The notes under the pieces were generated by a model, which saw only the letters and a list, made by a program, of their open reading frames with translations, was not told the DNA's origin and did not search any database. The position numbers and the translations under genes are program-made. From a virus (taxonomy: Duplodnaviria > Caudoviricetes), in IMG/VR virus record IMGVR_UViG_3300011008_000008: a stretch of DNA of 64,000 nt. One strand, written 5' to 3'. Positions 1-64,000 of the stretch are shown piece after piece. Each line of letters begins with the position of its first letter. Position 1 is the first letter of the stretch.

Positions 1-1
1 T

Positions 2-3000
2 TGGGATGATTCTTTCGAGTTCAGATACGATATGGGCACTAAGGACGGCGAAACTATTTCTGACGCTGAATTGGAAGCCCAGCAGGAATTGTCCAAACAG
101 GTGTTCCGCGATATGTATGAGTGGGTTATCACTTCAACAGACGAGGAATTTGTTTCTGAGTTTGGTAATTGGTTTATTACTGAATCACCATTGTATTGGT
201 ATCTGTTTACAGAGCGCTATACAATGATCGACAACAGGGCGAAAAACTCATTCTGGCATTGGGGCAAGACCTATATTACCGAAACTGAAGCTGAGGAAAT
301 GGGCGACGATGCTAAGAATTATATCATTGATAACGATGCGGCGGCAATCAACAATGGTTATAGATTTGATCTATGGGACTATGATAACGATACTGCCCTT
401 GGTATCAATAACTCCGGTGAGCTTACCATGCCATACGGAAAAGAAGATATTGATTTGAAGAAAGATGATGATCCTAACTCTGGTTATATCTTCAATGCCG
501 CAGAAAGTGTTTTCTGGCGCAGAATCCGTAAATTGATGCATTCACAGTTACAGACTTTATATCTGAATCGTGAAAGTGCGGGCTGTTGGAGTTCTGCTTC
601 ACTGATTCAAGAATTTGATGCATGGCAAGAAATGTTCCCAGAAGAATTGTGGAGGCTGGATATTGAAAGAAAGTATATTCGTACTTATGAAGCTGGGACT
701 ACTCGCTTCTTGAATGAGATGGCGAATGGCCGAAAGAGATATCAGCGCCGCCAATTCGAGAGGGATATGGAGGCTTATATCGGGACAAAATATCTCGGCA
801 CAACCGTTACGGCTGACCAGATCATGTTTAGATGTAATACTCCGCAATCCGCAGTAGTATCTCCAGATTATACTTTGAGCATCGTTCCATATTCTGATAT
901 GTATATTTCTGTCAAATATGGTAACTCGCCTGATGTAAAACAGGTTAGAGCAAAAGCAGGTAAACCCTATGTAATTACGACTGAGCTGACGCAGATGGAT
1001 GATACCGCCATTCTGATCTATTGTGCCTCTCGTATTCAAGCATTGAACGACTTATCCGCATGCTATATCCATGATAATGATTTCTCAAAGGCTTCAAAGC
1101 TGAAAACGCTGATTATTGGTAATACCACGGAAGGATATCAAAATACATTCCTGACCACTTTGAACATGGGTAACAATACGTTGCTTGAAACTCTGGATAT
1201 TAGGAATTGTCCAAACCTTACTGGTTCAATCAATCTAAGTGCTTGTGCAAATCTAATTAGGCTTTATGCAGAGGGAACAATTATTACATCTGTTCTATTT
1301 GCGAATAACGGCAAGATTGTTACCGCGCATTTGCCGAGCACAGTAAACGGTTTGACGCTTAGAAACCTGAACTATCTGACTGATCTAATTGTCGCGCAAG
1401 ATAATGGCGTAGACTATCCAAACCTTGAAACCTTTATTTGCGAGTATTCCGTAGTAGATGCTTTGTCTATTATCAGCAGTGCAATCAGCACTTTGCAGAC
1501 GATCAGAGCACTCGGAATCAGTTGGGAGTTGGCAGAAACTACACTGCTCAATAATATTCTGAAAAAGAATAGTTCGCTGTTGAGTGGTTCGGTCTACGTT
1601 TCTGGTCAAATCAGAAATAAAGAGCTGGCTGATTATGAATATAACTGGCCTGATCTTGATGTTACTTACAACTCCGCAAATATTGTTACTCAGTATGAAG
1701 CAACATTCCTCAATGCGGATGGATCGCCGATTACCCGTAAAGATGGTGTAACTCCTTACACTCAATATGTTGACCGTGGTGAAGCGCCATATGATCCTAT
1801 TGAGGCCGGGGATGTCAATACACCTACGCAGGAAAGCGACGATGAATATGACTACACCTTCTCCCATTGGGATAACATTTCAGAGGAGATGCTTGCCCCA
1901 AGAACGATAACGGCGGTATACACAAAGACCGTGCGCGTCTATCGCGTTACATGGTATGCCCGTGCTGGATTGCCATTAAAGACGGTGTATAAGGAATATG
2001 GCTCTGAGGCTGTATACGATGGCGACATTCCGACGAATACCACAGGTGAAAGTTCTTATGTATATAACCTTTTCACTGGATGGGATAAGAGCACAGGCTT
2101 TATCCGTGGCGATACTGATGTCTACGCAGTCTGGGCAACGGCTGAATTGCCAGCCACAACAAAGGATTTGTCTGATATGTCAATGGCTGAAATATTCGCC
2201 GTGGCTTCATCTGGACGTGCCGCTAACTATTTTGAAGATAAAGATTACTTCGACTTCAACATGGGTAATGACTTTAATTTCTCAAATGTTGAAAGTCAGG
2301 TGTTATTTACGGATAAGTATTTTAATGGCGCAGAAGCTATTGATACTGGCATAAAGCTGTTTGGCGACAACCTGAAATCCTTCACTCTTGCAATTGACTT
2401 CACATGGAACAGCACCGATACGGATAATACGTTGGTGTCTTGTTTCGAGGAAGATGGATCAGAGGGATTCAGATTAAGGTATAATTCAGGGCCTAATGTA
2501 CAATGGGGCAATCGTAATATTGCTGTTGGCAATTATAGCGGTACTACTCATTATCGTGATATTGTCGTGCTGCGGTATAACAAGAATGAGAAGGATAAGC
2601 TTTATGTCTACCATACGAATAATGCGAGTTCGCCGACTATGTTCAACCCATCTGTTCTGGTAACAGAACTGGTGAGAACAAGAGAGACGAATACAAATGC
2701 TTCGCTGGTCTTTGGCGCTATGAAGTTCCTTGAGGATGGTTACTATGACTATTATGGCAAAGGAACAATTCATTGGTGTAAAATCTGGTATGACGATCTG
2801 GGTGATGCAAATTGCCAGGAACTTGCCGCATGGTGTCATGAGCCGTGTCGTGCGCACTATTATGGTGCCGGAAGATATAGGCTTGCCGATTCAAGTCTGC
2901 GTTCTAATGCAAGCTTCATTTTCAATAATGAGTTGGCCGGACGTGGATATTATATGAATCCATCACCTAATACCAACGCTGGTGGTTGGGATGCGAGCTA

Positions 3001-3583
3001 TAACCGTGCATTCTGTAATGGCAGATTGTTTAATGGTTTCCCCATCGCGCTTCGCAGTATGATAAAGACCGTTAGAGTAAGCGCTTCCGCTGGATCGCAG
3101 TCAACCGAGATATTAGTGTCACAGGATAAGATTTATCTGGCGGCAACAAAAGAAGCTAATCCAAATAATACCGATACTACATATAATTCTGAAGTGTCCG
3201 CAGGTATCTCTTGGTTTACTTCTAACCTAACGAGGGTTAAGTTTAGAGGCAGGATCATTAAAGAGGGCGCTCAATACTTTTCCACTAATCAGGAACCTTC
3301 TTTAACGTCTACAAACAATGTCAAGCCTGGTGACATCTGGATTAATACTGGAAACGAAAGCAGAGGATATATGTACGTGACGCAGGATGAAATCGATCAG
3401 TTTGGTTTAACTCCTGCATATACCGCAAACATTGGTGGAGGCTGGGTAGCTTCCGCGGGCTGGTGGTTGCGTTCGCCGGGTGTGTCCAGCTCGACGTCCT
3501 TCTGGTTTGTCTACACCTATGGCGACATGAGCACCAACGGCGCGAGCAACGTGTTTGGGGTTGTGCCCTGCTTCTCTATCTAA
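2..3583 (+). CDS. Large phage tail/receptor-binding protein (5' end outside window); CotH-like region, LRR-like repeats, LamG-like region, C-terminal DGR-variable domain
   Basis: Frame is open from position 2 (WDDSFEFRYD before M32). Motifs DNRAKNSFWH and WDYDNDTALG, LRR-like LETLDIRNCPNL, and C-terminus WWLRSP...GVVPCFSI typical of DGR targets. Confidence 0.8.
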   Translation, partial: WDDSFEFRYDMGTKDGETISDAELEAQQELSKQVFRDMYEWVITSTDEEFVSEFGNWFITESPLYWYLFTERYTMIDNRAKNSFWHWGKTYITETEAEEMGDDAKNYIIDNDAAAINNGYRFDLWDYDNDTALGINNSGELTMPYGKEDIDLKKDDDPNSGYIFNAAESVFWRRIRKLMHSQLQTLYLNRESAGCWSSASLIQEFDAWQEMFPEELWRLDIERKYIRTYEAGTTRFLNEMANGRKRYQRRQFERDMEAYIGTKYLGTTVTADQIMFRCNTPQSAVVSPDYTLSIVPYSDMYISVKYGNSPDVKQVRAKAGKPYVITTELTQMDDTAILIYCASRIQALNDLSACYIHDNDFSKASKLKTLIIGNTTEGYQNTFLTTLNMGNNTLLETLDIRNCPNLTGSINLSACANLIRLYAEGTIITSVLFANNGKIVTAHLPSTVNGLTLRNLNYLTDLIVAQDNGVDYPNLETFICEYSVVDALSIISSAISTLQTIRALGISWELAETTLLNNILKKNSSLLSGSVYVSGQIRNKELADYEYNWPDLDVTYNSANIVTQYEATFLNADGSPITRKDGVTPYTQYVDRGEAPYDPIEAGDVNTPTQESDDEYDYTFSHWDNISEEMLAPRTITAVYTKTVRVYRVTWYARAGLPLKTVYKEYGSEAVYDGDIPTNTTGESSYVYNLFTGWDKSTGFIRGDTDVYAVWATAELPATTKDLSDMSMAEIFAVASSGRAANYFEDKDYFDFNMGNDFNFSNVESQVLFTDKYFNGAEAIDTGIKLFGDNLKSFTLAIDFTWNSTDTDNTLVSCFEEDGSEGFRLRYNSGPNVQWGNRNIAVGNYSGTTHYRDIVVLRYNKNEKDKLYVYHTNNASSPTMFNPSVLVTELVRTRETNTNASLVFGAMKFLEDGYYDYYGKGTIHWCKIWYDDLGDANCQELAAWCHEPCRAHYYGAGRYRLADSSLRSNASFIFNNELAGRGYYMNPSPNTNAGGWDASYNRAFCNGRLFNGFPIALRSMIKTVRVSASAGSQSTEILVSQDKIYLAATKEANPNNTDTTYNSEVSAGISWFTSNLTRVKFRGRIIKEGAQYFSTNQEPSLTSTNNVKPGDIWINTGNESRGYMYVTQDEIDQFGLTPAYTANIGGGWVASAGWWLRSPGVSSSTSFWFVYTYGDMSTNGASNVFGVVPCFSI
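3449..3574 (+). repeat. DGR variable repeat (VR)
   Basis: 126 bp colinear with 4482-4607. Of 17 mismatches, 16 lie opposite TR adenines. Confidence 0.97.
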
Positions 3584-3605
3584 AAATCTAAGGAAAGGGA
3601 AATAT

Positions 3606-3644
3606 GGTGGGCAAGAACACAGATTATCTGGCGGCTTGCCCGCC
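3606..3644 (+). promoter_or_regulatory. Hairpin downstream of VR (candidate DGR target-recognition hairpin)
   Basis: GGTGGGCAAG...CTTGCCCGCC stem with inner CAGAT-T-ATCTG, about 30 nt after the VR. Confidence 0.6.
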
Positions 3645-3658
3645 TAATACTGTAAGAA

Positions 3659-4453
3659 ATGTCTGTTTTGAAAAACGATAGAGTAATCGCGCCTTATGAA
3701 TACGAAAGGACGTTCGGATTACTCTATCAATTCAGCATGAAAAACACATCTAAAGCATCCAAGCGCAGAAAACGCTGGATATGTGATGAAATAGATGGTC
3801 GAATGAATGCCCTGTTTAATACCATAACAGGGCTATCTACAAATTACTTTGAGCCGTCAAATAGGAAAGCATCTATTGCAGAAATTATTAAAGAGGCAAT
3901 AGAAGGATTATGTCAATTACAAAAACCATTGCTTGCTTTCTGGAATATATCAGAATCAAAAATAAGCACAATGGAACAATGGGTAAAATATATCAACAAG
4001 GATTTAAAATTACTAAATAATATGTTAGAAGAGAAAGTCGATTACGATCCGTTATTCATTATTGATTATGATTCTGTTTCAAAAGCGGAATATGTAAAGA
4101 AGATGGCAGAACTACATAAGTATGTTCACGGAAAGATAGTTCATGCGCCGTTGAAATATCAAAACACCGGTTCAAATCTTATCATCAGTTTGATAGATGA
4201 TGCATTGTACAATGTAATGAGTGCAAATGTACGGATTCCTAAAACTGCTGAACAATACAAGAAACGGCGTAAGAAAATATCAAAAGCTATTTCAGATTTG
4301 AACAAGCTTCAAAGACCGCTTTCAGTATATTTTGTAATGCTTGAATACAGCGAGAAGGAAATAGCAAAACTATCTTCTTTGATTCGTGAGGAATTAAAAT
4401 TATTATACGGAATCAATAGATCGGATAAAGATCGTTTTTCAAATCTCAAATAG
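3659..4453 (+). CDS. avd: DGR accessory protein Avd-like, apparently a tandem duplication
   Basis: Lies between VR and TR. MSVLK N-terminus and SDKDRF C-terminus resemble Avd. Internal repeats AIEGLCQLQKPL/AISDLNKLQRPL and INKDLKLL/IREELKLL. Confidence 0.75.
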   Translation: MSVLKNDRVIAPYEYERTFGLLYQFSMKNTSKASKRRKRWICDEIDGRMNALFNTITGLSTNYFEPSNRKASIAEIIKEAIEGLCQLQKPLLAFWNISESKISTMEQWVKYINKDLKLLNNMLEEKVDYDPLFIIDYDSVSKAEYVKKMAELHKYVHGKIVHAPLKYQNTGSNLIISLIDDALYNVMSANVRIPKTAEQYKKRRKKISKAISDLNKLQRPLSVYFVMLEYSEKEIAKLSSLIREELKLLYGINRSDKDRFSNLK

Positions 4454-4481
4454 TTTTATATAGGTTATATTCTGATATCGT

Positions 4482-4607
4482 GCTTCCGCGAACTGGTGGT
4501 TGCGTTCGCCGGGTTTGTCCAGCTCGACGAACTTCTGGAATGTCAACACCAATGGCAACATGAACAACAACAACGCGAGCAACGTGAATGGGGTTGTGCC
4601 CTGATTC
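4482..4607 (+). ncRNA. DGR template repeat (TR)
   Basis: AAC/AAT-rich copy of the VR (12 AAY codons) with TGA in place of TGC at its end. Confidence 0.97.
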
Positions 4608-4920
4608 CCACTTGTAAAGTAGCAGTTTATTTATAATCTGTGAAGCCAAAAACAAATGTGTTTTAACAAATGAGAAGGAGAATATGACCTTCTGTGTTAC
4701 GTAAGTGAGCACAGCAAATGTTATTCTGGTCTGCTTTAAGATCAGAGCGCGACGGGCAGCGTTTCCTTGTACCTACAGTTGAAGCTTCTTGCATGGGTCA
4801 ATTTTGATTATTGGATTGACTTTCATACTGACAGGTCGAGCAATCCACAGACAATAATCCATAGAACTGATTGCCGGGAAGTACAGTCTCACTATTAATT
4901 GAAATAAAGAGGATTCTCGC

Positions 4921-6213
4921 TTGAATAACGAAGAACGTATTAAAGCACGTATTGAACGTGATAAACTTAGACGGCAACAAAAGAAACAGGAAAAATATAA
5001 GCAATTCGACAACTTTGAAAATGTAATCAACTATACCAATTATTATTCTGCATTGAAGAAATGTATAAAGGGTGTGGGCTGGAAGGGAAGCGTTCAAAGA
5101 TATGTCCAGAATAGTGTGATTGAAATTGATAAGACGATTCAAAGCTTATATCAAGGTCAGCTTCCCAAATTTACAAGTACAAAATCAATTGTTATTCGGG
5201 AGCGCGGAAAGGCGCGGAAGATTGTGCCGGTTACGATCAGCGATAGAATGACACAAAGAGTGTTATGTGATTTCGCAATGACACCGGTTATCTATGATTC
5301 TCTGATTTATGATAATGGTGCAAGCATGCCAAATAAAGGCGTTGAATTTGCCAGAAAGAGAATTGAGCATCATCTGCACCAGGCGATTAACGAATATGGC
5401 AATGATTTCTATGCTCTGGTTTTCGATTTTAAAAGCTACTTTGAAAGCATTCCGCATAAGCAATGCTTGAAAATATTGAAGAAGCATTTTATAGATAAGA
5501 GAATCGTCGGTTTGATTATGGCGATTATCAGATCATATGCAGTCCCTTCCATTAAGAAAATAGAGGACGAAGAAACGCGCACGCAAATGTTGAAGGAACT
5601 GAGGCAGCACAAGTTCAACGGCATTTGTTTGGGTAGTCAAATATCGCAGGTTATGGCATTGGCCGTTCCGAATGAATTGGATCATTATATAAAGGATAAA
5701 TGCGGATTCAAGCATTATATCAGATATATGGACGATGGCGTGGTTATCGCCAAATCGAAAGATGAGCTTGTCAAACTGTATGCCGCATTGAAGGACATTG
5801 CTACCTCTATTGGCTTAAAGTTCAATGAGAATAAAAGTCATATCGTCAGTATCCATAAGGGATTTACATTCCTGAAAGTTCGGTATTTCATTGGCCGCAA
5901 GAATAAGTTGGCTAAGGTTCTTGTGCGTAGCGGTGTTACGCGCATGAGAAGGAAGCTATTTAAATTTAGGAAGAAAGTTGATAGCGGCAAGATGTCCCTT
6001 GACGATGTTTATAATTCGTTGCAATCGTGGGTATCGCACAGTAAAATAGCATCTTCATATCATACAAGGCGCAGGATGTTGTATTTGTATAATAAGTTGT
6101 TTGACGGTTATAGGATTAATGATTTAAAGAAAAAACAGACAAGGAGGAGATCTGGTGAGATTCTACAAGATAATAGATGGGAACTCTTTTATTGGGATAG
6201 GGTCATCGCTTAG
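4921..6213 (+). CDS. DGR reverse transcriptase
   Basis: FDFKSYF, GICLGSQISQ and YIRYMDD motifs; adjacent to TR. Confidence 0.97.
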   Translation: MNNEERIKARIERDKLRRQQKKQEKYKQFDNFENVINYTNYYSALKKCIKGVGWKGSVQRYVQNSVIEIDKTIQSLYQGQLPKFTSTKSIVIRERGKARKIVPVTISDRMTQRVLCDFAMTPVIYDSLIYDNGASMPNKGVEFARKRIEHHLHQAINEYGNDFYALVFDFKSYFESIPHKQCLKILKKHFIDKRIVGLIMAIIRSYAVPSIKKIEDEETRTQMLKELRQHKFNGICLGSQISQVMALAVPNELDHYIKDKCGFKHYIRYMDDGVVIAKSKDELVKLYAALKDIATSIGLKFNENKSHIVSIHKGFTFLKVRYFIGRKNKLAKVLVRSGVTRMRRKLFKFRKKVDSGKMSLDDVYNSLQSWVSHSKIASSYHTRRRMLYLYNKLFDGYRINDLKKKQTRRRSGEILQDNRWELFYWDRVIA

Positions 6214-6910
6214 TTTTAGGCGCTACCAAACAAAGCACAAAATACTATTGTGTTGCGATGAAACAGAGGGCGAATACATTGATTACAAAGAGAAGTTGTA
6301 CCGCGATAGTTGGCTTGCTCCTCGCAAAACAAATGATATTCCATTTATGTCCGCTGATATTATAGAGATTGATTTTGATGAATACAAGGCTCTATATGAC
6401 GCCATAGAAAGAGACGAAGAAATAATACACGAGCAAACGCAGGATGAAGATTATGAAGAACCGCCCGTTATTGAATATGATGATGGTATCACAATCGAAG
6501 CTGCAAAGGAAATGAAGAATACAGAAATGAACTATACTTGCCACAAGATTATTGAGGCAGGATTTGACATTACTCTATCAGACGGAGAAACACATCATTT
6601 TTCATTGACAACACAGGATCAGCTTAATTTGATTACGCTGTCCTCTATGGTTGCTTCAGGCGCTGATCAAGTCCCCTATCATGCCGATGGAGAATTGTGT
6701 CAGTATTATTCTGCGGCTGACATCCAATTGATTGTTAATACTGCGACTGCACTAAAGACATATCATACGACCTATGTAAACGCGCTGAAGATGTATGTGC
6801 GCTCATTGGACACGATTGAATCAATCTTATCTATTGAGTACGGCGTAGATTTACCGGAGGAATTTCAATCTGACGTTCTTAAAAATATTATCCATGATAT
6901 CGGCGGGTAA
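6155..6910 (+). CDS. Phage tail-associated protein (DUF4376-like)
   Basis: HFSLTTQDQLNL...YHADGELC motif recalled from tail-region proteins. Confidence 0.6.
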   Translation: MRFYKIIDGNSFIGIGSSLSFRRYQTKHKILLCCDETEGEYIDYKEKLYRDSWLAPRKTNDIPFMSADIIEIDFDEYKALYDAIERDEEIIHEQTQDEDYEEPPVIEYDDGITIEAAKEMKNTEMNYTCHKIIEAGFDITLSDGETHHFSLTTQDQLNLITLSSMVASGADQVPYHADGELCQYYSAADIQLIVNTATALKTYHTTYVNALKMYVRSLDTIESILSIEYGVDLPEEFQSDVLKNIIHDIGG

Positions 6911-6916
6911 TCAAAT

Positions 6917-7345
6917 ATGCGTAAATATCTAAAGGAATTATTTCTATTCGTTGTATTTGGTACGCTGTATTTTATGATTGAGACTATCTATAAGGGACGT
7001 ATTACCCATTGGACGATGTTCGTCCTGGCTGGCTTTATTGGCGTCTGCATAGGCAGGATAAATGAGGATATTCCGTGGGAAATGTCATTCTGGCGGCAAT
7101 GTATGATTGGAATGATTATCGCAACATTCGCAGAGGGATTATCTGGAATAGTTCTTAATGTATGGCTTCATTTGAATATATGGAATTACAGCAATACACC
7201 TTTGAGATTCTTTTTCGGGCAATGCTGTATTCCATTTTGTTTGGCTTGGTATGCGCTTTCTGGAATATGCATTATATTGGACGATTATTTAAGATGGAGG
7301 TTCTTTGGAGAGGAATGCCCAAGGTATAATTTTGATCTATGGTAA
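6917..7345 (+). CDS. Small multi-pass membrane protein
   Basis: Four hydrophobic segments; THWTMF and WNYS...GQ motifs. Confidence 0.65.
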   Translation: MRKYLKELFLFVVFGTLYFMIETIYKGRITHWTMFVLAGFIGVCIGRINEDIPWEMSFWRQCMIGMIIATFAEGLSGIVLNVWLHLNIWNYSNTPLRFFFGQCCIPFCLAWYALSGICIILDDYLRWRFFGEECPRYNFDLW

Positions 7346-7746
7346 AAAGTATAATAGATAACGCAATAGAGAAACTTGAAATACAATTAAATAGTGCTTC
7401 GCGTGGCGCACAATCACAAGAAGAAACAGCTTATGCCTCTGGGCTGGCTGATGCATTGGAAATTCTTTTAGACGAGAAAGCCAGCGCATTAATCATTGGC
7501 CGCGAATACTATGTTTTAGTTTGGGACGAAGATTTGAATACAACAATGATTCAAAAGAGAGTTTTGTCAAAGATAACTACGACATTGACTAAGACGGCTT
7601 ATTGTTTTTCGCTTGTCGGGAAAAGAGATTTGCGCCCGGTTGTTTTATATAGTAGCGGCGGTTTGGCAAACAGAGTATTTGAGAATTACGATGATGCTGT
7701 CCGCTGGAAGGAACATGTTTATCTAAATCAAAAAGTTCAGTATTGA
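7339..7746 (+). CDS. Hypothetical protein
   Basis: 135-aa ORF overlapping the upstream gene end. Confidence 0.6.
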   Translation: MVKSIIDNAIEKLEIQLNSASRGAQSQEETAYASGLADALEILLDEKASALIIGREYYVLVWDEDLNTTMIQKRVLSKITTTLTKTAYCFSLVGKRDLRPVVLYSSGGLANRVFENYDDAVRWKEHVYLNQKVQY

Positions 7747-7749
7747 GTT

Positions 7750-7779
7750 GATTGCCTTATTGGGCGGTCTTTTTATTTT
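7750..7779 (+). terminator. Rho-independent terminator
   Basis: GATTGCCT-TATT-GGGCGGTC stem followed by TTTTTATTTT. Confidence 0.65.
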
Positions 7780-7797
7780 ATAAGGAGGTACAGCGAT

Positions 7798-7905
7798 ATG
7801 AAGATTTGGGATTCTTTAATTGAAAAGATGAAGGATGTCGCTACTGAAAAGCAGGGTGATGATAAGCCCAGGGAGATTGTCGTAATTGACGGCAAACAGA
7901 TTTAG
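7798..7905 (+). CDS. 35-aa small protein (MKIWDSLIEKMKDVATEKQGDDKPREIVVIDGKQI)
   Basis: Strong AAGGAGG RBS; below the ORF-track length cutoff. Confidence 0.55.
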   Translation: MKIWDSLIEKMKDVATEKQGDDKPREIVVIDGKQI

Positions 7906-7923
7906 TAGAAGGAGGAAACAGTT

Positions 7924-9090
7924 ATGTCTTTTACAACATTGAAGAATGGTAGTAAGGGAGATATGGTTAAGGCATTGCAGTATATCGTTGGTGTAACAGC
8001 CGATGGTAAGTTTGGTTCAAAGACTGAATCAGCGGTTAAGACATTGCAGAAGAAATATGGTTTAACTGTTGATGGTAAAGCTGGCCAAAAGACATTCCAA
8101 GCAATTGTCAATAATGCGCCAACTTTGAAATTCGGATCAACAGGTGCTTATGTTTATGCCATAGAGGTATTGCTTTCTACCATGAAGCTTGATGGTATTT
8201 TTTCGGCTGATGAAACAGCACATGTAAAAACTTATCAGGCGTCAAAGAATCTAACGGCAGATGGACTTGTCGGAAAGAAAACGTATACCGCATTGTTTGG
8301 CTTGGATTCAGTAACCACAAGCAATGGGACGAATACAACCCAGCCAGTGAATTATAAGCAATATGATAGTCGTTGGGGTTCCGTTGTGTATACAAAGAAT
8401 AATACTTATAACAAAAATCAGACTATAAAGAGTTCTGGTTGTGGCCCAACAAGCATGGCCGACATCGTTGCTACATGGTGGGATAAGAGTATTACACCAA
8501 AGGAAATGTGCGCATTGTCTGTGGCTAATGGTTACAGGACAACTAACTCTGGCACGGCCTGGAACTTCTTCGAGTTCGTAGCAAAGAAGTATAAGGCAAG
8601 TAAATTTGTCCAAACTTCTTCATTTACAACAATGCAAAATTGTTTGGCAAGCGGCGGCTATGTTGTCGTTTCTTTTAAAGAGTCCAAGTGGACAAACGGA
8701 GGTTAACATAATGGCCTCCTAACACGGTGAACTGGTACATGCCAGGTGTCGCTAAATATAGCGGCTAACGGGGAAAGCTAAACGCAAAAGCGCATGCCAA
8801 TCCCGTGCCAAGCCTCAATGCGAGGAAGGTGTAACGACTATCTCATATGAGAGTACATTGCAGGTGAAACTCCTGCTATGGAAGCGCCGTGCATTTGATA
8901 ATATACCAAATGAAGATATAGTCTGGCCTCATGGAAACATGGTGGGTTAATGCATTATTGTTGCCTTTGGAAAGATGATGGCAAAAACATCTATGTGAAT
9001 GATCCTGCAAGTGCGAGTTCTTCAAGGGCAAAGGGAACATATTCAGAGGTTAAGGCCGCTGCAAAGCAATACTTCTGCTTCTGGAAATAG
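7924..9090 (+). CDS. PG-binding + C39-like cysteine peptidase, spliced: exon 1 7924-8703, exon 2 8953-9090 (305 aa)
   Basis: Two PG_binding_1 repeats, Q.D..W and GCGPTS motifs in exon 1. Splicing joins WTNGG to HYCCLWKDDGKNIYVNDP, restoring the catalytic His and Asp. Confidence 0.9.
8704..8952 (+). ncRNA. Group I intron (IA-like, no ORF)
   Basis: Exon ends in U and intron ends in G. IGS GCCTCC pairs GGAGGU; P10 ATAATG/CATTAT; P3 CACGGTG/CGCCGTG; P/Q AACGGGGAA/AATCCCGTG; P7 GACTA/TAGTC; P7.1 and P7.2 hairpins. Confidence 0.93.
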
Positions 9091-9115
9091 AATAAACTTG
9101 TAGGAGGTTTCACGT

Positions 9116-9577
9116 ATGGATACTGCATCAATTTGGGCGATGCTATCAGACATCAAAGTAGGAAGTTTGATAGCATGGGGGATTGTTATTATTGCTATTA
9201 TTACAGCGATAGTAAAAGGTGTGATGAAGTTATACACTTTTTTCACCAAATACAAAAATCTGAAAGAAGAAAATGAGAAGCAATCCGAGCTATTAAAGGG
9301 ACATGATGAGACGCTTAAAAAGATTAACGAGTGCTTAGAAAAGATGAATAAACGTCTTGATGAACAAAGCGAGGTTAATCTAAAACAGATTCGTCATACT
9401 ATTGTTTACACTTGTTATGATGCAATTGCTGCGGGAGAAATCCAGATCGGGAAGCTAAAGTCGCTCGAAGAAATGTACGACGAATACACGAATATATTCC
9501 ACGGAAACGGCTATGTGAAAACACTTGTTGAACGTGTGCGGGAGCAACTTCCAATAGTCGGAAACTTGGACGAGTGA
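9116..9577 (+). CDS. Holin-like single-TM coiled-coil protein
   Basis: One N-terminal TM segment; positioned between two lysins. Confidence 0.55.
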   Translation: MDTASIWAMLSDIKVGSLIAWGIVIIAIITAIVKGVMKLYTFFTKYKNLKEENEKQSELLKGHDETLKKINECLEKMNKRLDEQSEVNLKQIRHTIVYTCYDAIAAGEIQIGKLKSLEEMYDEYTNIFHGNGYVKTLVERVREQLPIVGNLDE

Positions 9578-9658
9578 TCACAAAACAATTAGGACATAAA
9601 CACAGATTTTGTAGGAGTATAGCATAAAGCTGTACTCCGAGTTTTTATATTTAGAGAA

Positions 9659-10513
9659 ATGAAGATTATTGATGTTAGCGAATACCAGGGCAATATTGAT
9701 TGGGCAAAGGCGGCAAAAGAAGTCGATTTTGTCATAATGAGAGCTTCAATATTACAGAGAAAAGATAATAAATATCAGCGGAATGTTGACGCATTGGAGC
9801 AACTAAACATCCCCTATCATGCCTATCATTATATTAAGGCGACAACGCTGGATGAAGCCAGAGATGAAGCTAAGGCATTTGCGGAGGCTACGAAGGATAG
9901 CAAGCCTGTGTTCTATATCATTGACGCGGAATGGAGTGGAATTGCGGCAAGTATTGCAAAGGATGTTATCGAAGAATTTGAAGCTGAGCTGCGCAGATCA
10001 GTAAAGCACGATATCCGTGTGGCTGTTTATATTGGGCATGACAAGTATAAGTCGTGGGCACTAAACTATGACCGGTATGCTTATGTTTGGATTCCACGCT
10101 ATGGAAAGAATAACGGTACAGTTGAAGGAGCTACTAAGCCGTCGTACACCTGTGATCTATGGCAGTATACCAGCAAAGGGAAGGTTGACGGTATTAAGGG
10201 CAACGTTGATGTTAGTGTATTGAATGGTAATAAACCTTTATCATTCTTCTTGACCGGAGAAGGAGCATATATGAATAATAACACAATTTTACAGAAAGGG
10301 AGCAAAGGCCGTGAAGTGAAACATCTCCAGAGTGTGTTGATGGCTCTGGGTTACGATCTCGGCAAGTATGGTGCAGATGGTAGTTATGGCAATCTGACCG
10401 TGGCGGCAGTAAAGAGCTTCCAGAAGGATCATGGTTTTCAGCAGACCGGGACTGTTACCGAGCTGCTGTATGATGAAATGTTTGTGGCGCTGGTAAAGAA
10501 CTGCGCTAAGTAA
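9659..10513 (+). CDS. GH25 muramidase endolysin with C-terminal PG-binding domain
   Basis: IDVSEYQG, YHY, DAE and WQYTSKG...VDVS motifs; LQKGSKG...DGSYG domain. Confidence 0.92.
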   Translation: MKIIDVSEYQGNIDWAKAAKEVDFVIMRASILQRKDNKYQRNVDALEQLNIPYHAYHYIKATTLDEARDEAKAFAEATKDSKPVFYIIDAEWSGIAASIAKDVIEEFEAELRRSVKHDIRVAVYIGHDKYKSWALNYDRYAYVWIPRYGKNNGTVEGATKPSYTCDLWQYTSKGKVDGIKGNVDVSVLNGNKPLSFFLTGEGAYMNNNTILQKGSKGREVKHLQSVLMALGYDLGKYGADGSYGNLTVAAVKSFQKDHGFQQTGTVTELLYDEMFVALVKNCAK

Positions 10514-10528
10514 GGTCGCAAAATTAAA

Positions 10529-10565
10529 GGACTATAAGAACGAATCTTATAGTCCTATTCTTTTG
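10529..10565 (+). terminator. Terminator after the lysis genes
   Basis: Perfect 11-bp stem GGACTATAAGA/TCTTATAGTCC with a T-rich tail. Confidence 0.7.
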
Positions 10566-10701
10566 CGTTTCAAGGTGTACAATTAAATCTACCATTCTAA
10601 ACCGTGGATTTAAGTCTATATCTTGAACCGTTATAAGCTCTGACCTCTAACACTTCATTAACGTTGTTTTTGTGCAAGTTGTATAGTCAGGTAAAAAGTA
10701 G

Positions 10702-10745
10702 TTACGATGTCAACGTAACGCTCTGACCAACTGAGCTATAACCCC
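10702..10745 (-). other. attP core candidate: 5' half of tRNA-Val(GAC)
   Basis: GGGGTTATAGCTCAGTTGGTCAGAGCGTTACG-TTGACAT-CGTAA, after which tRNA similarity stops; next to the integrase. Confidence 0.8.
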
Positions 10746-10757
10746 GCAACATTGGAT

Positions 10758-10786
10758 ATTATATCACGATGGTATGAGCTTGTCAA
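10758..10786 (-). promoter_or_regulatory. Consensus sigma70/A promoter for the tRNA-Val half
   Basis: TTGACA-N17-TATAAT, 12 nt upstream of tRNA G1. Confidence 0.85.
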
Positions 10787-10920
10787 CAAGATTTTTGGAT
10801 TGATTCTAAACCTTGTACACATTGCACAATAGATTTACAATCATTCATTAAATCATAGTTATCTCATTGGTCTTTGAGTAGTTGTCATATTGCACAATTT
10901 CGGTTAGGCTACTCTTATTC

Positions 10921-10988
10921 GGGTCACAAAACAGGTCACAAATAAAAAGTTTCTACCTATATATGTGCAGGTCACAAAGTGGGTCACA
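10921..10988 (+). repeat. Four RGGTCACA direct repeats (candidate integrase arm sites)
   Basis: Copies at 10921, 10933, 10969 and 10981 (spacing 12, 36, 12). Confidence 0.7.
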
Positions 10989-10993
10989 GTGCC

Positions 10994-12223
10994 CTACCGC
11001 GAGACGTATTGAGTCATGGTATTGTTGGCCTTGCGCAGATCATTTTTGTCAACATGGGTATATGTCCTTAACAGCATGCGCTCGTCCTTATGCCCCATGA
11101 TTTCCATTGCCGTCCTTATCGGCACACCGGCATTTGACATATTCGTTGCATAAGTGTGTCTACCAACATAGGGCGTCATTCCATATACATCAATTGTCTT
11201 TTTAATTCTGTTCCACATGTTCCGGGTAACAGATTCAGACGTGACATGTTCCCCATCATTGCCAATAATATATCCAACACTCTTGAACCGTTCGAGATAT
11301 TCATTGAGCCTTGGGTCTATAGGAACTTGCCTTAAACTTTCTTCTGTCTTGGTTTCACCAACGTCCGGCATTCCATTAACGAATACGAGATCACGGCGTA
11401 CATGAATCATCTTTTCATCGAAATCAATATCCTCCCATTTCAATCCATATATCTCACATGGGCGCAGACAAGTGAACATCAAGAACGCCATTAGTAATAT
11501 AGCATTGTCCTCCGTTAGATCAGGGATATGATCTATAATGTCAACCTGTTCGTCATGCGTCAACGGCTTTCGTTCTTCAATTTCTTTCTGTGACGGATTG
11601 CAGATGCGGTCTGAATCCATCGGGTTTCTGTCGATATGTCTGTCCTCATATGCAGATGCAAAAATCGCTTTAAGCATCCACATTATATCACGCACCTGTG
11701 ATTTGCAATAATGCGCCTTTGTCGAAAGATAATTCTGGATGTCAGTTGTCGTTATATCAGAAATATCTTTTCCTTCAAAAGCTGGCCTGATGTGGTTCCT
11801 AAATAACGATGAATCCTTTACCATCGTCTTAGGCCGCAGATTTGGCTTGTGGAACACGTCAAACCAGGTCTGGGCACAATCTTCCCACAAGTGCGGTTCG
11901 TGGGATGACAGAGCCTTTTCTGGGCTTCTGGCGGTGTTCAGAATTGCTGCAATGGAGTTGTGCAATTCTTCTTTACTATTCCCTACCGCCCAGGCAAATA
12001 CAGGAGCGCCACTTTCATTCATTCCAACTCTTACACGTTCCCTAAATTTAGATGCCATGTTTTCTTCTCCTTTCTCATCGGAGAAATCAGAGCTTATAAC
12101 GTTTTCAAGGTTCGATAGACTTTCATCCTTTGTATATTGTAACACATTTTCATTTAAGGATGCAAGCATATTATGTATCTCTTGAACTTGGCTTAATAAT
12201 TTTTCGTTATCTATACTATTCAT
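10994..12223 (-). CDS. int: Tyrosine recombinase (phage integrase)
   Basis: CLRPCEI, GRHTYAT and MGH...YTH catalytic motifs. Confidence 0.93.
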   Translation of the reverse strand: MNSIDNEKLLSQVQEIHNMLASLNENVLQYTKDESLSNLENVISSDFSDEKGEENMASKFRERVRVGMNESGAPVFAWAVGNSKEELHNSIAAILNTARSPEKALSSHEPHLWEDCAQTWFDVFHKPNLRPKTMVKDSSLFRNHIRPAFEGKDISDITTTDIQNYLSTKAHYCKSQVRDIMWMLKAIFASAYEDRHIDRNPMDSDRICNPSQKEIEERKPLTHDEQVDIIDHIPDLTEDNAILLMAFLMFTCLRPCEIYGLKWEDIDFDEKMIHVRRDLVFVNGMPDVGETKTEESLRQVPIDPRLNEYLERFKSVGYIIGNDGEHVTSESVTRNMWNRIKKTIDVYGMTPYVGRHTYATNMSNAGVPIRTAMEIMGHKDERMLLRTYTHVDKNDLRKANNTMTQYVSR

Positions 12224-12261
12224 TTTTTAAATTAGCCCCAACCGCCCATCCCATTTACCAA

Positions 12262-12762
12262 TTACTTACTTGTACTTCCAAATCCTCTTGTGCGAATCCC
12301 GCTTGCATCATCGCCGGTTACAATACCAAACGGCACAAATACACCCTGGACAATTGCGTCGCCAGCCCTTACAATTAAAAGCTTGTCGCCGTCATTGGTC
12401 AGCTTGATAAAGATATGCCCCTCATTCAGAGCGTTATAATAATCAGAATCAATAATGCCAACCGTGTTATTAAGCTGCAACTTATAATTGAAGCCAAGGC
12501 CACTGCGCGGGAACATCATGAGCACCCAACCTTCATCAATTCTGGCGCGAATGCCCGTGGGGAACTTGATCATTTCACCAGGTGCAAGCGCGAAGTCAAT
12601 CGGTGAATAAAAATCATATCCGGCAGAACCAATGGTTGCACGTTGAGGAATCTTAATTTCATCATATGGCATGACATTATCCTTCAACTTGCCAAAGCAA
12701 TTGTTCCAATCTTTGTTAAACTGTTCTACGCTTACTTTCTTAAATTCTGCAATCGCGTTCAT
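12262..12762 (-). CDS. dut: Trimeric dUTPase
   Basis: SAGYDF, PRSGLG, GIIDSDY and RGFGST motifs. Confidence 0.95.
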   Translation of the reverse strand: MNAIAEFKKVSVEQFNKDWNNCFGKLKDNVMPYDEIKIPQRATIGSAGYDFYSPIDFALAPGEMIKFPTGIRARIDEGWVLMMFPRSGLGFNYKLQLNNTVGIIDSDYYNALNEGHIFIKLTNDGDKLLIVRAGDAIVQGVFVPFGIVTGDDASGIRTRGFGSTSK

Positions 12763-13265
12763 TGTTTGTTTTCCTCCTGATACATGTTAATACTGCTAAT
12801 CCTGTTCTTAATTGGTTCATTATTATATATAACTATCATAGTTGGAAATGGTGCTGGGGAAATTTTGAAATTACCATCCGGTCTCCAAGATGGGAATGTT
12901 CTGTTTTCAAATTTAAGTCTCCCCTTTACAAAACGAATTTCTGTTGCCTTGTCCATTATGTATTTATGAAACCAATCTGTGTCTGTCCTACTTGGAATTA
13001 GCATAACAATGGTTGTGCCGTTTTCATTATGTTCATTCCAGCATTTTTCCACCCACTGTTTAATTGATCTGCCATAAGGCGGATTACAAAATACAGTTTC
13101 ATTTTTCCAACTTTGTTTTAATCCATCTTCCGTCTTTGTATAATGCTTTTCGCATTTGTTGTTGTATTCCTGACTACATGGGTCAAGCGTGAAATTAAAT
13201 TCATTATTTAGCAAATCAAATAATTCTTGTGGTGTTTCCCACTCATCTGATTTGCTACTTGCCAT
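12759..13265 (-). CDS. Phage N6-adenine DNA methyltransferase
   Basis: WETPQ, LDPC, FCNPPYG and RTDT motifs. Confidence 0.9.
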   Translation of the reverse strand: MASSKSDEWETPQELFDLLNNEFNFTLDPCSQEYNNKCEKHYTKTEDGLKQSWKNETVFCNPPYGRSIKQWVEKCWNEHNENGTTIVMLIPSRTDTDWFHKYIMDKATEIRFVKGRLKFENRTFPSWRPDGNFKISPAPFPTMIVIYNNEPIKNRISSINMYQEENKQ

Positions 13266-13296
13266 AACGCCTATTCCTATAGTATCATCTCCTGCA

Positions 13297-13695
13297 TTAT
13301 TCTATAATCTTTAACTCTAATTTGATATCGTCTGGTATGTTATCCCGCCAAATAAATCTATTCTTTAGGATATAGTTGTTATAAACACTCGCCGTCTTAT
13401 TTGCACGGTTTTTCGCTTGCATAGCCCAGGACAATTGGTTTTCATTCTCGCTATCCTTATATTGTTCATAGGACAGCCTATCACTTTCATAACTTGAGAT
13501 CATTGCACGAGCTGTATCTTCAACTTCTTTCAGTGTTGAATAATTCGTTCGATCATCAACTCTTTGTACGAAATAATCATTTAGATTAATCATGCCTCTG
13601 CCAATCGGCGAACAAGCATATGAGAATACGAGCACAAATACAACAATGATAAACAAGAATGTTATCTTGATTATTAGATCAACTTTCTTCTGCAT
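13297..13695 (-). CDS. Membrane-anchored hypothetical protein
   Basis: N-terminal TM segment. Confidence 0.6.
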   Translation of the reverse strand: MQKKVDLIIKITFLFIIVVFVLVFSYACSPIGRGMINLNDYFVQRVDDRTNYSTLKEVEDTARAMISSYESDRLSYEQYKDSENENQLSWAMQAKNRANKTASVYNNYILKNRFIWRDNIPDDIKLELKIIE

Positions 13696-13700
13696 ATGGC

Positions 13701-14324
13701 TTAACTCCCTTGATAAGTTATAACAGGATTGCCAATCTCAAACGGAATATCGCTAAATAGGTATGTGCCATTCCATTCCATGTACTTTCCATCTGGTGTG
13801 AAGAAGAAAATACCGCTATCATTCTCGCCATAAGAACCGTCTACGTCCGCAATCCACTTATTATACTTCGTCCAATCTCCACCATAGATAACTTCAAAAT
13901 ACTCGCTATCTGGTGTAAGGAAACTATTCAGCGAACTGACTTTCCCATCAACTTCAAACCTGCCAACTACACCGCCACCCTCGGTAAGAAGAATAACATA
14001 ACCCATTGGAATGTCAGCAATTGGGCAAGGAACTGTATTGGCCTTATCACGCATGCCGTTTACCCAATATGCACGGCGAATCAGGTTGTACCTCTCTAAG
14101 CTGTAAGAGATATCCGTAGGGGTTGGCTGCTTGGATGCCAATTTCGATCCTACATCCAATGTGTTTGAAACATCCTCCTGAGTGCTTTGCGCATTCGGTG
14201 AATATGTTGCGCTGCAACCGCAAAGAATCATTGCAAGTAAAGAGGTAATCGTAAGTGCAATAATTAATTTCACTACTCTGTTCATTCTCATTCTCTCCTT
14301 TGATCTTGTTAGGCTGTTCATCAA
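13701..14324 (-). CDS. Putative lipoprotein
   Basis: Signal peptide with LCGC lipobox. Confidence 0.65.
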   Translation of the reverse strand: MMNSLTRSKERMRMNRVVKLIIALTITSLLAMILCGCSATYSPNAQSTQEDVSNTLDVGSKLASKQPTPTDISYSLERYNLIRRAYWVNGMRDKANTVPCPIADIPMGYVILLTEGGGVVGRFEVDGKVSSLNSFLTPDSEYFEVIYGGDWTKYNKWIADVDGSYGENDSGIFFFTPDGKYMEWNGTYLFSDIPFEIGNPVITYQGS

Positions 14325-14365
14325 TCATTAAATAAGACAATTAGCTATTTGTCTTATTTGCTTAT

Positions 14366-14411
14366 ATTATATAATATAAATAGCGTCTTGTCAATACCTT
14401 TTTGTCTTATT
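14366..14411 (-). promoter_or_regulatory. Phage promoter with upstream AATAAGACA box
   Basis: TTGACA-N17-TATAAT; one of five similar copies. Confidence 0.85.
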
Positions 14412-14480
14412 ACTTGAATAAAATTGTGTTTTTATTTACTGCGAAACCCTCTAAGTAAGAGAGTTTTGAAATGCTACTTT

Positions 14481-14663
14481 TTAGCAAAACTCTATATCGC
14501 TTCTGCTCACAATATAAGACAAGTTATGGTATCGTATTTCAACGATGCTAACTTCGTTTTCTGGCGAACATATGTTTTCATCTGCTACCTCGACAAGTGT
14601 ACCAGCGGGTATTATTGTATTACTTTCCGTCGTTATGTCTTTCAACATTACTGCGTTTTTCAT
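14481..14663 (-). CDS. Hypothetical protein
   Basis: AAGGAG RBS; overlapping chain of minus-strand ORFs. Confidence 0.5.
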   Translation of the reverse strand: MKNAVMLKDITTESNTIIPAGTLVEVADENICSPENEVSIVEIRYHNLSYIVSRSDIEFC

Positions 14664-14913
14664 CTTTGTTCTCCTTCTGAATATTAACTATGATCTCTTG
14701 AGGATCGCCGATGTCGAACTTTTTACAACCATCGATATGCCAGGGCGTAATGTAGTCGCCAGTCAATTCACATTTGTAACTTACCGAACCATTATCTACC
14801 CCATCATGGAGATAGTGTGTTCTGATCATATTTTTACATCGGTAACAGTTTTCAAGCCAATAGTCAATGCCCGATTTCTTTCTTCTTGGCATTCTTTCTC
14901 TTATCTCCCGCAA
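14620..14913 (-). CDS. Small Cys-containing hypothetical protein
   Basis: CxxC plus further Cys residues; overlapping chain. Confidence 0.45.
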   Translation of the reverse strand: MREIRERMPRRKKSGIDYWLENCYRCKNMIRTHYLHDGVDNGSVSYKCELTGDYITPWHIDGCKKFDIGDPQEIIVNIQKENKDEKRSNVERHNDGK

Positions 14914-15151
14914 TTATAAAAATCATAAAGATACCGAATATTGCAGACAGTATGATTTCAACCACAAATGGAATTATGATTGGAAGCAACACTGTTATCC
15001 ACGAACAGTGAATCTCGCCAAGTAACTGCAATATGACAAGCAGTACTCCAATGAAAATGCTTGCATAAGCAGATAAACCTACTATAGCAATAATCGCTTT
15101 ACCCCAGCGATATTCATTATCCGCATTCATAAAGAACCTTTCTATTATCAT
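14864..15151 (-). CDS. Two-TM membrane protein
   Basis: Hydrophobic segments with a W..VLLP motif. Confidence 0.55.
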   Translation of the reverse strand: MIIERFFMNADNEYRWGKAIIAIVGLSAYASIFIGVLLVILQLLGEIHCSWITVLLPIIIPFVVEIILSAIFGIFMIFIIAGDKRKNAKKKEIGH

Positions 15152-15581
15152 CGTCTACTTTTTTCTGTAGATAATATCCTTCAAGCTCCCAAATTTTGTC
15201 CTTAATCTTCTTTAGGCAAATCTTGTAGCCAATATTTTCGCTATATCGTTCTGGTGATACACAAGCAGATGATTCCGTAATAATGAATCCGTTTGGCAGC
15301 TTTACATAAACAACTGTGCATTTATCGAATACTGTTTCGATATTTATTTCGCTGTTGGCCAGCAAATCCTCGATCATTTCCTCAGTCACAGTCGGCGCAT
15401 CTTTCTTCAATGTAAAGTATTTTGCAAATTCATCTTCGGACATGCAGCCAAGGTGAAGCCCATTGCCAAACTTAAATGAAATTATATCGTCGTTGACAGC
15501 AACAACTTCGCAGACTTCGCCTATGTTCTTAAAAGCGCCCATTTCTTTCTTCAAAACTATCTTGTCTCCGACTTTAACCAT
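15117..15581 (-). CDS. Phage protein with Gp49-like C-terminal domain
   Basis: LPNGF...SACVSPERYSENIG...IWELEGY motif. Confidence 0.7.
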   Translation of the reverse strand: MVKVGDKIVLKKEMGAFKNIGEVCEVVAVNDDIISFKFGNGLHLGCMSEDEFAKYFTLKKDAPTVTEEMIEDLLANSEINIETVFDKCTVVYVKLPNGFIITESSACVSPERYSENIGYKICLKKIKDKIWELEGYYLQKKVDDDNRKVLYECG

Positions 15582-15584
15582 GCT

Positions 15585-15833
15585 TCAATCCTCCTTATTA
15601 ATCTCATAGAAGAAGTTGATCATATAACCTTCGTCTGCACGATTCATGCAGAAAATTTCCCACTCATCGCCATGTGCTTTACATAGCTCTCCAATAGCCA
15701 CATATTGAGAAAGCTTGCTCTTTAGATTGAATTCTTCGCTTCCATCAGTAGAGCGCAGGAGCACATCGCCCCTGCACTTATTTACAGCATCAATTAGTGT
15801 TTCAACGTCTTTTGCATTCTTCAATAGCATCAT
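15585..15833 (-). CDS. Small hypothetical protein (possibly HPr-like fold)
   Basis: V..C.GDV.L...NLKS pattern. Confidence 0.5.
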   Translation of the reverse strand: MMLLKNAKDVETLIDAVNKCRGDVLLRSTDGSEEFNLKSKLSQYVAIGELCKAHGDEWEIFCMNRADEGYMINFFYEINKED

Positions 15834-15895
15834 ATTCTATATCTCCTTTATCCTTTTATATGGAGGGTATACCGAATACCCTCCGCGTTTTACTA

Positions 15896-18181
15896 TCACT
15901 GACACTTAGACCATCCACAAGATGGGCATCTATCACACCCACCTTCGTGGATTAATACTTCTCCACATTCTGGGCATTTCATACCATCATCAATTGTTGT
16001 TTTTGTAATATTAGGAACTGTCGTGCTGGCTGAGATTGTTCCAATATCCGCGTCTGCGTCGGAATAGCTAATATCTTCCTGCATTTCTCGCCACATATCT
16101 TTTAATGCATTACCGATAGCAACTGGGCAACAGCTTCCGCGTGAAGTATCGTGCTTTGTCGCTGAACGAGCCGCATAGCTTGGGCATGTACCAGAACTTG
16201 ATAACTGATCAATAATGGAATCTATTCCTACACCACCCCTGGCAGCAAGTGAAATCATTCTTGAAAGACCAATCATGAAATTATTACATCCACCCGTTGA
16301 ACCTTTGCTCAAGTATGTTTCCATCAGATCTCCAGTAACCGGATCAAAGAACGCAAGGCAATGGAGGCTTCCACAGCCTGTGGTTAGTTTACGCTTTTTG
16401 CCTACCAAGTCATTGCTGGACTCAATAATAAATCCGCGATTTGATATTGAATTAGCCTTTGTTTCTTCTTTAGGTTTATCCTCTTTCTTTGTGTCTGTTG
16501 ATAAAATACCTGCGCGTCTGCATCCATTTCTAAATACCGTAATCCCCTTTAGGCCATACTTTGCAGCATTTAGATAGATTTCTTCGACATCTTCAACTTT
16601 TGCTTCGTTTGGCAGGTTGATCGTAGATGATATAGAAGCATCGATATACTTTTGCCAAACGCTCTGCATTTTAATCCTATTAATAGGTTTGATATCAGAG
16701 GAAGTCACAAAGTACTCCGGAAGTTCTGCATCATCTTTTAAATGATAATGTTCCATATACTTTTTTACAATCGGTGTGTATACCTTAAACTCCTTGTCTT
16801 TACCAAAAAGACTTTCGGTTTTCCTGGTATAGTAATTTGCAAAGATAGGTTCAATTCCGCCAGAAATACCGAGCATAGTTGATAGTGTACCCGTAGGAGC
16901 AATTGTAAGTAATTGACTATTATAAAGCCCGTGCTCCCTTATATACTTTTTATTATCATCGGAGATATTTTCTTGGTAGAATGTTGATCTACATAGTTTC
17001 TCATAATCATATTTATGGAATGTAGTCTCATTAATTGCCGCCAAATTCGCAGAAGCATATATTGCAGAATTGAGGATACAATACGCTATATTAGAACAAA
17101 TGTTAATGGATTCATCGCTACCATACGTTACGCCCATACGAATGAGCATATCAGCAATACCCATTACGCCTAAGCCTATCTGTCTCCAATCGCGCACGCT
17201 ATCACGTTGTTCCTGCAGCGGATGAAGCGGCAAACCTTCATCAAGGATTTCATTTAGGGCAACTGTAGCAGTGAATACAGTCTCCCCTAATTCTTCAAAA
17301 TCAAAATTGCCATCTTGGTCTACAAATTCAGCAAGATTAATACTCCCAAGCAAACACGACCCACCAGCCGGAAGCGGTTCCTCCGCGCATGGATTGACAC
17401 CAGCATAAGAAAAATCTTCATAGCCACTATTTAAATTCCAACCTGAAATTCGATCCCAAAATAGCATCCCAGGTTCACCCATGTCCCAATTATTATAGGC
17501 AATCTTATGGAATAACTCTTTAGCCTTTATTGTTTTGTGAACTACTTCTCCTGTTTCTTCTCTGGTAAAACTTAGTTCATAATCATCGTCATTTATAATA
17601 GCGTCAATGAAATCTTGCTTAATTCTAATTGATGTATTAGCCTTGGTTACACGCTCCAAATCTTCCTTAATATTAATGAAATCCTCAATATCTGGATGAT
17701 TCACGTCAATAGATAACATCAAGGCTCCGCGCCTACCGTTCTGAGAAATTAGACCAGTAACCATAGAATACAAATCCATGAACGATACTGCGCCAGACGA
17801 TTCCTTAGCAGCATTTCTAACCCTTGCTCCTTTAGGTGCAAGATGAGATAAATCAACACCGCACCCACCCCCATATGAATATGTCCTGGCGAGTTTTTTT
17901 GCACAGTCAAAAATGCTTTCAAGGTTATCTTTTGGCGGACTAATAACATAACAGTTTGAGTATGTAATTTTCTTTCCTTCTGTTCCACCAAGGCCACGGC
18001 TTGCAAGTATTCTGCCTCCTGGCAAAAATTTCTTTTCTATAATTAGTTTCTTAACTTTTTCGTTTCCTCCACTAATTCGATCAAGCCACTCATCAAATGT
18101 TTCATTGCCATTTCTATACTTTCTTTCGTAAATAGAAATGCCTATCTTATTATCTTCACCAAGCCATTCTTCAACTCTCAT
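15896..18181 (-). CDS. nrdJ: Class II (B12-dependent) ribonucleotide reductase
   Basis: PGGR, SNC, RRGA, NPCAE and APTGT motifs with C-terminal Zn ribbons; no NrdB partner seen. Confidence 0.92.
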   Translation of the reverse strand: MRVEEWLGEDNKIGISIYERKYRNGNETFDEWLDRISGGNEKVKKLIIEKKFLPGGRILASRGLGGTEGKKITYSNCYVISPPKDNLESIFDCAKKLARTYSYGGGCGVDLSHLAPKGARVRNAAKESSGAVSFMDLYSMVTGLISQNGRRGALMLSIDVNHPDIEDFINIKEDLERVTKANTSIRIKQDFIDAIINDDDYELSFTREETGEVVHKTIKAKELFHKIAYNNWDMGEPGMLFWDRISGWNLNSGYEDFSYAGVNPCAEEPLPAGGSCLLGSINLAEFVDQDGNFDFEELGETVFTATVALNEILDEGLPLHPLQEQRDSVRDWRQIGLGVMGIADMLIRMGVTYGSDESINICSNIAYCILNSAIYASANLAAINETTFHKYDYEKLCRSTFYQENISDDNKKYIREHGLYNSQLLTIAPTGTLSTMLGISGGIEPIFANYYTRKTESLFGKDKEFKVYTPIVKKYMEHYHLKDDAELPEYFVTSSDIKPINRIKMQSVWQKYIDASISSTINLPNEAKVEDVEEIYLNAAKYGLKGITVFRNGCRRAGILSTDTKKEDKPKEETKANSISNRGFIIESSNDLVGKKRKLTTGCGSLHCLAFFDPVTGDLMETYLSKGSTGGCNNFMIGLSRMISLAARGGVGIDSIIDQLSSSGTCPSYAARSATKHDTSRGSCCPVAIGNALKDMWREMQEDISYSDADADIGTISASTTVPNITKTTIDDGMKCPECGEVLIHEGGCDRCPSCGWSKCQ

Positions 18182-18194
18182 TATCTCGCTCCTT

Positions 18195-18635
18195 CTAAAT
18201 CAACAAGTATTCAATGATATATTGACAAGCTGAATTTAGATCAGGCTCTTGTCTAAACAAACTCAACTTAATCCAAGGGTGTATGTTTTCTTCTTCTCCA
18301 ATCCCTACTACAAATATATGTTTATCGCCAAACATATTCATTGCATTTACAAAGGCAAGTTCAAAGTGTGTGCCCACAGATGTATCAATTTCTTTTAGGT
18401 TCACAATCACAATATCGCATTTTCTAAGTTGGTTCAATTCCCACTCTTTAATTTCTGCTTCGGTTTTATGGTTAATATAATCATAGTTATAGTATAGTGG
18501 CGGATGGATAAAAGAAATTTCGCAATCTGAATACTGTTTCAATTTGTATTCAAATTCTTCTCTCCATTTCATTTGTTCTTCAAATGGTATGCCACTCATT
18601 TTACCTGCGGTATATATTTTAATTGCCATCTTCAC
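18195..18635 (-). CDS. Nucleoside 2-deoxyribosyltransferase-like protein
   Basis: IYTAGKM and S.GT.FE motifs. Confidence 0.75.
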   Translation of the reverse strand: MKMAIKIYTAGKMSGIPFEEQMKWREEFEYKLKQYSDCEISFIHPPLYYNYDYINHKTEAEIKEWELNQLRKCDIVIVNLKEIDTSVGTHFELAFVNAMNMFGDKHIFVVGIGEEENIHPWIKLSLFRQEPDLNSACQYIIEYLLI

Positions 18636-19194
18636 TTACCTCATTAATCGCTTTGATTATTTCTTCAAGACACAATACAGCTTGATTAATCGACATTTTA
18701 TACTGTGTATTATCAATTATAAAATCTGCTTCGTCAAGCAGCCCATCGAATTGACCGACATCCGATAGACTTCTGCGATACGCTTCTTCAATATCGTCGC
18801 CTCGTTTAAGGATGTTGATCAGCCTTGAACGCCTATCAACATATAAATACACAGCGTAAGCAATTATGCCAGCCCGTATAATAGCTCTATATCCCGCTGG
18901 TGTAAGAATAGCTACAGTGTCATTATCAGAGCTACAATCCTGAAGCGCCGTCCCATAATACCAACCTCTATAAACATTGTATTCTACAAAGAAATCTTCT
19001 TCGATAAGTTTATCAAATTCTTCTTTTGTAACAAAATGATAGTCGGAGTCAGCCTTTTCACCTTTCCTCATAGGTCGTGTTGTATAAGTAATTACTTTTT
19101 TATATTCCTTGTTCTTTTCCATGAAAGCTTTTACCAGGGTTGACTTTCCACTTCCAGATTCACCAATGATTACAATCATATTTTGTCCTTTCAA
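18619..19194 (-). CDS. gmk: Guanylate kinase-like
   Basis: GESGSGKS, TTRPMR.GE, DYHF and YGT motifs. Confidence 0.88.
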   Translation of the reverse strand: MKGQNMIVIIGESGSGKSTLVKAFMEKNKEYKKVITYTTRPMRKGEKADSDYHFVTKEEFDKLIEEDFFVEYNVYRGWYYGTALQDCSSDNDTVAILTPAGYRAIIRAGIIAYAVYLYVDRRSRLINILKRGDDIEEAYRRSLSDVGQFDGLLDEADFIIDNTQYKMSINQAVLCLEEIIKAINEVSEDGN

Positions 19195-19478
19195 TCAATT
19201 CTATTACAGTTTAAATCCAACAATTCGGCCTTTTCTTCAACTGAACTTATATCGTGAAATAATTCATCAAGATATTTATTGGCACATTCTTCACAGTAAT
19301 CCATATTTTCTATGTGGTATTTTGCTTCGTCACTCCCGCATTCATCACAATAAATGCATTGTACATGAAGTAAACTACATCCAGAGCCTAATGTACATGT
19401 TTCGCAACCGACGCATTGATTTTCAATTTCAATCATTGTTTTGTATCCCGGAATAGAAATACTGGTTATATAGATCAT
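19191..19478 (-). CDS. Cys-rich hypothetical protein
   Basis: Multiple CxxC motifs; real start probably internal. Confidence 0.5.
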   Translation of the reverse strand: MIYITSISIPGYKTMIEIENQCVGCETCTLGSGCSLLHVQCIYCDECGSDEAKYHIENMDYCEECANKYLDELFHDISSVEEKAELLDLNCNRID

Positions 19479-20127
19479 ACCTGGTTTGAATATCTGTCAT
19501 CCAGTTTTCAGGAATGTCTTTTTGTTCTTTTGTCCACTTGATGAATCTCTGGATATAAGCACAGCAATGGAATTCAGGACAACCCATTCTATATATGCAA
19601 TTGGGTACTAATACATCAGATTCTATTGGATGTGTTTCATGGAGTTTAATCTTAAAATCTTCTGCAAGCTGCCTCGCTTCATCTGTCGCCGTATGGCACA
19701 AACGCTTTCTCCATGCATCAATGCAGTTTTGCATATTGGCATGTCCATCAAAATTCACGAGAGCTTCTTGAAGTTTCTTCCCTCGCGGGAGACTGCCATG
19801 TTCTTTTATGTAATCTTCTACTATGTCCCAATAGTCCGTCCAGTCTGTGGCTTGCACCGGCATTCCGTTTGTCCGATCATCTCTTTGCGTTGATATAAAC
19901 TTCTCAAACTTGTGCCTACTCCATTCAGTAGATAGCCAATAGTATATTCCCTTCCAAGACCAGTCAAACATAAGCAATCTGATCGGCGAATGTTCTGAAA
20001 TCAAAAGCTTTTTCTTGAATGTGTCTGTTGCTTCTTTTTCGGTAAAATCCTTATTGTCAGTAGTTCTACAATGGTTCTTGACCATTCTCCAATCATCGCA
20101 AATCCAATTAAATACTGTCTTTAGCAA
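19429..20127 (-). CDS. thyX: FAD-dependent thymidylate synthase-like
   Basis: EHSPIR, SRH...STQR, RLC and C.YR.GCPE motifs. Confidence 0.75.
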   Translation of the reverse strand: MLKTVFNWICDDWRMVKNHCRTTDNKDFTEKEATDTFKKKLLISEHSPIRLLMFDWSWKGIYYWLSTEWSRHKFEKFISTQRDDRTNGMPVQATDWTDYWDIVEDYIKEHGSLPRGKKLQEALVNFDGHANMQNCIDAWRKRLCHTATDEARQLAEDFKIKLHETHPIESDVLVPNCIYRMGCPEFHCCAYIQRFIKWTKEQKDIPENWMTDIQTRYDLYNQYFYSGIQNND

Positions 20128-20162
20128 ATAACATCACCTTTCATCATAATAACCATGATAAT

Positions 20163-20208
20163 ATTATATCACTTTTATCCTGTATTGTCAATACTTTTTT
20201 GCCTTATT
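20163..20208 (-). promoter_or_regulatory. Phage promoter with upstream box
   Basis: AATAAGGCA...TATTGACA-N17-TATAAT. Confidence 0.85.
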
Positions 20209-20220
20209 ATATAAATTATT

Positions 20221-20547
20221 CTATGAATTATTTGAAAGCATGTCCCATAGGTCTCTAATCGATTTTAATTTGATAATATTGCCATTTACATCAATTACCA
20301 TACCATCTTCATATTTTGCCCCGCAATTCAGTTCATATACCCAATATGAAATCCAGTCTCCCTGGTCATTTGCTGCCTTGGCCAGTAGCTCAATGACATC
20401 ATCTATCATTGTTGGAAACATGATTTCGAGATCTAAATTATCGCTGTATGCATTTCTGCATACAGCATGTATAGATTCATCTAAGCGAATTTGTTTTTCT
20501 ATACGCTTTAGATATTTTTCAAAATCAGAGTATTCTATATTCATCAT
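20221..20547 (-). CDS. Hypothetical protein
   Basis: 108-aa ORF coupled to the dnaE stop. Confidence 0.6.
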   Translation of the reverse strand: MMNIEYSDFEKYLKRIEKQIRLDESIHAVCRNAYSDNLDLEIMFPTMIDDVIELLAKAANDQGDWISYWVYELNCGAKYEDGMVIDVNGNIIKLKSIRDLWDMLSNNS

Positions 20548-23500
20548 AGGTTATCCACCTTCTTATAGTCAGTGATCCAACGTTCAAATTGACCTGGCAC
20601 TTCCTCATAGTCTCCATTGTCGGTTTTACGTACTTTGTTTCGCATGGGAGATTTGATAACTCGAATGATGTCCCCCGCCTTCAGCTTATTCTTATTAAAT
20701 GTTCTTCGATCTATTTTACAGTCCAGCGTAGTTCCATTTTTGAGCGAATACAGCTTTATTCTTGGAGCATATTTTGTGTTGATGTCTATAACAGCAGCCA
20801 TGCCTCCATATTCAGCTCCGGTTATATCAACATAGCCAAGGTGTTTAGTTTGCAAAGCCACCTTCTCTTTTAAACTGCGCTTGGATGCTATTATGGTTTT
20901 GACATATGCTTTTAGGAATGACTTTATATCAACACCGCCAAACATCTTGTCTGTCTCCTTTTCTGAATACGGTCTAACTTCTTTGATGTCAATACCGGCT
21001 TCTTCAAGCTTTAGCTTCTTGATTTGCCTTTTGCCATAATAAGCATCAAAGAGTTTCACGCATTCTATAAGATAGTTTGCATCGCCAAATTCAGAAAAGA
21101 AATCCAAGTCAATCAGAATTCCGAGCTGCCTCGAATTGGTTGACGTTTTTTCTTTTAGATCATATAGCAAATCAATAAAACTTTCATATTTGTTATCCCT
21201 CAATGCATATATTTCATTTGCCACATTTGCATTCATATACTTAATTGATGAAATACCTTTAAATATTTCGTTGGATTCTTTGTCACAGCTATATTGAGCT
21301 ATTGAATGCCTAAACTTTATCGGAGAAATATGTAAACCGTTCCTCTTTGCAAAGTCAATAATTGCAATGCTCTTTTCTTCTTTGCCCTCAAAGATATTTA
21401 AGGCAGTAGTAACGAATTCAAGTGGGTAGTGATATCTCAAATATCCGCAGATATAACCAATCCAGGAGTAAGGGTCGGCGTGGTTCTTGGAGAACAGATA
21501 ATCGCTGGCATCTTCAATTACCTGCAAGAAGCTAACGATGATTCTTTCTGCATCTTCTTTTTCTACACCATAATCATCTTTCATGGTTTGAATAAAACCC
21601 TTGATATAATGGTCGCTCGAACCAGAAAGCTTGCCGCCATCTTTGATGATTGGAATATCCTTTTCTGTTCCAGTTTTCTTGCTGAAGTGGCGACGTACTA
21701 TATCTGCCTCCCCCATCGTAAATCCACAGAACTTATGAAGGAATTCGATGATCTGCTCTTGATAGACTAAGTATCCAAGCGTTGGGGACAGGAAATTATT
21801 AAGAGCTTCATTTCCGTTGTCTCTGTATATTCCCTGCGCAAGCAAATCTCTGTATGATTCACCTGCTGGTCGTATTGCTCCATTGCCTATAGAAAGCAAA
21901 TCCATATATGAGAAGTCTGGATTCTTTTCTTTGATTTTAGAAATCGTTGAATCACTTAGGAGCTGCTTTAAATATGCCGTGGCCGATTGAGATTCCCATT
22001 GGAATATCATTGTTGTATCTTCCTTGATACTATTCCATACGTCTATATCATCTGACGGCGTATTGTCTGGTGTCAGAAATGGGATACCGGCAAGATCGCA
22101 AGTTTTATAAATTAGTCCGATGTTGTCCAGCCCAAGTATGTCCAACTTTACAAAATTTAGCGAATCAATCTCCTTCATGTTTAATTGGGATATTGGGTAT
22201 TCATCTGTAGAAGTTGTAAATGTGCCGAACCATTCATCGACAGGGAACGGTGAAACAACGCAACCCGCAGGATGATTGCCAACAGAAACAACACATCCAT
22301 TCACTAAATCCACATATTTAAAAATCTTGGGATACTTCTTTCTTGCTGCCTCCTCGTCTATTTCTATCATGTCATTAAGTTGAGAAGAAAAATCATTGTA
22401 ATCATACGGAACTTCTTTGTGTTTGGCATGTTTTTCAATTTCCTTAATTAAGGCTGGTGGCAAATCGACATCTTGATTATAGTTATCCTTGACGCTCTTT
22501 CTAAACTCGTCTATCTTCTTTTTAATATTGTCTGGCAAACATTCCATGTTCTCCCTGGAAAAAGCTCTGACAATATCATTCACAGCCCCTTTCATTGCAA
22601 TTGTATTGAATGTAACAATATCACAGCAATACAGACCATGCTTTGTGTATAGATAGTCCTTTACTACTTTACGATCTTCTGAAAGCCAATCTGTGTCTAC
22701 GTCCGCCAAAGATACTCTCTCTTTATTCATAAAGCGCTCATAGTTTAGTTTGAGCTTTACGCTATCAATCTCTGTGATGCCAAGCAAATAAGCTATGATA
22801 CTACCAGAAACAGACCCACGAGAATAACCAAATTTAATGTTCTTATTTCGCATTGCGGTTTTATAGTCTTCTTCTAATAGCATGAAGTCTATAGCGCCAT
22901 TATGTTTATAAGTGTCGTATTCATAGTGTATTCGGTCTAAATACTCTTTATAATTAGGAAGTTTATTTATCCCCCTTCGTTTTACACCTTCATTGATTTT
23001 CTTCTTGAATACACTCTCAGAATCTTCATACAGCTTTGGGTATTTAGGAGAATAATCAAGCTTAAATTCTTCAACTCGATCAGCCATAAGATTTGTCTGT
23101 TCAATCGCATCCAAGACGATGTTCATCGGCAAAGAATTTTGAATCTCATAAGCCTTTATCAACTGCTCATAGGATTTAAAGGTCAGATCCCATTCTTCTT
23201 CGTTGGCAAACCTGACACCCTTTGCCTTTTGCAGCATTGCCCTACCATCCATATGTTCATCGTTCAAGGCATGTGTATCAGTTCCGGCGATCAATGGAAT
23301 ACCCGTGCTTTTAGACAAATCATATAGCAGTTGATTGTATGCGATCTGATCTTGGCAGTTGTGATGCTGTATCTCCAAATAGCACCTATCTTTGTTTTGA
23401 TTTAAGAATACGAGCATCTTTTCTTTTGCAGATGGTGTTCCATTATTCAGCACTCCACCAAGACATGCCGTTGTGACAATAATATTGTCAGATGTCGCAA

Positions 23501-24068
23501 ATAACTCATCGAATGTGATTCTGGGCATGTAGTAAAAATGTCCATCTTCTCTATTGAAGGAATTTGACACAATGCGATTAAGTTCTTTTACTCCGTCGTA
23601 GTTTTTTGCGATCAATACACAGTGGTAATTATCTCGTTCCTTCTTAGGCGCAGTTTCAGTTTTAATACTGTCCGTATTTTCGATAAATCCATATGTTATA
23701 TTATTGCCAGAGCCAATCTTTGCTATCCATGCTTCATCTTCTCGCTGATAATAGCTATTAATAGGGATGTGCTTATGTTCTTTGCCGTCAAGCATTACTA
23801 CATCAGCGGTTTGAGATATTACAACCGGAGAAATATCCTCAGTCAAATATGCTTCAATCGCATGAATATATTTCATTCCTGCGGCTTCAACAGCTTCCTT
23901 TTTCTTGACCCATTGGAAAATTGAACCATGTTCACTAAATGCCATTGCTTTCATTCCAAATTTTTTAGCAGCATCAATATAATCATGATAATCTGTAATG
24001 CTGTCTATATTGGTAATCCCATTACTCAATCTGGAATGAAGATGGTACACCGTATAGTTATTACTCAT
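20544..24068 (-). CDS. dnaE: DNA polymerase III alpha subunit (family C)
   Basis: PHP domain (HLHS, EHG, DTH), RGS, DVDTD, KLDILGL and YQEQ motifs. Confidence 0.96.
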   Translation of the reverse strand: MSNNYTVYHLHSRLSNGITNIDSITDYHDYIDAAKKFGMKAMAFSEHGSIFQWVKKKEAVEAAGMKYIHAIEAYLTEDISPVVISQTADVVMLDGKEHKHIPINSYYQREDEAWIAKIGSGNNITYGFIENTDSIKTETAPKKERDNYHCVLIAKNYDGVKELNRIVSNSFNREDGHFYYMPRITFDELFATSDNIIVTTACLGGVLNNGTPSAKEKMLVFLNQNKDRCYLEIQHHNCQDQIAYNQLLYDLSKSTGIPLIAGTDTHALNDEHMDGRAMLQKAKGVRFANEEEWDLTFKSYEQLIKAYEIQNSLPMNIVLDAIEQTNLMADRVEEFKLDYSPKYPKLYEDSESVFKKKINEGVKRRGINKLPNYKEYLDRIHYEYDTYKHNGAIDFMLLEEDYKTAMRNKNIKFGYSRGSVSGSIIAYLLGITEIDSVKLKLNYERFMNKERVSLADVDTDWLSEDRKVVKDYLYTKHGLYCCDIVTFNTIAMKGAVNDIVRAFSRENMECLPDNIKKKIDEFRKSVKDNYNQDVDLPPALIKEIEKHAKHKEVPYDYNDFSSQLNDMIEIDEEAARKKYPKIFKYVDLVNGCVVSVGNHPAGCVVSPFPVDEWFGTFTTSTDEYPISQLNMKEIDSLNFVKLDILGLDNIGLIYKTCDLAGIPFLTPDNTPSDDIDVWNSIKEDTTMIFQWESQSATAYLKQLLSDSTISKIKEKNPDFSYMDLLSIGNGAIRPAGESYRDLLAQGIYRDNGNEALNNFLSPTLGYLVYQEQIIEFLHKFCGFTMGEADIVRRHFSKKTGTEKDIPIIKDGGKLSGSSDHYIKGFIQTMKDDYGVEKEDAERIIVSFLQVIEDASDYLFSKNHADPYSWIGYICGYLRYHYPLEFVTTALNIFEGKEEKSIAIIDFAKRNGLHISPIKFRHSIAQYSCDKESNEIFKGISSIKYMNANVANEIYALRDNKYESFIDLLYDLKEKTSTNSRQLGILIDLDFFSEFGDANYLIECVKLFDAYYGKRQIKKLKLEEAGIDIKEVRPYSEKETDKMFGGVDIKSFLKAYVKTIIASKRSLKEKVALQTKHLGYVDITGAEYGGMAAVIDINTKYAPRIKLYSLKNGTTLDCKIDRRTFNKNKLKAGDIIRVIKSPMRNKVRKTDNGDYEEVPGQFERWITDYKKVDNL

Positions 24069-24867
24069 TCGATTCTCCTATATACTTCTTGTACTCGCAA
24101 GAATTTCTAAACTCGCATAGATTATTACAGTAAAAGAAATCTATCGTTGGTTCAAAATCGTTCTCCTTCTCAATGTCGTGTATGGCATCTATAAACCATC
24201 GTATTGCTTCATTATATTCTTTCTCGTTAAAACAAATCTTAACAGCATCATTTTCCTTAAAGTAATTCCACATAATGTACTTCGGGAATACGCCATATTC
24301 TTTCTTTATTGCATTGCAGTAAAGATACATCTGCTTCTTATATTTTTCAAACGATTCTTCCTGTGCTTTTAAAACTTTATGCGTTCGTTTTGAAAGAGGA
24401 TATTTCGCAGATTTATGATCAATGACAATATAATCACCAGTATCTTTGTCTTGCAACAAGAGGTCGATATAGCCGGTAAATTTATAACCTTCTATCTCTA
24501 TATCAATTTTCTTTTCAACACCACAAACAGCAAATTCATTTAGCCAATCAACTTCCAAATCAGCAAAGTATTCGGCACACTGCTCGAACGATTTATCCAT
24601 TTGCTTCTTTTGTATTTCGTAGAAAACGTTCTCATCAAAATGATCTACAAAGTATTGGGATGCGTCGTTAACGTCAAGTTGCTTGTTAAAAATCTTTTCA
24701 AGTATTTCATGCACATAAGATCCTACCTCTGCATAGAAATTCCCTTCTGGTAAATAAGCTTCATCGTCACACACAATATATTTCAGATAGAACTGATATT
24801 TACATTGGATGTAACTTGTTATCCTTGAAAACGACCAGGTCATCCCATTGATTTTATCAGAGTACAA
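24061..24867 (-). CDS. PD-(D/E)XK exonuclease (AddB/Cas4-like)
   Basis: SFSR...C, G.ID...DHKS, Q..LY and C-terminal Cys cluster. Confidence 0.85.
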   Translation of the reverse strand: MYSDKINGMTWSFSRITSYIQCKYQFYLKYIVCDDEAYLPEGNFYAEVGSYVHEILEKIFNKQLDVNDASQYFVDHFDENVFYEIQKKQMDKSFEQCAEYFADLEVDWLNEFAVCGVEKKIDIEIEGYKFTGYIDLLLQDKDTGDYIVIDHKSAKYPLSKRTHKVLKAQEESFEKYKKQMYLYCNAIKKEYGVFPKYIMWNYFKENDAVKICFNEKEYNEAIRWFIDAIHDIEKENDFEPTIDFFYCNNLCEFRNSCEYKKYIGESNE

Positions 24868-24872
24868 TTAGT

Positions 24873-25859
24873 TTACACCACCTTCTTCTTGGTACTATAT
24901 AACTCCTTCCATATCTCACTTCCACAATCTGCTGGCGAGTTTTTAGATTCAGCGCCACCGAGCAATTTTTTAGAGTCATTAATTACAAACACATTGGTTA
25001 TTACTTTCAACCGTTCAATATTTTGTCTGACATCCTTTTGATAGTAATTAATATCAGAATCATATGCGAACACTATATTTACTCTTAATTTTGCAAGGAT
25101 TAGAATCTGTTCAGGCGTCAATGTATGCTTCTCCGCTGAAACACAGTTCTTAAAACCCCAACCATACGCTTTCATTACAGATTTTACCGATTCAAAAATA
25201 ATTACCTCATTCTGTTTTTTGATATATGGCATCGTCATATTCAATGACTGCAAATAATCCATAACCCCTATTTGATAATAGTTTATATATTTGGGTATTC
25301 TAAGTTTTTTATAATCTGGAAATCGCGTTCTTGCCTTGATATTAATTAAATTGCCATCTATGTCATATACTGGATAAACGATCCTGTTCTGTCTATGATC
25401 TACCCTAACATCGAACAAATCCATTACATCTTGTCTTATTCCCTCGTCAAGCCATTCTTGGACGATTTCTTTTTTGAATTTATCATATTCACTATATGGA
25501 ATAATGTCATGCTTAAACGGCTCCCTTGGTCTTTGCGACCATGATTTCAGCTTTTTCAAAAACATTATCGTCTCTGATTTGCACATCTTCGATAGATCAA
25601 CGTCTGCAAGTGCTGCCGCCTTTTCAACGGCTTCATCAAACCGCAGACCTTCATACTCCATCAGATACTTTATTATTCCCCCGCCTCGACCACATGAGAA
25701 ACAATAAAAACTGTTCTTATCCGGAGTAACAGAAAAAGAGGGAGTCTTATCTACGTGTAGCGGACAATGCCCAAAGTAATCATTCCCTCTTTTCTCTAAC
25801 TCCATTTGTTGGTTTATATATTCATAAAGGTTCACATTATCAGATATTTCTTTGAGCAT
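24873..25859 (-). CDS. dnaG: DNA primase (CHC2 zinc finger + TOPRIM)
   Basis: CPLH.DKTPSF...CFSC, IFES and AYDSD motifs. Confidence 0.88.
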   Translation of the reverse strand: MLKEISDNVNLYEYINQQMELEKRGNDYFGHCPLHVDKTPSFSVTPDKNSFYCFSCGRGGGIIKYLMEYEGLRFDEAVEKAAALADVDLSKMCKSETIMFLKKLKSWSQRPREPFKHDIIPYSEYDKFKKEIVQEWLDEGIRQDVMDLFDVRVDHRQNRIVYPVYDIDGNLINIKARTRFPDYKKLRIPKYINYYQIGVMDYLQSLNMTMPYIKKQNEVIIFESVKSVMKAYGWGFKNCVSAEKHTLTPEQILILAKLRVNIVFAYDSDINYYQKDVRQNIERLKVITNVFVINDSKKLLGGAESKNSPADCGSEIWKELYSTKKKVV

Positions 25860-25903
25860 ATCATCATCATATTGTTTAATTACTGAAATATGCTCTCACC
25901 CCT

Positions 25904-27250
25904 TTAGAACGTATCGCTCTTTTTGTGTTGTACAGCTTCCTTTATTGTCATATTCGATCCAGAGAAAACAAAATCAATATATTCATCTTCATCGTCAAGT
26001 TGCTGCGATTCCCCGATTCTGTTTAGATATATCTTCGCATACATATTGCCACATTCCAATCCATCTTTTGCAATCATTTCTTGAGTTTTAAAGCCCCATT
26101 TAACGGCGACAGACAAATAGTTATTGATCTTCATGCTGTCCGCCACTTCGCCACTTCTGTTGAGCTGGGCAGCAGTAACCACTGATAATTCAAGTTCACC
26201 AGCGATTTTGTTTTTCAAGAAATCGCACATTGCGCCCAATACATTATAGTTATCACCTGTGGATTTCTCATTGCTTTTAATATAATCATATACAACAAAA
26301 GCAAGTCCAATCTGACGCTTCAGCATCTTGCAGGTTGAGTAAAGCTTTTGCATGGTCATATCCGGATCATAGATATATACAAATGGCTGCTTCTTAATCC
26401 AAGCCAACCACTTTCGGATTTGCTGTCCTTCTTCCTCACTATATGTGCCTCGCTTTATTCTGTTTACATCTATACCAGTTAAATGGGATAACAGCCTACT
26501 GACATATGTTGATTTCCGCATTTCCGTATCTACAACAAGCGTTGGAATTTGGTTCTTTAATTTATGAACCGTTTCATTTAATAAGAACGCTGATTTGCCC
26601 TCTTTCCTATTTGCTTGCAAAACAATCAATTCGCCAGTTTCATATGTAAAGTAGTTTGACAGAATTTCAAATTTTGATGGTATGCCATAAGTACCATCTT
26701 CATTTCTCCTGCTTACTATTTCATCCCAGATGTCATCAATTTCTTCTCCAAGCGTATGGACTTCATTCTGAAATATATATTTCTCTGTCAGCTTATCAAG
26801 TTCCTTATAAACCGCATCATTTAATTGTTCGAGGTCTACTTCTGGATTGTAACAGTCAACCTGCATCGTATTAAGGGATTTAACCATATCTCTTTTGAAT
26901 GCAAGAGTTACAATATTATTGACAAGCATTTTATATTCTTCAAGAGTGTTTCTAACTGCTTCTTTGTATAAATCAATTAGCTCTTGTACTGAAGGCATAT
27001 TATACTTTTCCAACGTCTTCTGTACACCGGCATGACTTTGAAGCTTATTGGAAATATTAAAAGCATCAATATTTGTAACACCCTCATTTGACAATTCTCG
27101 TATCGCCCAATATATACAGCCATTTTCTACTCCATAGAAATAGTTTGGCTGTAGGTATTCAGTATGCAATATATATTCAGGATGATATATCAAAGTACCA
27201 ATGACACCACTCTCGGACTGGATGTCCGACAGTTCAGATATATCCTTCAT
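25904..27250 (-). CDS. dnaB: Replicative DNA helicase
   Basis: Walker A ANRKEGKS, DTEM, YDYIK and AQLNR motifs. Confidence 0.9.
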   Translation of the reverse strand: MKDISELSDIQSESGVIGTLIYHPEYILHTEYLQPNYFYGVENGCIYWAIRELSNEGVTNIDAFNISNKLQSHAGVQKTLEKYNMPSVQELIDLYKEAVRNTLEEYKMLVNNIVTLAFKRDMVKSLNTMQVDCYNPEVDLEQLNDAVYKELDKLTEKYIFQNEVHTLGEEIDDIWDEIVSRRNEDGTYGIPSKFEILSNYFTYETGELIVLQANRKEGKSAFLLNETVHKLKNQIPTLVVDTEMRKSTYVSRLLSHLTGIDVNRIKRGTYSEEEGQQIRKWLAWIKKQPFVYIYDPDMTMQKLYSTCKMLKRQIGLAFVVYDYIKSNEKSTGDNYNVLGAMCDFLKNKIAGELELSVVTAAQLNRSGEVADSMKINNYLSVAVKWGFKTQEMIAKDGLECGNMYAKIYLNRIGESQQLDDEDEYIDFVFSGSNMTIKEAVQHKKSDTF

Positions 27251-27765
27251 ATCTTACTCCTCAAGATACTGCCAAATCCGGTAGACTTTTTCGGTACAGA
27301 AAACTTTTTTCCCTGATCTTCTTCCTGCGATTCGACAACCGTGAAAGCGTCACGCGGAATATCTGGCATCATTTTCTTTTTATACTCTGCTTTAATATTT
27401 GCATCGTCGATGTAGTATTTAAAGCCGAACGGATGGTTAAGTTTACAATGATGAGAAATCACATATTGCAAAACAAACACCAGATAATCCGAGCTTACAC
27501 CACGATCAAGATACTCTCTCACTACCTTAAACAATAGTGAGATTACAACGGTTTGGTTGATATTTTCAATCCACAGATTCTTTATAAGCTGCATATCTGC
27601 ACTGATGTTTTTCTCTCTTTCTTCTATGGCAATCTTTGTCTTATAGCAATCCTCATGATAAAAGGCTCTGCCCACATTTATAAACTTTTCTTTGCTTATA
27701 TCAATTTCCTTACTTGCATGCTTACAATTACTATATCTGCATGTTTTAATATCAACCTTAGCCAT
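27247..27765 (-). CDS. Hypothetical replication-region protein
   Basis: N-terminal C..C...H..C motif; coupled to dnaB. Confidence 0.55.
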   Translation of the reverse strand: MAKVDIKTCRYSNCKHASKEIDISKEKFINVGRAFYHEDCYKTKIAIEEREKNISADMQLIKNLWIENINQTVVISLLFKVVREYLDRGVSSDYLVFVLQYVISHHCKLNHPFGFKYYIDDANIKAEYKKKMMPDIPRDAFTVVESQEEDQGKKFSVPKKSTGFGSILRSKI

Positions 27766-27767
27766 CG

Positions 27768-28391
27768 CTATTCCTCCTCTTCAAGCAAATAAGTCGCTTC
27801 CAAATCTGCCTCATGCATGGCAAGAATAATAGGATACTTCTTAATAGCCGCACTTAGAGTATTCCAATATTCCTTCGGTTCCGTAAAGCCCATATGCCAA
27901 CGAATAGCATAACGTTCAACCGGATTAAGCTTAATAAACTGTTCAATCATCATGACTGACTTCTCGCCGTGGCCATACGGAAACTTATCATCTATTGTGT
28001 AGCCAGGAACAGATTCCCAATCAAACCTACCATTACTGTCGCACTTCTTTCCGTGCTCGCTGTAAACCTTTTTATTCTTCATTTCAACAACGTAGAAATT
28101 AGTCTTGCATAGATCATGCAATAATGCGATTAGAATAATGCTTGCCTGATTGACACTCTCATCGACTTTCTTCTCTTTCCAAACTGCCTGTTCCAATATA
28201 TTTTGTAGGCAGTTGAGGACGTTCATACTGTGCTCCAGTAGACCGCCCTCATGACATGAATGAAAACGAGTACTTGCAGGGGCAGAGTAAAAATCTGATT
28301 TGCGTAAATACGCAATCAGATTGTCAATACCCTCCCTGCCAGTAGACTGCAATAGAGATTCAAACTTTTCAATCATTGTTTTATCTGCCAT
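27768..28391 (-). CDS. HD-domain phosphohydrolase
   Basis: APAS..FH...GGL.EHS, LLHDLCK, GHGEKS and WHMG motifs. Confidence 0.88.
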   Translation of the reverse strand: MADKTMIEKFESLLQSTGREGIDNLIAYLRKSDFYSAPASTRFHSCHEGGLLEHSMNVLNCLQNILEQAVWKEKKVDESVNQASIILIALLHDLCKTNFYVVEMKNKKVYSEHGKKCDSNGRFDWESVPGYTIDDKFPYGHGEKSVMMIEQFIKLNPVERYAIRWHMGFTEPKEYWNTLSAAIKKYPIILAMHEADLEATYLLEEEE

Positions 28392-28403
28392 TTTTTATTC
28401 TCC

Positions 28404-28919
28404 TTAAAACGGAAGTTCCTCATCGTCCATATCGACCTCGGTATCATCAACTGGCGGCGCGGGCTTCTTCGCGCTTTTGGCTGGCTTTTGATCTGCATCT
28501 CCACCATTTGAACCGCCATTTGAATCTGCCAGTTCAAAGTCCCAAATGGTAATATACTTTTCGTTGGCTCTCGAACGAATAAAGTTGATTAATTCTTCAT
28601 TGCCGTTAGCGGCATCTATCAGCTTCTTATACGTTTCTTTATTATAGTAACTTGAAATGTCCGGCGATCTTGTGATTTTAATACTCCTGCTAATCGGATT
28701 ATCCCTATCTGACTTTTCTGGCAATCCCAGAACAGCAACCTTTTTAGCGGCATCTCCACTAAAATTCACAAACCCGCTAAACTCCTGCTTATACTCGCCA
28801 GTTTCCTTATCCTTCCTGCTCACACTGATATTGCAAGAGTAAATCTTTTTGTTCGGTTTCGCGCTCCAAATCTTTGCATAACATCCGTCTCTAAGTGCCA
28901 TAAATCTATCTTCCTCCAA
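28404..28919 (-). CDS. ssb: Single-stranded DNA-binding protein
   Basis: Acidic tail ending ELPF; adjacent to Sak. Confidence 0.7.
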   Translation of the reverse strand: MEEDRFMALRDGCYAKIWSAKPNKKIYSCNISVSRKDKETGEYKQEFSGFVNFSGDAAKKVAVLGLPEKSDRDNPISRSIKITRSPDISSYYNKETYKKLIDAANGNEELINFIRSRANEKYITIWDFELADSNGGSNGGDADQKPAKSAKKPAPPVDDTEVDMDDEELPF

Positions 28920-29555
28920 TTACTTTCTAACAGCCATGAGCTGTCTCTTTAGCTTTTCAAGCATGTCTATATCGTCAATGTTCTTTGGGTTGCCGGTGAT
29001 CTCGGAATCATCGAAATGAGGATTCGCTTCTCGTTCCGCTGCCTTGCAGAGTTCGCTTACCTTCTCTTTAGCGTTATCTGAAAGCGCGACCTTCTTCTTA
29101 ATAAGGCTCATGATTTCATTCTGCGTATCAACTACCCTGCTAATCTCTTCGGGTAATTCTTCACCCATAAAAATATGTATGGACAGTCCTTGCTCAGCAA
29201 GAGCCTTTACCAAACAACGCTTCAAGCTCTTGTTCGCGTCAACGCTGGTAATCTGGTCTGCGGGGATACTCTTGTTCCTAAAATCCATGATTGCAAGATT
29301 CTCAATCACTTCATGATCCTGAATGGTTACGCCGACTTCAACCCATCCAGTGCGGCCATCATCATGCCAGAATCTTGTATTCCCATATTCGTCCATAATC
29401 TGCTTGTAAATCGTGAACGTGGCATCCGGATAAATCTTCTTAACTTCCGACCAGGCTGCTGCCCACGGAAGGTAATTAAGTCCATTCTTTGCCTTAATCT
29501 TATCTGTGACATCCAGTGCGCTTAAAACGCTAAACACACTCTTTTCTTGGTTCAT
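28920..29555 (-). CDS. Sak/Rad52-like single-strand annealing protein (DUF1071)
   Basis: K.GLNYL.WA.AW and N..LKRCLVKALA..GL motifs. Confidence 0.85.
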   Translation of the reverse strand: MNQEKSVFSVLSALDVTDKIKAKNGLNYLPWAAAWSEVKKIYPDATFTIYKQIMDEYGNTRFWHDDGRTGWVEVGVTIQDHEVIENLAIMDFRNKSIPADQITSVDANKSLKRCLVKALAEQGLSIHIFMGEELPEEISRVVDTQNEIMSLIKKKVALSDNAKEKVSELCKAAEREANPHFDDSEITGNPKNIDDIDMLEKLKRQLMAVRK

Positions 29556-29582
29556 TCATTATCCTCCATAAATCTAATATAT

Positions 29583-30557
29583 CTAATGTGCAGAAACATC
29601 CGCATCATGTAGAGCCATAATACTATTAAATAGTTCTTCGCCAATCAACAACTTATCTTTGTTCATAGCCTTTTCCGACTGTTTCCAAGAGCAATAAGGA
29701 TGCATATGATAATAAATCATATTCAGTATATCCACTTGATCTTCGATGCTATAACTTCCATCAAGCAAATAGAAAGCAGCCATATAAGCACCAACACAAT
29801 GATGCTGATAGTAATGGCAATTGCCATCATCTATCCCTCTGCTATTGATACGAACCTTTGTTTCAAGCTTTCCTATGTCATGCAAAAAAGCAGCAGTATA
29901 AAGGTTTCGATTTGCAGGAAAAACACTGTGACATCTTTCACTTGCCATCCTGCAATGAGCACCAAGGGTTTGAGTATGATGCTCGTTTTCTTGATCAAAC
30001 TCGTCCATTGCTTTTACCAATTCATTGAATGAACGCATTGCGATTCTATTCGACGAATTACATAAAAAGGCAAAATGGATCTCATCAAAGCCTTCGTGGA
30101 AATGCGGAGGTTGCCAGTTCTTGTACATCTTCCGAATTACTTTTTCGGGAACTTTGCGCTCTCTGGCCTGATTGTTTTCAATGCAGACTTTATATGGGGT
30201 CATCACTGCAATACAAACCTTTTTGCATGCAATGTTTTTAAGCTCATTCAGGAAACTAACACGCAGCTTCTTGTTTATATTAGTTGCATCGTAAATCACA
30301 TGTTTACCGTTTCTCAAATCATCTTTGATCCTACGATGCAGTTCAACAAACAATTCGTTGTTATGTTCCTGGTTAGTCGCATCGCCGTACAGCTCTTTGC
30401 GCAGATCATCCGACGAATGGACTTTTGGAATATCACTTTCATTGGCCTCTTCGTGAACGACAATATTATCGTTTTCAATATAAATATGCTTTGCCAGAGT
30501 TGATTTCCCGCTGCCACTAATTCCCATCATCATAATCATGTACGGCGTATTGCTCAT
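29583..30557 (-). CDS. Polynucleotide kinase (AAA_33) + HD domain
   Basis: GISGSGKST, SSDDLR, DATN and LHDIGK motifs. Confidence 0.88.
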   Translation of the reverse strand: MSNTPYMIMMMGISGSGKSTLAKHIYIENDNIVVHEEANESDIPKVHSSDDLRKELYGDATNQEHNNELFVELHRRIKDDLRNGKHVIYDATNINKKLRVSFLNELKNIACKKVCIAVMTPYKVCIENNQARERKVPEKVIRKMYKNWQPPHFHEGFDEIHFAFLCNSSNRIAMRSFNELVKAMDEFDQENEHHTQTLGAHCRMASERCHSVFPANRNLYTAAFLHDIGKLETKVRINSRGIDDGNCHYYQHHCVGAYMAAFYLLDGSYSIEDQVDILNMIYYHMHPYCSWKQSEKAMNKDKLLIGEELFNSIMALHDADVSAH

Positions 30558-30644
30558 TCGTCTGTTTCCTCATTTCATAAAGTCGATTGCTTATTCTTAT
30601 GTTTCACTCAATAAAAAAGTAGTTTTATTGATTTTAAAGTCCTC

Positions 30645-30836
30645 TTACTTAGGGGGTTTTCGAGGTTCATTTTGTCTCATATTCTGCAATTCTTTATTCC
30701 TTAATGCTAATTCTTCTCTCAGCTCCTTAACTGTTGCTGCATATTCGCAGTTTTCATTACAGTATGATTCTTTATACTGCCTACCGAGCCTTAGATAGCA
30801 ATATTCATAGCACGGATTGAACATTAATTTCATCAA
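30645..30836 (-). CDS. Small hypothetical protein
   Basis: Cys-containing ORF overlapping the ligase end. Confidence 0.45.
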   Translation of the reverse strand: MMKLMFNPCYEYCYLRLGRQYKESYCNENCEYAATVKELREELALRNKELQNMRQNEPRKPPK

Positions 30837-32127
30837 CTATCAACTCCTCTGCTTCTTCAATATCTGGAGCATCGGAGCTATCCTTGATAATACCTTCAAG
30901 GCATTTGAAACTAAAGTTCTTATGTTTGTAAGCCGTGAAAGAAGGTTTGTTGTCAATCCTTACTACAACACCCTCGCGCACATGAGTTTTGCCAACCGGA
31001 TCAGCGCCATCATAATACGTTTCAACGCGCTCCATCAAATCATCCCATGTAGTAAAAATGAACTTGTCAAATTCAGGAACATGCTTAACGCCCATCTTTT
31101 CACATTCCATTTTTACCTGCTCCCAAGGAAGCTCTACCATGTATCCATCTTCATTCATCATGGTCATGCGATAGACATAGCAATCGTTTTGTCCCCTATC
31201 ACATCCATAAGAGAAGATTGTTTCATCTCCGTACTGCTTCGAGAATGCCTTATCCTTAACTAAGCTGTTTTTGCACCTACCCATAATGGTCGTATTATCA
31301 TCGACCCAGCCGACGATCTCATAAAAAACTTCCATTCCCTTGGGAAGTCTTTCTTTGAACAGGTTATGATACTTTTCTCGGAATGCGTTGTTGCCATAGT
31401 ATCCGCCATCATAATTCTTGAGTGTAGTCCTGCGCGTTCCACTAATAAACTTATATGTACGCTTCTCTGCTGGGCTGATTCTAAAAATCTTCTGAAGGAT
31501 ATTGCGCTTCGGCTTTATAACTTCAATTGTATTAGCTGTCCTTGCACTTGTACCATGCATCTTCAGCGTTATATAACAGGTGTCTCCTGGCTTAAAAGCA
31601 CCCTCGTTATACGCGAGCTGGGCAGTATCAATATGTTCAATGAAGAATGGATAACTTTCCTTTGCCTCATCCTTGCGCTTCCGGGTTTTGCTTACATCAT
31701 TATCGGTATGTCGCGCATTGTTGCGCTTGGGAATATACTTCCTACAAATCTCATGGCCGTTAAGCTCTGTGATCTGCATCCCATCTTCAAGCTTATCAAT
31801 ATCCGTGTATTTTGCGAGATATTCAATGGGTAGCGCCAGGCCATCGCTCTTTTCTCCGCGAAGTTTCAGGGCAATGATATTACGCTTATTAGGATCGAGA
31901 TAGCCGCCTACATTGTTGCCATTTTCATCCTTCTTGCGCACAAGATTATTGTCGTTGGCAAATTCCTCACTGAGTTGGCCATCAACCGGAAAATAAATAA
32001 TGCGCTGTCCAATATGATAGCTCATGTCAACAATTACATTATTGCCAAATATTGTTGCACATTGCAGCCTATCCGCGTTGCTATGTTTATGTATTTCTCT
32101 TATTGTGGTGATGTACGCGCTGTACAT
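30805..32127 (-). CDS. ATP-dependent RNA ligase with N-terminal OB-like domain
   Basis: H.NADRL, TLKMHGTS (motif I), FYEIVG, EGVVVR and K.K motifs; start at MYSAY. Confidence 0.85.
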   Translation of the reverse strand: MYSAYITTIREIHKHSNADRLQCATIFGNNVIVDMSYHIGQRIIYFPVDGQLSEEFANDNNLVRKKDENGNNVGGYLDPNKRNIIALKLRGEKSDGLALPIEYLAKYTDIDKLEDGMQITELNGHEICRKYIPKRNNARHTDNDVSKTRKRKDEAKESYPFFIEHIDTAQLAYNEGAFKPGDTCYITLKMHGTSARTANTIEVIKPKRNILQKIFRISPAEKRTYKFISGTRRTTLKNYDGGYYGNNAFREKYHNLFKERLPKGMEVFYEIVGWVDDNTTIMGRCKNSLVKDKAFSKQYGDETIFSYGCDRGQNDCYVYRMTMMNEDGYMVELPWEQVKMECEKMGVKHVPEFDKFIFTTWDDLMERVETYYDGADPVGKTHVREGVVVRIDNKPSFTAYKHKNFSFKCLEGIIKDSSDAPDIEEAEELIVDEINVQSVL

Positions 32128-32343
32128 TCTTTGGCCTCCTTCGCTTTGTCTTTGTAACATCATTACTTTTTTGTCTTATTTTATCAGGCAAAGAATAAAG
32201 AATAGGTTTACTCTCAAAATAACAACAAGGGCATCGATATAGTTCATAGTTCCTTCCATTCATAAACCTAAGCACATGATGCATGGGCAAATCGCATTTC
32301 TTGCAGAACATAATCACGATCTCCTTTGTCAATTTACAGATTG

Positions 32344-32389
32344 ATTATACCACATAATATAGGTAATGTCAATACTTTTTTGTCTTATT
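32344..32389 (-). promoter_or_regulatory. Phage promoter with upstream box
   Basis: AATAAGACA...TATTGACA-N17-TATAAT with extended -10 TG. Confidence 0.85.
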
Positions 32390-32744
32390 ATCTACGAAAA
32401 TTTTTCTGTTCCTCTACAAACTCTACTCCACATTTAGGACAATAGCATGCGTTGATGAGATCAAACTGTCCATATGGCTTTTCTGCATTGGATGAATATA
32501 ACAGGCAATTACATTTTTCACACCTAATACTGGTGACATTGCCATATTTAATCACTCGCTTTATTGCTCTCCCTCGAATATCATTCTTCCCTATCAAAAG
32601 CTGGTATGCTTCTCTGATTTCTCCCTTGCGAGTCAGCCATTGTAACCAGGCATTACAATCAGAGCAATACAGCCCGGTTCTGGTTCCGGACTGCTGTACT
32701 CTTAAATGATTGCTGCCACATTTATCGCAACTTGTTTTAATCAT
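32388..32744 (-). CDS. Double zinc-ribbon protein
   Basis: Four CxxC motifs. Confidence 0.65.
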   Translation of the reverse strand: MIKTSCDKCGSNHLRVQQSGTRTGLYCSDCNAWLQWLTRKGEIREAYQLLIGKNDIRGRAIKRVIKYGNVTSIRCEKCNCLLYSSNAEKPYGQFDLINACYCPKCGVEFVEEQKNFRR

Positions 32745-33828
32745 TGCTTTCCCTCATTGTTTGTCTCCATTTTTCAAATGACAATTCATTGTCTTTGATA
32801 TTAGTTCCATTTGAACAGATGTAATCATTAACCTGGTAAACAAGGCGTTCTACTAATTCCATACAAGGCGATTCTGGCAAATCTGTATGTTGTTTAGAAT
32901 ATTCAAGCTTGTTTTCAAAAGAACTAACCATTTCATAAAACGCTTGAATTGGCTGGTCATTATCATCAAGATATTTACCATTCCTTATATCCATTAACAG
33001 TTCATGATCTTTTTCTCGATATGTGACAATTTCGCCATTGTCTAAAATATCAAAACACATTAAGTATAATCTAACCAAATGCATCATGTGCTTTGCAATC
33101 TTATTGTGCTCTATTGCGTTTTCATTTCTTCGCCCCATTGTCTTATACGACCTAATAATGGATTGCATCTCCGAGATCATATCTTTATAATCTCTAAGAG
33201 GATAATGCCTAAGAACAACATCCATAAAGATTTCAGTGTTATATCCTTCATGAACAGCCTGATCTATATATAATCTAATAGCATCTTCCGGCATGTCGAA
33301 ATATCTACGCCTAAAATCTATCTGCGCACTTTGAATACTTCTCAGAATAAACTGTTCTTCTCTTTCTTGACTTGCTGTTCTTGATGCTTTATTTTCAAGC
33401 CTACGCAGTTGAGAATTTGCATAACCGCCAAATGAATTAATTGCTTTCTTTGATAAAAAGATATGACTATTATCAATAATCATTTTACCAATATCATTGA
33501 GATAAAGATAATGTTCAGGTTTCAATCCAAGTAATTCAATCGTATTTGGATTACATGAACAAAACAACTTGACAATCTTTTCAAAAGAACAAATCGCCGT
33601 ATCCGTTTCCAGATCAACTGATTGCTCAAACTGATTGCCCGTAATTATTTTATCCTTTGTATTCGTGGCAATCCCTCTGATGTCAAGGTCACTTGTTTCT
33701 ATATCGGTTCCATAGGCATGACTTCCGCCTACACTGAGCAACACAATGTTGTTGCCGAGTTCTGGCCGAGTTGATAAGAAGTCATATGGCTCCGATGCTA
33801 CCGAACGCAGGATTTGATCTGTATTCAT
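32737..33828 (-). CDS. Pol-beta superfamily nucleotidyltransferase
   Basis: GGSHAYG...SDLDIRG, NPN..ELL and HLVRL motifs. Confidence 0.88.
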   Translation of the reverse strand: MNTDQILRSVASEPYDFLSTRPELGNNIVLLSVGGSHAYGTDIETSDLDIRGIATNTKDKIITGNQFEQSVDLETDTAICSFEKIVKLFCSCNPNTIELLGLKPEHYLYLNDIGKMIIDNSHIFLSKKAINSFGGYANSQLRRLENKASRTASQEREEQFILRSIQSAQIDFRRRYFDMPEDAIRLYIDQAVHEGYNTEIFMDVVLRHYPLRDYKDMISEMQSIIRSYKTMGRRNENAIEHNKIAKHMMHLVRLYLMCFDILDNGEIVTYREKDHELLMDIRNGKYLDDNDQPIQAFYEMVSSFENKLEYSKQHTDLPESPCMELVERLVYQVNDYICSNGTNIKDNELSFEKWRQTMRESND

Positions 33829-33829
33829 G

Positions 33830-34114
33830 TTAGTCACTCTCCTTCGATTTATAGAGCCGTTCAAGGGCCATTTCAAAAGCCCCGATACCAGAGAAACAAC
33901 TACATACTTTCAGGTTATCAAATAAATAAGGCATAGCATCATATAGATTCTCAAATATCTTTTCAAGCACACCAACACAGATTGAGTTTCCCGCTTGTTT
34001 ATATAGTTGGCTGTTGCTTACCCCAGCATTCTTTGCCCTATCAAATGCCCAATCCGGGAAATCCATCAATCTCCAACATTCCCGTGGGGTAAGTTTCCTA
34101 ATTCTGTATTCCAT
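33830..34114 (-). CDS. C5 DNA methyltransferase small subunit (motifs IX-X then motif I)
   Basis: RKLTPRECWRLMDF, QLYKQAGNS, then LKVCSCFSGIGAFE. Confidence 0.85.
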   Translation of the reverse strand: MEYRIRKLTPRECWRLMDFPDWAFDRAKNAGVSNSQLYKQAGNSICVGVLEKIFENLYDAMPYLFDNLKVCSCFSGIGAFEMALERLYKSKESD

Positions 34115-35073
34115 TATTGCAACTCGCACCTTTCTCAAATATGCAATTAATAATTATAATTGGTTGCCTTGCTCCGCCCGCTGGATTTGAAACTAAGGTC
34201 GGTGATAGTCCATTAGGATCATAAACCCTATATGCAGTAGGACTGTCCCATACTTTTGACTTAGCTATATTACCTATTTCCATTATTGTCTTTTCTACTT
34301 TTACATTTCTCATACACAACAATCAGCGGCAATCTGCCCCCCCCCGCCACAGGTATTCAACGTTGGAGAAACACCCTGGTCATTATACACTCTGTTTACA
34401 GATGGATTGTCCCAAGCGCTTTTCTTTGCCAAACTTCCAATCTGTATTACTTTACTAATACCGTTCAATTACTAATTGTCTCCTGTGCTTTTTTATGTAT
34501 TCTTCAAAGCTGGTTCCTTTTGCGTAGTTTGCATCAATACAGTAGGAGGTTTTATTACATAACTCATATCTATAATCATGATATTGGTCTTTACTCCCAG
34601 CGATGCTGTCAGAGTAGGAGCCACTCCCCCCCCCACTCGCAGAATACACTACATTGGATTGATGCTTGCCAGTTCCTTTATCAATGAATCCAATTTCATT
34701 TACCGATTTCATCTAAGACTCCATCATCTAATATTTCAAGTATTAAGTTGTCTTTCGTAACAGTTGTCAAAGAATTTGTGTACCCCCCCCCTAATATTCC
34801 CTGGTTCTAATCGCTGGCGATTATCTTCTCCTCGCCCGCGCATGGCAACGCATATTTGCTTTAGCAAAACGATCATATTATTATTCATATCCGGTTTCAA
34901 TTACTCCGTTCATTGGTTGATTTCCAAATCCTTTATAATCTCTTGCAAGACAAGTATTTGCAATATTTGAAACCCCATTAAATCTACCACACTGTTCAGA
35001 AAATAAACCAGTTACTTGCTTTCTATCAAGGTGTCCCATCTGTGATTTACATCCAGGCTTCCTCGCCCCCCCC
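34098..35073 (-). other. Array of about 7 C5-MTase target-recognition modules on small overlapping ORFs, four containing G8-G9 tracts
   Basis: Modules such as NTCLARDYKG, AMRGR...NSLTTVTKDN, VYS...APTL, CIDANYAKG and two RVY...SPTL; poly-C on + strand at 34337-45, 34626-34, 34783-91 and 35066-73. Confidence 0.75.
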
Positions 35074-35817
35074 GCGAACGGTGTGCGAGGTTTCGTTTTC
35101 AAGCTTGCCACTCAAAACAAGTTCTTCGATTAGCTCTTTTGCCCTTGGAGTATTAATATAATACTTCTCGTCAACGCTATTCTCAAGAACGTCACTCATT
35201 CGCACGTCGCTTTCAATCGGCTCCGGAAACTTGAATAATCCATTGTCAATATCTTTGCGAATAATAATCACATAAACGCGCTCTCTGTTTTGAGGAATCT
35301 CATAATCTTTTGCATTGAGCACTTTATAATATGTATTATATCCATATTCATTTAGTTCATCTATAAACATTTGGAATGTTTGTTTGAACTTCTTGCCTAC
35401 AATGTTTTTCACATTCTCATAGATTGCCCATTTGGGCTTGTTGGCACGAATCAAGCGCAGCCATTCTACAAGTAACGAACTTCGTGTTTTATCAAGAGAC
35501 CCGTTGCTACACTTAGGACAACGATCTCTTTGATCAAAATGAACAGTCAAAGGATTATACTCATAACCGCATTTTCTACACACCCATCTGCTACCGCTTT
35601 GTTTACCGGCAATTGAAAAGTCCTGACATGGTGAACCTCCACAAATCATATTAAAGTAATTCATATTGTCAGCATTGACTTTTGTGATATCACCTAAGTT
35701 CTTATCCGGAGATTCATCATATATTGCGCAATAACTCTTTGTCGCAAACTTATCAAGTTCGCAAAAATTTACCAGTTCAAATCCTCTGTTTTTTGAATCG
35801 AAACTTTTATTTTCCAA
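35047..35817 (-). CDS. C5 DNA methyltransferase catalytic subunit (motifs II-VIII, no motif I), ending at a G8 tract
   Basis: CELDK, GDI, GSPCQDFS, YENV and PQNRERVY motifs with an inserted zinc ribbon. Confidence 0.9.
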   Translation of the reverse strand: MENKSFDSKNRGFELVNFCELDKFATKSYCAIYDESPDKNLGDITKVNADNMNYFNMICGGSPCQDFSIAGKQSGSRWVCRKCGYEYNPLTVHFDQRDRCPKCSNGSLDKTRSSLLVEWLRLIRANKPKWAIYENVKNIVGKKFKQTFQMFIDELNEYGYNTYYKVLNAKDYEIPQNRERVYVIIIRKDIDNGLFKFPEPIESDVRMSDVLENSVDEKYYINTPRAKELIEELVLSGKLENETSHTVRGGGEEAWM

Positions 35818-35935
35818 AGTTAGTATTCCTTCCTAAAATACAGCGTATTTAAAAACACAATCTTTATGATTTGAACTTTTATCATTCTGGAAGCCCTCTA
35901 TTTTAGATTGTTTTTAGAATGATAAAAGTTTCGTT

Positions 35936-37135
35936 TTATTCATACCTATATAGCCCAGGCATGATCTCATTACACATGTCAAAGACTTTGCCCATGCCTA
36001 AACCTTCCTTGCTTGGAACCCAGATTTTCTTCGGATTCCAATTAATCCATCCCATTTCATCCGGCTCCATACTTGCCGTTGGATCGTAAGCAGGATTATC
36101 TACCCATTGTCCACCACCAATACAATACTCATATTGTCTCGGATGTGTTCTTGCAAGCATTTGGAATCTTGTTTCTCCCTTTTCAAGATGAAAACCAAAT
36201 CCACAATACACACATCCTGTCCTTTGACATCCACTGCATTTCCATTTACAACCATTCGGCATTCCTGCGCCATTGGGTATAACAATTTCACCCTGCTTAT
36301 TGACAATATTAATCGTGCCATATGGTTCAGCGATCTCTATATTTTTTAGCTTGATATACGTTAGAATATCCTGCTCTGTCCAAAATGACATCGGTTGACT
36401 TGTGGCATCATTACTATTAAAAGCATTGCATCCGTGCTTTATCCACGCCTGTTTTCTCATGCGACTTTCTTCTGCCAATGTTCCAATATATGGTCTTGCT
36501 CCAGTATCCTTCTGATACCTTTTAACAACATTCTTCTTCATAATATTGCAACAATAATGAGAAATCATTACGGGCAATTCGCGGGCGATAGGTAGCCATT
36601 TTTCTTTGTTGAATATTGTATTCTCGCCTAATTGCTCTTTTACATTGCATAAACAAGCTCTGCGCCAGTTATGCCACTTTCCTTTCGAGGCTTGATCGCC
36701 CCCCCCGCCGTTATGTGTGACTGGTTTAATTCTTCGTGCATAGTAAATACACTCAGCTGTTTCTTTACTGATCAGCGGATAACCATACTCAGAGAGTGTT
36801 TGCTTGAAATTTTTCTTAGGATATAGCGTAATTACATTATCAAATTTCTTTACAAACCTCTGCAATGCTGGAAATTCAAGACCGGTATTTGAAAATACTG
36901 CAGGAACACCGGGAAACAACGATCTCACAAGATATAATAAAACCGTACTATCTTTCCCTCCAGAAAAACTAACATATACATTCCCATTGTAATGATGATA
37001 CCATTCTATTATTCTTGCCGCCGTTATACCGATCTTACGTTCAAGTGGTAATGCTTGTAGTTCCTTTAATCGCTCTGCATCGTGTATCAATCCATCAGCT
37101 GATATCCTATCGACTTGATCATCAGTTAATATCAA
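35936..37135 (-). CDS. PAPS-reductase-family protein with internal G8 tract
   Basis: SFSGGKDS, CC..MKK, P..FWTEQD and RTGC..C motifs; TTG start with GGAGG RBS. Confidence 0.85.
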   Translation of the reverse strand: MILTDDQVDRISADGLIHDAERLKELQALPLERKIGITAARIIEWYHHYNGNVYVSFSGGKDSTVLLYLVRSLFPGVPAVFSNTGLEFPALQRFVKKFDNVITLYPKKNFKQTLSEYGYPLISKETAECIYYARRIKPVTHNGGGGDQASKGKWHNWRRACLCNVKEQLGENTIFNKEKWLPIARELPVMISHYCCNIMKKNVVKRYQKDTGARPYIGTLAEESRMRKQAWIKHGCNAFNSNDATSQPMSFWTEQDILTYIKLKNIEIAEPYGTINIVNKQGEIVIPNGAGMPNGCKWKCSGCQRTGCVYCGFGFHLEKGETRFQMLARTHPRQYEYCIGGGQWVDNPAYDPTASMEPDEMGWINWNPKKIWVPSKEGLGMGKVFDMCNEIMPGLYRYE

Positions 37136-37595
37136 TTTTTGTATTCCCTCCAACTTTATTATCTTTATATATAACAACCATACTTGGAAACGGTGCTGAA
37201 TTGTTACTATTGCCAAACTTCAATCTACCACGTACAAATCTAATTTCTGCTTTACCCAATATGTAATCATGAAACCATTTTGTATCTGTTCTCGCTGGCA
37301 ATAACATAACAATCAACTGCCCACGCAAGCTTTCCTCATATGCCTTTTTTACCCACAAGCCAATTTCTCTGCCATAGGGAGGATTACAGAATACCCCCCC
37401 CGCAGGAACAACCCAGGGCTGAGATAGGCCATCAATCTCTTTTGAATAGTAATTCACACACTTATGATTTGTTGAATCTGCCGCAGCATCCAGCGTAAAA
37501 TGGAACTCTGCATTTAGTTCATCGAAAAAATCTTGTGGTGTAGCCCACTGATCCGTTTTGCTGGAAAACATCACATCTGTATTTATAGCCATCAC
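37122..37595 (-). CDS. Phage N6-adenine DNA methyltransferase with internal G8 tract
   Basis: WATPQ, LDAA and FCNPPYG motifs; paralog of 12759-13265. Confidence 0.9.
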   Translation of the reverse strand: MMAINTDVMFSSKTDQWATPQDFFDELNAEFHFTLDAAADSTNHKCVNYYSKEIDGLSQPWVVPAGGVFCNPPYGREIGLWVKKAYEESLRGQLIVMLLPARTDTKWFHDYILGKAEIRFVRGRLKFGNSNNSAPFPSMVVIYKDNKVGGNTKIDIN

Positions 37596-37601
37596 TCCTG
37601 A

Positions 37602-38555
37602 TTATTCAACTTTAACACCTATAAACTCCAATGCCTCTTTCATGCCAAGCCCCCCCTGTGACCAAGGCCGCATACAATAATCCCATAGTTTCGGATGTGT
37701 TTGCTTTAGTCTTTGAAACCTATTTGGTTCTTTTTCTCTATGACAGCCAAATCCGCAGAAAACACAGCCCGTCCTATCACATCCAGTAGTACAAAATCTC
37801 CCGTCATTGTCTTGAACAATATCCCCATAAACCGAAGCATAATTAAGATTATATCGCTTTATATATTCGAGTACGTCTTGCTCAGTCCAGAATGACATAG
37901 GTTGTGAAGTTGGCCTAATCCCGTCAAAAGCATTACAACCTTTCTTGCGCCACTCTGTTTTGCGAAGCTGACTTTCGCAAGCCATAGTTGCAATAATCGG
38001 GTGCAAACCTGTTTCTTTTTCAAACTTCTTAGCGGGTTTCTTTTTCATAATATTACAGCACTTATGGCTTATTGGAATATCACTGTCCCTTAATTCCTTC
38101 CACTTCGCCATAGAAAACCTGTTTTTATACTTCTTGTTATACTCGCTGTTTGGATCAAATCTGGCAACCGTATATCCATCCGGCTTTTGCCTGGACTCAT
38201 ATATTTTCTGTGCGACCTCTTTGCTGATCAAAGGATAGCCATATGTTTGAATGACTTTCCTAAAGCTCATTTCCGGGGTTAGCCGTATAACATTTGGAAC
38301 CGTCTTTACAAACTGCCTTATCTCTGGATATTCAAGCCCGGTATCTATAAAAACTGCCGGAATATCTGGATTAATCTTTCTAACAATATCAAGCAGAACT
38401 GTACTATCCTTACCTCCACTAAAGCTAACATAGACTTGGTTTTCATATCTTGCACAATATTCAATAATTCTCGTTTGTGTTCTAAGTATCTTTTGCCCCA
38501 ATGACCATGACTGCATGATCTTCAAATCTTCGTTCGTAAATTTCACACCGACCAC
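37602..38555 (-). CDS. PAPS-reductase-family protein (second paralog)
   Basis: SFSGGKDS, CCNIMKK and RTGCVFC motifs. Confidence 0.85.
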   Translation of the reverse strand: MVGVKFTNEDLKIMQSWSLGQKILRTQTRIIEYCARYENQVYVSFSGGKDSTVLLDIVRKINPDIPAVFIDTGLEYPEIRQFVKTVPNVIRLTPEMSFRKVIQTYGYPLISKEVAQKIYESRQKPDGYTVARFDPNSEYNKKYKNRFSMAKWKELRDSDIPISHKCCNIMKKKPAKKFEKETGLHPIIATMACESQLRKTEWRKKGCNAFDGIRPTSQPMSFWTEQDVLEYIKRYNLNYASVYGDIVQDNDGRFCTTGCDRTGCVFCGFGCHREKEPNRFQRLKQTHPKLWDYCMRPWSQGGLGMKEALEFIGVKVE

Positions 38556-38707
38556 AAACCATACATCGGTTAGCGGTCAACGATTTGATCTCCCCATGCT
38601 TTGGCTTCAAAGCCTCTACGCTATACGAAATAGTTTTACACCAAACTTATATCAATCCTTTGGCAACTCGGCTTCACCGAGATAGGTGTTACTCCTTCCC
38701 GTTCGTA

Positions 38708-38995
38708 TTATTCTCCATCTTCATTGTTATCATCGTCGTTGTTTTCATTATCGTTATTTTGACCATCTTCATTATCGTTATCTCCATCGTCACCAGTATT
38801 CATATCAGCGTCCTGGTTGACGAACGTCTCAATGGCTTCTGCCAATTCATTGGCGAACAGTTCCAAATCCTCCTTCGCCATTTCAATCTGTGCCGCTTCA
38901 TCCCTGAAATTGATGCGGATCAAATCGTCATCAGTACTTACATCGGTATAGTCTGCAATCTTACCACGCAGCCTGTTAATCCTAACGTATTCCAT
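38708..38995 (-). CDS. Acidic hypothetical protein
   Basis: AAGGAG RBS; D/N/E-rich tail. Confidence 0.6.
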   Translation of the reverse strand: MEYVRINRLRGKIADYTDVSTDDDLIRINFRDEAAQIEMAKEDLELFANELAEAIETFVNQDADMNTGDDGDNDNEDGQNNDNENNDDDNNEDGE

Positions 38996-39009
38996 TATTC
39001 AAATCTCCT

Positions 39010-40149
39010 TTAGCTTGCTTTCATCATTTTCTTTTCATACCACTTGTTCCATGCATCAATGGCTTCCTTTTGCGATGTGTTACATGGATAGTTATAATGC
39101 TGCCTCGCTTGACAAATCTTATTATTCTTAACCTCAATTGTTACTAAGCTCTTTTCTGGCATGTCCCTATCGCGCAAAAACAGTATGTCGCAACTACCGT
39201 TGATCACGCTTTCTATGTATGAAGCAACACAGTTATTTTGTTGCACTGCTTCATCCTTAATTTCATCAACTGACTTAGGATAGATAAACTTAAACCCTTT
39301 ATATGTATACTCCATTTCAGGATTAATGCGCTTCGCAAATGCTGCACTATCAAACTCTTTCTTTAGGCGATTATAGTTTCTGGTTGCTATCCTATGCGTA
39401 GTTAGGAAGTGCTTTGGATACTTCTCAAACTTAGGGCTGATGTTATACATGATTCTGCAATAATCATTTAGCTCTCTAAGTAATTCGCTCATTCCATCCA
39501 TAGCTTCAAATGTTTTCAGATGGTCAAGATATATGAGAAGTGACTTTGCATTATAGCCATAACGGTCAATCAAATTCAGATAATAACAAGTATCCCTATA
39601 TCTACCGTTTATCCAATTGTTTGAATAAGTCTGAAAAATATTATTCAAGTCCTTGATTGTAATTGAAGTAAAATCTATTGAAAAGGCGATATTGTATGCA
39701 TCTGGATTTTGTTTGTAGAAATCAACAAGCTTATTGGTTAAGAAAAGTCCTTCGTCTCCATGTTGTCTACATATCTTAATCAATCCAGCAGGAATATCTT
39801 TTACTCCATATTTTAAATCGCAACTAATATTTGTCAATCCAGAAGAAAATAATTGCTCCATATCTGGATAGTCCTCAATATGTGAAAGGATAGTTCCAAT
39901 ATTGGTTATTGTACGCGATGTCTCACTCGCGTATTTTCTTTTCACAAATTTGAGATAGTTTGAGTAATTCTTATCTGAGCAGTGCTCAATTATATAATCC
40001 AGAGTTATACCATGCAATTGAGTTTTTAGATTTTTAACCGCCGAACCTTTTAATCCTATAGCTTCCTTCTTGGCAAAATCATACTTGACCGTCTTTCCAT
40101 CTTCTTCATAATCAAATACCAAATACTGTTTATCCTTATAGATTCTCAA
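39010..40149 (-). CDS. PcfJ-like protein
   Basis: C-terminal P...E...Q.NCVASY...LR...TIEV...Q motif. Confidence 0.7.
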   Translation of the reverse strand: MRIYKDKQYLVFDYEEDGKTVKYDFAKKEAIGLKGSAVKNLKTQLHGITLDYIIEHCSDKNYSNYLKFVKRKYASETSRTITNIGTILSHIEDYPDMEQLFSSGLTNISCDLKYGVKDIPAGLIKICRQHGDEGLFLTNKLVDFYKQNPDAYNIAFSIDFTSITIKDLNNIFQTYSNNWINGRYRDTCYYLNLIDRYGYNAKSLLIYLDHLKTFEAMDGMSELLRELNDYCRIMYNISPKFEKYPKHFLTTHRIATRNYNRLKKEFDSAAFAKRINPEMEYTYKGFKFIYPKSVDEIKDEAVQQNNCVASYIESVINGSCDILFLRDRDMPEKSLVTIEVKNNKICQARQHYNYPCNTSQKEAIDAWNKWYEKKMMKAS

Positions 40150-40151
40150 AT

Positions 40152-40919
40152 TCAGACCAGCCTCACAATCTTTTCATAGAGTATTTCAAATTTACCCATT
40201 ATGCTTCGATCAACGTGATAGTGCCCGCAAAACCATTTATCAAATGATATCTTATCAGCCAATAACCCATTGAAATACATTGTTAATGTATCCGGTTTAT
40301 ATAACCCCATAGAAAATATCGAAGCTACCTCCTGTGGCAAACAATGTGTAACTACATAATCAACAGTGTTATTATTTAATCGCAGGGTATCTAAGCCATG
40401 CTGCATTTCCTCTTCGCTTGGCAGCTCTTGCTTCCACCAGGACACATGATTTACTCGAAACATCTTTCCGGTTATTGACATTCTGCGATATACACGCTTG
40501 AACTCCTGTTCATCTTTATAATCATCGACATTCAGTATTCCATCTTTAATATCATGTGAGCTTGCGCCTCCAAATGCAAAGAACTTTTTCCCTTGAATAT
40601 TGAACGCTTCACCACGTTTTAGGTGCAATACACTCTCTCTAATTTGTTGTGCTTTGCCTCCACAGTAGTCGATCTCCTGGAATTCATCGTTATAATACCT
40701 GTCAAAGTTTTCATGATTCCCATCAACATACAAAACTGTGAATGGCTTATCATTGAGCCAGTCGAGCCAGTATCTTTCTTCGGGCGTATCATTCCATACA
40801 CCACCGAAGTCGCCGCAGATAATAACACAATCATCCTTGGTCATTCCCTTCTGATCAGGAAAATTACGTATTGAAAAACGTTGAAATACCGCATGAGTAT
40901 CGCCAGTAATATAAATCAT
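40152..40919 (-). CDS. Calcineurin-like metallophosphoesterase
   Basis: GDTH, GDFG, GNHE and GHYH motifs. Confidence 0.92.
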   Translation of the reverse strand: MIYITGDTHAVFQRFSIRNFPDQKGMTKDDCVIICGDFGGVWNDTPEERYWLDWLNDKPFTVLYVDGNHENFDRYYNDEFQEIDYCGGKAQQIRESVLHLKRGEAFNIQGKKFFAFGGASSHDIKDGILNVDDYKDEQEFKRVYRRMSITGKMFRVNHVSWWKQELPSEEEMQHGLDTLRLNNNTVDYVVTHCLPQEVASIFSMGLYKPDTLTMYFNGLLADKISFDKWFCGHYHVDRSIMGKFEILYEKIVRLV

Positions 40920-40985
40920 TCATGTCTCCCTCAAATAATGAGGGGAGGATACTATTTCCTCTTATCCTCCCCATCACTAAGTAAT

Positions 40986-41693
40986 TTACTTTAGGTCATC
41001 CTCAGACATTCTGCTTTCGCGCAGCGCCCTAAGAAATGCTTCTTTCTGAATCTCAATCAGTTCTTCCCTGGCCTGTTCTTCAAGCTCCTGAATCTGCTTT
41101 GCGCGTCGTTCATCACGCTTGCGCTTCTTCTCTGCCAGCTTCGCAGCCTTAGCTTCCTGAGCCTTGGCTTCCTCAATAAGCTTCTTCTCGTACTCGATCT
41201 TATAATCACGGAGCTTCTGGGCCTTGCGCACAAGCTTGTTATAAGTCGCGCTACCCATGTTGTCAGTCAGCTTATCAAGCAGCTTCTTGATAATGCAGAT
41301 CGTAACACCATGCTCAAAACTGAAAACATCGCCCTCTCGCCTTGCAGCACTGGTAGACGTACCATCGGCAAAGTCAAGATAGATAGCGCAGGGATTACCA
41401 TCAGCATCTTCATACTCTCGGACATCTACAATATTGGGCATTACGTTGAACTGTCCGACATACCGACCATCCTTATACTTCTGAATCCAAGTCGTACCAC
41501 TCTTGCTTTCGACCATCTTACTCTTTGTCATTGTAGATTCAGTCTTAACATTGTTGTTGCCAATCGTAATACTTGACACTGTATCTACGATAACGTCAGC
41601 AATATCGGCAACACTACTATACATATTCGCATTGTTCAAAATAGAGCTATTAAGCACATCCATATTATTCTTTTCCTCCATCAATGTATGCAT
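40986..41693 (-). CDS. Hypothetical coiled-coil protein
   Basis: Long ORF; GGAGG RBS before the internal MDVL start. Confidence 0.6.
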   Translation of the reverse strand: MHTLMEEKNNMDVLNSSILNNANMYSSVADIADVIVDTVSSITIGNNNVKTESTMTKSKMVESKSGTTWIQKYKDGRYVGQFNVMPNIVDVREYEDADGNPCAIYLDFADGTSTSAARREGDVFSFEHGVTICIIKKLLDKLTDNMGSATYNKLVRKAQKLRDYKIEYEKKLIEEAKAQEAKAAKLAEKKRKRDERRAKQIQELEEQAREELIEIQKEAFLRALRESRMSEDDLK

Positions 41694-41738
41694 GATATTT
41701 TGTTATTATATTATAATCGCACATGGCGTTATTAAATT

Positions 41739-41823
41739 TGGTGTCGATGAAGGGATTTGAACCCTTATGCCTCTCGACAACGCATTTTGAGAGCGCCGCG
41801 TCTGCCGGTTGCGCCACATCGAC
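41739..41823 (-). tRNA. tRNA-Leu(CAA)
   Basis: Cloverleaf, loop CTCAAAA, long variable arm, CCA. Confidence 0.85.
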
Positions 41824-41970
41824 ATATATGTAAAACGGTTATTTGAGCTACCGTAAAACTCAACCTTTACCCTACCAAGGAAATTGCCAAAGCAATCATT
41901 TGCCGGAATCGAACCGAAACTCTGTAAGCATACCAATCCTCGGTCAACGAGCAGAATCGAACTGCACTGC

Positions 41971-42078
41971 TGGTTTGTGGATATGGATTTGCACCATACA
42001 TGAGTTTTCCTTCCGCTATCGTCAAACGGTCAACATCACTTTTAAATAGCATAGCGTCTACCTATTCCGCCACCACAA
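41971..42078 (-). ncRNA. tRNA-like RNA with non-canonical anticodon region
   Basis: Leu-type D arm GGCGGAATAGGTAGACGC, T arm TATGG-TGCAAAT-CCATA, TTGTGG/CCACAA stem and ACCA end. Confidence 0.55.
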
Positions 42079-42091
42079 TACCATTTTGAAT

Positions 42092-42613
42092 TTATATTGG
42101 TTCTCCATTCTCCAGCATGTGATTGTTTACATCATCAATAAACTGTGCAAACTCATTTGCCTCATCCACATCCAGCCAGAAACGATATCCTTTATACGTG
42201 TAGTTGCTCCATACCGAAAAACAAATATTATCTTTATATGTCAAAGGAGGATTTTTTCGATAATACTTTAATTCCCAGATAGAACCTTCCTGACCGCATG
42301 AAAGGCATTCGCCATCTTCCTCATTCTGCAAACAGTGTCTTATCAATAAAGCGAGGTCTAATACTGCGGAGCATTCATCACAGCGCATATGTATTACTTC
42401 TTCCCCTGGATGTGCGTCTGTAACTTCCTCTATGCTCCACGAATAATACACTTTATAGACTTCTTCAAAGGTCTTAGGCGGCTCATCTCTAAACCCATGC
42501 ATGTGTGATTCTTTGGGATAAAACACAAAGTTTAAATCATATGGATATTTGCGCCATACATCTGGGTTAGGGTCTCTGTGTTTTAAATTGAAAACCATTC
42601 TATCTTGTTTCAT
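42092..42613 (-). CDS. Hypothetical protein
   Basis: 173-aa ORF within the tRNA region. Confidence 0.6.
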   Translation of the reverse strand: MKQDRMVFNLKHRDPNPDVWRKYPYDLNFVFYPKESHMHGFRDEPPKTFEEVYKVYYSWSIEEVTDAHPGEEVIHMRCDECSAVLDLALLIRHCLQNEEDGECLSCGQEGSIWELKYYRKNPPLTYKDNICFSVWSNYTYKGYRFWLDVDEANEFAQFIDDVNNHMLENGEPI

Positions 42614-42639
42614 TTTGATCTACTTTCTTTATGTCGAAA

Positions 42640-43068
42640 ACTATACCACAGCAAACGCTATGACTTGTCATTAATCAAGTAGTTGTTACTCTCCGGCCTA
42701 AACATATTCAGAGATTTGCCGGAACCACACCACGCTTTTCTATTGCGTCTCCCTTGACTATTCGCCTCACAAATTCTTGACTGCTGACAAGCTATAGCAT
42801 CTTGGCACATTTCAGCCAGTGCGCGTGTCATTAACGTCGCTGCCGATCATTACAGTAAGAGGAACTGGCTATCCTGCGGTGATCATGCGCTGGATCTCTA
42901 AGCTGCACTTCACCATCCCAATGTAAGTAACAATGTCCTTCCCAGAATGCGGCCACGGTTACGGGCGGCGGCTCTTCTGGCATTGCGCCTCGCCTGAATG
43001 ACCAGGTGAGACTTCCCCATGAGATTCGGGCGGTTAAAGGATTTGTCGGGATATATCATTTCACCCGA
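42640..43068 (-). ncRNA. Candidate large structured ncRNA
   Basis: About 430 nt, essentially ORF-free, GC-elevated, several hairpins, directly 3' of tRNA-Pro. Confidence 0.45.
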
Positions 43069-43145
43069 TGGTCTAAGTGGCGGGATTTGAACCCGCGACC
43101 CCTTGATCCCAAATCAAGGACGCTACCAAACTGCGCTACACTTAG
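43069..43145 (-). tRNA. tRNA-Pro(TGG)
   Basis: CTTGA-TTTGGGA-TCAAG anticodon arm; CCA. Confidence 0.93.
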
Positions 43146-43520
43146 TTATTTCAATTCAAGTTTGGGTAATTCTATCTTCCCATTCTTCACCATTTCATAG
43201 TATTTTAAATACTGTTTATCAACAAGAACTAAATCATTTACCATATCCTCAACAATACATTTATCTTTTATATAGTCTGAATACTGCAGTGCTAATTTAT
43301 CTGCAGCTTTATCAGCATCCGTCTTATATGTAAAACCACCATATGAAGATAATATTTTGTCAACACGGTTTCCGCAATGTATACATACATAAGGTTCAAC
43401 TATGCGAACTTCATAACCTGAATCACCATTAGGCGAATAATATTTCTTGGTGCAAGTAAACCACGGAAAGTCTTTATACTTGTGTACACATTCTTTAGCT
43501 TTCTTGTTCTTGCCAAACAT
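43146..43520 (-). CDS. Hypothetical protein
   Basis: AAGGTG RBS; C.H...C..C motif. Confidence 0.55.
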   Translation of the reverse strand: MFGKNKKAKECVHKYKDFPWFTCTKKYYSPNGDSGYEVRIVEPYVCIHCGNRVDKILSSYGGFTYKTDADKAADKLALQYSDYIKDKCIVEDMVNDLVLVDKQYLKYYEMVKNGKIELPKLELK

Positions 43521-43553
43521 TCTTTATCACCTTGGTTTATTTATTTGGGACAA

Positions 43554-43631
43554 TGGAGGATATGACGAGGCTCGAACTCGCAACTCCTGGGTGGAAGCCA
43601 GGTATGTTATCCAATTAAACACCACATATCC
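43554..43631 (-). tRNA. tRNA-Gly(TCC)
   Basis: CCTGG-CTTCCAC-CCAGG anticodon arm; U73; CCA. Confidence 0.88.
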
Positions 43632-43634
43632 ATT

Positions 43635-44030
43635 ACTTGCCTACATAGCAGCTACGAGGACAACCGAAGGTCAATCTGATCTCAATACCAAACCTTTTAT
43701 CGTAGATTTGTGTATTCGATTACCAATAATGATTGATCAATAATGAGTATTATTTCCCTGCGCACAACATATATCGATATTCAATCTTATTCTTAAATGT
43801 CGGGCGGTCTTAGGGTAATCAATATTCTTTATTCAAATCATTCAGGTATTCAATTTTCGATATTCAATAGCTTTCTTCTTGCCGCACAGTATGTGAACTG
43901 TACCAATATTATAAAATAAGCTTTAAATATCTCTTATTGTTACCGTCTTTTTTATTATTTTTACATCTACCTTGACGGCAAAGAAAGTCAGATGGAGATC
44001 AGGTTTTCGGCTTTCGCTATGGAGGCAAGC
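43635..44030 (-). ncRNA. Candidate 396-nt ncRNA closed by long terminal stems
   Basis: Three nested end-to-end pairings around a GAAU-repeat-rich interior. Confidence 0.6.
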
Positions 44031-44040
44031 GCTTTAACGC

Positions 44041-44697
44041 TTAGTATTCAATCGTAAGCGTGGTAGTCGCGTTTGCCACCTGAATAGCGGCATCAACATT
44101 TGCTTCAAACTCGGCAATGCTCTTGTCGAGATCAGCAATGATCTTGCGGATATTCAAGGGGTCAACCAGCTCCAAAGCATGTGCTGCCTTGTAATCCTCG
44201 ACGCCCTTCAGGAAATCGTCGTTGTTCGCCTTGTCCTTATTGCCATGAATAGCGGTCATGGCAGCTTCAGCACGACGATTGAGATCATCGCCATTGGCGC
44301 GTTCGATCTGGGCGGTGGCCTTTCTGAGCATTTCAGAATAGCGCGTCACCAGATTCTTTTCCTCCGCCATGCCATAGTTCATTTCCCAAATGGCCTGGGC
44401 GATGGTGTACTTGCGTCCGCACACATCAATGATCTTGCAGGCATTGTACTGGTTGATTGCAGCCTTAATGCCACGCTGACGCTTGATGAGATCTGTCGCG
44501 GAATCGTGGGTGCTCTGCGCGAGCGTCTTAAACTCGCTGACGGAAATGCCATCCACATTATTGGACTTGGCTTCCTTGGTAGAGATGGGCTTGGTTTCGC
44601 TGATCGCCTTCGGGATGCGCTTGTTCAGCGTCTTTAGCTCGCAAAGCGCCTGGTGAACGGTCATTTCCTCGCGTACAGTAGTATTCGTGTTTGCCAT
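44041..44697 (-). CDS. Helical protein, DIP1984-like
   Basis: MT..QAL.ELK...KRI N-terminus and D.AIQ.ANA.T C-terminus; AAGGAG RBS. Confidence 0.6.
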   Translation of the reverse strand: MANTNTTVREEMTVHQALCELKTLNKRIPKAISETKPISTKEAKSNNVDGISVSEFKTLAQSTHDSATDLIKRQRGIKAAINQYNACKIIDVCGRKYTIAQAIWEMNYGMAEEKNLVTRYSEMLRKATAQIERANGDDLNRRAEAAMTAIHGNKDKANNDDFLKGVEDYKAAHALELVDPLNIRKIIADLDKSIAEFEANVDAAIQVANATTTLTIEY

Positions 44698-44729
44698 AGT
44701 GATGATCTCCTTTTTATTAAATATTTTTG

Positions 44730-44817
44730 TGGTCGCCCTACCGAGACTCGAACTCGGAGCGTTTCTATTGTGTCGCATTTTAAGTGCGATGTGTCTCACC
44801 AATTGCACCATAGGGCG
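44730..44817 (-). tRNA. tRNA-Leu(TAA)
   Basis: TCGCA-CTTAAAA-TGCGA anticodon arm; CCA. Confidence 0.88.
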
Positions 44818-44826
44818 ATATTATAT

Positions 44827-45171
44827 CTACCTATTAGATAATTCACGTCGTAAGTAGTAATCATATCTTCGCTTGACTTCAAGTAGAGGATCTTTGCGAT
44901 TCGTATCGTTTGGCCTTAATTCAAACCTTGCATCATCCAAACGTCCATAGCGCTTTGTCGTTCCACCTTGTAAACTGCCAACAGGATTTTTTAGCTGATG
45001 AACTGCAATTATGTCATCTGTATTGTATACTTCCTTTGGATTTTCAGTAACATACTTCAACGCATCCTTGGACGGATTCTTACAACCAGGATTGATATAC
45101 AGTTTAAGAAATTCTTCTTTTGTATATTGATCACATCTTTTGTAGGTGTACCCTTCAGGAATATTCCGCAT
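44827..45171 (-). CDS. Hypothetical protein
   Basis: GGAGG RBS before MRNIPEG. Confidence 0.55.
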   Translation of the reverse strand: MRNIPEGYTYKRCDQYTKEEFLKLYINPGCKNPSKDALKYVTENPKEVYNTDDIIAVHQLKNPVGSLQGGTTKRYGRLDDARFELRPNDTNRKDPLLEVKRRYDYYLRRELSNR

Positions 45172-45213
45172 GTTATCCTCCAAGATTGTACTGTTTGTAA
45201 TTGTATTTCTGAA

Positions 45214-45303
45214 TCGATCAGGTTGGACTCGAACCAACGCATTGCCTTGTTAGGGCCTCCGGTTTATAAGACCTTGGCTACTTACCATCTGAGCTACTGA
45301 TCG
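45214..45303 (-). tRNA. Atypical tRNA with TAT anticodon (Ile?) and long variable arm
   Basis: CGATCAG/CTGATCG acceptor, loop CTTATAA, T arm GTTGG-TTCGAGT-CCAAC. Confidence 0.65.
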
Positions 45304-45308
45304 GAAAA

Positions 45309-45381
45309 AGCTTCCGGCAGGAATCGAACCTGTAGCCCTCGGATTACAAAACCGATGCTCTGCCAGTTGAGCTACGGAAGC
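45309..45381 (-). tRNA. tRNA-Thr(TGT)
   Basis: Cloverleaf with loop TTTGTAA. Confidence 0.9.
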
Positions 45382-45590
45382 ATGTGCATACTCATAACGA
45401 TCTAAAGTTTTGTATGCAGGTGATGATAACATATCCCCAAGCCACCATCAAAAAACTTTTCAGGGTCAGTCCAGTCGGGATTTTGGTAGGACTTTATTAC
45501 GCGGATTCCAACCGCAACCTTCGGAGTTGTTCTGATTTGTCATTCTCTGTAAGTTTTCATCTCACATCATCCAGCCACTTTGACTGGCAC

Positions 45591-45665
45591 TGGTGGAGAA
45601 TAAGGGACTTGAACCCTCAACCCCATGCTTGCAAAGCATGTGCGCTACCATTGCGCCAATTCCCC
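45591..45665 (-). tRNA. tRNA-Ala(TGC)
   Basis: CATGC-TTTGCAA-GCATG anticodon arm; CCA. Confidence 0.92.
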
Positions 45666-45672
45666 ATACTGT

Positions 45673-46410
45673 TTACAAATTGCTCCATTCGTCATCAGAT
45701 AATTTCTTAATGCTGCGTGATCTTGTTGGTAATCCATATTTGTTACACCATTTTCTAACCGCATTGTCTGAGACACCATATATCTCACCAATCCTTGTAA
45801 AAGGGTATTGTCTTATAAGCTTCTTTAGTGTATCTCTATCCACGCTCATTGTATCTTCTGCCAATAATCTATATTTCTTATTACAAGTCATACATCTAAT
45901 TGAATTTCTTGAAACTATCGCTCCACAATCGATGCAGTAATTCAATTTATGTAATTTATGTTTTCTATTTTTCCCATTCGTAGTATCAAGTTGGTAATTA
46001 CAATTTGGACATACCCATCTTAGATTATCTAATCTATTATCTTTATTATCACCGTTTATATGGTCAAGTATCATTATCAACGGTTTCCCATTCCAGAATG
46101 GTTCTTGCTCACATATGCTACATACATATTTTGAATAATTTCCTTTTCTAAACCATTCTCTTACTACTGACTGACAGGCTGTAGAGTTTTTTGTAAATAC
46201 GTTCTTTTCATTTCTCTTGGTTTTATTGATTTTTGAGAAATGGTCTACGTTTAATCCAAGCTCGTTTATTCTTTCTTTTAGCTTTTTGAATGAAGCGCCA
46301 GATGATGAATTATAACCAAGTTTCCGTAAACATTCTGCATAGCTATTACTATTCTTTATGATGAATGCGAAATCATCCTCTGAATATTGTTGCATAATAC
46401 TCTTTTCCAT
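45673..46410 (-). CDS. Free-standing HNH endonuclease
   Basis: C..C...LDHINGD..DNRLDNLRWVCPNC motif. Confidence 0.9.
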   Translation of the reverse strand: MEKSIMQQYSEDDFAFIIKNSNSYAECLRKLGYNSSSGASFKKLKERINELGLNVDHFSKINKTKRNEKNVFTKNSTACQSVVREWFRKGNYSKYVCSICEQEPFWNGKPLIMILDHINGDNKDNRLDNLRWVCPNCNYQLDTTNGKNRKHKLHKLNYCIDCGAIVSRNSIRCMTCNKKYRLLAEDTMSVDRDTLKKLIRQYPFTRIGEIYGVSDNAVRKWCNKYGLPTRSRSIKKLSDDEWSNL

Positions 46411-46426
46411 TTTTCACCTTTTCTCA

Positions 46427-46499
46427 TACTGCCAGCGGGGATCGAACCCGCATCTTCAGATTGAAGGTCTGAAATCCTGACCGTTTAGACGATGGCAGC
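46427..46499 (-). tRNA. tRNA-Glu(TTC)
   Basis: TCAGA-CCTTCAA-TCTGA anticodon arm (C at position 33). Confidence 0.8.
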
Positions 46500-46502
46500 A
46501 TA

Positions 46503-46608
46503 TTTGTGGAATGTGAGGGATTTGAACCCTGTTCGAGCATTTTGCAGCCCACTTCCGAATCACCTTGCGGTTTACCTCGTCCACTCCCCTGATGTGGCAG
46601 CACATTCC
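46503..46608 (-). ncRNA. tRNA-like RNA (GGAATGTG...CACATTCC-ACAA)
   Basis: 8-bp acceptor and 4-bp T stem with TTCAAAT loop; non-canonical interior. Confidence 0.6.
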
Positions 46609-46616
46609 AAATTGTT

Positions 46617-46693
46617 TGGCACACCAGAAGGGAATCGAACCCCTAACCTCAGACTTAGAAGGACTGCGCTCTATCCGATTGAGCTACTGGTGC
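46617..46693 (-). tRNA. tRNA-Arg(TCT)
   Basis: Loop CTTCTAA; CCA. Confidence 0.92.
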
Positions 46694-46709
46694 ATACCAT
46701 AAAGAAACA

Positions 46710-46928
46710 TCAATAATCAACCCTGTACTCACCATTGATTAATCGTTCGGCCATTTCTTTGGCATCTGCTATTCCGGCTGATCTGCCAAGCATCGTATAA
46801 TATGTAGCATCTTTGCCATTCTCAGCTTCATGCTTCTTGCACATCTCATATTCTTTAACCCACGCCTCATTCAATTCGTAGAGGAAATTCTGTGCATCCA
46901 ACCATTGCGCAGTTCTCTTGCTTGCCAT
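46710..46928 (-). CDS. Hypothetical protein
   Basis: GGAGGG RBS. Confidence 0.55.
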   Translation of the reverse strand: MASKRTAQWLDAQNFLYELNEAWVKEYEMCKKHEAENGKDATYYTMLGRSAGIADAKEMAERLINGEYRVDY

Positions 46929-46965
46929 TGATCATCCCTCCATTGCTTCTTGTCGTTGATTGTAG

Positions 46966-47047
46966 TGTGGGTAGTGGGACTCGAACCCACAAGCCTTGCG
47001 GCACTGGAACCTAAATCCAGGGCGTTTCCCAATTTCGCCATACCCAC
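46966..47047 (-). tRNA. tRNA-Leu(TAG)
   Basis: CTGGA-TTTAGGT-TCCAG anticodon arm; long variable arm. Confidence 0.92.
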
Positions 47048-47099
47048 AAATCATGCTGTTCTCCAATTGCTTCTTTGTCTTATTTTATGATCTATAGTA

Positions 47100-47445
47100 T
47101 TGGCGGAAATCAAACACTCTGATATAACCTTCTTAAAATATGTAAGTAGAAGGAAGAATGTTTCAGCCGCCAAAGACAACTGGTGGAAATCGGTAATCCG
47201 AAATTCGATTAATAATCTGTTGCTCTGCCGATTGAGCTACACCCCGAACTTCAGGGCGGCGGGACTCGAACCCGTAACACACAGCCCCAATTATTAGAAG
47301 GATGAATTTCGCAGCCGATCGCTTGATCACATCGGTATTTGTCAATACTTTTTGCTCTTATTTTATAAATATTTTTTTCGGAAATCAGCCGCCCTATATA
47401 ATGATTCAAACATATTAGAAGGAAGGGCGGCACAGCCGAAGAAAA
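47100..47445 (-). ncRNA. Three Y-RNA-like repeats; the middle one contains a permuted tRNA module (YrlA-like)
   Basis: GGCTG-stem-TCCTTCTA-loop-stem-GATTTCC at 47105-168, 47185-316 and 47380-437. Confidence 0.75.
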
Positions 47446-47447
47446 TA

Positions 47448-49658
47448 CTATAGAAGTTTACCCATAAAGTAATCCGTATCAAACGCGGTTATAATCGATA
47501 CATCTCGTTCCTGATAGCCAACGATTTGCTTTCCGGTTTCTGTATCGTAAACAGGCTCAATAGGCTTCGTGGTATCATTGCTGAAAATGATATCCGCATC
47601 CTCCCTGTTATATACGAGACAGCCACGCGCAATTGCATTAAAGTATACCAGATCAAACAGATTGGGCTTATTGATATTGGCGATGGAATAAGCAACAGCC
47701 TGTACGCCGGTTAGGTTGTTTTCAATGTTATTGCTCATGGAAAAGCGATTCATTTCAATGGTCATATCCATCCAAATAAACTGTCTCTCCACGCAATCAA
47801 ACAACACGGGCACAGATACTACACTATCCGAATTTAATGTAATTGCCATGTTAACCGTCTTAGGCTCAAAAATCTCTCCAGAATCCGGCGCTTCCCTCTC
47901 CATCCAGCCAAATCTGCAATTCGGCAACTCTTTGAACCTCTGATGTGTAAAGTTATACACCTGATAGCAAATATATCTTCCGCCATTGCGCACGACGCTA
48001 TCAATGTCAACATCAATAAATTCTGCAACGCCCTTGCCATTTACATTGCCGCCGTTGGTTATATCGCCAGAATGGTATGCTTTATACTCACCGCTTCTAA
48101 GGCGCGTATATGAAATGTGGCTCTTATAATTGAACTTATCATCCAGAATACACGCAGTCAAGTCAATATCAACCCTGCCACATTTCTCATTTGTCCACCA
48201 GATAAAAGCTCTTACCGTCGTAGCATCTTCCTTGATCGGAACACGACTGCCACGCACAAGAATCTTATTGCCGCTGCTCGCGCTTCTCTGACTAAATGGC
48301 ACAATGTAATTCTGAAATTCAGGATCGACGTACACACAACCCATAGAATCACGCTGCTTATACTGATTGGTAATCGCATGGTTGCAAACGTTGATTACCC
48401 AAGCGCAGATTTCTTCATCAATATCAGCCAGATCATAAGGAATTGAAACCGCCTTTGCAACGCTTCCTTTCGGCATAAATACACGCACTTCTGGCGTTGA
48501 GGGCATTGCCTTATATCTCATAAGAAACTGCTGGCGCACTTGGAACAATACGGGTGTGGCCACTTTATCAGCCACAGCCTCAAAGCATTGCACAATGTAA
48601 TCACGATATTCAGGCTTCGCATCGCGCAAAAGCTTATCAAGCCTACGAGCAAATTCGCCGGGGCGCTCCGTAAGAATCGTTGCAGCAGTAACCATATCCC
48701 CCGCCTTGATGCTTTCCTCTGCCCTGCCCATAACGAACAGTGGTTTATGTTCATTTCTCAAAACCTGGAAAGCCTGTCGCACGGATTTATACTTAGCTTC
48801 GGTATACTCAAACGGATGTACAATCTCGCCAATGCGAATCCATTCGTCACGATACCGGAAGAGATCTTCAACGATGCCACTGCACTTCGCCAGTAGATTC
48901 ATTACCAATCTGCGCTCTGGCCTATGAAGATGCTTATATGTTGTCTTACTGGCAAGACTGATATCTCCGTCAGATATAGCGGTAATCAAACGCAGAACAT
49001 CTGTTGCAGTCTTAAAATACTTTGCAATGCATTCTCCATCAGATGTAGGGTTGATGGAAAGAACGTAATTGGCGATCATCGCTACATTCTCTTTTAGATG
49101 GATTTCATCTGGCATATGCTTTTCATAATCCGGATAGTCCAGCATGATCTGCTTGACATCTGCCTTATCTTGCTCGGAAAGAGAAGTCTTGCTTTTCAGT
49201 AGATTCGTGAAAATATCGTATATATCTTCGGTTGTCCCCAGCGTTAAAACAGTCATTTTATCGCCGTCTATGAGGGGCATACGGGCATTCTGAGCGTATT
49301 CTGGCGTCCATGTGCCCAAGGTAGCGTAGTGAAAAATGGCGTTCATAAACAGCTCTGCGTCGCTTGCAGAGGCTACCTGCTCCGGAAAATTAGGATACAT
49401 CGGCTTATACTCGACATCTGCAGCGCAAAGCTTTTGCAGCATAGGCAACAGCTCACGGTAAAAAGCAATTAGCTTAGGACGAGTATAGGTTTTTAAAACA
49501 TCCAATACAGAATCACCAAAGGTAAACCCAAGTGATTCAATATTCTTTGCAATTGCAATGACATATCGATAAATCTCAACGTCACCCTTATCTGCAAACG
49601 GAGTATCCATCGGTTCGATGTTCAACTTGTTCTTGCGCCTCAAAAGAATCTCGTTCAT
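47448..49658 (-). CDS. Helical (Ro/TROVE-like) protein with C-terminal TerD-like domain
   Basis: TATDVLR, RPGEFARRLD, WWTN...DIDLTA, HSGDIT and AEFIDVD motifs. Confidence 0.7.
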   Translation of the reverse strand: MNEILLRRKNKLNIEPMDTPFADKGDVEIYRYVIAIAKNIESLGFTFGDSVLDVLKTYTRPKLIAFYRELLPMLQKLCAADVEYKPMYPNFPEQVASASDAELFMNAIFHYATLGTWTPEYAQNARMPLIDGDKMTVLTLGTTEDIYDIFTNLLKSKTSLSEQDKADVKQIMLDYPDYEKHMPDEIHLKENVAMIANYVLSINPTSDGECIAKYFKTATDVLRLITAISDGDISLASKTTYKHLHRPERRLVMNLLAKCSGIVEDLFRYRDEWIRIGEIVHPFEYTEAKYKSVRQAFQVLRNEHKPLFVMGRAEESIKAGDMVTAATILTERPGEFARRLDKLLRDAKPEYRDYIVQCFEAVADKVATPVLFQVRQQFLMRYKAMPSTPEVRVFMPKGSVAKAVSIPYDLADIDEEICAWVINVCNHAITNQYKQRDSMGCVYVDPEFQNYIVPFSQRSASSGNKILVRGSRVPIKEDATTVRAFIWWTNEKCGRVDIDLTACILDDKFNYKSHISYTRLRSGEYKAYHSGDITNGGNVNGKGVAEFIDVDIDSVVRNGGRYICYQVYNFTHQRFKELPNCRFGWMEREAPDSGEIFEPKTVNMAITLNSDSVVSVPVLFDCVERQFIWMDMTIEMNRFSMSNNIENNLTGVQAVAYSIANINKPNLFDLVYFNAIARGCLVYNREDADIIFSNDTTKPIEPVYDTETGKQIVGYQERDVSIITAFDTDYFMGKLL

Positions 49659-49674
49659 TTTCTACCTCCATATT

Positions 49675-58921: not shown

Positions 58922-58967
58922 ATTATAGCACGTATATAATGGTTTGTCAATACATTTTTGTCTTATT
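58922..58967 (-). promoter_or_regulatory. Phage promoter with upstream box
   Basis: AATAAGACA...TATTGACA-N17-TATAAT with extended -10 TG. Confidence 0.85.
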
Positions 58968-59414
58968 TTATGATTTATATAGCTGATATTTTTTACTGAT
59001 CTTATGTGCAACTTCATCTGGCAACGGACAAAACCAAATGCCCGTCAAGGTTGTACCATCCTCTTCCTCTGGCTCCAGTTCAGTCAGACACTTATCATAT
59101 ATCAATCCGAACTGATTACCCTCATGCAGTCCAAGCAAAAGTGCCTGGTCTCTTGCTTTTAGTAGATGTTCTTTGTTTCGCGCTTCGCAAATGGTTTTCG
59201 TAAATGAGGCATTGATATAGTTTTCAAAAACATCCTTTTCTACCAAGATCGGAATCTGCAATAGATCGCCGATTTCCTCAGTTTTTTCTGATTTTGAAAA
59301 ATAAACAATATCCTTTGTCCAATATGCTTCTGCACAATGAGCGACCTGCGCCGCCAGCTTACCGGCTGACAAGTGCAGGTCTTTTCTTATGATAAACAAC
59401 CTTCTGAATCCCAT
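58968..59414 (-). CDS. Peptidyl-tRNA hydrolase, PTH2 family
   Basis: R.DL.LSAGKLAAQVAH and D...TE...T.T motifs. Confidence 0.8.
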   Translation of the reverse strand: MGFRRLFIIRKDLHLSAGKLAAQVAHCAEAYWTKDIVYFSKSEKTEEIGDLLQIPILVEKDVFENYINASFTKTICEARNKEHLLKARDQALLLGLHEGNQFGLIYDKCLTELEPEEEDGTTLTGIWFCPLPDEVAHKISKKYQLYKS

Positions 59415-59416
59415 GA

Positions 59417-59605
59417 TTACAAAACCTTTTCACAAGGCCCATTATCAATAGTTATTTCTGTGAAGTTAGAATACTTTCCAATGAGTCTATAATCACTACT
59501 CATTTTCAAACCATCAAAATCTACGGTTATATCAACGCATGCAGCATCAGGAAACAGCTCTCGCACAATATCGTATATCTTCTTCATCGCTTCGTTCTTA
59601 TCCAT
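59417..59605 (-). CDS. Hypothetical protein
   Basis: AAGGAG RBS. Confidence 0.5.
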   Translation of the reverse strand: MDKNEAMKKIYDIVRELFPDAACVDITVDFDGLKMSSDYRLIGKYSNFTEITIDNGPCEKVL

Positions 59606-59628
59606 TATATTTTTTCTCCTTCATACTT

Positions 59629-59811
59629 TTAAATCTCCGCTAAACGATCCGGCATCTTCTCGCCGTCTGACAACCCTACATAAATAACGCTGACATCAAA
59701 TCCAAGAGCATCAAGCAGATCATATGTATCAATCGGATATCCCTCAATGACCTTGCGGCCACCTGCATATACTGCCTCCAGATTACCCTCAACCTTTTTT
59801 GCAATCGTCAT
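59629..59811 (-). CDS. Hypothetical protein
   Basis: Short ORF in operon orientation. Confidence 0.4.
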   Translation of the reverse strand: MTIAKKVEGNLEAVYAGGRKVIEGYPIDTYDLLDALGFDVSVIYVGLSDGEKMPDRLAEI

Positions 59812-59858
59812 TTCACTAATATATTTCTCTATAATAACACCCTCTCAAGTTATGGCTT

Positions 59859-60495
59859 TTAGAGAATAGTTGATGCAGCCTTTTTCACCATCTTCTGATG
59901 ATTACTGTCAACCTTATTTGATCCGTGCGTTCGGCTGTTGAGAAAATGGCAACAATGGTGGCCAGGGAAATTGTTGTTTAGATTGCTTCCGCCATGCGGC
60001 ATGCCATGAATTGAAGCAGCATAATTCACACCATTGATCGTAACAAATACAGCGCGGCGCTTCCACGACCATCCGCCGCCATAAACCTTCTTCAACTTCG
60101 CTGTATCGGCTTTGGTGCAGGGCTGGATATCAGCATGATTCTTCCCAGCAAAACGCTTCTCTTTCCAACTAATACCCGTCTCAACATCCGTAATAATTGC
60201 CGTTACGCCTATGGCAAAAATCTTCTGGATATCACTTGTCCACCAGTCCATAGTCTTGGCTGATCCCGAAACGCCATATTCGTTCTTGGGCTGTTCAATC
60301 CCAAGGGCGGCGTAGGTCTTTGCGCCAGCAATGCCATCCGCCGTAAGGTGCTTTGCTTTTTGAAAGGCTTTCACTGCTTTTTCTGTTTCTGAACCAAAAA
60401 TCCCATCTACTGACCCCTTTAAATAGCCAAGTTCCTTTAGCTTCTTTTGCAGCACCTTGACATTAGAGCCAGTGCTCCCCTTTTTCAAACTCATA
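59859..60495 (-). CDS. PG-binding-domain protein with His/Cys-rich C-terminal domain
   Basis: LKKGSTG...DGIFG...DGIAG repeat; GMPH...GHHCCHF...TH. Confidence 0.75.
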
Positions 60496-60508
60496 TAGTC
60501 TCTCCTTA

Positions 60509-60724
60509 CTAATAGCCCATACAATCATAGTGTTTCATTTCAACATCATCCGGTTTCTTGATCATCACAATCTGCTTTGCGTTAATAATAATCTTGTCAT
60601 TCTGAATATCACTCATTGCCTGTTTGCCAAGTTCATTAGCTGAATCAAATATAATTACATTCTCTGGACGCGAAGTAATCTTCATATTATTTGAAAGTAC
60701 TACAGTAATATAACCATCATTCAA
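60509..60724 (-). CDS. Hypothetical protein
   Basis: Short ORF in operon orientation. Confidence 0.4.
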   Translation of the reverse strand: MNDGYITVVLSNNMKITSRPENVIIFDSANELGKQAMSDIQNDKIIINAKQIVMIKKPDDVEMKHYDCMGY

Positions 60725-60740
60725 GTATTATCATCATCCT

Positions 60741-61955
60741 TTATCTAAGCTCAACAAGGTATTTAATCGTGCATTGTTCTTCTTTATAAACAATGATCTC
60801 GTCATTTCTTAGCATACTTCCAGCATGCGCGTGGAGACAATTTGCTCCAGGGCAAAGCTTTTGAAGTTCAGAATAATTAAGCCTATAAAACTTACCATCA
60901 AAAGAATAAACATTATAAGATTTGCCATAAGCGACGTTCATCAAAGCCATAAAACCAGAATTGGATTTACCTCTTGCCCAATAGCTACCGGAAATACTTG
61001 TATACCCTAATGACTTCCTGGCTTTAGGTGCATAATAAATGCCATAGCCGAACATTTTACCATTGATAATAGCATTGGTCGGCCTCAATAACAAACCATT
61101 CTGTATAATCGACCACCAGTTTTCATTGCGTGACCCATGAAATAGCAGCCTTATATCTTTAATATCGTTTTCTTTGACATACTTTTCAAAACGTTCTTGC
61201 GTTTTTAGATTCTTTACGCGCCATGCCCTATAAAGCATATCCGAACAACTGCCGAGAGCAACCTTGATTGTCGCAATATCATCTGAGTCACATTCTTCAA
61301 ATTCTAAACCGAGTGTTTCAAGAATAGTATGTTCACTCTTGGTTTCGCCGCCATCATCATTATCAACAAAAATCTTCTTCTCAACAACCTGACCGGCCAT
61401 GACATCAAGCAGCTCTTGCTCTCTATGAATGATCTTGCCAAATTCATCTGCACTCTTTGCAATATGATTTGATACCGAACCCATCCTTCTCGGAATGGTT
61501 GTGAACAGCCTTGTCAGTTCTTGGTTAAACTCACTGACAGTTTGAATAGAAATCAATCCATTGATAATCTCTTGCGCCTCGTCCACCATAGATTGAGTTA
61601 CTTTGTTGGATGAAATAGTATAGTTTGCTTCAATTGCGGCGTGCGCCATTTCCTGTAAGCGCCTTACTATATTGGCGATGTTAGGATTATCAATTTCCTT
61701 ATAACCAGATTTTTCCTTTGGCTTTTCTGCGATGAGATCTCGAATCAATTCGGTCTGATCAACATAACCCTTCTTGATTTTTTCTCTGTACTTTGCTTCA
61801 AATTGCCGCTTATTATAGCGTCTGGATTGTGAACCGCTGCCGATGCGACCATATTCCGCAGTCCACATTTCCCCTTCTGGGATCATATCATAATATTTAT
61901 TATGGTTTGCACCGGCAGTTACCATTACTAAATGCTTAGGAGAATACTCAATCAT
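60741..61955 (-). CDS. WGR + PARP-type ADP-ribosyltransferase
   Basis: NKYY...YGRIG (WGR); FHGS, GKMFGYGIYYA and NDEIIVY (H-Y-E triad). Confidence 0.9.
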   Translation of the reverse strand: MIEYSPKHLVMVTAGANHNKYYDMIPEGEMWTAEYGRIGSGSQSRRYNKRQFEAKYREKIKKGYVDQTELIRDLIAEKPKEKSGYKEIDNPNIANIVRRLQEMAHAAIEANYTISSNKVTQSMVDEAQEIINGLISIQTVSEFNQELTRLFTTIPRRMGSVSNHIAKSADEFGKIIHREQELLDVMAGQVVEKKIFVDNDDGGETKSEHTILETLGLEFEECDSDDIATIKVALGSCSDMLYRAWRVKNLKTQERFEKYVKENDIKDIRLLFHGSRNENWWSIIQNGLLLRPTNAIINGKMFGYGIYYAPKARKSLGYTSISGSYWARGKSNSGFMALMNVAYGKSYNVYSFDGKFYRLNYSELQKLCPGANCLHAHAGSMLRNDEIIVYKEEQCTIKYLVELR

Positions 61956-62448
61956 ATTTTATAACTTGCAAACTAAAATCTCGATGTCTGTATCGCTGAA
62001 TACACTGGTAATAATATCTTTGACTTCATCCCAATTCAGACGATCCAAGCCACAGCCGATAAGCGGTATTGCCAGCTTATTGATATTCTTATCAATCATC
62101 TGTTCCTTCATATCGTAAAGCGTGCTCTCAACCGTGGAATATGTCGGCTTATGAAAATATCTTTCCTTGGTAACAAGATTAAAGACATTGTCAACCAGCA
62201 ACGCGATACCAATATCGGTAGACTTCTTACCCGATTCAATAGGATAGAATTTATGCAGCTTAAACCGCATGTTATAAACTTCATCAAATTTCTTTGCAAT
62301 GCCAGCGCCCAGCGCGTAATCACCGCTGATACAATGCGCAAGGTAATAACCCTGCGGAACAGAAAACAATATAATGGCCCCAGGAATTAGGACCACGCCT
62401 GACAACTTGATGGTGAACATGGTATAATAAAAACAAGGAGTTGATACC

Positions 62449-62784
62449 ATGACTTACCAGCATTACACCCCAGAATTCAAGGCCAAGATTGTCCTGCAAG
62501 TCCTCCAAGGCGAAAAGGAGATCGGAGAACTGGCCAAAGAGAACAACATCAACCCGAACTTGATCCGGAAATGGCGGACGATCTTTTTGGAGAAAGCCTC
62601 CACGGTGTTTGAAGACCCGGAGAAGGAAGCTGCCAAGGCCAAGCGGAAGGAGGAAAGCCTGGAGAAGAAGCAAAAGGAAATGCTGTCTACGATTGGCCAG
62701 CTGACGCTGGAACGTAACTTCCTCCAGGATGCCTTTCGCCGTTCAGGGCGAACCGTCCCCCGATTTGATCAAGAAGACGAGTGA
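62449..62784 (+). CDS. IS3 transposase OrfA
   Basis: YTPEFKAKIV HTH and IGQLTLE motifs. Confidence 0.9.
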   Translation: MTYQHYTPEFKAKIVLQVLQGEKEIGELAKENNINPNLIRKWRTIFLEKASTVFEDPEKEAAKAKRKEESLEKKQKEMLSTIGQLTLERNFLQDAFRRSGRTVPRFDQEDE

Positions 62785-63604
62785 TTTGTCGGTCAGACGA
62801 CAATGCGAACTGCTGGGCGTAACTCGTTCGAAGGTGTACTATACGCCCAAAAGCCCAGACGAGCAGGCTGTCGAACGCAAAGAGAAAATCATGGCTCTCA
62901 TTGATTACTGGCATACCGAGAATCCCGCATGGGGTGCCCGGAAAATCCGTATTTTGCTTCGCAACGACGGGTATCTTGTTACCCGAAAAACCGTAACGAA
63001 GTACATGCGCGAGATGGCGATCTATCCGATTTATCCCGGTCCGAACACCTCGAAGCGCAACTATAAGGAAGGAATCCTTCCGTACCTGCTCAGAGGCTAT
63101 GTGCCCCAGTTCCCGAATCAGGTGTGGTCGATTGACATCACCTACATCAAGATGAAGCGTCGGCACATGTACCTGACCGCCGTCATCGACTGGTACAGCC
63201 GCATGATCGTGGGCTGGAAGCTGTCGGACACTCTGGAAGCGGCTCCCGTATTGGAAGTTGTCCGGGAAGCAGTGGAACGTCACGGTGTTCCGGCGATCAT
63301 CAACTCGGATCAGGGCAGCCAGTTCACCAGCGACGACTATAAAGAATTGCTCAAATCGCTGCACATCCGGCAAAGCATGGACGGAAAGTCACGCTGGGCG
63401 GACAACATCATGATTGAACGCTGGTTCCGCAGTCTCAAGACCGAGAAGATCTACATTGAAGAGTACACGACCGAACGCGAGCTTCGTGCTTGTATCGCAG
63501 CATTCATCAACCAGTACAACAACGTCCGTCCCCACGAATCGCTGGACAATGCTACCCCTGCATCTGTATATGCTTCCAGTTTCGACCTCTGCTCCTGCGC
63601 ATGA
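62729..63604 (+). CDS. IS3 transposase OrfB (DDE), in the -1 frame relative to OrfA
   Basis: WSIDITY, NSDQGSQF and ERWFRSLK.E motifs. Confidence 0.93.
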   Translation: MPFAVQGEPSPDLIKKTSDLSVRRQCELLGVTRSKVYYTPKSPDEQAVERKEKIMALIDYWHTENPAWGARKIRILLRNDGYLVTRKTVTKYMREMAIYPIYPGPNTSKRNYKEGILPYLLRGYVPQFPNQVWSIDITYIKMKRRHMYLTAVIDWYSRMIVGWKLSDTLEAAPVLEVVREAVERHGVPAIINSDQGSQFTSDDYKELLKSLHIRQSMDGKSRWADNIMIERWFRSLKTEKIYIEEYTTERELRACIAAFINQYNNVRPHESLDNATPASVYASSFDLCSCA

Positions 63605-64000
63605 CGGATTCGAAATGGTCTGACCGATCGGCCTGGGCATTTATTCCACGGTTCCCCTTGACAACGGGGGCCGGCGGCAGTGTTTCCCGGCCAACGAGCC
63701 ACCCGCATGCTTCGCAGGGTTGGCCCTGCCACATAGGCTAACACTGCCGCTTCCCCATTATCAAGGGGACTTTCGCGGCATAAACGCCCCGGCCTGCGTT
63801 GTACCTCTCCTCCAGGGCGGCACCAGCACAAAGCCGATATTCGTCTGGCCATCCGTTCACCATTAAATCTTGGTGAGTGGTCTTGACAAGGGGGCCATTA
63901 TACAAATCCTGCTGTACTTCAGTTAAAATCATTTCTAAAAACTTCCTTTCTTATAGTGTACTGCAATCAAACTTCGTATTACTCTGCTTTAGATAAACAT

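Follow-up and report, generated by a model that had tools for sequence, protein, structure and literature searches.

The multispecific C5-methyltransferases of the Bacillus phages SPR, phi3T, rho11s and SPbeta, known from the Trautner laboratory, combine one core with several short tandem TRDs that have differing targets. Another C5-methyltransferase, M.EcoHK31I, needs a second small polypeptide from an alternative frame, which gives a conserved motif rather than a TRD, and nothing there is switchable. M.AquI consists of two subunits split in the variable region, with motif I on the N-terminal subunit, and naturally permuted enzymes include M.BssHII, M.Alw26I and M2.Eco31I (motifs IX-X before I-VIII) and the plant DRM methyltransferases (VI-X before I-V). 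Split or permuted forms of M.MpeI and M.SssI have been engineered. For M.MpeI, the permutant cp35, which to judge from its position probably begins just past motif I, is active, and the split pair [280-61]+[62-279] is active and partially protective; a 2018 REBASE survey found no break between motifs I and II in nature (PMC5944983, PMC3404938).

In phasevarions (Type III mod genes; Type I hsdS genes with simple repeats or invertons), changes in repeat length reversibly switch expression, as we propose below for a phage locus, and Type I systems swap hsdS TRDs by recombination. Poly-G contingency loci of phages, which serve as bet-hedging, have been described in Campylobacter Fletchervirus receptor-binding genes, and poly-G has been noted in a Bordetella phage methylase gene (bioRxiv 10.1101/2025.10.21.683753). 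Known phase-variable methyltransferases either turn the whole enzyme ON or OFF or have their hsdS shuffled by inversion, whereas in the locus analyzed here G runs would pick overlapping-frame TRDs of a C5-methyltransferase, in combination with an inverton. The first-pass annotation of this DNA knew of no precedent for its arrangement, and our literature search likewise returned no description of multi-run TRD choice in overlapping C5-methyltransferase frames together with a start-codon inverton.

The window, a stretch of 64,000 nt of viral DNA, carries the locus on its minus strand. Three-frame translation of positions 35817-33830 reveals a C5-methyltransferase core spread over two ORFs, alpha and beta, with seven short TRD modules in staggered frames between them, four of which contain G8-G9 runs. 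Instead of the canonical I-X order in one polypeptide, the motifs follow the order II-VIII / TRDs / IX-X-I on at least two ORFs, and the locus is therefore a permuted, split variant of the PF00145 family. Alpha (35047-35817; 256 aa) contains motifs II-VIII and the first part of the small domain, without motif I, and matches PF00145 at 1.7e-45. Its catalytic motifs PCQ (IV, with the Cys), ENV (VI) and QNRER (VIII, QxRxR) are invariant in 66 homologs, and a CxxC...CxxC zinc-ribbon insert follows motif IV. An N-terminal motif I is found in 0 of 120 alpha homolog clusters; in the homolog P0014, alpha residues 15-79 align to M.HhaI 32-93 and residues 112-253 to M.HhaI 94-230 (phmmer). Beta (33830-34114, alternative upper end 34138; 94 aa) comprises motifs IX and X followed by a C-terminal motif I (FxGxG), and matches PF00145 positions 270-322. 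The IX-X-I order is recognized by pattern in 102 of 120 homolog clusters. Alpha and beta align to M.HhaI in permuted order, the FxGxG motif weakly (M.HhaI 12-29), and the beta profile matches the X-I junction region of DRM structures. An internal Met and a GGAG site ahead of beta are retained even in fused forms.

Structure prediction was applied to a single-chain permuted relative (the L009 ORF) in place of the window pieces. The AF2 model adopts a C5-methyltransferase fold (pTM 0.78), with the strand and helix of the C-terminal motif I at pLDDT 85-97, and Foldseek retrieves M.HhaI as best match (E 9e-18), then M.MpeI and M.HaeIII. The catalytic core is both circularly permuted and split, alpha providing II-VIII plus the start of the small domain and beta providing IX-X-I, each from its own start and always translatable. 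This two-piece core is probably enzymatically active. As in the permuted C5-methyltransferases and DRM, motif X is directly followed by motif I; unlike in those enzymes, the break falls between motifs I and II, the chain is split in two and the locus appears phase-variable. Motif I resides on beta, in contrast to M.AquI, and the nearest analogues of the II-VIII / IX-X-I split are cp35 and the [280-61]+[62-279] pair of M.MpeI. The Bacillus phage enzymes (multispecific C5-methyltransferases mentioned in PMC8936443) are constitutive single polypeptides of order I-X, whereas here the core is permuted and split and the TRDs lie in different frames and ORFs, with G runs making the choice. Single-chain relatives of the locus resemble these enzymes in carrying 3-6 TRDs in one frame.

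The modules, all on the minus strand, follow one another closely. In the -1 frame, module A (35012-35065) encodes a short TRD tail and ends at a stop of its own. It overlaps module B (34881-35065) in the linker of the latter; B crosses A in the +1 frame, continues into an ARDYKG-type TRD and ends a few codons past the core. A and its stop are conserved in 7 loci, B-ON alpha forms of ~305-312 aa are present in many clusters, and both the stop after A and the one a few codons past B persist between loci that are 51-69% identical. Module C (34696-34900; AMRGR type), a separate ORF overlapping the stop of B, is split by a G9 run at 34783-34791 and is OFF at present; L006, a single-chain relative, has a module of this type in frame. 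It is followed by a stand-alone mini-ORF, D/E (34455-34712; 85 aa), composed of a shared N-part, a G9 run (34626-34634) and module E, which is ON now, with module D (34493-34625) in an alternative frame that needs G8. This mini-ORF is called as a gene in public assemblies, and its stand-alone homologs form at least 25 clusters (82-91 aa) in which the N-part and the E part, and not the linker, are conserved; D-ON forms are present among them as well. Module F' (34270-34468), an HhaI-like TRD with a TTG start, is OFF, its G9 run at 34337-34345 being out of frame, while in relatives L081-85 and L088 one frame runs through F', G and beta (P0004, 201 aa; a 208-aa form). Module G (34098-34313) is a 71-aa ORF without a G run. 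Insertions of 19 nt and 22 nt, both specific to the window, separate it from F' and from beta.

In P0004, module G and beta together align to M.HhaI 238-321 and M.MpeI 307-388, and the module types of the locus recur in one frame in the single-chain relatives. A Pfam search of the free modules gave no matches, because the variable region is not modelled in Pfam. Each TRD module would correspond to about residues 231-272 of M.HhaI, placed between the two subunits and either joined to the C-terminus of alpha, joined to the N-terminus of beta or encoded as a small separate ORF, and the modules probably set distinct sequence specificities. The first-pass annotation had described a C5-methyltransferase split into a catalytic ORF and an IX-X-I ORF, about seven TRD-like modules on overlapping short frames, the last without a tract, and four tracts with their positions, lengths and frame consequences. 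Three-frame translation recovers each of these features, the split is further backed by the PF00145 matches, and the identity of the modules as TRD units by the single-chain relatives and the G/beta alignments. An alternative role as silent cassettes for recombination was considered and rejected, as all modules share the same orientation, have their own starts and are free of flanking repeats.

The G8-G9 runs sit at frame junctions within coding sequence, the hallmark of a contingency locus. At switch 1 (35066-35073, minus strand), the present G8 leads to a stop after 5 codons, so that alpha ends in its OFF state; G9 reads into module A, and G7 or G10 into module B. Modules C and F' both require G8, and the run at 34626-34634 yields E at G9 and D at G8. 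In the present window consensus, only E and G are ON among the modules, both as free peptides. All seven G/C runs of at least 6 bases in the window fall within 3.3 kb (34337-37656), all with G on the coding strand; for the whole window the expectation is about 1.7 runs of at least 7 bases, and the clustering has an approximate P of ~1e-7. Of the Gly codons used elsewhere in the window, GGG is the least frequent (12.8%), and the spelling GGGGGN accounts for 6 of 15 Gly-Gly pairs inside the region versus 3 of 57 outside it. Across 63 related loci, run density is 1.07/kb inside the locus versus 0.08/kb in the flanks (14-fold), again with G exclusively on the coding strand. Runs are present in 41 fragmented loci and 1 single-ORF locus of this set and absent from 4 fragmented and 17 single-ORF loci, an association between fragmentation and runs with a Fisher P of 1e-10 for counts that are not phylogenetically independent. 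The runs do not simply follow from what is encoded, since relatives that lack them spell these Gly-Gly motifs with at most 4 G in a row. L002 and L004 have broken frames and runs of at most 6 bases, with only G5 or none at switch 1; L004 has lost the switch 1 run and has a stop within the B linker. Such loci suggest that some lineages have become locked or are decaying.

In the mechanism we propose, the G runs, placed in or just before Gly-Gly loop codons of the modules, would change length by slippage during replication, the likely source of run-length variation, and a one-base change would shift the frame. The frame at switch 1 would pick A, B or nothing, that at the mini-ORF D, E or nothing, and the runs at the remaining modules would act as ON/OFF switches.

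At the start of alpha, a candidate inverton (35796-35936, minus strand) would provide the master ON/OFF switch. Two 15-nt inverted repeat arms (35922-35936 and 35796-35810; 93% complementary) enclose a 111-nt segment that carries the alpha Shine-Dalgarno site (35827-35834) and TTG start (35815-35817), and the window cassette is in the ON orientation. Both orientations are seen between relatives, rather than in the lineage of the window itself. L087 retains both arms with the inner segment inverted with respect to the window, leaving alpha without a start, and between L090 and L091, whose loci share 99.8% identity, the equivalent cassette is exactly inverted. The window also has a tyrosine recombinase ORF (10994-12223, minus strand), which in itself does not tie the enzyme to the cassette. 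Compared with the first-pass annotation, the additions are this inverton, the run-free single-chain relatives and the 19- and 22-nt insertions specific to the window.

In a comparison that rests on metagenome assemblies throughout, run length is the sole difference between near-identical contigs of separate samples. L087 (G8) is A-ON and L088 and L089 (G9) are B-ON at 99.6% identity; L081 and L084 (G8) are E-ON and L082, L083 and L085 (G9) are OFF, each state occurring in at least two independent samples. Every frameshifting indel between near-identical loci lies inside a G run. These differences between assemblies suggest that run length is also heterogeneous within populations. A census of alpha endings over 120 clusters yields roughly one third each of OFF (~40), A (38) and B frame (24-30). 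The three frames over module A differ in pN/pS (A, 0.15; B, 0.56; OFF, 5.7), and the A value holds for loci where A is out of frame; the overlapping alternative frames are under purifying selection. The layout is shared by at least 63 related phage loci and kept in more than 100 lineages, within a family of thousands of clusters from gut and other metagenomes. In a search of INPHARED phage DNA no close isolate was found, with only short matches of 70-76% to ordinary methylase genes. Independent switching of the modules by G runs had been inferred from the window alone, with tract lengths in related phages and conservation of the stops between modules named as checks. The A-to-B and E-to-OFF length polymorphisms of near-identical contigs agree with such switching, and module boundaries and stops prove to be kept across many lineages, which speaks against random decay as their origin.

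Taken together, the locus probably represents a contingency, phase-variable form of a multispecific phage C5-cytosine DNA methyltransferase, with a split permuted core, TRDs selected by G runs and an inverton. Polymorphism, census and the pN/pS of module A therefore argue for tract-length phase variation that chooses TRDs, and not for decay or sequencing error. A gene that is truly one continuous ORF, broken only by homopolymer errors of sequencing or assembly, seems to us extremely improbable. All data derive from metagenome assemblies, and two assemblies of the same phage do differ at one G8/G9 run, but each run-length state recurs in independent samples, breaks occur at short G5 runs too, and the stops and alternative frames are conserved. 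No choice of run lengths yields one ORF in the window: A and B occupy overlapping stretches in different frames and the junctions have stops in all frames, on which grounds a single ORF after length correction was rejected. Mutational decay of a multispecific methyltransferase gene, whose runs collect frameshifts and whose mini-ORFs are debris, is very unlikely as well. It would account for the lesions of the window outside runs relative to its closest relatives (the 19- and 22-nt insertions and the lost ATG of F'), for the state of L004, and for about two thirds of within-module sites across relatives being out of frame in a tally by eye. It fits poorly with the purifying selection on module A where out of frame, with stops after A and B conserved over such divergence, with modules that are otherwise stop-free and a layout so widely kept, with core pieces that always retain their own starts, and with the short G runs by which run-free relatives encode the same Gly-Gly motifs.

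We give a somewhat larger, though still small, probability to frame choice taking place mainly at the level of RNA or ribosome, by transcriptional slippage or -1/+1 frameshifting, such that each genome makes all isoforms and differences in DNA length are a by-product. Runs of 8-9 identical bases are recognized RNA polymerase slippage sites, loci with short runs (G5 in L002, L004 and L005) still hold both frames intact, and the overlapping stop/start junctions indicate tight translational coupling. However, the DNA length differences are directly seen and alter the predicted product, and genomic states at a ratio of ~1:1:1 suit switching at the DNA level. RNA-level and DNA-level switching are mutually compatible.

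The first-pass annotation further took the TRDs to be supplied as separate, switchable peptides. Switching and the conservation of stand-alone TRD ORFs hold up, but most relatives carry the switched TRDs as fusions to the C-terminus of alpha or the N-terminus of beta, and stand-alone ORFs, conserved and widespread, exist for only some modules (D/E and K'). Single-chain relatives that are non-variable likewise have TRD-only ORFs after the gene, and module types recur at the N- and C-terminus of alpha, at the N-terminus of beta, at its C-terminus past motif I, and free. Complex prediction for alpha, beta and E scored 0.44 against 0.22 for the best control, with a partner pLDDT of ~31 and at least 18% of contacts in agreement between runs; with this approach 58 of 80 solved complexes attain the mark, as do 2 of 110 mismatched pairs, but at scores of at most 0.60 just 7 of the 80 and both mismatches do so. 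We weigh this prediction neither for nor against the idea. We tentatively consider, at slightly less than even chances, that TRD modules are autonomous specificity subunits of the C5-methyltransferase core, comparable to HsdS of Type I systems. Fused or free (60-170 aa), they would dock on the incomplete small domain of alpha, probably completing its beta-sheet, and specificity would be assembled combinatorially. Stand-alone modules may be active in trans, and as with M.EcoHK31I, a small overlapping-frame ORF would supply a missing C5-methyltransferase part. F' of the window is without an ATG. In the window consensus neither core piece carries a covalently attached TRD; if free TRDs are inactive, the window copy makes no active enzyme. 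If they do work in trans, C5-methyltransferases gain an exchangeable specificity subunit of Type I kind, and also a compact toolkit for programmable methylation.

Independent homopolymer switches and an inverton that choose recognition modules for one core would be a novel route to epigenetic variation in viruses. A single genotype could yield many methylomes, and the phage population would be a mixture of methylation specificities that hedges protection from host restriction enzymes against exposure to methylation-dependent restriction. Such an anti-restriction benefit is plausible, and would explain how large phages hedge between hosts that differ in restriction systems and hosts that have methylation-dependent nucleases. 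The II-VIII / IX-X-I split is a natural C5-methyltransferase topology absent from the 2018 REBASE survey, in which study a comparable artificial form was built and found active. Automatic gene calling breaks loci of this type into hypothetical mini-proteins and "truncated" methylases.

Further G runs on the minus strand lie in neighboring genes. A G8 run (36699-36706) is in frame within a PAPS-reductase-like gene (35936-37216), another G8 run (37394-37401) is in frame within a Dam-type adenine methyltransferase gene (37122-37595), and a G7 run (37650-37656) lies within a second PAPS-reductase-like gene. In L086, another public assembly of this phage, the 36699 run is G9, which splits the first PAPS-reductase-like gene and is the sole difference from the window over 8.7 kb.

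The locus lies in a portion of a large phage genome (~153 kb), and the genes of the window include a DNA polymerase, ribonucleotide reductase, DnaB-like helicase, RNA ligase and polynucleotide kinase. The catalytic ORF, alpha (35047-35817, minus strand), matches the C5-methylase family PF00145 (1.7e-45) and begins at motif II; translation revealed no motif I (FxGxG) either in alpha or in the sequence upstream of it. The second ORF, beta (33830-34114, minus strand), carries motifs IX and X followed by motif I at its extreme end, and the space separating the two ORFs is occupied by seven short TRD-like modules (A to G) in staggered frames. The split methyltransferase with run-switched TRD modules that the first-pass annotation had reported is confirmed. 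Alpha residues 15-79 and 112-253 correspond to M.HhaI 32-93 and 94-230, respectively (phmmer), so that alpha stops where the M.HhaI recognition loops start. The fused G module and beta of a relative align with M.HhaI 238-321 and M.MpeI 307-388, which equates one module with approximately M.HhaI 231-272; G runs are positioned at the Gly-Gly(-Gly) loop of this unit. After motif IV, in the catalytic-loop region, alpha further contains a zinc-ribbon insert with four cysteines (CxxC...CxxC) at residues about 78-110 (about 35490-35585); the insert has weak Pfam matches to HypA and Zn_ribbon_8, is invariant across 66 homologs and is missing in loci L008 and L009. Two alpha homologs, P0028 (393 aa) and P0094 (389 aa), have precomputed Pfam Hint and intein-splicing domains, suggesting a putative intein within the methyltransferase core.

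A scan of viral contigs guided by protein sequence, with subsequent look-ups of proteins and contigs, identified the same permuted layout in 63 loci (~57 non-redundant). An N-terminal motif I is absent from all of the 120 best alpha clusters (65-77% identity); among the 120 best beta clusters, the IX-X-I order was recognized by pattern in 102. The 63 loci contain 1.07 runs of at least six bases per kb, compared with 0.08 per kb in their flanks, invariably with G on the coding strand. The family comes in two forms. Seventeen loci encode a single chain: the ORF continues uninterrupted from motif II to its stop codon (~440-560 residues), has three to six TRDs in the same frame and contains no G run above 4. 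Another 41 loci are fragmented and contain runs; four are fragmented without a run, and one has a single ORF with a run. Fragmentation and runs are associated (Fisher 1e-10), where the groups are probably clades and the events counted therefore not independent. Module types B, E, F, H and K' are also found in single-chain enzymes, identifying the modules as real TRDs. The predicted structure of a single-chain relative adopts a C5-methyltransferase fold (pTM 0.78) including the C-terminal motif I strand and helix (pLDDT 85-97), with M.HhaI as top structural match (E 9e-18). At about position 4866 of L020, motif X of one methylase continues in frame into motifs I and II of the next; such a head-to-tail two-gene fusion could plausibly have given rise to the X-I junction seen in the permuted family.

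In the window, switch 1 (35066-73, minus strand) is a G8 run leading to a stop five codons on; G9 would give module A with its own stop, and G7 or G10 a linker read across A followed by module B. Modules C and F', both on the minus strand, require G8 in their runs (34783-91 and 34337-45, respectively). The 85-aa mini-ORF (34455-34712, minus strand) yields module E with the present G9 and module D with G8; module G, on the same strand, has no run. Frame translation reproduced all of these outcomes as predicted in the first-pass annotation. One continuous ORF is impossible at any run lengths, as A and B share sequence in two different frames, and at junctions B/C, C/D and E/F' the stop of one module overlaps the start of the next. 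In its present state, the genome has alpha ON without module A or B attached, beta ON, modules E and G ON as predicted free peptides, and modules C and F' OFF. Insertions of 19 and 22 nt, missing in the closest relatives, part F', G and beta and may represent damage, a point against a function of the free peptides. The 64-kb window has seven G/C runs of at least six bases, every one within 34337-37656 and with G on the coding strand, a clustering beyond chance (approximate P 1e-7). GGG is the least used glycine codon in the rest of the window (12.8%), and Gly-Gly is encoded as a run in 6 of 15 cases inside the region versus 3 of 57 outside.

G-run switches operate in nature. Run lengths in related phages vary between near-identical contigs and alter the product: L087 and L088, 99.6% identical over 1.8 kb, differ by just two indels, each in a G run, with switch 1 being G8 and ending in module A in L087, and G9 and ending in module B in L088 and L089. 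Likewise, the mini-ORF run of L081-L085, contigs from five samples that are 0-2 substitutions apart, is G8 (E-ON) in two and G9 (OFF) in three. Four more near-identical pairs behave in the same way, and all frameshifting indels that distinguish near-identical loci within the methyltransferase locus fall in G runs. These run-length differences support the independent switching of modules proposed in the first-pass annotation. Across the 120 clusters, alpha endings are distributed in approximate thirds between OFF (~40), module A (38) and the B frame (24-30). In the A/B overlap, pN/pS computed on loci with A mostly out of frame was 0.15 for the A frame, 0.56 for the B frame and 5.7 for the OFF frame; selection hence maintains module A, although the assembled state seldom reads it. 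Inter-module stops are conserved as well: both the stop after A and the one a few codons past B are kept at 51-69% protein identity.

Gene layout points to a core that is always on and modules that are switchable. Switch 1 is located 3' of the complete alpha core, and beta retains an internal Met and an upstream GGAG site even when a TRD is fused ahead of it, both bare (~100 aa) and TRD-fused (136-208 aa) forms being found. A candidate second switch is a start-codon cassette (35796-35936, minus strand) bounded by 15-nt inverted repeats (35796-35810 and 35922-35936), whose inner 111 nt hold the Shine-Dalgarno site and TTG start of alpha. An exact inversion of the equivalent cassette, bounded by 12-nt inverted repeats and containing the ribosome site and ATG of alpha, distinguishes L090 (1654-1794) from L091 (1656-1796), which share 99.8% identity in the locus. 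L087 (about 1925-2090) retains both arms with the inner segment inverted, leaving alpha without a start there; the window cassette has the opposite, ON orientation. A tyrosine recombinase of the Phage_integrase family (10994-12223, minus strand) may serve as an integrase or may invert the cassette.

Free TRD peptides may be functional and act in trans. In at least 25 clusters, the D/E mini-ORF is conserved as a gene of its own, which counts for free-peptide function; conservation extends to both of its functional parts and not to the out-of-frame linker. Many loci, single-chain ones included, have TRD-only ORFs after the methylase gene, among them a three-module ORF without catalytic motif (L124 1617-2138). 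This ORF and those at L166 5093-5305, L094 5618-5839, L011 6806-7120 and L001 6811-7020, which consist of K', C-type and other modules, overlap the methylase gene at its end, in a different frame; TRD-only ORFs are present even in run-less single-chain relatives and, in L011, behind a canonical-order methylase. Module K' is found in the canonical place (L138), at the N-terminus of alpha (P0074, P0093) or as a separate ORF past beta, and module L is placed behind motif I after an additional G run. This TRD-like module of the DDYN type directly follows motif I of beta in L001 (6639-6824), L003 (about 1880-2006), L002, L004, L005 and L008; a G5-G6 run precedes it in most of these loci, with none in L008, and the module shares the frame of beta in L003 but not in the other five. 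Many beta chains end in a short conserved, NF.NPQ-like peptide just ahead of module L.

Multispecific phage enzymes, split M.AquI, the permuted M.BssHII group together with plant DRMs, and phase-variable methyltransferases each have one feature in common with the window locus. Nearest to its topology look the engineered, active M.MpeI cp35 and split pair [280-61]+[62-279] (PMC5944983, PMC3404938); the position of the cp35 permutation suggests a new N-terminus after motif I. Phage poly-G contingency loci are known for receptor-binding genes, and a poly-G run in a Bordetella phage methylase gene has been noted without study (bioRxiv 10.1101/2025.10.21.683753). Literature searches, incomplete in coverage and hence no proof of absence, returned no account of alternative TRDs in overlapping frames being selected by runs, of the II-VIII / TRDs / IX-X-I topology or of a phage methylase with a start-codon inverton.

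The same phage is represented by another public assembly (L086), whose only difference from the window across 8.7 kb is G9 instead of G8 at 36699-36706; this change splits a PAPS-reductase-like gene (35936-37216) into 155 and 201 aa. As the Dam gene (37394-37401) and a second PAPS-reductase-like gene (37650-37656) contain G runs too, the entire DNA-modification island looks phase-variable. The sole non-G indel among the near-identical contigs L081-L085 is a one-base change in a T run (L081 1935 compared with L082 and L083), which in two of the five splits the adjoining gene for an RlaP-like nucleotidyltransferase. Elsewhere in the window, 60741-61955 (minus strand) encodes a protein with a PARP catalytic domain and a WGR domain.
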